A DNA stretch of 7,626 bases. Origin: a virus. Lineage: Duplodnaviria; Heunggongvirae; Uroviricota; Caudoviricetes. Shown piece after piece: positions 1 to 7,626 of this stretch (within the stretch, counting starts at the first letter, position 1; the number at the start of each line of letters is the position of its first letter). The stretch lies in the IMG/VR virus record IMGVR_UViG_2778261276_000006. One strand, 5' to 3'. Below the pieces are notes generated by a model. That model saw only the letters and a program-made list of their open reading frames with translations, had not been told where the DNA came from and ran no database searches. The position numbers were made by a program, and so were the translations under genes.

Positions 1-61
1 CGGCACTACCTGCTGAGGTGCCATAGGCGACACCCGTTGTTAACTTATCCATGGATTTCAT
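1..61 (-). CDS. essD: Holin, S21/pinholin-like, 5' end only (continues beyond window start); dual-start motif
   Basis: Minus-strand reading from 61 gives MKSMDKLTTGVAYGTSAGSA... with two in-frame ATGs (61-59 and 52-50), as in the antiholin/holin dual start of lambdoid S genes. GAGGTGGGG lies just upstream. The N-terminus resembles phage 21 S / DLP12 EssD as recalled. Only 20 codons are visible. Confidence 0.6.
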   Translation of the reverse strand, partial: MKSMDKLTTGVAYGTSAGSA

Positions 62-349
62 AACCCCACCTCGCAGACAAAGCGGGTGTAAATTGAGGGA
101 ATACAACGTATCGCAAAAAAGCAGAAACGTAACAGACTCGGAGTCAGTGAATAACTCAGGTATTGAGTTATCAGCTAATATCGAGACTCAAAAAATGGAA
201 AAACCAGCTCGACGGCGGGTTTAAGCTGTGTGACGAAGTAACCACTCTTAACAGCATAACCAATTTTTTACGTACGTAAACCACTGAATGATATTTATGA
301 GAATGCTACCGAGTGTTCAAAACACCACCACAAATACATAAGAAAGCCT

Positions 350-370
350 CAACAAATAACCAACAAATAA
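350..370. repeat. Tandem direct repeat, 2 x CAACAAATAA separated by one C
   Basis: Read directly: caacaaataa at 350-359 and again at 361-370, in the AT-rich region upstream of the porin gene. Confidence 0.5.
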
Positions 371-650
371 TTTCCAGTGTTATTTTTAGCCGATTTAAAT
401 TGAACCTTCAAATTATAGAGCACTTATAAATAACAGCCGTTAATATAAATTGGCTAATAGATTTATTTTTATTCAGCCAAGAGCTATGAATAGGATTCGA
501 TAGAAAAAAGTTCAGATAAAAATAGAGATCTACTTCACAAATCAAACGAGAAACCAAAACTTACATCTTGAAATAATCACATTGATTAGATGAATATTTA
601 TCGCGCAGTGACATCATTTTTTAATAATAGTTCAAAAAAAAGGGCTCACG

Positions 651-1748
651 ATGAAAAAATTAACAGTGGCAATTTCTGCTGTAGCTGCATCAGTACTGAT
701 GGCGATGTCTGCTCAGGCAGCTGAAATTTATAATAAAGACAGTAACAAGCTGGATCTGTACGGGAAAGTTAATGCCAAGCACTACTTCTCCTCTAATGAT
801 GCAGATGATGGTGATACTACTTATGCCCGTCTTGGCTTCAAAGGTGAAACCCAAATCAACGATCAACTGACTGGTTTCGGTCAGTGGGAATATGAATTCA
901 AAGGCAACCGCGCTGAATCTCAAGGTTCCTCCAAAGACAAAACCCGTCTTGCATTTGCAGGCCTGAAATTCGGTGACTACGGCTCAATCGATTACGGCCG
1001 TAACTACGGTGTAGCATACGACATCGGTGCGTGGACTGACGTTCTGCCAGAATTCGGTGGCGATACCTGGACCCAAACAGATGTGTTCATGACTGGTCGC
1101 ACCACTGGTGTTGCAACCTATCGTAACAACGACTTCTTTGGTCTGGTTGATGGTCTGAACTTTGCTGCTCAGTACCAAGGCAAAAACGATCGTAGCGATT
1201 TCGATAACTACACTGAAGGTAACGGTGATGGCTTCGGTTTCTCTGCTACCTATGAATACGAAGGATTCGGTATCGGTGCAACTTATGCGAAATCTGATCG
1301 TACCGACACTCAAGTTAATGCAGGGAAAGTTCTTCCTGAAGTATTTGCTTCCGGTAAAAATGCAGAAGTTTGGGCCGCAGGTCTGAAATATGACGCTAAC
1401 AACATTTACCTGGCCACTACCTATTCTGAAACCCAGAATATGACTGTATTTGCTGATCACTTCGTTGCTAATAAAGCCCAAAACTTCGAAGCTGTTGCAC
1501 AATATCAGTTCGATTTCGGTCTGCGTCCGTCCGTTGCTTACCTGCAATCTAAAGGTAAAGATCTTGGAGTATGGGGCGATCAGGACTTAGTCAAATATGT
1601 TGATGTAGGTGCAACCTATTACTTCAACAAAAATATGTCTACTTTCGTTGATTACAAAATCAACCTGCTTGACAAAAATGACTTCACTAAAGCACTCGGT
1701 GTAAGCACTGATGACATCGTTGCTGTAGGTCTGGTTTACCAGTTCTAA
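651..1748 (+). CDS. nmpC: Outer-membrane general porin, prophage-encoded NmpC/Lc/OmpD family (365 aa, apparently intact)
   Basis: ATG start; signal peptide [23 protein letters not shown] with AQA-AE cleavage site; glycine/aromatic-rich beta-barrel composition; C-terminal ...VGLVYQF with terminal Phe typical of porins. Sequence recognised as NmpC/Lc-like. No IS interruption. Confidence 0.93.
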
Positions 1749-1764
1749 TCTGATTACGAAAAAG

Positions 1765-1798
1765 ATATGTTGCGGGAGGCGTTGCCTCCCCAACATAT
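1765..1798 (-). terminator. Hairpin with downstream U-tract on the minus strand; candidate tR'-like terminator downstream of Q (or a structural element of the porin 3' UTR)
   Basis: GC core gggaggc/gcctccc (1774-1780 / 1784-1790) extended by atatgttg/caacatat with one bulged C. On the minus strand it is followed by CTTTTTCG. It lies about 140 nt downstream of the quuD stop. Confidence 0.4.
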
Positions 1799-1886
1799 AA
1801 GTGGCTCCCTCAAGCCACTTCCTTTAGAAGCACAACCTTGCTTCTAACTATATAAACCTTCTGTTATATATTACCCTTTATTTTTG

Positions 1887-1915
1887 GGGGCGTCTCAACG
1901 CCCCATTTTTAATAA
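1887..1915 (+). terminator. Rho-independent terminator for the porin transcript
   Basis: Stem ggggcg (1887-1892) / cgcccc (1899-1904) with loop tctcaa, followed by atttttaataattttt on the plus strand. Confidence 0.6.
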
Positions 1916-1937
1916 TTTTTAGTAAACAATTGGCATA

Positions 1938-2321
1938 TTAATTAGAGTTATTAACAACGATATCCATCTCTAACCGGATATCTAATGCCATTAACATCCC
2001 TTCAATTATGCCCTCAGCCTTCTGTAACCTTTTCCCGATATAACCATCAGAGCAGCAATGCTTACCTGCCAGTGACATGAATGTCATACCGACTACATAA
2101 TAATCTACTAATAAATCGTGCAAATCGCTGTTGTTCTTTTTCAGACGGGCCATGCACCCGCAAATGATCATCGCGTCATCGTCACAACATTGCGGGCGAG
2201 ATTTTACTTTTGAAGGAATTAATCCCTTAAAACCGGCGGCAATGGACGACCAGGTCACATCTTCATGATTATTAGCCGCCCACGCTCCCCAACGCTCAAG
2301 AACCATCTGAATATCACGCAT
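1938..2321 (-). CDS. quuD: Late-gene antiterminator Q (QuuD-like, 127 aa)
   Basis: ORF track protein from [11 protein letters not shown]... to ...VVNNSN recognised as DLP12 QuuD. I place the start at ATG 2321-2319, preceded by GGAG 7 nt upstream, rather than the TTG at 2336 used by the track. Confidence 0.9.
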
Positions 2322-2406
2322 CAACTTACTCCACAAAAATCAGACCAGAACGCCAATCACAAGCAAAAATCAACAAAACAGTATTAGTTGATTGTTATCT
2401 CTGACT

Positions 2407-2547
2407 TCATACTCCTGCTCCTGTCAGGGTTTTGGCGTAATTCTTCAGTATTCGGTAATCGGTCAAAACAGAACCGGGGAAACGATATAAGCGCAGATGC
2501 CCCCAGCGGTGGCGAAGAAGTTCTGCCATATAAAACTCAAACATCAT
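2407..2547 (-). CDS. ylcG: Small protein YlcG-like (46 aa)
   Basis: Hand translation of the minus strand: [46 protein letters not shown], then TGA. Its ATG (2547-2545) overlaps the rusA TGA stop (2546-2544) as ATGA. Same position as ylcG between rusA and quuD in DLP12. Below the ORF-track length cutoff. Confidence 0.5.
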
Positions 2548-2906
2548 TCATTCCCCATTTCGGTGATGGTCAGTTCCAGCCTCCCACCTTTGGTAACAGG
2601 CATCTTCACAACGCGGTAATCAACGACCTGAGCATCATCCAGCCAGAAACCTGCTTTAGTGAGTGCGTCAAAAGCGGCTTTTTGCAGATTATCCAGGTCA
2701 CGGCGACGGCGATCCGGCATGTGGCACTCAATGCGGATTTTCACAGGCATAGCCAGGCCGATATCCAGCATTGCGTTTTTAATGATTCGGGCGACGTTAT
2801 CGCGGTATGCCTGCCCCTCTGCGCTGATGTGCGTGCGCCCGCGATTATGGCGGTAATAGCGATTATTGCTCGGAGGCCAGGGTAATGTGATGCTGTAGGT
2901 ATTCAC
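2544..2906 (-). CDS. rusA: Holliday-junction resolvase RusA (120 aa)
   Basis: Protein [24 protein letters not shown]... recognised as RusA. GTG start at 2906-2904 overlaps the ybcO stop (GTGA). Confidence 0.93.
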
Positions 2907-3193
2907 GCCTTAATAACCCCCTCTTTCAGCCAGATAACCTGTGTTCTCGCCATACCTTCCAGCGCGCATTCTTTTGCATACTCAGCATCGACAAAATGCG
3001 TGCGACGGTCGATCTCATCGTGACAGGCAGAACATGCAATGGTGGCAATCAGGTCTGGCGGTTTGGTACCGGTGCCACACAATTCAGCCAGCCGGATATG
3101 TGCCAGTACAGACGTTTCAGGGTTGCCATTACATACGCCAGGGATTCTTACCTGGCATTCCCGACCACGCGCTGCTTTTCTCAAATCAGCCAT
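2903..3193 (-). CDS. ybcO: YbcO-like Cys-rich putative nuclease (DUF1364), 96 aa
   Basis: [33 protein letters not shown]...CSACHDEID... Start placed at ATG 3193-3191 behind a strong AAGGAGG SD; the track's TTG at 3232 is a spurious N-terminal extension. Confidence 0.85.
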
Positions 3194-3356
3194 GATTCCT
3201 CCTTGCTGCCAGTCGCAACCATTTTTTATCAACCAGGCTGGCGGTATACCCTAGCAGTGTTGGTATTTCGGATGGCTTCAGCTCAGGCTTACGCTTACGA
3301 CGATTTGGTACTCTGTAGATGTGTCCGTTCATGACCCGAATAAGCGGTGTAGTCAT
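3186..3356 (-). CDS. ninE: NinE (56 aa)
   Basis: [59 protein letters not shown] 3356-3354 with AGGAGG 4 nt upstream; overlaps the ybcN stop by 1 nt (TAATG). The 3' end overlaps the ybcO start by 8 nt. Confidence 0.85.
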   Translation of the reverse strand: MTTPLIRVMNGHIYRVPNRRKRKPELKPSEIPTLLGYTASLVDKKWLRLAARRNHG

Positions 3357-3811
3357 TACGCCTCCTGCTTGTCGCGCAGCAGCTGGAACTCGCAGCTCTG
3401 TGGAATAGTCAGGTGGCAACCAATATTCATCGCCCAGGCTTCAACCTTACACAGGAAGACATACATCTCTCCGGTATCAAGATCGGAGGTATGGCGTAAC
3501 GACTGGATAGTGGTGATATCACCGGTTACGACATCAACCAGGTCTTTGGTTTCATAACCGAGATATGTGTGTTTGAGAGCATCTTTTACCCAAGCTGGAG
3601 TGGCGAACGTTTTACCCCTGCTGATGAGGTATTCACTGATTTCGCTGTACCACATGTGGCTGAGTGCATTCTGGGAAAGACTGCGTCTCTCGCGCCACGG
3701 TTTAAGCACCATGCGAAAGCATTTGCCGTCCTCCAGATAAGGCTGGATCTGCCGACCGATAGCGGTGAAGTTACCGCGATGCAATTTGATACCATCTTGT
3801 GGGAGGTTCAC
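3356..3811 (-). CDS. ybcN: YbcN (151 aa), DLP12 nin-region protein reported as DNA base-flipping protein
   Basis: ORF track protein [30 protein letters not shown]... recognised as YbcN. GTG start 3811-3809 with GGAGGTG SD 4 nt upstream. Confidence 0.9.
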
Positions 3812-3909
3812 GCTTCACCTCCGCAGAGATCAAACGTTGGATGCAAGATATCGCAGGTGCATTTCTGCATCTGTGACTGGTTGAAAGGTGTTCTGATTGT
3901 CGTTTGCAC
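3808..3909 (-). CDS. ylcH: Small ORF, YlcH-like (33 aa), translationally coupled to ybcN
   Basis: Hand translation: (GTG)[33 protein letters not shown], then TGA overlapping the ybcN GTG (GTGA). GAGGGGA SD 6 nt upstream of the GTG at 3909-3907. Position matches ylcH upstream of ybcN in DLP12. Identity by position and length only. Confidence 0.4.
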
Positions 3910-4051
3910 TTTGAGTCCCCTCAAAGCGCAGAAGTCACCGGAGTTGTTCAGGCTCCGATGACATGATTATGGCGAGTTGATTATGATGAATCAATAGGTT
4001 CTTATGTCAAATGAACACTAGATTCAAAGGAGGGTAACAATTATCATAGCC

Positions 4052-4069
4052 AATGAGATTAATCTCATT
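4052..4069. promoter_or_regulatory. 18-bp perfect palindrome AATGAGATTAATCTCATT, candidate operator upstream of the 472-aa gene
   Basis: Read directly; centred about 27 nt upstream of the ATG at 4087, just 5' of the AAGGA SD (4076-4080). Confidence 0.3.
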
Positions 4070-4086
4070 TTTAATAAGGAAATTTC

Positions 4087-5505
4087 ATGAAATATTTCTC
4101 AACTGGTTTTTATGTTTCAAACTCCACATCTCTAGCTGAGATCTTTAATGAATGTTTTTCTTGGGTAAACGACTCACCACATACAACTTTTATTCCAGCA
4201 CAATTAGTATGTGATTATAAAAGCGAGGAGTACTTCATAGAGTCTAAAAATGAAAGAATTGATATAATAAATTATAAAAACAAAGATACTAGTTTAGGCT
4301 GTTTTAGGTATTCGAAAATATCTGAGCCACACAAATGGGTAACAGATATTTCAATTAATAAAAATCTCAAAACTGATACCATGTGGATTCAGGTGGAATC
4401 TAGCGTTGTAAGCCAAGATGCAGCTTATCTAGCCCCGCAACCTAAGAAACCATTAGTTGTTATGAGATTGATTGATAAATTTCCTGGTGGTCTTGATGAT
4501 ATTTTCAAGGTGTCAGTCGAACCTCATTCCTTAGATGATACTGATGAACATTTAAATATAGCAGCTAAAGTTATAAATGGTGAAACTGACAACAGACTAC
4601 CAATAATATACGTTAGCTCCAAGTATTTTTTTAATGAACATGCTCACAATATCATCCCAGAACGCCTTGCAAGAAAGGTATGCGGATTAGCACATGTATT
4701 AATTGAGCCTAGCAATAGACTATTTTCTACTAAGCTAAAAAATGAGACAAATGCTAAAAATGCCTATGCTGGTGCTGTTGGTATCTATTGGCCACGGGGT
4801 CAAAATATCAGTTTTTATCGCCGTGGTGAGAAAACCGCAAAAGAATTTGAAGATGAGTTATTTGATGATGTTGTAAGAGCTACGACTACAATGGCTCCTG
4901 TCTCAGATAGTGGATGGAGTGAGATACAAACCAGAAAAACGAAAGACTCTATTAACTCACTCAAAGAAAGAGGAGAATACACACGCGAACTGATGGCGCT
5001 TTACGAAGCCGATAATGTTGCGAAAGATGACCAAATAGAAGATCTTAAGCATAAGATCTCCTCTTTAGAGCACAGAGTACGCACTCTTCAATCACAAGCT
5101 TCAGCCCAAGGAAGCATTGTGCTTAATGCTGGTGAAGAGACTGACTTTTTTGATGGAGAAATCAAAAATATAATTATTGACGCACTAAAAACTGCCATAA
5201 AAAATAAAAATGAATTTGGTAGAAGCTACCATAGCTTATCATCCCTAATTGCCAATAATGAATACAATAAAGAAACCGAGAGTCGCCGCCAATTACTTAA
5301 AAGGACTTTAACAGGTTACAGAAGCATGGATAGCGCAACACAAAGAAATTTAAAGGACTTAGGTTTCAGTGCGTCAAGCGATGGAAAACACTGGAAGTTA
5401 ACATATAATGAAGACCCTCGATATTCCTATATTTTACCTAAAACAGGAAGTGACCACAGAGGTTCTTTAAATGCTATCTCGGATATAGCAAACATTATTT
5501 TCTAA
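4087..5505 (+). CDS. Hypothetical protein, 472 aa, unassigned family; candidate prophage accessory / anti-phage defence gene
   Basis: Long uninterrupted ORF in AT-rich DNA, where stop codons are frequent. ATG with AAGGA SD 6 nt upstream. No signal peptide or obvious transmembrane segment, no Walker A motif. Central region predicted helical/coiled-coil (…EDLKHKISSLEHRVRTLQSQASAQ…). Followed by a hairpin terminator. Confidence 0.85.
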   Translation: MKYFSTGFYVSNSTSLAEIFNECFSWVNDSPHTTFIPAQLVCDYKSEEYFIESKNERIDIINYKNKDTSLGCFRYSKISEPHKWVTDISINKNLKTDTMWIQVESSVVSQDAAYLAPQPKKPLVVMRLIDKFPGGLDDIFKVSVEPHSLDDTDEHLNIAAKVINGETDNRLPIIYVSSKYFFNEHAHNIIPERLARKVCGLAHVLIEPSNRLFSTKLKNETNAKNAYAGAVGIYWPRGQNISFYRRGEKTAKEFEDELFDDVVRATTTMAPVSDSGWSEIQTRKTKDSINSLKERGEYTRELMALYEADNVAKDDQIEDLKHKISSLEHRVRTLQSQASAQGSIVLNAGEETDFFDGEIKNIIIDALKTAIKNKNEFGRSYHSLSSLIANNEYNKETESRRQLLKRTLTGYRSMDSATQRNLKDLGFSASSDGKHWKLTYNEDPRYSYILPKTGSDHRGSLNAISDIANIIF

Positions 5506-5512
5506 TAAATTT

Positions 5513-5548
5513 CAATAGCACTCACAAATGAGTGCTATTGTTGCCACT
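5513..5548 (+). terminator. Hairpin terminator between convergent cargo ORFs
   Basis: Perfect 12-bp stem caatagcactca (5513-5524) / tgagtgctattg (5529-5540) with 4-nt loop caaa, 8 nt after the TAA of the 472-aa gene. The 3' flank TTGCC is only weakly U-rich. Confidence 0.5.
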
Positions 5549-5556
5549 GAATTACT

Positions 5557-5811
5557 CTATTTAAATTCAACTTTTATCCCTTTGTTTAGCAGGGCATCAG
5601 AAACTGCCTTTTTTGTAACATTTATCCCTGCAAGCAATGCTTTATGCATTGGTCCCTTAAAAATCTCTACTTCTTCTTCAGTGAGTTTAGGCAATGTAAT
5701 ATAAATAACATCTTTCATCTGCTTGTTTTTATAGCATGAGCTTCTTGTGTGCTTACAATCGATATTTTCTTTATTTCCCAAAACATCATCCCCTTTATAA
5801 TTCAGTTCCAC
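5557..5811 (-). CDS. Questionable small ORF (84 aa from a GTG; shorter from internal ATGs), hypothetical
   Basis: Open frame in AT-rich DNA, convergent with the 472-aa gene. No convincing SD before the GTG at 5811 or the first internal ATG. C-terminal part (…MHKALLAGINVTKKAVSDALLNKGIKVEFK) is faintly reminiscent of a small DNA-binding fold. May be non-coding. Confidence 0.3.
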   Translation of the reverse strand: MELNYKGDDVLGNKENIDCKHTRSSCYKNKQMKDVIYITLPKLTEEEVEIFKGPMHKALLAGINVTKKAVSDALLNKGIKVEFK

Positions 5812-5869
5812 ACATCAATTATTTAGTTATCACGAATGTCGTAAAACTAAAATTAGTAACAATAATTGC

Positions 5870-6163
5870 TCATACCCACTCTCTTCCATATAAAGCCAAC
5901 ACCCGCTTCATCGCGGCACTTTGACGACACTCCTTAAAAATCAGATTCGTGCTCACCTTTCCTTCCCGTTCTTCTCTGGTAGCGAACCGGTAATACACCG
6001 TTCGCCAGACCTTACCATCAACGACCAGGATTCCTGCCCGCGCCATTTTAGCCGCAGCCTGATTTATGCTGGTTACGGTTGCGCCTGTTACCGCGGCAAC
6101 GTCCTGCGCACAGAAGTTCTTATGAGTCCCCAGGTAATGAATAATTGCCTCTTTGCCCGTCAT
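5870..6163 (-). CDS. ren: Ren (97 aa)
   Basis: MTGKEAIIHYLGTH...AAKMARAG...RFATREEREGK... recognised as lambda Ren. ATG overlaps the P stop (ATGA). Confidence 0.88.
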   Translation of the reverse strand: MTGKEAIIHYLGTHKNFCAQDVAAVTGATVTSINQAAAKMARAGILVVDGKVWRTVYYRFATREEREGKVSTNLIFKECRQSAAMKRVLALYGREWV

Positions 6164-6861
6164 ACACTTGCTCCTTTCAGCCCAAACTTCGCTTTGATTT
6201 CTGCGATCTTCGCCAGAGACTGAACACGATTAAGCGGTCTCCCGCCCATAACAGGAAGTTGTTTTACTGGTTCAGGTATCGCCTCACCACGGTTAATTCG
6301 CGCTGTCATACAGGCCAGTTCATCGGCAGCCTTGCGCCGTAATTCCGCATCAGTCAGCGCATTGGCCCGCATGTTCTGATACAGGTTGGTAACCAGCCAG
6401 TAGTGCGCGTTTGATTTCCACGGATAAGACTCTGCATCCGGATACAGGCCACGTTTCCGGCAATACTCGTAAACCATATCAACCAGCTCGCTGGCGTTTG
6501 GCAGCCCGGCGGTAACGGATGCTTCTTCCCGGCACCAGGCAACAAACTGCCCGGGTGATGGCAGGAATGGTCGATTCTGCCGACGGGCTACGCGCATTCC
6601 TGCATTAACCTGTTCCATCGTGGTGATCCCGTTTTCCCGGAAAGCCAGAACCCACTGGCGGCGGATTTCGTTCAGTTCGTTCTGGTCCCGGTTAGCCAGG
6701 CTCGCCGGGAAAGTTGCCAGTAACTGGCTGAACACACCATTGATGATCTGCGCTACCTGTTGTACCTGCGGCTTTTCTTCGTACTGTTCCGGCATGTTGT
6801 TGGCGATCCGGCGCATCTGCTCACGGTCAAAGTTAACCATCTGTGCGGCGATGTTTTTCAT
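6160..6861 (-). CDS. P: Replication protein P (DnaB-loading), 233 aa
   Basis: Near-identical to lambda P as recalled (MKNIAAQMVNFDREQMRRIANNMPEQY...KAKFGLKGASV). GGTGGAG SD; ATG overlaps the O stop (ATGA). Confidence 0.95.
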   Translation of the reverse strand: MKNIAAQMVNFDREQMRRIANNMPEQYEEKPQVQQVAQIINGVFSQLLATFPASLANRDQNELNEIRRQWVLAFRENGITTMEQVNAGMRVARRQNRPFLPSPGQFVAWCREEASVTAGLPNASELVDMVYEYCRKRGLYPDAESYPWKSNAHYWLVTNLYQNMRANALTDAELRRKAADELACMTARINRGEAIPEPVKQLPVMGGRPLNRVQSLAKIAEIKAKFGLKGASV

Positions 6862-7361
6862 AGCTCCACCCCGTAAATCCAGTCAGTGTTCGTCAGGTCG
6901 AGTTTTGGTGTGCCGGCTGTCACGCCAGCCTGTTGCTTGTTTCGGTTGATTTCGAGCTGGGTCCACTTGTCGCGGAGTTTGGCTGGACTCAGCACGTTAC
7001 CGGACCAGAAGTTGTCCTGGCATGCCCAGCGGAACAGCACGCACATGTCGCGGTGGTTACGTCCGTCACGTTCACGCATCAGGCGGATATCGTTAGCCCA
7101 CCTTGCAAAATTCGGTTTTCTGGCTGATGGCGCGATGGTCTTCACCATGTCAAACATCCACTCTGCGGCGGTCAGGTCTTCTGCTGTCCCCCACTTGCTG
7201 CCACTCTGAATTGCAGCATCCGGTTTCACCACAGGAAGGTCGTTTTCTGGCTGGTCAGAGGATTCGCCAGAATTCTCGGACGAAAAAGGTTTTATATTGT
7301 CTTTTGTTAGTTTGTCTTTTGTGTTTACCTGATTCGGGTAAGCGCCTTTAGGCGCGATCAC
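6858..7361 (-). pseudogene. O: Replication initiator O, C-terminal fragment only (N-terminal iteron-binding domain missing)
   Basis: Track protein matches the lambda O C-terminal half from about the last iteron onward (...YPNQ..SSENSGESSDQPENDL.VVKPDAAIQSGSKWGTAEDLTAAEWMFDMVKT...WIYGVEL). The frame opens at a GTG (7361-7359) three codons after an in-frame TAG (7370-7368). Upstream minus-strand DNA does not encode an O N-terminus in any frame. Confidence 0.65.
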
Positions 7362-7475
7362 TTTCGTCTACTCCGTTACAAAGCGAGGCTGGGTATTTCC
7401 CGGCCTTTCTGTTACCCGAAATCCCCTGAAAGCACAGCGGCTGGCTGAGGAGATAAATAATAAACGGGGAGCTGT

Positions 7476-7626
7476 ATGCACAAAGCATCTCCTGTTGAGT
7501 TAAGAACGAGCATTGAGATGGCACATAGCCTCGCTCAAATTGGAGTCAGGTTTGTGCCAATACCAGTAGAAACAGACGAAGAATTTCATACGTTAGCCGC
7601 ATCCCTTTCACAAAAGCTGGAAATGA
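7476..7626 (+). CDS. Hypothetical protein, 5' end only (at least 50 codons, runs off window end)
   Basis: ATG at 7476 with GGGGAG 6 nt upstream; open to the window end: MHKASPVELRTSIEMAHSLAQIGVRFVPIPVETDEEFHTLAASLSQKLEM... Balanced protein-like composition. Divergent from O'. Family not recognised. Confidence 0.45.
   Translation, partial: MHKASPVELRTSIEMAHSLAQIGVRFVPIPVETDEEFHTLAASLSQKLEM

Follow-up and report, generated by a model that had tools for sequence, protein, structure and literature searches.

The window analyzed here, meaning the whole stretch of 7,626 nucleotides taken from the Caudoviricetes virus record IMGVR_UViG_2778261276_000006, carries a porin gene of the nmpC/lc type within a lambdoid prophage, with the element under study placed directly 3' of the porin gene and with quuD, rusA, ybcN-like, and P genes as neighbors. 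The features relevant to our analysis are the following, by position and strand in the window:

225..650 (+), porin promoter and 5' leader region, ~99% identical to the upstream regions of PA-2 lc and MG1655 nmpC
651..1748 (+), intact Lc/NmpC-type porin gene, 365 aa (Pfam Porin_1, 1e-156; 363/365 identical to PA-2 Lc)
1749..1915 (+), IpeX, the porin 3' UTR, 167 nt, as assigned by identity to K-12 DLP12 and PA-2 (fold z -10.1; covariance model 191.8 bits)
1765..1798 (+), SL1, a 15-bp hairpin with a bulged C and the loop GUU, which folds in every lineage
1799..1820 (+), SL2, an 8-bp hairpin with the loop CCCUCA at 1807-1812 (99.5% of cells paired; 2 pairs changed on both sides)
1824..1847 (+), SL3, a 9-bp hairpin (99.6% of cells paired; 3 pairs changed on both sides)
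1855..1883 (+), conserved single-stranded stretch and proposed seed, with the core UGUUAUAUAUUACC at 1862-1875, in which the family alignment has its two longest invariant runs
1887..1910 (+), intrinsic terminator common to the porin mRNA and IpeX (consensus scan; hairpin kept in all lineages)
1938..2321 (-), convergent late antiterminator gene quuD, a neighbor outside IpeX (Pfam Phage_antitermQ, 9.7e-54; positioned as quuD in MG1655)

By sequence, the plus-strand segment 1749-1915 is identified as IpeX, the 3' UTR of the prophage porin (lc/nmpC) mRNA. Alignment with K-12 ipeX returned 100% identity over all 167 nt (167/167) to MG1655 574362-574528, which runs from the nmpC stop to the terminator and separates nmpC from quuD in prophage DLP12, so that the K-12 RNA (Castillo-Keller et al. 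2006; EcoCyc sRNA) and the one described here occupy the same place. The same 167 nt are also found downstream of lc in PA-2 (J02580.1, 2590-2756), again with 100% identity. Published papers describe IpeX as a 167-nt DLP12 RNA that is made from the porin promoter within the porin transcript, undergoes processing, and reduces OmpC and OmpF. The preliminary description of this DNA had proposed an IpeX-type sRNA of about 167 nt derived from the nmpC 3' region, lying in the roughly 165 nt between the porin stop and a plus-strand intrinsic terminator, and it was right on both counts, as the porin ORF (651..1748, +) ends with a TAA codon at 1746-1748 and the terminator stem spans 1887-1904. The element was already known, however, and that first finding is a correct identification and not a discovery. 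The similarity to PA-2 extends well beyond the UTR, with 99.1% identity between positions 1-1975 of the window and the PA-2 record; we found no difference of substance between the two, and the window can be described as a PA-2-like late region in a different prophage backbone. PA-2 is also the setting where, according to the literature, the natural transcript lowers OmpC. At gathering thresholds, no Rfam 15 family was reported for the IpeX copy of the window, and only chance-level matches appeared at E values up to 10; because even a 100% identical copy matches no family, Rfam appears to be without an IpeX model. In the NC_000913.3 RefSeq record, micF and micC are given as ncRNA features but no ipeX feature is present at 574362-574528, while EcoCyc counts ipeX among the sRNAs.

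Upstream of the UTR, the PA-2 record annotates two CRP sites that correspond to roughly positions 225-245 and 521-541 of the window, and our scan of the plus strand between 651 and 1886 returned no promoter-like site and no terminator. The window is consistent with transcription of IpeX from the porin promoter and with its processing from the porin mRNA. In K-12, on the contrary, IS5B interrupts nmpC 58 nt short of the stop codon, at a position equivalent to 1690/1691 of the window, and the insertion cuts IpeX off from the porin promoter, whereas the porin gene of the window is whole. The preliminary description had regarded IpeX as silent in K-12 on account of this insertion; the insertion is there, but "silent" is too strong a word, as an RNA-seq study of K-12 lists IpeX among the differentially expressed sRNAs. 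It had also drawn attention to the intact porin gene seen here, and the gene is indeed complete, but such an arrangement is not special and represents the usual state in E. coli. The 167-nt IpeX is present in 2510 of 5426 complete E. coli genomes, and in 2256 of these 5426 (~42%) the porin 3' end and ipeX are uninterrupted, which makes the intact porin-IpeX state the rule among ipeX carriers. When the 3' coding ends of the porin genes were compared (window 1680-1748 and loci L086, L172, and L180), at least three clearly different versions were seen joined to nearly the same UTR; based on these, conservation is higher in the UTR (1749-1915) than in the final 60 nt of the porin coding sequence, and a mosaic boundary lies close to the stop codon.

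The 167-nt RNA is predicted to fold with an energy of -62.9 kcal/mol, compared to -30.4 +/- 3.2 kcal/mol for dinucleotide shuffles (n=200; z = -10.1), and none of the 200 shuffles reached this value. An alignment of 26 distinct variants yielded a consensus fold made of SL1, SL2, SL3, and the terminator, and the same plan emerged in six lineages folded separately. The "long imperfect hairpin" noticed previously corresponds to SL1, with its 15 bp and single bulged C, but it is the first of three adjacent hairpins and does not stand alone. The outer helix of SL1 is 100% paired with 2 pairs changed on both sides, and in variant v16 most of the SL1 stem is replaced with pairing kept. The CCCUCA loop of SL2 was found in all lineages examined except E. 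albertii, where it reads CCCUUA. Standard pairs make up 98.9% of cells in the model-guided alignment, with changes on both sides at 10 pairs, while sliding the partners by 1-3 columns lowers the proportion of standard pairs to 41-51%. Because these compensatory changes come from only a few independent lineage splits, we regard them as supportive but not overwhelming. The covariance model built from the 26 variants scored the window at 191.8 bits over 1749-1910. The two invariant runs noted above for the 1855-1883 stretch are UGUUAU and UAUUACC, and SL2 is as conserved as this stretch. A fourth hairpin (1849-1870) appears in the minimum-energy fold; we rejected it as it is not conserved in related sequences, and the stretch is better read as single-stranded. 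In the lowest-energy fold of the window's own copy the seed is partly buried in a weak hairpin, while in the majority of lineage folds 1855-1883 is unpaired. The terminator stem (1887-1904) has 7 bp, 6 of them G-C, and a CUCA loop, and is followed by an A, by five U residues at 1906-1910, and then by AAUAA; a U-rich stretch, UUUAUUUUU, lies upstream. Such a short U tail suggests that this terminator is not a strong Hfq module.

What our analysis adds is a predicted match between this stretch and the ribosome-binding site of ompC. Nucleotides 107-121 of IpeX (1855-1869, AACCUUCUGUUAUAU) and positions -21 to -7 of ompC (AUAUAACAGAGGGUU) can form a contiguous 15-bp helix with one G-U pair that covers the Shine-Dalgarno, and nucleotides 127-135 (1875-1883) can form a colinear 9-bp helix with ompC -31 to -23. 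The computed duplex energy is -26.7 kcal/mol, a value obtained with the IpeX segment 96-140, which was picked after the match was seen, and which none of 1000 dinucleotide shuffles of either partner reached. The ompC region ranks 1st among 50 start regions, none of 6658 genomic 65-nt windows reaches -26.7 kcal/mol, and the opening costs amount to 4.65 kcal/mol for the seed and 4.98 kcal/mol. An unbiased best-helix test using the full IpeX against 190 nt of ompC gave 3/1000. Full-length duplex folding of IpeX with 190-nt targets was discarded, as it returned meaningless sums of many small helices, and a helix search and windowed folding were used instead. The longest perfect Watson-Crick run in the duplex, as derived from the helix, is 10 nt, and in our judgment the default BLAST word of 11 would for this reason miss the match. 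Further evidence came from the covariance model, which when run over 407 kb returned 16 weak matches outside the family, 14 of them antisense to ompC-type gene starts and driven by the same words. The exact 15-mer site recurs in 24 ompC-type start regions of other genera, with energies between -22.9 and -34.5 kcal/mol, and within E. coli, 5346 of 5371 genomes have the ompC site at 99% identity or more. The OmpD/NmpC-type relatives of the phage porin show background pairing (mean -12.9 kcal/mol), and the phage porin's own start region is a poor match for the seed.

With regard to the ompC leader, GAGGGUUAAU occurs twice in MG1655 (L289, -74 to -53 and -13 to -4), first within a 5' hairpin, on its loop side, and again at the ribosome-binding site. 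This hairpin has the loop UGAGGG, which is exactly complementary to the CCCUCA loop of SL2 (1807-1812), and UGAGGG is present in the ompF Shine-Dalgarno as well. Four ompC leaders of the Enterobacter group keep the UGAGGG loop while the stem covaries. A pairing between the SL2 loop and the ompC leader loop is a weak observation, made after the fact.

Pairing with ompF is predicted to be more modest. Positions 1862-1878 of IpeX can pair with ompF -14 to +3 through 10 + 6 bp at -19.1 kcal/mol, a value equaled by approximately 10% of shuffles and falling in the top 1.8% of genomic windows. The start region of ompA gave -11.4 kcal/mol, and the computed order is thus ompC (-26.7), ompF (-19.1), and ompA (-11.4). 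Overexpression of ipeX reportedly leaves ompA unaffected, in keeping with this order, and the ompC leader is said to be required for the effect on ompC. It is also said that the ompC effect is Hfq-independent and the ompF effect Hfq-dependent; such a difference would be explained by a 24-bp duplex with ompC versus a shorter, interrupted duplex with ompF.

Taken together, these predictions suggest that IpeX, the 3' end of the porin mRNA, is probably equipped with a conserved seed that would occlude the ompC ribosome-binding site as an ordinary antisense. According to this model, SL1-SL3 would form a stable 5' body, and the unpaired stretch at 1855-1883, just before the terminator, would act as the antisense seed, pairing with the ompC mRNA from -31 to -7 across the Shine-Dalgarno and blocking ribosome binding, while the overlapping part at 1862-1878 would pair with ompF. 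The phage would in this manner append a MicC-like and a MicF-like activity to the 3' end of its own porin mRNA, and the lysogen would thereby swap host porins for the phage porin. On balance we also favor the broader proposal that IpeX may be a phage-borne, combined mimic of MicC and MicF, with a seed that would occlude the ribosome-binding sites of both ompC and ompF, and that it would belong to a family found on porin genes of lambdoid and P1-like phages, in which the seed would have been retuned toward ompC in the lambdoid type and toward ompF in the P7 type.

Our model is at odds with reviews that deny any base pairing of IpeX with ompC or ompF and state that complementary sequences do not exist, and it is conceivable, if rather unlikely, that IpeX acts through its hairpins by titrating an RNA-binding protein, or indirectly through envelope-stress sRNAs. 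Besides the reviews, the conservation of SL2, equal to that of the seed, could mark a protein site, and one paper calls IpeX Hfq-independent, even though published papers disagree on its Hfq dependence. The match of 15 + 9 bp with the ribosome-binding site of ompC, however, contradicts the negative claim, is unequaled by shuffles or genomic windows, and was found blindly by the covariance model as well; furthermore, we identified no protein-binding motif in IpeX. None of the papers covered by our broad literature search reported an IpeX duplex.

Two other explanations would place the native function outside of antisense regulation altogether. The stacked hairpins and the terminator sit between two convergent genes, a different convergent moron (blc) is found in another phage at the same spot after Q, and in clinical isolates OmpC levels are not tracked by ipeX expression, all of which would agree with a purely cis-acting element that stabilizes the 3' end and shields the porin gene from transcription units on its convergent Q side, its effect in trans being an artifact of multicopy expression. 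We consider this very unlikely. Chromosomal porins of the same family terminate with UTRs of 20-45 nt, and the 140-nt structured addition is consequently not needed for termination; moreover, the most conserved part of IpeX is the unpaired seed, and OmpC is reportedly lowered when PA-2 makes its lc transcript. Least credible, and to us barely worth entertaining, is a function on the minus strand, either as a late promoter or Q-utilization site after quuD or as ORF1 of the PA-2 record (1587..1796, -), an ORF being annotated here in both the PA-2 and the 434 records. A late promoter does normally follow Q genes, but our scan of the minus strand from 1749 to 1937 returned no promoter-like or terminator-like site, and the Q stop and the end of IpeX are just 22 nt apart. 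As a protein-coding gene, ORF1 was rejected, since it measures 4, 12, 37, 43, or 69 codons across lineages and has no Pfam match.

If the antisense reading of IpeX is correct, the closest functional parallels would be the host sRNAs MicC and MicF. The predicted MicC site in the ompC leader (-30 to -15) falls within that of IpeX (-31 to -7), with comparable energies (-25.1 versus -26.7 kcal/mol for overlapping sites in the same calculation), and the two RNAs have the words UUAUAU and CCUUUAUU in common. MicC differs, however, in having its seed at the 5' end, its own promoter, and Hfq dependence, while the IpeX seed is internal, precedes an mRNA terminator, and extends over the Shine-Dalgarno. 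MicF, similarly to IpeX, targets the ompF start region, and its 12-mer UUAUUUAUUACC equals the P7-type seed and is one base off the seed of the window; its duplex with ompF is nonetheless longer (-29.6 kcal/mol) than the modest one computed for the IpeX studied here. CpxQ and SdhX are sRNAs derived from 3' UTRs. IpeX resembles them in its terminator, common with the upstream mRNA, in a seed located in the last 60 nt, and in being reportedly processed from a longer transcript, but unlike them it is phage-borne and would target host competitors of its own gene product.

The conserved core was found downstream of the porin gene in all 159 phage-contig porin loci examined (159/159), whereas in chromosomal porin loci of 69 other species an IpeX homologue was seen in only 2, both of them prophage copies (E. 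coli and E. albertii); behind chromosomal OmpD-like porins, the UTR is short (20-45 nt) and ends in a plain terminator. We rejected the possibility that IpeX is a REP-type dispersed palindrome, as it occupies a median of one place per genome, with a maximum of three, all adjoining porin genes; one tool-based survey has entered ipeX as REP-containing. A homologue with approximately 73% identity lies behind nmpC in the P1-like phage P7, in phage JL22, and in 116 plasmids, and the P7 and JL22 records annotate no RNA feature at the nmpC 3' UTR. This P7-type UTR has the same order of elements (SL1, SL2 with the CCCUCA loop, SL3, seed, and terminator) and scores 138 bits in the family model, but it carries an extra 19 nt before the terminator and a seed that appears tuned to ompF (-23.4 to -26.1 kcal/mol); taken as a group, P7-type seed homologues pair best with ompF, at -23.4 to -27.2 kcal/mol. 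A second viral scan with the P7 porin as the query yielded no new lineage. On the E. fergusonii plasmid pRHB18-C04_2 (L288, 1500-1671), a P7-type UTR retains SL1-SL3 and the seed, while the spacer and terminator are replaced by the hairpin GGGCGCCAUUAUGGCGCC; here the cassette is carried by an IncI1 conjugative plasmid and not by a P1-like one.

Since 2006 the mode of action of IpeX has been left as "not base pairing", and the ompC match offers a simple and directly testable mechanism. If true, the antisense-seed reading would overturn that standing description, and IpeX would no longer be an exception among porin-regulating sRNAs. As the element itself is known, the added value of our analysis is this specific, testable antisense mechanism together with the finding that the family has a P1-like branch, whose P7-type members suggest that the same device travels on phage-plasmids. 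Given that ~42% of complete E. coli genomes carry an uninterrupted porin-IpeX cassette, phage control of host porins might be widespread, which bears on the permeability of the outer membrane to antibiotics. OmpC is moreover the receptor of PA-2 and several other phages, and the cassette thus bears on receptor availability.

The surroundings of the porin-IpeX cassette also deserve a comment. Phage Lambda_ev203 (L291, 1802-2860) has a Q gene that shares 88% identity with quuD, and at the same insertion point behind it stands a convergent lipocalin gene, blc, in place of the porin-IpeX cassette. It therefore seems that inverted accessory genes can land at the site after Q, and the late promoter is probably located beyond the moron. 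A terminator-like hairpin (8 bp, 3 of them G-C) on the minus strand at 1959-1982, inside the quuD 3' end, is probably a chance match. Farther along the window, a 472-codon ORF at 4087-5505 (+) runs in an orientation opposite to that of the flanking nin-region and replication genes. This ORF has no Pfam match and shows a weak PADLOC match to the candidate defense protein HEC-07 (1.2e-9), and the equivalent part of the prophage in other strains is occupied by ybcK/ybcL/ybcM, by DUF7946, or by HD plus DUF4041; the region looks like a variable accessory or defense slot.

Follow-up and report, generated by a model that had tools for sequence, protein, structure and literature searches.

An AT-rich cargo island in the ren-ybcN slot of a lambdoid prophage carries a candidate one-gene anti-phage defence related to HEC-07

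The window, by which we mean the whole stretch of 7,626 nucleotides analysed here, contains an AT-rich block embedded in phage-type DNA, as the earlier note had proposed from the letters. In the flanks, the P, RusA, YbcO and Q genes pass Pfam and NinB gives a weak match, and ren and ybcN are named by RefSeq. Analysis of base composition in 300-nt sliding windows revealed a clear break, with a GC fraction of 0.29-0.40 over positions ~3900-5850 versus 0.49-0.57 on both sides. By segment, the GC content is 35.1% (3926-5869) versus 51.5% (2544-3811) and 53.4% (5870-7361). The window holds no Rfam family and no tRNA. The features of the locus are as follows.

3356 to 3811, minus strand: ybcN, phage backbone gene of the left flank in the NinB position, named by RefSeq, with a weak Pfam NinB match
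about 3808 to 3909: ylcH-like remnant adjoining ybcN
3958 to 3987, plus strand: candidate sigma-70-like promoter (ATGACA, 18-nt spacer, TATGAT; 10/12 matches), spanning the left junction
3985 to 5884: AT-rich cargo island of ~1.9 kb and ~35% GC, between ren and ylcH-like/ybcN of a DLP12/lambda-type prophage
4052 to 4069: perfect 18-bp palindrome AATGAGATTAATCTCATT, downstream of the promoter candidate and upstream of the ribosome-binding site
4076 to 4081, plus strand: Shine-Dalgarno sequence AAGGAA, read from the sequence, 5 nt ahead of the ATG
4087 to 5505, plus strand: open reading frame of the 472-aa protein (RefSeq WP_077861925.1, "hypothetical protein"), antisense to the O-P-ren-nin-Q operon
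5513 to 5540: hairpin with a perfect 12-bp stem and a 4-nt loop, between two convergent genes
5557 to 5718, minus strand: small orphan ORF, probably of 53 aa starting at Met32 of an annotated 84-aa frame (5557-5811)
5870 to 6163, minus strand: ren, phage backbone gene of the right flank, RefSeq "protein ren", homologous across 2,545 genomes

Blastn comparison with prophages holding other cargo placed the left breakpoint at ~3984, up to which the left flank is 95% identical to prophage L017, and the right one at ~5885-5904, just within the 3' end of ren. The edges read earlier from the sequence, 3926-5869, lie within ~60 nt of these. The island was found in 24 of the 5,426 complete E. coli genomes, and the ren-P DNA in 2,545 of them (query coverage of at least 80%). 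Comparison of the slot after ren in five prophages shows that it is empty before NinB in L018 and L019, and that it contains emrE-ylcJ-ybcK in L020, decayed emrE/ybcK remnants in L017, and the Lar and DUF7301 genes in L016. The suggestion of a swappable cargo site, made with reference to emrE-ybcK in K-12, is borne out by prophages that carry either other cargo or nothing at this position. The ren-ybcN slot is truly swappable, and the island is a rarely present cargo of foreign composition. In the following respects it is like a moron: it is a discrete insert between conserved backbone genes, missing from related prophages and differing in base composition. The same prophage also carries another conversion gene, a porin.

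The 472-aa gene is a self-contained unit, antisense to the phage operon as first described. Compared with an 81%-identical locus in Edwardsiella, its differences are distributed as 63/40/162 over the codon positions, a pattern that indicates purifying selection. The gene had been credited with its own Shine-Dalgarno sequence, operator-like palindrome and hairpin terminator; the first and the last stood up to this comparison and the palindrome did not. AAGGAG/AAGGAA is retained in Edwardsiella, as is, in part, the block TTGATTATGATGAATCAA around the promoter candidate, itself the best candidate of a consensus scan only. The hairpin stem is kept through compensatory substitutions (CAATAGCACTCA/TGAGTGCTATTG versus CAACAGCATTC/GAATGCTGTTG), which supports a real terminator, probably acting in both directions. 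The palindrome is not kept upstream of the gene in Edwardsiella, in the integrase-linked island or in Dickeya; its role is therefore doubtful, and the operator label was dropped as unsupported.

Convergent with the 472-aa gene and sense to the phage early operon lies the small ORF, which is missing from the earlier note. Its Edwardsiella copy corresponds exactly to the last 53 aa, with 68% identity, and the Edwardsiella homology stops at 5713. No match was found in Pfam, PHROG or PADLOC and no homologue in sequenced phages; a "phospholipase D-like" label carried by the ORF in one genome was reproduced by no library, and we take it as an annotation artefact. One could imagine a two-gene system where the 472-aa protein and the 53-aa peptide cooperate and neither acts properly alone in the lambdoid context, the peptide being, for example, an antitoxin or an off-switch expressed from the phage early operon at induction. 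The peptide gene and the island each occur in 24 complete E. coli genomes, and the peptide gene is found again in Edwardsiella, but this co-occurrence may simply reflect one common 1.9-kb DNA block. Its substitution pattern (13/5/18 over the codon positions) is coding-like, the DNA block common to both phages stops at its start codon, and it is placed directly after ren in the sense of pR transcription. However, the peptide is missing from all the other family loci, including those of the plasmid, the ICE, Pseudomonas, Caulobacter and Firmicutes, and even from the integrase-linked islands, whose homologue is 76% identical. It forms four clusters worldwide, all from E. coli, with no family or structural assignment, and the family of the 472-aa protein is clearly single-gene overall. 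We therefore regard the two-gene version as unlikely. The ORF was also dropped as a family-wide partner or antitoxin, confined as it is to the lambdoid block of E. coli and Edwardsiella.

The AF2 model of the 472-aa protein (pLDDT of 83.9) is organised in five consecutive parts, all encoded on the plus strand.

4087 to 4422, residues 1-112: domain 1, alpha+beta with an antiparallel sheet, Bet v 1/START (SRPBCC)-like, with conserved W26, S30, W84 and T86; putative sensor or ligand-binding module
4441 to 4902, residues 119-272: domain 2, thioredoxin fold without CxxC
4915 to 5097, residues 277-337: coiled coil (model helices 277-295 and 300-337), matched as coiled-coil noise in Pfam and the PDB; probable dimerisation element
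5158 to 5331, residues 358-415: helical domain (model helices 358-371, 379-389 and 396-408), in which E358, R379 and N391 are conserved; may inhibit the RNase module in cis or serve as its adaptor
5332 to 5502, residues 416-472: HicA-like C-terminal module, alpha-beta-beta-beta-alpha, with G433-x-H435 and invariant D443, R445, D456, R458 and N462; predicted RNase effector

Many of the residues that are invariant in the family fall in domain 2, namely P122, D137, P172, Y175, S177, G200, A202, H203, E207, F213 and G229 and the GIYWP motif. Scans of Pfam, NCBIfam and PHROG with the whole protein and four fragments returned coiled-coil noise and an unnamed PHROG at the C-terminus, and profile searches of the PDB, using either the full-length or the C-terminal alignment, yielded coiled-coil noise but no useful match. 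None of these searches matched a housekeeping, structural or replication protein, a role that is excluded by this result together with the patchy, mobile-element-linked distribution of the family. The protein has no hydrophobic or membrane segment and is soluble, so superinfection exclusion at the membrane, one of the functions suggested earlier, is unlikely.

The earlier note had found no named defence family for this protein and for that reason put it first among its candidates for an undescribed system. Neither statement survives the search with PADLOC, where the HEC-07 model PDLC04161 (one of the four HEC-07 models, PDLC04158-04161) matches the protein with E = 1.2e-09 and 35.6 bits, aligning residues 82-337 with HMM positions 103-369 of 553 (48% of the model). 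All 41 family members match the same model (best E = 5.6e-15), and 15 of them also match PDLC04159. HEC-07, the Hma-embedded candidate 07 of Payne et al. (bioRxiv 10.1101/2024.01.29.577857), is represented by WP_033943166.1 from P. aeruginosa and is described as having an RNase toxin at its C-terminus, behind an N-terminal alpha+beta domain and a thioredoxin-like domain that lacks CxxC. Its activity comes from a plaque screen in that preprint, which reports no mechanism; only HEC-01 and HEC-09 are listed as without protection, which places HEC-07 among the seven candidates that reduced plaquing. Aligning the family with WP_033943166.1 (sequence from Table S2, residues 400-549 being outside the comparison), hhalign gives a probability of 95.7% and E = 1e-08 over 228 columns with 18% identity. 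The homology, which is remote and covers part of the protein, runs from the end of domain 1 through the thioredoxin-like domain to the start of the coiled coil, where ELMALYEADN aligns with ELLGLYEQDN of HEC-07.

The 472-aa protein thus matches the HEC-07 profile and has the same N-terminal order, an alpha+beta domain and then a thioredoxin-like domain devoid of CxxC, and lacks the RelE/BECR-fold RNase with H543 near the C-terminus. In a profile search with the N-terminal half alone, the 120 matches listed were all of ~463-476 aa or fragments of this architecture, with none of HEC-07 length among them; the effector swap is therefore visible solely by comparison with HEC-07. Judged by sequence, the protein is a divergent sister of the HEC-07 family with a swapped effector domain.

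The nature of that effector is suggested by fold and motif. The C-terminal module has the dsRBD-like alpha-beta-beta-beta-alpha fold of ~55-60 aa typical of HicA, with the Gly-x-His motif on the first strands, and hhalign puts H435 on His23 of E. coli HicA, where His23/His24 is catalytic (the roles of these residues and of Gly22 are given in PMC11594946). Pfam HicA_toxin does not match the window protein, whole or as C-terminal fragments, above the gathering threshold; it matches 6 of 25 relatives, weakly (best E = 0.0048). Over 210 sequences with a median identity of 30% to the window protein, H435 is conserved in at least 95% and G433 in 85-95%, and five further polar residues of the module reach at least 95%. 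Such conservation suggests catalysis over mere binding, and weighs against the view that the protein is a non-catalytic regulator or another lysogenic-conversion factor, altering host physiology without blocking phages. The dsRBD-like C-terminus would then bind RNA without cutting it, in keeping with the RNA-binding type of the HicA fold, and a small molecule would be the ligand of the SRPBCC-like domain, SRPBCC/START folds being typical binders of hydrophobic ligands; the porin gene provides a precedent for conversion within this prophage. However, homology connects the N-terminal half with a protein scored as anti-phage, and the family tracks mobile elements and defence clusters and does not follow metabolic operons. 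We consider such a regulator very improbable.

The family comprises 3,480 clusters at 50% identity with E <= 0.001, some of which may be coiled-coil noise, and 1,040 at E <= 1e-30, which are safe. Its members are uniform in length (~465 aa), range from Enterobacterales and Pseudomonas to Firmicutes, and are annotated as "hypothetical", with no Pfam or NCBIfam model. No homologue was found in 50,697 sequenced phage genomes. Inspected case by case at ~10 loci, the gene is a solo cargo of prophages, integrase-linked islands, a conjugative element, small plasmids and defence-gene clusters, and no partner gene is conserved across 10 different contexts. It occupies the lambdoid variable slot in both E. 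coli and Edwardsiella, adjoins a P4-type integrase at two chromosomal sites and, on an ICE, adjoins IS110 and Mrr. Elsewhere it is added onto DUF2357 giant-protein clusters that have NERD and WYL genes close by, or lies alongside a VWA-PP2C-kinase-helicase cluster. Its other neighbours include HipA-type and P2-type tail-fibre genes, and HSP70, radical-SAM and Schlafen/AlbA_2 genes. A 5.9-kb plasmid of ColE1 type also has the gene as its main cargo.

Stabilisation functions are common on carriers of this kind, namely very small mobilizable plasmids, ICEs, integrase-linked islands and prophages. Together with the HicA-like toxin module, this could point to a fused toxin-antitoxin addiction module that keeps its prophage, island or plasmid through post-segregational killing or stress-induced growth arrest, with an antitoxin in cis and no phage sensing. 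Fused HicA-HicB single genes are indeed known (Gerdes classes 11-13, PMC10865869), but a HicB-like or DNA-binding antitoxin domain was not detected here, and one stable polypeptide lacks the difference in toxin and antitoxin stability that post-segregational killing requires. Moreover, the 5.9-kb plasmid already has a separate RelE/ParE toxin-antitoxin pair, and anti-phage activity was scored for the closest characterised relative, although both roles are compatible. An addiction module is therefore an improbable reading.

Taken together, HEC-07 homology, the toxin-type RNase module and the mobile and defence contexts make anti-phage defence the best-supported function, so that this part of the original suggestion holds and the membrane-level part does not. 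Most likely we are dealing with a one-protein anti-phage defence and not with a wholly new kind of system. More specifically, we consider it on balance probable that this prophage island is a moron whose single gene provides a sensor-plus-RNase defence acting by abortive infection. In this cytoplasmic protein, the SRPBCC-like domain and the redox-dead thioredoxin domain would form a sensor or scaffold half, probably dimerised via the coiled coil, which the helical adaptor would link to the HicA-type RNase module. The lysogen would express the gene from a promoter belonging to it, against the direction of the silent early operon of the phage, with the RNase kept inactive within the same polypeptide, an autoinhibition proposed by analogy. 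Upon infection, a phage product would bind or perturb the N-terminal half; the HicA-like module would then be freed and cut RNA via the G433-x-H435 site, translation would halt and the infection would abort.

A wider proposal, which we put forward as speculative and rather unlikely, combines two ideas. The SRPBCC, dead-thioredoxin and coiled-coil parts could be a widespread phage-sensing chassis used with at least two effectors, unrelated mRNA interferases of RelE type in HEC-07 and of HicA type in the much larger, unannotated family. The lambdoid island could also act as a cassette that regulates itself: when the prophage is induced, antiterminated pR transcription would cross the defence gene in antisense and yield the orphan 53-aa peptide, turning the defence off and sparing the prophage from aborting its own lytic cycle.

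If the sensor-plus-RNase defence is correct, well over a thousand diverged clusters now called "hypothetical" would gain a function, and the bioinformatic idea of fused HicA domains in phage defence would gain experimental backing. The HEC-07 sensor scaffold would accept different effectors, either a RelE-type or a HicA-type RNase, and the two families would form a natural pair for dissecting N-terminal infection sensing and the gating of a toxin in cis. The ren-nin slot of prophages would likewise gain a defined defence cargo, and the convergent peptide and antisense layout offer a tractable case of how a prophage may avoid setting off its own defence.

Compared to known systems, the island resembles other cargo of the lambdoid variable slot (emrE-ybcK, DLP12-type) in its position, foreign composition, own terminator and patchy presence in related prophages, whereas its defence-type gene is antisense and emrE/ybcK are oriented with the operon. 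The C-terminal module is like HicA toxins (PF07927; E. coli HicA, PDB 6hpb) in the order of its secondary structure elements, its size of ~55 aa and its G-x-H motif. It differs in being fused behind a multidomain part of 415 aa, with no HicB-type antitoxin domain fused and no HicB gene adjacent, the neighbours varying by context, and in an extra conserved signature, D443-x-R445 and D456-x-R458...N462.

Among the fused-HicA classes of Gerdes, Class 14 "SMC-HicA" (exemplar WP_223300692.1; mBio 2024, PMC10865869), with a defence role proposed on bioinformatic grounds, is also monocistronic with a C-terminal HicA domain behind coiled-coil and globular parts. Gerdes describes Class 14 as an SMC homologue, largely coiled coil and sometimes with a NERD domain, whereas the 472-aa protein has a coiled coil of ~60 residues and no ATPase head; its SRPBCC and thioredoxin domains are not mentioned in that paper, where the word "thioredoxin" is absent from the text. 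Gerdes likens fused HicA proteins to fused toxin-antitoxin defences of the CapRel(SJ46) type (PMC10865869). The logic proposed here is the same: the toxin would stay inactive in cis, and binding of a phage protein to the sensor would lead to translation shut-off and abortive infection. In contrast, CapRel(SJ46) is a RelA/SpoT-like tRNA pyrophosphokinase, unrelated in fold and chemistry to the HicA-like RNase, and has the reverse domain order.

The comparison with HEC-07 shows differences at both ends. HEC-07 is longer (~549 aa versus ~465-472 aa) and is described as ending in a RelE/HP0892-like part whose H543 lies ~7 residues before the C-terminus, whereas in the 472-aa protein an extra helical domain leads into a HicA-like module, and the His lies 38 residues before the C-terminus. 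The LPIIYVS, EP and GIYWP motifs, invariant in the 472-aa family, are missing from HEC-07, and the N-terminal half may therefore act differently. Still, both are single genes encoding an alpha+beta domain, a thioredoxin fold without CxxC, a coiled coil and, at the C-terminus, a small toxin domain of mRNA-interferase type that has a conserved His and is predicted here for the 472-aa protein. The two families have the anchors W-x-T-[DE], G-x-A-H-V and L-Y-E-x-D-N in common, and both are found in defence-gene neighbourhoods.

Analysis of base composition along the window, part of a DLP12/lambda-type E. coli prophage, revealed a GC content of 0.29-0.40 between ybcN and ren versus 0.49-0.57 on either side. 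The interval 3926-5869, where the earlier note had placed an AT-rich cargo island, has 35.1% GC (flanks, 51.5% and 53.4%), and comparison with prophages bearing other cargo sets the breakpoints at ~3984 and ~5885-5904. The island, its coordinates and its antisense gene are therefore essentially as first described.

Phage genes around the island (Q to O, early-right operon)
651-1748, + strand: porin gene, 365 aa, intact, OmpC/NmpC-type (Pfam Porin_1, E = 1e-156)
1938-2336, - strand: Q
2544-2906, - strand: rusA
2903-3232, - strand: ybcO
3356-3811, - strand: ybcN
5870-6163, - strand: ren
6160-6861, - strand: P
3' part only in the window, - strand: O

Homology to other ren genes starts only at 5885-5904, which places the right-hand recombination junction within ren itself (5870-5904 being its 3' end); the final 5-11 codons of ren vary between prophages, and its annotated length ranges from 288 to 303 nt. 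A block common to the window (3761-5713) and an Edwardsiella prophage (L021 4680-6623) at 77.8% identity reaches leftward across the ~3984 breakpoint to take in ylcH-like DNA and the beginning of ybcN, and ends on the right at the start of a small ORF; the unit exchanged between phages is thus not identical to the compositional island.

The ren-P DNA is present in 2,545 of 5,426 complete E. coli genomes (at least 80% query coverage), and the island in 24. In other prophages the post-ren slot holds nothing ahead of NinB (L018, L019), Lar and DUF7301 genes (L016), decayed emrE/ybcK remnants (L017) or emrE-ylcJ-ybcK (L020), the last being the K-12-type cargo from which a swappable site had been proposed. 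In strain G4/9 (NZ_CP060073.1 3604393-3607825), an IS3-family transposase splits the island in two, showing that it can be inactivated in nature. The same prophage has other cargo. Its porin gene, just downstream of Q and preceded by an AT-rich stretch (~150-650, GC 0.29-0.34), adds a second cargo gene of the lysogenic-conversion type; in K-12 an IS element disrupts this gene (nmpC). In strain PEC408 (L001 11775-12638 and 2897-3700), two more genes occupy other variable slots and are candidates for accessory or defence cargo: a DUF7946 gene adjoining the S24 repressor, and a DUF3800 gene with Q on one side and the lysis genes on the other.

Features of the island
3958-3987: consensus-type promoter candidate (consensus match)
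4052-4069: perfect 18-bp palindrome (sequence)
4087-5505, + strand: 472-aa ORF, antisense to the early operon
5513-5540: hairpin with a 12-bp stem (compensatory substitutions in Edwardsiella)
5557-5811, - strand: small ORF convergent with the 472-aa gene, annotated as 84 aa

The 472-aa ORF is preceded at 5 nt by an AAGGAA ribosome-binding site, and its substitutions relative to Edwardsiella fall 63/40/162 by codon position, a strongly coding-like pattern. The hairpin proposed as a terminator keeps its stem in Edwardsiella through compensatory changes and very likely terminates transcription in both directions. The operator-like palindrome exists as reported, but not even the Edwardsiella locus, at 81% identity, conserves it, so it was given no weight. 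The small ORF is a second island gene that had been overlooked. Its substitutions are coding-like (13/5/18), and since conservation begins exactly at Met32 the product is probably of 53 aa (5557-5718). It is found in 24 complete E. coli genomes, equal to the island count, and again in Edwardsiella, accounts for just four protein clusters worldwide (each from E. coli), and is missing from all other family loci checked and from sequenced phages. It is no family partner; it may ride along as a passenger or serve as a local accessory particular to the lambdoid cassette. Gene callers give it 53, 84 or 88 aa, and genome MB20 (L015 2501-2755) labels it "phospholipase D-like domain-containing protein" where other genomes have "hypothetical"; no library searched reproduced that label.

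Pfam, NCBIfam and PDB sequence searches with the 472-aa protein returned coiled-coil noise only, and no copy of the gene was found among 50,697 sequenced phage genomes. The family is nevertheless large: a word-indexed search gave 74 clusters, nearly all of ~470 aa, all unnamed and almost none with a Pfam domain, and an exhaustive profile search gave 3,480 representatives (50% identity) at E <= 0.001 and 1,040 at E <= 1e-30, with the full-length architecture common to almost every one of the top 150. The family extends to Firmicutes. The 472-aa protein lacks hydrophobic segments.

C-terminal part of the 472-aa protein
aa 277-337: long coiled coil
after the coiled coil: short, poorly predicted linker
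aa 358-415: helical domain
aa 416-470: terminal alpha-beta-beta-beta-alpha unit

In 210 sequences whose median identity to the window protein is 30%, conservation reaches 95% or more at 23 positions, with 11 in the thioredoxin-like domain (P122, D137, P172, Y175, S177, G200, A202, H203, E207, F213, G229) and eight in the C-terminal unit (G426, F427, H435, D443, R445, D456, R458, N462), the most conserved region overall.

The claim that no known family matches is not supported, as the PADLOC HEC-07 model, the sole defence-library match, aligns to aa 82-337 (E = 1.2e-09) and matches 41 of 41 family members tested (a second HEC-07 model, 15). HEC-07 is a single-gene candidate with an N-terminal alpha+beta region, a thioredoxin-like domain without CxxC and a C-terminal RelE/HP0892-like RNase with H543; HEC-01 and HEC-09 are the only candidates named without protection, placing HEC-07 among the seven of nine that lowered plaquing (Payne et al., bioRxiv 10.1101/2024.01.29.577857). 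Against residues 1-399 of the tested protein (their Table S2), hhalign pairs window residues 82-322 with HEC-07 residues 102-352 (probability 95.7%, E = 1e-08, 228 columns, 18% identity), and BLASTP gives 25% identity over 151 aa. Anchors common to both are KWVTDIS/DWITEVG, GLAHV/GVAHV and ELMALYEADN/ELLGLYEQDN, whereas LPIIYVS, EP and GIYWP are invariant in the family and missing from HEC-07. These similarities indicate that the scaffolds are homologous but distant.

The effector appears to differ. Aligned with E. coli HicA (identical to PDB 6hpb chain A) by hhalign, the C-terminal unit scores E = 5.7e-05, with the invariant H435 (DGKHWKL) on His23 (GSNHLKL) and the G-x-H spacing of HicA toxins; His23, and Gly22/His24 of B. 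pseudomallei HicA, are required for activity or toxicity (PMC11594946). Pfam HicA_toxin matches 6 of 25 members (best E = 0.0048) and the PADLOC "HicA-like" model 6 of 41 (best 2.6e-05). Weak to moderate singly, these lines and the phrog_2053 match given below jointly make a HicA-type module likely. Unlike canonical HicA toxins, it falls below the Pfam threshold and has no HicB, and so was not filed as one. A better match than Pfam HicA is phrog_2053 (72 aa, function unassigned; aa 411-467, window 5317-5487, E = 9e-08); as a phage-protein profile it implies stand-alone phage-encoded copies, which could be toxins, or decoys or inhibitors of the defence family.

Across some ten loci sampled, the gene has no conserved partner and sits on many kinds of mobile element: after gene P in Edwardsiella, the same lambdoid position; in Salmonella/E. 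coli, at two different chromosomal sites, with a P4-type integrase as immediate neighbour; in Pseudomonas, with a HipA-type kinase pair on one side and P2-type tail-fibre genes on the other; as antisense cargo adjoining IS110 and an Mrr-type gene in a Dickeya ICE; as main cargo of 5.9-kb ColE1-type Klebsiella plasmids; beside a VWA-PP2C-kinase-helicase cluster; among HSP70, radical-SAM and Schlafen/AlbA_2 genes; and, in Firmicutes and metagenomes, appended to giant DUF2357-protein clusters that in some cases include a MYG1 exonuclease and have NERD and WYL genes in the vicinity. HEC-07 was discovered through an "embedded in defence systems" signal, and these contexts, a ~10-locus sample and not an enrichment statistic, are similar to it.

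Several of these loci hold further features. In L026/L027 (1-8401), L028 (1-8398) and L031 (1-8431) the family gene is last in a cluster of genes that share one orientation; the others encode proteins of 856-895 aa and of 1,239-1,312 aa, the larger matching DUF2357 (McrC-like), and in L026-L028 also a MYG1-family exonuclease. Three independent loci have this cluster, which may itself be a multi-gene defence system not described before. The mobilizable K. pneumoniae plasmid NZ_CP028803.2 (5,897 bp), whose arrangement several near-identical plasmids share, carries a 49%-identical homologue that immediately follows, and is co-oriented with, a RelE/ParE-TraY toxin-antitoxin pair. In L002-L006, a 76%-identical homologue lies between the P4-type integrase and the chromosomal junction (adjoining yjdC/dsbD or a DUF554 gene), with another integrase and a primase-like DUF927 gene flanking it, which suggests a small satellite-like integrative element.

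Anti-phage defence, as the earlier note had proposed, is the best-supported reading of the gene. By analogy with HEC-07, HicAB and fused toxin-antitoxin defences such as CapRel, we propose that the N-terminal SRPBCC and thioredoxin-like half, in a coiled-coil dimer, would sense a phage product; this would free the HicA-like RNase from in-cis inhibition, possibly by the helical domain, and RNA cleavage would stop translation and abort infection. With its antisense orientation and a terminator, the gene's arrangement is consistent with expression in the lysogen; on induction, antiterminated pR transcription would be able to silence it.

In HicAB, HicB masks the catalytic His of HicA (PMC11594946), and the CapRel analogy for fused HicA was also drawn by Gerdes (mBio 2024, PMC10865869). 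The text of that article sorts HicA into 14 contexts, among them fused forms and Class 14, "SMC-HicA", and makes no mention of a thioredoxin/SRPBCC architecture. Apparently new here is a HEC-07-type scaffold whose effector is likely of the HicA type and not of the RelE type, carried by a family that is both large and unannotated.

What the first reader, a model, noticed from the sequence alone, without database searches (positions are those of the whole stretch)
4052..4069. 18-bp perfect palindrome immediately upstream of the cargo gene start
AATGAGATTAATCTCATT is a perfect inverted repeat centred about 27 nt upstream of the ATG and abutting the SD. A perfect palindrome of this length in a promoter-proximal position looks like a dimeric repressor operator, or a structure sequestering the 5' UTR. 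It suggests the cargo gene is regulated, possibly autoregulated or by the small neighbouring ORF.
Basis: seen in the sequence. Interest (0 to 1): 0.5.

Follow-up and report, generated by a model that had tools for sequence, protein, structure and literature searches.

The report
Likely RcsB-type operator on defence-gene promoter
The 18-bp palindrome is real, and its conserved core (A-TGAGA-N4-TCTCA-T) most likely is a binding site for a host stress-response regulator dimer (best candidate RcsB) sitting on the transcription start of a prophage-borne defence-like gene; this is an ordinary kind of operator, though in a fairly interesting place.

Summary
AATGAGATTAATCTCATT is at 4052-4069 and is the only 9+9 perfect palindrome in the window (chance about 0.03 for the window, 0.002 for the intergenic stretch). 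The window is a DLP12/82-like lambdoid prophage. The palindrome lies inside a low-GC cargo cassette between ren and ylcH/ybcN, upstream of a 472-aa HEC-07-like protein with a HicA-like C-terminus.

In 10 orthologous lineages, from lambdoid, P2-like and other Enterobacterales elements, the two arms are kept at the same distance from the ATG. The central 4 nt and the flanks vary freely, and one E. coli allele already has GTAA in the centre.

The core TGAGA-TTAA-TCTCA matches the published RcsB homodimer box TN(G/A)GA-N4-TC(T/C)NA perfectly. Of 9 substitutions in orthologues, 8 fall on states the box tolerates. One orthologue (L199) keeps the box but loses the RNA hairpin.

A conserved promoter (TAGATT-17-TATCAT) places the box at about +1 to +14, a repressing position.

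Best reading (about 0.5): an operator for a host LuxR/FixJ-type dimer, probably RcsB. Main rival: a 5'-terminal mRNA hairpin. I found no support for autoregulation, control by the 84-aa ORF, or SD sequestration. Nothing here has been tested experimentally.

The parts
4052..4069 (.). 18-bp perfect palindrome AATGAGATTAATCTCATT. The conserved unit is 7-nt arms (4052-4058 and 4063-4069) around a free 4-nt centre (4059-4062).
   Evidence: Orthologue comparison. The centre varies even within E. coli.
4054..4067 (.). Core TGAGA-TTAA-TCTCA, a perfect match to the RcsB homodimer box TN(G/A)GA-N4-TC(T/C)NA. Proposed operator.
   Evidence: Pattern match. Box definition from PMC7913699. The box sits at -31 to -34 from the ATG in 10 lineages; 10 of 11 variants match with 0 mismatches.
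4019..4024 (+). Predicted -35 hexamer TAGATT of the cargo gene promoter.
   Evidence: Weight-matrix scan. (C)TAGAT(T/C) is kept in the window, L002, L203, L204, L196 and L004, and L172 has TAGAAC at the same place; spacer sequences are unrelated but always 17 nt.
4042..4047 (+). Predicted -10 hexamer TATCAT, which puts the transcription start at about 4053-4055.
   Evidence: TATCAT, TATTAT or TACCAT occupy the same position in 7 lineages. No transcript data are available.
4076..4080 (+). Shine-Dalgarno AAGGA, 6 nt before the ATG. It is unpaired in the predicted fold.
   Evidence: AAGGA is conserved in orthologue leaders.
4087..5505 (+). 472-aa cargo gene. It is HEC-07-like, with an N-terminal beta domain, a thioredoxin-like domain and a coiled coil, plus a HicA-like C-terminal domain. 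Candidate anti-phage gene.
   Evidence: PADLOC HEC-07 E = 1.2e-9. AF2 models. Thioredoxin matches. HicA matches. Location in mobile-element hotspots.
5513..5540 (.). Perfect 12+12 inverted repeat with a 4-nt loop just after the stop codon. Terminator-like end of the cassette, between convergent ORFs.

Best explanation
The palindrome is the E. coli version of a conserved 16-bp inverted repeat, A-TGAGA-N4-TCTCA-T, that moves with the 472-aa gene as part of a small promoter cassette. I propose it is read as double-stranded DNA by a dimer of a host LuxR/FixJ-type response regulator. RcsB, the output regulator of the Rcs envelope-stress phosphorelay of Enterobacterales, is the best candidate. The box begins 6 nt after the predicted -10 hexamer, so it covers about +1 to +14. 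A bound dimer would therefore block open-complex formation or promoter escape and repress the defence-like gene when Rcs is active. Shown here: the sequence, its conservation pattern, its match to the published box, and the conserved promoter hexamers. Inferred: the transcription start, the identity of the binding protein, and the sign of regulation. The RNA hairpin that a transcribed palindrome would form is treated as a by-product.
For: (1) Selection acts on the arms and not the centre. Across 9 independent lineages with 65-76% protein identity, the arms are nearly invariant, while the 4-nt centre and the nucleotides between the -10 and the arms are randomised. An E. coli allele also has a centre SNP.
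(2) The core matches TN(G/A)GA-N4-TC(T/C)NA, the box defined from RcsB-DNA crystal structures and EMSA (PMC7913699). L198 (TAGGAAACATCTTA) differs from the crystallised flhDC site TAGGAAAAATCTTA by one spacer base.
(3) Of 9 arm substitutions, 8 fall on N or R/Y-compatible states (P about 2-4e-4). The most variable pair is the N/N' position, which is one of only two G-C pairs of the would-be stem.
(4) L199 keeps the box (TAAGATTTTTCCCA) at -33 but has two A.C mismatches on the sense strand and no predicted hairpin. L203 has a G.A mismatch at an N position. No single RNA strand keeps pairing in all lineages.
(5) The box is always within the RNA polymerase footprint, but its distance to the -10 varies: a 6-nt gap in the E. 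coli type, 3 nt in L199, and overlap in L198. This suits an operator but not a 5'-end hairpin.
(6) The cassette occurs in lambdoid, P2-like and other elements, so the regulator is most simply a host protein. Every lineage shown to carry the box and assignable to a host is an Enterobacterales genome; several others are unassigned metagenome or viral contigs.
(7) In the published regulon analysis, RcsB sites downstream of the transcription start are associated with negative regulation, and boxes occur in 5' UTRs such as flhDC.
Against: There are no binding, transcript or expression data. The box is degenerate: 0.47 matches are expected by chance in this window, and 35% of shuffles have at least one. 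I matched the motif after seeing the palindrome. The A and T flanking the box are also invariant, which the published box does not require. L204 has a half-site (TGAGG) that reduced binding in EMSA. The closest orthologue (Edwardsiella, 81% identity) and the P4-satellite alleles lack the element altogether. L208 carries a box in an activator-like position upstream of the -35, so the sign of regulation is uncertain. Other LuxR-family regulators have similar half-sites.
Confidence: 0.5

Rival explanations
1. A 5'-terminal mRNA stem-loop. Transcription starts at about 4052-4054, so the mRNA begins with a 7-bp hairpin with a 4-nt loop. Such a hairpin would protect against 5'-end-dependent decay, as the ompA leader does, or would tune translation.
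For: The predicted start coincides with the first arm. The hairpin is predicted in the window, L004, L006 and L196. Five one-sided changes give G.U on the sense strand and one pair changes G-C to A-U. The A..T pairs outside the RcsB box are conserved.
Against: The stem is weak (-5.1 kcal/mol, z = -0.05 against shuffles). The covariation test is no better than shuffles: 95.2% versus 94.7% paired, reached in 240 of 500 shuffles. L199 and L203 break the stem but keep the box. In L198, and possibly in the Pantoea-type loci, the best -10 overlaps the left arm, which would then not be transcribed. No Rfam family matches (best hit 18.7 bits against a gathering score of 41.2).
Confidence: 0.17
2. An operator for another protein: autoregulation by the 472-aa protein, the 84-aa ORF product, or an unidentified host or phage repressor.
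For: The site has dimer-like symmetry and overlaps the promoter. The element travels with the gene, as an autoregulatory site would.
Confidence: 0.13
3. No function: an AT-rich chance palindrome, or a relic of cassette recombination.
For: About 3% of window shuffles give a 9-nt arm. The Edwardsiella and P4-type alleles function without it.
Against: The arms are conserved in 9 lineages whose surrounding non-coding sequence is otherwise unalignable, and always at the same distance from the ATG.
Confidence: 0.1
4. An intrinsic terminator or insulator that stops read-through into the cargo gene or into the antisense phage early transcript.
For: In the window the hairpin is followed by TTTTT on the + strand.
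Against: The terminator scan does not report it, and the stem has only 2 G-C pairs. The T-run is lost in VCSW7 and is absent after the stem in L004, L006 and L182. There is no T-run on the minus strand.
Confidence: 0.03

Closest known systems
RcsB homodimer box (TN(G/A)GA-N4-TC(T/C)NA), e.g. the flhDC and rprA sites
   Same: The half-site sequence, 4-bp spacing and two-fold symmetry are identical. Orthologue variation is confined to positions RcsB does not read. Like flhDC, the site lies in the start/5'-UTR region, where published sites correlate with repression.
   Different: Binding has not been shown. The site is perfectly symmetric, whereas known sites are pseudo-palindromes. It has extra conserved A/T flanks. 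It lies on a mobile prophage cargo gene rather than a core-genome regulon member.
RcsAB box (TaAGaatatTCcta)
   Same: All five capitalised positions match. L182 (TGAGAATATTCTTA) and the L208 site (TAAGAATAATCCTA) are 12 and 13 of 14.
   Different: RcsAB boxes are usually far upstream of capsule promoters and act positively. RcsA dependence cannot be judged from sequence.
Operators overlapping the transcription start (lac O1 type)
   Same: A symmetric site covering about +1 to +14 would block RNA polymerase (established knowledge).
   Different: The regulator family is different, and the start site here is only predicted.
5'-terminal stabilising stem-loops (ompA leader type)
   Same: A hairpin would lie within about 2 nt of the predicted 5' end, upstream of a free SD.
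   Different: The stem is weak, shows no significant covariation, and is broken in two orthologues.
HEC-07 candidate defence protein (Payne et al. 2024 preprint)
   Same: PADLOC hit at E = 1.2e-9 over residues 82-337. There is a thioredoxin-like middle domain and a small C-terminal RNase-toxin-like domain.
   Different: The C-terminal domain resembles HicA, not RelE. Only the middle of the profile aligns. Defence activity has not been tested for this family.

Membership tests
RcsB box (operator of the Rcs regulon) | Sequence TN(G/A)GA-N4-TC(T/C)NA | tested here: met
   4054-4067 TGAGATTAATCTCA has 0 mismatches. Definition from PMC7913699.
RcsB box (operator of the Rcs regulon) | Read-out positions conserved and free positions variable among orthologous sites | tested here: met
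   10 of 11 variants have 0 mismatches; 8 of 9 substitutions fall on tolerated states, P about 2-4e-4.
RcsB box (operator of the Rcs regulon) | Position relative to the promoter compatible with a known regulatory class | tested here: inconclusive
   The predicted promoter puts the box at about +1 to +14, a repression class. The start site is not mapped, and L208 has a box at an activator-like position.
RcsB box (operator of the Rcs regulon) | Bound by RcsB, with expression dependent on rcsB | not testable with these tools
   Needs EMSA or footprinting, ChIP, and reporter assays.
RcsB box (operator of the Rcs regulon) | The host encodes the Rcs phosphorelay | not tested
   Established knowledge for E. 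coli and Enterobacterales generally. Every lineage shown to carry the box and assignable to a host is an Enterobacterales genome; several others are unassigned metagenome or viral contigs.
Structured 5' leader RNA (stabilising stem-loop) | Base pairing maintained by covariation on the transcribed strand | tested here: not met
   No excess over shuffles. L199 and L203 break the stem, and no single strand pairs in all lineages.
Structured 5' leader RNA (stabilising stem-loop) | Stability above background, or a known RNA family | tested here: not met
   z = -0.05 in the window. No Rfam match at threshold.
Intrinsic terminator | G+C-rich stem followed by a conserved U tract | tested here: not met
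   Not reported by the scan. The stem has 2 G-C pairs, and the U tract is not conserved.
Prophage immunity operator (CI/Cro type) | Repeated copies of the site in the immunity region of the same prophage | tested here: not met
   Single copy in 42 kb that includes the cI/cro region.
HEC-07 (for the downstream gene) | AdoMetDC-like domain, thioredoxin-like domain and C-terminal RelE-like RNase | tested here: inconclusive
   Partial profile hit and a thioredoxin-like fold, but the C-terminus is HicA-like. Description of HEC-07.

The most novel reading that the evidence does not exclude
A portable promoter-plus-RcsB-box cassette wires a mobile, HicA-domain, HEC-07-like abortive-infection gene directly into the host Rcs envelope-stress pathway. 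Surface damage, including damage caused by phage attack, would then switch this intracellular defence down (or up). The same plug-in operator would keep the gene under host control as it moves between lambdoid prophages, P2-like phages and other elements.
Probability: 0.3. Interest if true: 0.6.

Novelty: new member of a known kind. Interest (0 to 1): 0.35.

Why it matters
If RcsB binds here, this would be a concrete case of a host envelope-stress regulator directly controlling a horizontally mobile candidate defence or toxin gene. The operator would be carried inside the cassette, so regulation would survive transfer between elements. That bears on how costly abortive-infection genes are kept quiet. 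It also fits the idea, reported for Serratia CRISPR-Cas (from my own knowledge; I did not retrieve the paper), that Rcs trades surface defence against intracellular immunity. It gives a simple test: one EMSA and one reporter assay. If RcsB does not bind, the site is just one more promoter-proximal inverted repeat.

Tried and rejected
- **Exact-pattern scan of viral contigs** for AATGAGA-N4-TCTCATT. It returned 120 or more stretches; only 3 of the 120 carry the 472-aa gene. The rest were not examined further and were treated as presumed chance matches, so this says nothing about a regulon.
- **Covariation test on the hairpin**. Uninformative, because there is too little variation.
- **Search for the leader upstream of other E. 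coli genes**. It is found only in the same 24 genomes.
- **RcsB pattern elsewhere in the prophage**. Two hits against 2.2 expected, so no enrichment.
- **Upstream ORF starting at the ATG in the left arm.** Its length and frame are not conserved (read from the sequences), so I rejected it.
- **Fur, CRP, LexA and FNR-type boxes.** Spacing or half-sites do not fit. This was a by-eye comparison from memory, not a formal test.
- **Cruciform or recombination site.** The perfect symmetry is lost in PEC408, and the cassette boundary lies about 50 nt upstream.
- **Sequence search of the C-terminal domain against PDB**. Nothing found; only fold comparison pointed to HicA.
- **Rfam**. Only a chance-level hit to DUF2815 RNA.
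- **Promoter assignment in the Pantoea-type loci** remains ambiguous (two candidates).

Full report
**Observation.** AATGAGATTAATCTCATT occupies 4052-4069 and is a perfect palindrome. It is the only palindrome with 9-nt arms in the window; the next longest have 7-nt arms. Markov shuffles reach 9-nt arms in 3.4% of windows, 1.5% of low-GC islands and 0.2% of 275-nt intergenic stretches. The centre is 26.5 nt before the ATG at 4087. The SD AAGGA (4076-4080) lies 6 nt beyond the palindrome, so it does not abut it.

**Context.** The window is a DLP12/phage-82-like lambdoid prophage whose early-right operon runs on the minus strand:
- O (6858-7361), P (6160-6861) and ren (5870-6163);
- a low-GC island (about 4000-5860);
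- ylcH/orf33, ybcN/ninB (3356-3811), ninE (annotated in the related loci), ybcO, rusA and Q;
- a porin gene on the + strand.

The island carries a 472-aa gene on the + strand (4087-5505) and a convergent 84-aa ORF. The island is present in 24 of 5426 complete E. coli genomes, always at this position. Homology to lambdoid phages that lack the cargo stops at about 3983-4004. The palindrome therefore belongs to the cargo.

**The gene.**
- Pfam finds nothing. PADLOC gives HEC-07 at E = 1.2e-9 over residues 82-337.
- HEC-07 is described as an AdoMetDC-like domain, a thioredoxin-like domain and a RelE-like RNase.
- The AF2 model (pLDDT 83) has an N-terminal beta domain, a thioredoxin-like domain, a long coiled coil, a helical bundle and a C-terminal alpha-beta3-alpha unit.
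- Homologues sit in the lambdoid ren/nin region, in P2-like phages, beside the integrase of P4-like satellites and in an ICE. This is typical of defence cargo.

**Comparative anatomy of the leader.** I collected upstream regions from genomes, metagenomes and viral contigs. The inverted repeat recurs at the same distance from the start codon in these lineages:

| Lineage | Left arm | Centre | Right arm |
|---|---|---|---|
| Window (E. coli) | AATGAGA | TTAA | TCTCATT |
| PEC408 (E. coli) | AATGAGA | GTAA | TCTCATT |
| L203 | AATGAGA | AAAA | TCTAATT |
| L204 (P2-like) | AATGAGG | ATAG | TCTCATT |
| L196 | AATGGGA | ATAA | TCTCATT |
| L004 (Siccibacter) | AATGAGA | AAAC | TCTCATT |
| L198 | TATAGGA | AACA | TCTTATT |
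| L006/L183 (Pantoea) | AATGAGA | ATAG | TCTTATT |
| L182 | AATGAGA | ATAT | TCTTATA |
| L199 | AATAAGA | TTTT | TCCCATA |

The arms are nearly invariant, while the centre and the flanks are randomised. The functional unit is therefore 7-4-7. The perfect 18-mer is an accident of the TTAA centre. The element is absent from the closest orthologue (Edwardsiella, 81% identity), where about 20 nt are replaced between conserved flanks. It is also absent from the P4-type and more distant alleles.

**Promoter.** A hexamer pair TAGATT-17-TATCAT (4019-4024 and 4042-4047) recurs at the same position in the window, L002, L203, L204, L196, L004 and L172, despite unrelated spacers. This predicts a start at about 4053-4055, the first bases of the repeat. 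In L199 the -10 ends 3 nt before the box. In L198 a 7-nt deletion makes the -10 overlap the left arm.

**What reads the repeat?** The core TGAGA-TTAA-TCTCA matches the RcsB homodimer box TN(G/A)GA-N4-TC(T/C)NA exactly. That box was defined from crystal structures and EMSA (PMC7913699).
- Ten of the eleven variants match with no mismatch. L204 has one mismatch, an AGG half-site that weakened but did not abolish binding in EMSA.
- Eight of nine substitutions fall on N or R/Y-compatible states (P about 2-4e-4).
- The most variable pair is the N/N' position, although it is one of only two G-C pairs of the putative stem.
- L199 keeps the box but has two A.C mismatches on the sense strand and no predicted hairpin. 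L203 has a G.A mismatch at N'. L196, L198, L006, L182 and L204 pair only on the sense strand, and L199 pairs only on the antisense strand.
- A formal pair count is no better than shuffles. The hairpin is weak (-5.1 kcal/mol, z = -0.05) and leaves the SD free.

These points favour recognition as duplex DNA by a symmetric LuxR/FixJ-type dimer over an RNA structure. Published RcsB sites downstream of the start are associated with repression.

**Caveats.**
- The box is degenerate: 0.47 matches are expected per window, and there is no enrichment in the prophage.
- I matched the motif after seeing the palindrome.
- The invariant A/T flanks are not explained by the box.
- The promoter and the start site are predictions only.
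- L208 has a near-consensus RcsAB-like box (TAAGAATAATCCTA; consensus) upstream of its -35-like motif, which suggests the opposite sign of regulation there.
- Related regulators share similar half-sites.

- Homologues of the C-terminal 53 aa of the 84-aa ORF occur in loci with the repeat (L002, L004, L203) and without it (L172, L207, L199 partly, L208). They are absent from other loci that have the repeat (L006, L182, L196, L198, L204).
- In L004 that segment is the end of a 166-aa ORF next to ren/P-like genes.
- The palindrome is unique in 42 kb of prophage, including the immunity region.
- The leader occurs only before this gene in E. coli.

**Verdict.** The best explanation is an RcsB-type operator at the transcription start (about 0.5). 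The rivals are a 5' mRNA hairpin (0.17), another DNA-binding protein (0.13), no function (0.1) and a terminator (0.03). This is a new member of a known kind, and moderately interesting because it would link the Rcs stress response to a mobile defence-like gene.

Noticed in passing
window 5513-5540: Perfect 12+12 inverted repeat (CAATAGCACTCA TTTG TGAGTGCTATTG) 8 nt after the stop codon of the 472-aa gene, between the convergent ORFs. It looks like a bidirectional terminator closing the cassette.
   Followed up: partly
window 4082-4093: ATTTCATGAAAT is a perfect 12-bp palindrome centred on the start codon. Its significance is unknown and it may be chance in AT-rich DNA.
   Followed up: no
window 5557-5811 (-): Only the C-terminal 53 aa or so of the 84-aa ORF is conserved. 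It lies convergent to the 472-aa gene in 7 other loci, and in L004 it is the end of a 166-aa ORF beside ren/P-like genes. One RefSeq record calls it PLD-like. There are no Pfam or PHROG hits.
   Followed up: partly
window 4087-5505; L166-L171, L172, L204, L207, L209, L214: The 472-aa family (HEC-07-like with a HicA-like C-terminus) sits in four classic cargo hotspots: lambdoid ren/nin, P2-like phages, P4-like satellites next to the integrase, and an ICE. It is widespread beyond Enterobacterales, including archaeal MAGs.
   Followed up: partly
window 3933-3994: The conserved lambdoid backbone just left of the cargo holds overlapping divergent promoter-like hexamers and an inverted repeat TTGATT-ATGATG-AATCAA (3967-3984). 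The phage 82 record annotates a putative -35/-10 and a 'possible regulator-binding site' here on the minus strand.
   Followed up: no
L208, 61 nt before the start codon: TAAGAATAATCCTA, 13 of 14 to the RcsAB consensus, lies directly upstream of a CTAGAC -35-like motif. This is an activator-like position, unlike the start-site position in the window.
   Followed up: no
L199 2221-2296 versus window 3904-3979: The left flank is 97% identical while the cargo gene is only about 69% identical. Divergent alleles of the cassette are therefore exchanged at the same prophage hotspot.
   Followed up: no
E. coli G4/9 (hit H1), equivalent of window 3800-5900: An IS3-family transposase is inserted within this stretch in one otherwise 99.9% identical genome.
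   Followed up: no
window 4031-4089: Sub-threshold Rfam hit to DUF2815 RNA (18.7 bits against a gathering score of 41.2, E = 0.73). I treated it as chance.
   Followed up: no

Follow-up and report, generated by a model that had tools for sequence, protein, structure and literature searches.

A 472-residue prophage-borne protein as a probable single-chain anti-phage protein that joins a HEC-07-type scaffold to a HicA-like domain

The prophage DNA analyzed here (7,626 nucleotides; hereafter, the window) contains a gene for a 472-aa protein that is annotated as "hypothetical protein" in RefSeq in each of the 24 E. coli genomes with the same coding sequence, which raises the question of what this protein does. 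The original prediction, made from the translation, depicted a probably cytoplasmic orphan with a large N-terminal region, a helical or coiled-coil middle and a separate C-terminal region, and compared it to single-gene abortive infection proteins that have a two-domain sensor/effector layout and no detectable enzymatic signature. In agreement with the ORF proposed there, the reading frame is intact from the ATG at position 4087 to the stop codon at 5503–5505, a ribosome-binding site precedes it, and full-length homologs align with the N-terminus of the protein from residue 1 (Table 1). A candidate promoter farther upstream matches the sigma-70 consensus at 10 of 12 positions; with 14 such sites in the scanned region against 7.9 expected, this is weak evidence. 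An inverted repeat between this gene and the convergent orf84 is likely to act as a transcription stop or an insulator, and an Rfam scan of the whole window yielded no match. In an alignment of 210 homologs, all 38 positions that are at least 90% conserved are retained in the window protein.

At the level of simple sequence features, the prediction holds well. Hydropathy peaks at a Kyte-Doolittle mean of 0.75 over 19 residues, so the protein has neither a transmembrane segment nor a signal peptide-like stretch, and a motif scan detected neither of the two motifs originally reported as missing (Walker A and HExxH) nor CxxC, which led us to reject an NTPase, a metalloprotease and a redox enzyme. 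The only Rx4-6H string, RKVCGLAH (residues 196–203), had rightly not been taken for a HEPN signature: at least one such string occurs in 84% of shuffled sequences, the arginine (R196) is conserved in 48% of the 210 homologs, and the string is located within an alpha/beta thioredoxin-fold domain rather than an all-alpha one, so that a HEPN domain can be ruled out. Searches with the window protein gave no Pfam match at E ≤ 0.01 and nothing useful among NCBIfam and PDB sequences.

The protein is not, however, the orphan that it had been taken for. A word-indexed search identified 74 related clusters, and an exhaustive profile search retrieved 3,472 representative clusters (at 50% identity) with E ≤ 1e-3, including 1,035 with E ≤ 1e-30, so defining a family that spans many bacterial phyla. 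Within E. coli, the gene is present in 35 of 5,426 genomes (0.6%), 24 with the window allele and 11 with a ~73% identical allele. A tblastn search of 50,697 deposited phage genomes detected no homolog, and literature searches by accession and by architecture retrieved no paper that describes the family. A functional assignment, if confirmed, would apply to a widespread group of proteins that are labelled hypothetical in every source and are devoid of Pfam domains.

The AlphaFold model (pLDDT 82) indicates that the large N-terminal region actually consists of two domains and that the entire protein comprises five predicted modules, namely a helix-grip domain, a redox-dead thioredoxin fold, coiled-coil-like helices, a helical bundle and an alpha-beta-beta-beta-alpha unit (Table 1). 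Accordingly, the single-gene part of the proposed layout stands, there being no conserved partner across 85 loci, whereas the two-domain part does not. The conserved positions of the thioredoxin-fold domain are D137, P172, Y175, S177, G200, A202, H203, E207, P208, G229 and W235-P236; among the 210 homologs, D137 never varies, and conservation reaches 99% for H203 and E207 and 97% for S177, a residue that may occupy the region after beta1 where CxxC would lie. The identity to thioredoxins is 10–11%, i.e., the likeness is limited to the fold, as is that of the helix-grip domain, and no confident match to a well-characterized non-defense family emerged. The polar cluster of D137, S177, H203 and E207 could be a catalytic site and not a sensor, an observation that runs counter to the explanation preferred below.

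The two long helices downstream agree with the originally predicted helical middle: in a heptad test, one register is 60% hydrophobic at a/d compared with at most 35% in the other registers, and these helices are probably a coiled-coil connector or an oligomerization element. The separate C-terminal region was also recognized correctly, and the model divides it into a linker, a helical bundle and an alpha/beta domain. The low-confidence linker contains a conserved acidic motif, GxExDx[FY] (G349, E351 and D353), with E351 conserved in 95% of the homologs. In the bundle, E358, at its very start, and R379 are invariant, and N391 is 93% conserved; no fold or family match was obtained for this module, which we consider a candidate for inhibiting the toxin domain in cis.

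Table 1. Coordinates of the features of the 472-aa protein gene and its surroundings in the window
Feature	Position	Strand	Basis or remarks
Candidate sigma-70-like promoter, ATGACA-18-TATGAT	3958..3987	+	~100 nt upstream of start codon; consensus scan
Low-GC (30–39%) cargo island with the 472-aa protein gene and orf84	4005..5869	.	GC profile, prophage comparison
Shine-Dalgarno-like AAGGAA (AAGGA at 4076–4080)	4076..4081	+	~7 nt 5' of ATG; sequence itself
CDS, 472-aa protein	4087..5505	+	ORF list, translation, full-length homologs
Residues 1–135, N-terminal beta-sheet/helix domain, predicted helix-grip (Bet v 1/START-like) fold	4087..4491	+	Conserved W26, S30, W84, P122
Residues 136–275, predicted thioredoxin-fold domain without CxxC	4492..4911	+	
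Residues 276–335, two long predicted helices (277–295 and 300–335)	4912..5091	+	AF2 secondary structure, heptad register test
Residues 336–357, low-confidence linker	5092..5157	+	pLDDT 56–63
Residues 358–411, predicted three-helix bundle	5158..5319	+	AF2 helices 358–371, 379–390, 396–408
Residues 412–472, HicA-like dsRBD-type domain, alpha-beta-beta-beta-alpha, putative RNase effector	5320..5502	+	
His435 codon, predicted catalytic residue	5389..5391	+	Invariant in 210 of 210 family members
Perfect 12-bp inverted repeat, CAATAGCACTCA/TGAGTGCTATTG	5513..5540	.	Terminator-like scan and sequence
orf84, 84 aa, convergent with the 472-aa protein gene	5557..5811	-	ORF list

A link to phage defense is provided by HEC-07 (Hma-embedded candidate 07), a single-gene system that is among seven candidates reducing phage plaquing (Payne et al., bioRxiv 10.1101/2024.01.29.577857). 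The window protein matches the PADLOC HEC-07 HMM with an E-value of 1.2e-9 (residues 82–337 against positions 103–369 of the 553-position model, ~48% of its length), and 39 of the 42 family members match the HEC-07 models of PADLOC-DB (PDLC04158–04161), specifically PDLC04161, with a best E-value of 5.6e-15, and 13 match PDLC04159. With E-values in the range from 1e-9 to 6e-15, the 472-aa family is therefore not among the seeds of these models. The family profile also aligns with the tested HEC-07 protein, WP_033943166.1 (hhalign 95.9%, E 5.5e-9, 228 columns), and these profile comparisons identify residues 82–322 as homologous to HEC-07, albeit remotely, at ~18% identity and with about half of each protein aligned.

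Both systems are single genes for proteins of ~470–550 aa, and the similarity extends from the end of the N-terminal domain, which in HEC-07 has been described as AdoMetDC-like (bioRxiv 10.1101/2024.01.29.577857), to the helix that follows the thioredoxin-like domain, a domain without CxxC in both, with the common motifs [KD]WIT[DE], GxAHVxV and ELxxLYExDN, the last within residues 276–335. Each protein also has at its C-terminal end a small domain of the RNase toxin type with a conserved histidine. However, the C-terminus of HEC-07 is described as RelE-like (HP0892-like, with His543 near the very end), whereas the histidine of the 472-aa family falls near position 24 of its domain, within the beta1-beta2 turn, and HicA rather than RelE gives the best matches; this contrast is one by description, the HEC-07 sequence having been compared over its first 400 residues. 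Both the HMM and the hhalign matches end before the C-terminal domain of the 472-aa protein. The tested HEC-07 protein reads VLTGP where the 472-aa family has VEP, so that E207 is not conserved in a relative that defends. The settings differ as well, HEC-07 being found embedded in Hma systems and the 472-aa protein gene being cargo of prophages, islands, ICEs and plasmids. If the relationship is interpreted correctly, the little-studied HEC-07 defense type would widen into a superfamily of modular proteins whose RNase effectors can be exchanged.

For the C-terminal domain, HicA toxins are the closest known relatives, ranked first by every method, with each signal falling below strict significance. 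The family C-terminal profile aligns with HicA (hhalign 85.6%, E 5.6e-6), H435 being placed opposite HicA H23; among Pfam families, HicA_toxin is the one matched by most members (18 of 76 C-termini, at E 1e-3 or weaker); a 76-sequence C-terminal profile ranks E. coli HicA first among PDB chains (E 0.48), and a profile of 28 sequences gave no HicA match in PDB at E ≤ 10; Foldseek ranks HicA first; PADLOC "HicA-like" is matched by 2 family members (best E 2.6e-5); and phrog_2053 together with the "toxin" phrog_353 provides a reciprocal link to HicA. With HicA (PF07927; PDB 6HPB, 5YRZ, 6G26, 4C26 and 1WHZ), the domain shares the dsRBD-like alpha-beta-beta-beta-alpha topology, a G-x-H in the beta1-beta2 turn with the invariant histidine in the place of HicA His23/His24, and a conserved P...D...G-type beta3-alpha2 loop. 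The turn carries the motif G433-[KR]434-H435-x-K437, in which G433 and [KR]434 are conserved in 90% and H435 in 100% of the 210 members; H435 is the sole invariant residue of the domain and aligns with His23 of E. coli HicA. In HicA of B. pseudomallei, Gly22 and His24 are functionally important, and His24 is essential for toxicity (PMC3969222).

There are also differences from HicA. HicA is a free protein of ~60 aa, whereas here 410 residues are fused in front of the domain; neither a HicB gene across the 85 loci nor a HicB-type Pfam match in the 472-aa protein was found; the window protein scores below the Pfam gathering threshold; and the conserved D443, R445, Y446, K452, S455, R458 and N462, common to small phage proteins of phrog_2053, mark a distinct subfamily (D456 is conserved as well). 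Given that an RNase domain of the HicA type is the most likely effector, as suggested by these alignments, with the invariant histidine at the position of the essential HicA histidine, the notion that the protein lacks a detectable enzymatic signature appears to be wrong. Such a domain would represent a fifteenth genetic context for HicA, and one without HicB.

We also considered whether this could be a defense protein whose C-terminal domain only binds nucleic acid or protein, as a dsRBD/YcfA-like module, with the effector located elsewhere, e.g., at D137/S177/H203/E207 of the thioredoxin fold, or with a phage component sequestered without cell killing. The conservation of that tetrad is compatible with this possibility, and so is the sub-threshold nature of the HicA similarity in every single method. 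However, the C-terminal core is the most conserved part of the protein (mean column identity 0.63 compared with 0.38–0.49 elsewhere), its sole invariant residue is the histidine that aligns with the essential one of HicA, with conserved K, R and D residues around it, E207 is missing in the defending HEC-07, and HEC-07 has a different RNase in the same position, as befits a swappable C-terminal effector. We regard this alternative as unlikely.

On balance, we favor the interpretation that the gene is a moron of a DLP12-like prophage that encodes a cytoplasmic, stand-alone, single-chain anti-phage immune protein in which a HEC-07-type scaffold carries a HicA-like RNase. Most likely, the protein would be an autoinhibited abortive infection RNase, and the original idea of a single-gene sensor/effector system of abortive infection receives indirect support. 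In uninfected lysogens, the HicA-like RNase would be kept inactive in cis, given that a separate HicB gene is absent and that a multicopy ColE1 plasmid with the gene is tolerated; the most likely inhibitor would be the acidic linker together with the helical bundle (residues 336–411), acting as a built-in antitoxin. Sensing would be the task of the helix-grip and thioredoxin-like modules, whose ligand would be either a phage protein or a molecule induced by infection; the signal, relayed via the coiled coil and perhaps accompanied by altered oligomerization, would release the RNase. The freed RNase might then cleave mRNA in a ribosome-independent manner, as HicA does, so that translation would halt and the superinfecting phage would be aborted before producing progeny. 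Compared with HEC-07, the scaffold would be the same, with the RelE-like RNase exchanged for a HicA-like one. This scheme would raise the question of how one and the same polypeptide can keep a HicA toxin in check and later set it free. More tentatively, and with considerable doubt, the protein might be the first representative of a large family of single-chain immune proteins that extends across phyla (at least 3,400 clusters) and in which a shared sensor scaffold of helix-grip domain, redox-dead thioredoxin domain and coiled coil is combined with interchangeable RNase toxins (HicA-like here, RelE-like in HEC-07), silenced by a helical "cis-antitoxin" instead of the product of a separate antitoxin gene, the thioredoxin groove (S177, the W235-P236 loop, H203 and E207) being repurposed for the recognition of a phage trigger.

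None of the 14 described HicA contexts (PMC10865869) matches this architecture. Comparable in layout are the Class 13 fused HicBA proteins, which are monocistronic, 340–440 aa long and have a mainly alpha-helical N-terminal region (Gerdes 2024, mBio; PMC10865869). [quoted passage not shown] CapRel(SJ46) offers an analogy only, as a single polypeptide that combines a translation-targeting toxin with a domain serving as its inhibitor and, at the same time, as the sensor of a phage product (PMC10865869). There is no sequence or fold relationship between the two, CapRel being a tRNA-pyrophosphorylating enzyme of the RelA/SpoT type with an N-terminal toxin and a known trigger, in contrast to the C-terminal HicA-like RNase proposed here.

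The genomic distribution of the gene bears on two further possibilities. In the window, it is part of a cargo island that has entered a DLP12-like lambdoid prophage between the ybcN/ylcH-like and ren genes, and its transcription runs on the strand opposite to that of the early-right genes of the phage; the similarity to ~2,500 other E. coli prophages breaks off at ~3985–4005, and the segment 5541–5869 is confined to the same 24 E. coli genomes. Elsewhere, the gene has been inserted on the opposite strand between gpS and gpV in a P2-like prophage, adjoins the integrase at the edge of a tRNA-Phe island, is carried by ICEs in Dickeya and P. syringae, and has no other sizeable cargo beside it on 5.9-kb ColE1 plasmids, which already possess their own RelE/ParE-TraY toxin-antitoxin pair. 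In 98.5% of 67 loci, the GC content of the gene is below that of the flanks (median difference, −14 points). When the neighborhoods of 85 loci were clustered, no conserved neighbor was found, only integrases being recurrent (7 loci). One distant family member is located within a defense-island-like cluster, and some loci, among housekeeping genes, show no mobile element or defense context; such context-free loci, together with the absence of homologs from the 50,697 phage genomes, are observations that do not fit the preferred explanation comfortably.

The mobility of the gene, its AT-rich composition independent of the host, and the HicA-type toxin domain would also be expected of a selfish addiction or stabilization element, a fused toxin-antitoxin whose loss kills the cell and which confers no phage immunity; indeed, fused HicA proteins have been discussed as toxin-antitoxin derivatives (PMC10865869). 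Nevertheless, the scaffold relative HEC-07 gave phage defense, the gene occupies prophage slots that are used for exclusion or defense cargo, and the 5.9-kb plasmid already has a RelE/ParE-TraY pair of its own. Post-segregational killing, as in type II toxin-antitoxin systems, normally requires differential stability of toxin and antitoxin, and a single polypeptide has none. We consider this possibility rather improbable. An ordinary phage or host accessory protein outside conflict (a regulator, a chaperone-like thioredoxin-fold protein or a ligand-binding START-like protein of the prophage life cycle or host metabolism) would account for the fold-level resemblance to thioredoxins and START/Bet v 1 lipid-binding proteins and for the homologs among housekeeping genes, but is very hard to reconcile with the missing CxxC and the 10–11% thioredoxin identity, with the absence from all deposited phage genomes and the occurrence in 0.6% of E. 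coli genomes, with the presence of the gene in unrelated element types, which implies that it is not tied to the biology of any one phage, with its transcription against the phage operon and with the homology to HEC-07.

The convergent orf84 has no match in Pfam, PHROG, PADLOC, NCBIfam or, by tblastn, the 50,697 phage genomes; it is present in exactly the 24 genomes with the window allele and missing beside the ~73% allele in the other 11 as well as in all other contexts, which rules it out as a family-wide antitoxin or partner, although it may have a local role. Adjacency to tRNA genes is too modest to be a general hallmark, with a tRNA in 14 of 60 loci (flanks of up to 8 kb per side) and within ~600 bp in 3. 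The site between gpS and gpV is presumably the one that orf30 occupies in P2. It was rejected as a documented defense hotspot, the hotspot documented by Rousset et al. being that between gpA and gpQ. In K-12 and O157, the ren-ybcN (ninB) slot carries different cargo; should the present interpretation be correct, this variable interval of DLP12-like lambdoid prophages would be a promising place to look for immune genes.

The window comes from a DLP12-like lambdoid prophage of E. coli and runs counter to the usual phage map; in it, the target gene and a convergent 84-aa ORF (orf84) form a 1.9-kb island of 30–39% GC between flanks of 50–56% GC. On the left, the similarity to ~2,500 other E. coli prophages that extends from ybcN ends at ~3985–4005; on the right, the segment 5541–5869 is limited to the 24 complete genomes that carry the window allele. 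In K-12 the interval between P/ren and ybcN (ninB) is occupied by emrE-ylcJ-ybcK-ybcL-ybcM, and in an O157:H7 prophage by a HEPN-domain gene, its small partner and an antirepressor-like (P22AR-like) gene. Given these different contents in K-12, O157:H7 and the window, this interval (window 3812–5869) is a variable cargo slot, and its systematic mining for defence genes in DLP12-like prophages may pay. Upstream of ybcN, the ylcH-like small ORF (3809–3910, minus strand) is annotated in some genomes as intact, with 102 bp, and in PEC408 as a truncated pseudogene, suggesting that the left junction was disturbed by the island insertion.

Features of the window (nucleotide positions) and C-terminal modules of the 472-aa protein (residues)
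Feature	Position	Strand	Basis
nmpC-type porin	651–1748	+	
Antiterminator Q	1938–2336	-	
rusA	2544–2906	-	
ybcO	2903–3232	-	
ninE-like gene	within 3186–3419	-	
ybcN (NinB-like)	3356–3811	-	
Target gene, 472 aa	4087–5505	+	
orf84, 84-aa ORF	5557–5811	-	
ren	5870–6163	-	
Replication P	6160–6861	-	
Replication O, end only	6858–7361	-	
Two long helices	residues 276–335		AlphaFold2 model
Low-confidence linker, conserved motif GxExDx[FY]	residues 336–357		AlphaFold2 model and conservation
Three-helix bundle	residues 358–411		AlphaFold2 model
Alpha-beta-beta-beta-alpha unit	residues 412–472		AlphaFold2 model

The target ORF was delimited correctly, in coordinates and length, in the original prediction. 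Its start is preceded by an AAGGA ribosome-binding site ~7 nt upstream, and a hairpin with a perfect 12-bp stem (5513–5540) lies 8 nt past the stop, exactly between the convergent target gene and orf84; this hairpin is likely to be a bidirectional transcription stop that shields the moron from pR-driven read-through. The protein indeed contains no Walker A or HExxH motif and, as also anticipated, no hydrophobic stretch (highest 19-residue hydropathy, 0.75); a search for CxxC in the window protein found none. The caution against reading a HEPN domain into the lone Rx6H string was justified, given that 84% of shuffles carry at least one such string and that the Arg is kept in only 48% of homologues, and the helical middle reappears in the model as helices 277–295 and 300–335, with one heptad register clearly favoured.

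The view of this protein as an orphan did not survive. A word-indexed search yielded 74 clusters, all of ~470 aa, from Enterobacterales, Pseudomonas and Caulobacter, and an exhaustive profile search yielded 3,472 representatives at E ≤ 1e-3 (1,035 at E ≤ 1e-30), with full length retained by nearly all among the best 150 of these 3,472. A one-genome-per-species scan places the family in Alpha-, Beta- and Gammaproteobacteria, Planctomycetota, Acidobacteriota, Gemmatimonadota, Nitrospirota and Verrucomicrobiota; carriage in E. coli is rare (35 of 5,426 complete genomes). The protein is named ‘hypothetical’ in all sources, and a search of one literature library for the family accessions and architecture found no paper mentioning them. 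Across 210 full-length members, with a median identity of 30% to the window protein, D137, P172, E358, R379 and H435 are invariant; the C-terminal module, as delineated in an AlphaFold2 model built from 42 homologues (mean pLDDT 82), is the best conserved (mean column identity 0.63 vs 0.38–0.49 elsewhere), and the window protein retains all 38 of the 38 positions conserved at ≥90%.

The sole PADLOC-DB match of the window protein is HEC-07 (E = 1.2e-9; residues 82–337 against model positions 103–369 of 553), a single-gene phage-defence system that is among the seven of nine candidates found to reduce plaquing in E. coli. In the description of Payne et al. (bioRxiv 10.1101/2024.01.29.577857), an AdoMetDC-like domain of HEC-07 is followed by a thioredoxin-like domain that lacks CxxC and, at the C-terminus, by a RelE-type RNase whose His543 is conserved. 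HEC-07 models are matched by 39 of 42 family members (best E = 5.6e-15), and the E-values, from 1e-9 to 6e-15, show that the family is absent from the PADLOC seed sequences. When the family profile was compared with WP_033943166.1, the HEC-07 protein that was tested, over its first 400 residues, 228 columns aligned with a probability of 95.9% (E = 5.5e-9), and the motifs [KD]WIT[DE], GxAHVxV and ELxxLYExDN are common to both. Judged by these alignments, the scaffold of the family is homologous to that of HEC-07, with the match stopping short of the C-terminal effector. HEC-07 is thus the closest known system, but because the family shares the aligned scaffold and not the RelE-type effector, we regard the family as a sister branch rather than a strict member; an effector swap relative to HEC-07 is plausible.

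The C-terminal unit in the AlphaFold2 model has the topology of the dsRBD-like HicA fold. A domain profile of 76 sequences aligns to E. coli HicA (PDB 6HPB_A) with a probability of 85.6% (E = 5.6e-6), placing His435, the sole invariant C-terminal residue of the family, on HicA His23 and G426 on Gly14. Pfam HicA_toxin is the most frequently matched family (18 of 76 members, best E = 1e-3; 6 of 28 in a smaller member set), the domain profile ranks E. coli HicA first among PDB chains (E = 0.48), and two members match the PADLOC ‘HicA-like’ model (best E = 2.6e-5). The domain matches phrog_2053 at ~1e-9 to 1e-10. For bona fide HicA, the best match is phrog_353 (‘toxin’) and the next is phrog_2053; the reverse link, from family members to phrog_353, is seen at E = 0.004–0.04. 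Among 350,542 chains, Foldseek ranked E. coli HicA first (probability 0.66) and S. pneumoniae HicA second (0.51), with TM ~0.45–0.5. None of these lines is decisive alone, but their direction is common to all, and the C-terminal domain probably belongs to the HicA superfamily. The window protein itself scores below the pass level of the Pfam HicA model (PF07927) and is therefore not filed as a PF07927 member; that the C-terminus is not a nuclease, with the activity residing elsewhere in the protein, appears improbable.

HicA domains have been described in 14 classes of context that include fused HicA proteins, Class 13 being mostly alpha-helical (Gerdes, PMC10865869). None of the 14 matches the N-terminal architecture of the family, Class 13 being set apart by its description, and the family adds a new context to those in which HicA domains occur. 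The small phage proteins grouped in phrog_2053 (72-position profile) and phrog_2089 (107), which stand alone, are homologous to residues 411–467 (E down to 2e-10). Their link to bona fide HicA is weak (E = 0.01), and they may be HicA-like toxins of phages that have gone unrecognised, or decoys.

The gene is solitary: neighbour clustering across 85 loci found no recurring family apart from integrases (7 loci), the upstream gap has a median of 175 bp, and a same-strand upstream neighbour lies within 40 bp in 3 of 79 cases. In 98.5% of 67 loci (among L001–L098, loci of other genomes and contigs) the gene has a lower GC content than its flanks, by a median of 14 points and at the extreme by 28 (44% vs 72%, in Caulobacter), and this composition seems to depend little on the genome of the host. 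At two loci no mobile context is apparent. Besides the lambdoid ren-ybcN slot (the window and 23 other complete E. coli genomes), the gene is found at the outermost position, adjoining the integrase, of a tRNA-Phe-integrated island (the ~73% allele), between gpS and gpV on the opposite strand of a P2-like prophage in Serratia, in one Pseudomonas at the margin of a P2-like prophage, and in Dickeya and P. syringae as cargo of ICEs. On ColE1-type Klebsiella plasmids of 5.9 kb, it is the sole sizeable cargo, with the plasmid's own RelE/ParE-TraY pair aboard; that the gene is a selfish addiction element in fused form is unlikely.

Small mobilizable ColE1-type (ColRNAI) plasmids with a homologue, which also carry Rop and an HTH gene, occur in several K. 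pneumoniae isolates, for example NZ_CP028803.2 (5,897 bp; homologue 49% identical). In two Pseudomonas species, the gene lies directly downstream of two genes of its own strand, one for a HipA_C-like kinase (~326 aa) and one of 248–249 aa with a weak HIRAN match (L001, 6119–7844; L012, 6109–7828; L013, 508–2227); this pair may form a second module, for defence or toxicity, that moves together with the gene, or be part of a clade-specific three-gene unit. A 25%-identical member, P0074, on metagenome contigs L099–L102, sits in a conserved cluster of a small radical-SAM protein, a transglutaminase-core protein and two Schlafen AlbA_2/HATPase_c_4 ATPases, one with a Fic-like C-terminus, with an Hsp70-like gene in one contig; the cluster looks like a defence island.

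On balance, we favor, if only slightly, an autoinhibited fusion of toxin and sensor. Since HicB is lacking and cells tolerate the gene on a multicopy plasmid, the RNase would have to be kept in check in cis; the obvious candidates for this are the conserved acidic linker and helical bundle (336–411), which include the invariant residues E358 and R379. The sensing of infection would fall to the helix-grip and thioredoxin-like modules, with S177, the W235-P236 loop, H203 and E207 predicted from the fold to sit at the thioredoxin substrate-binding region; the coiled coil would pass the signal on, and the HicA-like domain, once released, would cut mRNA and so end the infection. A function unconnected with conflict is very unlikely. 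The family is well defined, widespread and testable, and the 5.9-kb ColE1-type plasmid would be a convenient natural construct for work on function.

The low-GC orf84, encoded on the same strand as ren, P and O, is present in exactly the 24 E. coli genomes with the window allele. It has no match in Pfam, PHROGs, PADLOC, NCBIfam or the phage database, and is named ‘phospholipase D-like domain-containing protein’ in one RefSeq record. Since pR would transcribe orf84, a role as a self-immunity or anti-defence factor can be imagined, as pure speculation.

The nmpC/OmpC-type porin gene downstream of Q, intact and encoding 365 aa (Pfam Porin_1, E = 1e-156), is a classical lysogenic-conversion moron; in K-12, an IS5 element directly follows the corresponding gene. 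The intact, otherwise similar PEC408 prophage (locus L006) has further genes, accessory or on the opposite strand, at sites typical of morons (2897–3700 and 11775–12638 of L006), namely a DUF3800 protein gene between Q and holin and a DUF7946 protein gene adjoining the S24-peptidase (cI-like) repressor gene, both candidates for additional accessory or defence genes.

Follow-up and report, generated by a model that had tools for sequence, protein, structure and literature searches.

The window, meaning the whole 7,626-nt stretch of DNA analysed here, raises the question of how an intact lambdoid replication gene P came to follow a replication initiator gene O that lacks its beginning, and what this implies for the prophage that carries it. 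The explanation that best accounts for the evidence as a whole, and which we hold with high confidence, is that a single collinear deletion of about 5.3 kb produced the truncated O ('O), left behind a dead prophage and used a left endpoint that recurs in other prophages. The minus strand of the window corresponds to the rightward direction of lambdoid phages, reading orf63 and orf60a (antisense), the 167-aa 'O, P, ren and an 84-aa ORF, followed by a 472-aa gene on the opposite strand, ybcN/ninB, ninE, ybcO, rusA, ylcG, Q (quuD type) and lastly an intact ompC/nmpC-type porin gene. The window covers the early-right and nin part of a lambdoid prophage, one that is defective. The features relevant to its truncated replication genes are as follows.

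5870..6163, minus strand: ren, 97 aa (PHROG 142, 2.5e-41; annotated in relatives as 'protein ren')
6160..6861, minus strand: P, intact and full length, 233 aa (Phage_lambda_P, 9e-62; 97% identical to lambda P)
6858..7361, minus strand: 'O ORF, 167 aa, pseudo-start GTG at 7361-7359; the C-terminal, P-interacting half of a lambdoid O
7288..7324, minus strand: AT-rich ori segment (acacaaaagacaaactaacaaaagacaatataaaacc), the same as in PhiR26_1 and with clear homology to the corresponding region of lambda ori
7325..7341, minus strand: surviving ori iteron, number 5 of 5 by comparison with PhiR26_1, TTACCCGAATCAGGTAA
7342..7355, no strand: small perfect palindrome GCGCCT-AA-AGGCGC, read from the sequence and arising from the junction
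7349..7350, no strand: deletion junction, a TA common to the left flank (...GTGATCGCGCCTA) and the right flank (TAAAGGCGCTTACCC...)
7351..7503, plus strand: orf60a (DUF1317) remnant, first 11-12 codons gone (profile positions 13-60 of 60); annotated in the public record as a 48-aa ORF at 7357-7503
7476..7626, plus strand: 5' part of orf63 (DUF1382), continuing past the window end

A first-pass annotation, made from the letters of the window, had described O as truncated, with its N-terminal domain missing and P intact beside it. Protein comparisons bear this out. The C-terminal 162 residues of 'O align with residues 138-299 of lambda O at 90% identity, and the ORF corresponds to columns ~177-339 of the 339-aa O of phage PhiR26_1 and E. 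coli 13TMH22 at 94-97% identity; compared with the closest intact O it shows three differences (A/V, R/G and T/K) over the ~163 residues that derive from O. A Pfam search of the 167-aa 'O returned no domain match, including none to Phage_rep_O (PF04492), which occupies residues 51-145 or 22-115 in full-length O relatives, and PHROG 277 covers 'O only at profile positions 147-317 of 318. Judged as a lambda-type initiator, 'O lacks the N-terminal winged-helix origin-binding domain (no PF04492, alignment from column ~177), and by homology it appears to retain the P-binding half of lambda O.

The start of 'O is also as first described, an in-frame TAG (7370-7368) being followed three codons later by the GTG at 7361-7359; this GTG is preceded by a GGAG at a distance of 9 nt, and at the other end of the ORF the ATG of P overlaps the 'O stop codon. 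Full-length O homologues do not start at this GTG: they are 299-339 aa long and begin ~175 codons earlier. Codons 1-4 of 'O (GTG ATC GCG CCT) are antisense orf60a sequence and the remainder is the C-terminal half of O; the reading frame is an accidental in-frame fusion of the two. No promoter-like site was detected in 6700-7626. From lambda biology, the native promoter of the O-P operon would have gone with pR, and read-through transcription across 'O may occur. In annotation, the ORF is best treated as a pseudogene and the whole element as non-inducible.

The origin has been reduced along with its initiator. The parental O type of the window is distinct from that of lambda, which has four ATCCCTC..GAGGGAT iterons; the parental protein is 339 aa long and its origin contains five TTACC..GGTAA iterons. 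These are 17-bp palindromes in PhiR26_1 (TTACC(C/T)RAA(T/A)(C/G)AGGTAA), of which the window retains the fifth alone (7341-7325), so that, as had been claimed, most iterons are missing: one is left, where PhiR26_1 has five and lambda four. The AT-rich unwinding segment that adjoins the iterons (7324-~7288) is preserved; it was correctly likened to the lambda ori, and its position inside the O gene is conserved between the window and lambda. In lambda, binding of the O N-terminal domain to the iteron array nucleates the O-some, and pR drives O-P. With immunity, early promoters, the O N-terminal domain and the iteron array lost, the element would be left without replication, repression or induction; by analogy with lambda, it is probably inherited passively.

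The event that removed these parts can be placed to the nucleotide by BLAST against phage genomes, since the window matches PhiR26_1 in two pieces that meet at the TA 7350-7349. Window 7626-7349 is 100% identical to PhiR26_1 2356-2633 (orf63/orf60a), leaving no room upstream for an O N-terminus, as had been stated, and in longer contigs int and tRNA-Thr follow beyond. Window 7350-6700 is 96.8% identical to PhiR26_1 7952-8602 (O from codon ~176 onward, plus P). The two pieces are collinear and in the same orientation, which indicates one deletion of ~5.3 kb, a size derived from relatives, chiefly PhiR26_1, in place of the exact parent prophage. It joined orf60a codon 12, in the exo-xis region, to the iteron 4/5 spacer of O. 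Across the joint the sequence is ...GTGATCGCGCC-TA-AAGGCGCTTACCC..., the parents share the TA alone (2 bp overlap), and the left flank ends on a recurrent endpoint, L*. The PhiR26_1 interval missing from the window comprises the orf60a 5' end, exo, bet, gam, kil, a lipoprotein gene, cI, cro, the gene at the cII position (YdaT domain), O codons 1-~176 and iterons 1-4; loss of a cI-cro interval of this type means that pL and pR have also gone. The first-pass annotation had placed a junction near 7345-7475. A junction does exist, at the lower edge of that range, but the loss is far larger than proposed. Its reading of the prophage as cryptic likewise fits the missing immunity, early-promoter and replication parts, the incapacity to replicate being argued from lambda biology, and overall the earlier interpretation is supported as right but understated.

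The window is a short draft-assembly contig (all 7,626 bp of NLFY01000074.1, GCA_002225755.1, reversed), as might be expected of a chimeric assembly, or of a sequencing error whose frameshift conceals a full-length O. There is next to no chance that either is the case. An exact-protein look-up located the 167-aa product on at least 22 public contigs from independent NCBI, ENA metagenome and Logan SRA assemblies (99.4-100% identity over the shared length), the same junction is present in the complete genomes CP099178.1 and CP057062.1, and the DNA upstream is orf60a/orf63 rather than O in another frame. No one-piece match to the junction was found in 5,426 complete RefSeq E. coli genomes, and the exact 41-nt junction pattern had no match in GTDB contigs (one genome per species). 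On the longest junction contig, proA and tRNA-Thr(CGU) immediately precede the element, and two contigs (L004 and L005) give the order proA, tRNA-Thr(CGU), int, DUF4222, TraR, orf61, orf63, junction, 'O, P, ren ... Q, porin, lysis, terminase. The prophage is integrated at thrW. These contigs display the tRNA-adjacent integration, integrase and gene order of a lambdoid prophage, and comparison with PhiR26_1 and 13TMH22, the latter retaining the entire region deleted in the window, shows the loss of lytic and immunity genes. In this respect the element joins the well-known cryptic lambdoid prophages that have lost their early region by deletion.

The nearest familiar example is DLP12 of E. coli K-12, which shares the nin-Q-porin-lysis set of the window (ybcN, ninE, ybcO, rusA, ylcG, quuD and an nmpC-type porin) and has likewise lost its immunity and replication region through internal deletion, leaving xisD', exoD', peaD' and renD pseudogenes as stumps. 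DLP12 differs in residing at argU rather than thrW, in having its porin gene disrupted by IS5 where that of the window element is intact, and in having lost O wholly and kept only a stump of P, whereas the window preserves half of O, one iteron and the entire P. Its xisD'/exoD' junction uses the same TA as the window junction, from the opposite side, and DLP12 also joins exoD' to peaD'. A second relative, the prophage of E. coli G4/9 (NZ_CP060073.1), is 100% identical to window positions 1-3800, a segment also very similar to DLP12, shares ren and the 472-aa gene with the window, and is likewise without the immunity and replication region. Unlike the window it has gam' joined to 'P, IS3 insertions and another integrase; the two deletions differ, which indicates independent losses of the same region.

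The left endpoint is the unusual part of the junction. In nine complete genomes both halves of the query matched, with ~0.9 kb more between them than the window has, and the orf60a remnant ended at the same nucleotide with another partner sequence attached. A prophage at the icd site has its partner inside the ydaT/cII-position gene, and one at argU has its partner inside cro. Further partners came from a scan of IMG/VR and metagenomes for ...GACGAAAGTGATCGCGCCTA followed by any base except C, and from a look-up of the 48-aa orf60a remnant protein, which is listed in 143 blocks of the collection. Altogether, 16 different sequences occur on the right side of ...GATCGC(G/A)CCTA| and two on the left side of |CCCGGATATT, one of the latter being the DLP12 xisD'/exoD' junction, so that a single TA dinucleotide is common to at least 18 different prophage deletions. 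The right partners within identified genes lie in the O iteron 4/5 spacer, the O C-terminus, P (two sites), ren, ninB, ybcN, ybcO, ydaT and cro; others are at a tail-fibre gene start, just upstream of an Rz-like gene and just upstream of baseplate genes, and three of the 16 are sites that carry no gene assignment. All 16 are collinear with the prophage map and are therefore deletions.

The first partner set came from a scan keyed to the endpoint and was to that extent ascertained; an unbiased sample of 119 IMG/VR contigs was picked solely by the orf60a core sequence. Four of these contigs are broken at the hot-spot TA, each with a different partner, although some junction-bearing prophages are possibly related through recombination. 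They are the sole breaks within the 400 nt examined past the orf60a core, and make up four of the ~9 non-mosaic breaks across ~1.9 kb to the right. The ~5 others are scattered, comprising one IS629 insertion and four deletion-type junctions, three of which are at G(G/T)TA sites; the large break clusters in the sample correspond to mosaic boundaries, at gene ends, that contigs have in common. No break at the hot-spot TA was seen in any of 187 isolated phage genomes.

The partner sites have a character of their own. All 13 right partners of known context have TA at the joint (background 5.1% per nt). The TA is preceded by GG in six of them, compared with 8.4% of TA sites (GGTA, p=3.6e-4), and GNTA is found in 11, compared with 30% of TA sites (p=8e-5). 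On its bottom strand the hot spot has CCGGGTA. Because the GG of the partners is not homologous to the retained CCTA side, this preference amounts to more than extended microhomology. A literature search found no published account of an orf60a or exo-xis deletion hot spot. From this evidence the left endpoint is very probably a real, nucleotide-precise deletion hot spot of lambdoid prophages. If it holds, prophage decay is partly channelled via a specific DNA site, beyond random erosion, and the site offers a testable handle on prophage inactivation, that is, on the nuclease, the conditions and the selection involved.

Reuse of the right endpoint is seen in two cases, the window and L016, and a search of IMG/VR with the right-endpoint pattern HTAAAGGCRYTTACCCGAATCAGG gave no match. 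An internal O deletion in TKEC21-59 that uses the right endpoint of the window was met without search. So were three other TA junctions: one in NCTC11023 (cgGGTA|, 64 nt left in orf60a, to a tail-fibre gene), one in exo (ccGGTA|) and one in gam (cgGGTA|).

Several readings of the locus would do without a hot-spot deletion or without a dead prophage. Lambdoid genomes are mosaics with sharp boundaries, one of which, after gam, is shared by 46 of the 119 contigs, and a 124-aa family (PHROG 2357) matches the C-terminal part of O alone; a short O-like protein after the exo-xis genes could accordingly be a viable phage design reached by natural module exchange, with no deletion. This is very improbable, given that both flanks end within genes (orf60a codon 12 and O codon ~177), that the repressor, cro, the N region, pL/pR and four iterons are missing, that the endpoint partners are collinear, truncated genes, and that none of the isolated phage genomes is broken at this point. 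Somewhat less improbable, but still hard to credit, is domestication, in which 'O, P and ren would be kept for the host, for example by titrating P or DnaB when a lambdoid phage superinfects, or in exclusion. The frames of P, ren and 'O are intact and 90-97% identical to lambda, the GGAG precedes the GTG, and the L015, L019, L025, L018 and ninB-type junctions are also in frame from the same GTG. However, a recent deletion explains the intactness equally well, the excess of in-frame junctions (~6 of 12, against one-third expected) is not significant, the three residue changes in ~163 show no selection in either direction, and no promoter-like site was found upstream in the span searched.

A different objection accepts the deletions but sees no site-specific step behind the recurrent endpoint, which would result from IS-mediated deletion or from ordinary illegitimate recombination at microhomologies. 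Both processes act in this region: gam'/'P of G4/9 uses a 9/11-nt microhomology, IS1 mediated the deletion in L162 and IS629 is inserted in L136, with the IS still in place, and the TA overlap is formally a 2-bp microhomology. They are nevertheless unlikely to account for the hot spot, where 18 different partners meet one dinucleotide with an overlap of just 2-3 bp, both sides of the TA are in use, no junction carries an IS, and the partners are enriched for GGTA, a preference that pairing with the retained CCTA side would not produce. A TA-specific IS once resident at the hot spot was also considered and is unsupported, there being no IS at that position in ~130 contigs or 187 phages. Alternatively, breakage may be tied to the O protein or its iterons, seeing that the hot spot CTACCCGGAT resembles a half iteron, TTACCCGAAT, and that the right endpoint of the window is an iteron edge; against this, the exo-xis sequence is common to phages with other O types.

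Site-preferential breakage beside CCCGGATATT followed by TA end joining appears the likeliest cause of the hot spot. Intact relatives read GCGCCTA|CCCGGATATT, the 10-mer beginning right after the hot-spot TA. It occurs once in the 9-kb reference and is kept in ~109 of 119 intact contigs. Lambda Gam antagonises RecBCD, and the Old nuclease of P2, which is related to Gabija, selects red-gam deletions of lambda (the Spi- phenotype on P2 old+ lysogens). Lambda Spi- derivatives resemble the prophage deletions described here in being without exo-bet-gam, and an OLD-family nuclease penalises lambda that expresses Gam; they differ in being viable, laboratory-selected phages, whereas the elements here are dead prophages from natural isolates.

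A candidate for the breaking enzyme is suggested by the Gabija nuclease of Bacillus cereus, GajA, which cuts lambda DNA at 5'-AATAACCCGGATATT-3' and for which either AATAACCCGG or CCCGGATATT suffices as a minimal nicking site, within the degenerate motif TNNNS|RGGNNA (Cheng et al., PMC8136825). Intact relatives carry what would be a GajA site by this description, a CCCGG core with at least one 5-bp AT-rich wing. The hot-spot bottom strand reads TATCC|GGGTAG, and partner sites in full agreement with S|RGGNNA include C|AGGTAA (iteron 4), C|GGGTAA (gam, reference position 2738) and G|AGGTAA (xis). The match was arrived at after many other enzymes had been considered, the published nick (CC|CGG / CC|GGG) and the observed joint are 2 nt apart, and the enzyme studied is from B. 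cereus whereas the hot spot belongs to lambdoid prophages of E. coli; the site CCCGGATATT itself is present in intact relatives and deleted from the window. A 2025 preprint proposes that phage DNA end-binding proteins antagonising RecBCD sensitise phages to Gabija (PMC12407980).

On these grounds we tentatively propose, as a possibility well short of even chances, that a Gabija/OLD-type nuclease cutting at orf60a codon 11/12, just downstream of exo, yields nested cryptic-prophage deletions, including those of DLP12 and of the window element. Such a nuclease would cut replicating, Gam-expressing prophage DNA beside CCCGGATATT, and also at weaker (S)RGGTA sites; the cut ends would be joined through the palindromic TA, and survival of the cell would be favoured once the lethal early region was lost. 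If true, anti-phage defence nucleases would be a direct, site-specific driver of prophage domestication.

Other candidates fitted less well. RusA (which cuts 5' of CC), Vsr, XerCD/dif, the Pin/Hin invertases, gyrase, terminase pseudo-cos sites and KpnI-like restriction enzymes were set aside for mismatches to their motifs. CCNGG-type restriction enzymes would cut exactly at TA|CCCGG, yet leave the rarity of the site and the partner motif unexplained. A possible likeness to the RSF1010 oriT nick region was considered and dropped. The palindrome GCGCCT-AA-AGGCGC that arises at the window junction has a similar counterpart at the ren junction of L021, GCGCCT-AAC-AGGCGC.

The left endpoint of the deletion that truncated O, a TA within orf60a (window 7349-7350; 1134/1135 in the intact relative L001), has been reused to the nucleotide in other prophages, where it is joined to at least 16 right and two left partners. 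These partners carry TA, mostly as GGTA, and the prophages with a junction on this endpoint include the K-12 cryptic prophage DLP12. Adjoining the site is CCCGGATATT, a published minimal nicking site of GajA, the Gabija nuclease studied from Bacillus cereus (PMC8136825). Reuse also extends to a single attachment site. In prophages of other strains integrated at the same chromosomal position as the window's element (proA-thrW; L148, L149 and L154), the orf60a remnant stops at the same TA and continues directly into an internal part of ninB, followed by a different nin region (Dam, NinE, NinX and RusA). Together with the window's junction, this makes two different deletions that share one endpoint at one attachment site.

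The right endpoint (window 7348), which lies between iterons 4 and 5 and opens onto AAGGCG(C/T)TTACCC, also recurs. A prophage at the argU site of E. coli TKEC21-59 (L016) carries a separate internal O deletion with the same right end, its junction (L016 4112-4126) reading GATGATGGTTA joined directly to AAGGCGTTTACCC, as well as a second deletion at the left hot spot. The window junction forms a perfect palindrome, GCGCCT-AA-AGGCGC (7342-7355), and GCGCCT-AAC-AGGCGC is formed where the hot-spot TA is joined to ren in L021. GGCGC is found 0-3 nt past TA at three sites, namely the hot spot (bottom strand), the O iteron 4/5 spacer and ren.

Residues 45-166 of the truncated O are matched by PHROG 2357 (124-aa proteins, function not known) along the whole length of the family. 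From this match, ORFs encoding only the O C-terminus seem so common among the records of phages and prophages that they make up a PHROG family of their own, whose members may be truncation products like the one in the window.

The 20-mer GACGAAAGTGATCGCGCCTA is present in an unrelated metagenomic phage (L023; IMGVR_UViG_3300028241_001340; 5472-5492), where both flanks are of different context and a tail-fibre-like gene probably starts within it, at a GTG (MIAPNIIIPFDG...). This 20-nt identity is not due to chance.

Two further genes of the window have counterparts elsewhere:
4087-5505, plus strand: 472-aa gene between ren and ybcN/ninB, on the opposite strand to these.
651-1748, plus strand: intact porin gene of the ompC/nmpC type, encoding 365 aa and lying downstream of Q.

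The 472-aa gene, also carried by E. coli 13TMH22 and G4/9, is probably an uncharacterised anti-phage gene. It has no Pfam match; residues 82-337 partially match the PADLOC candidate system HEC-07 (1.2e-9) and its C-terminus matches PHROG 2053; in phage PhiR26_1, its position is occupied by the defence gene PD-lambda-1. In K-12 DLP12, by contrast with the intact porin gene here, IS5 interrupts the equivalent gene, nmpC. In the closest complete-genome relative, G4/9 (L003/L013; 100% identical over window 1-3800), IS3-family elements are inserted between ybcN and the 472-aa gene and in orf63, a deletion joins gam' to 'P, and terminase' is fused to 'baseplate J; several independent decay events have thus affected one element.
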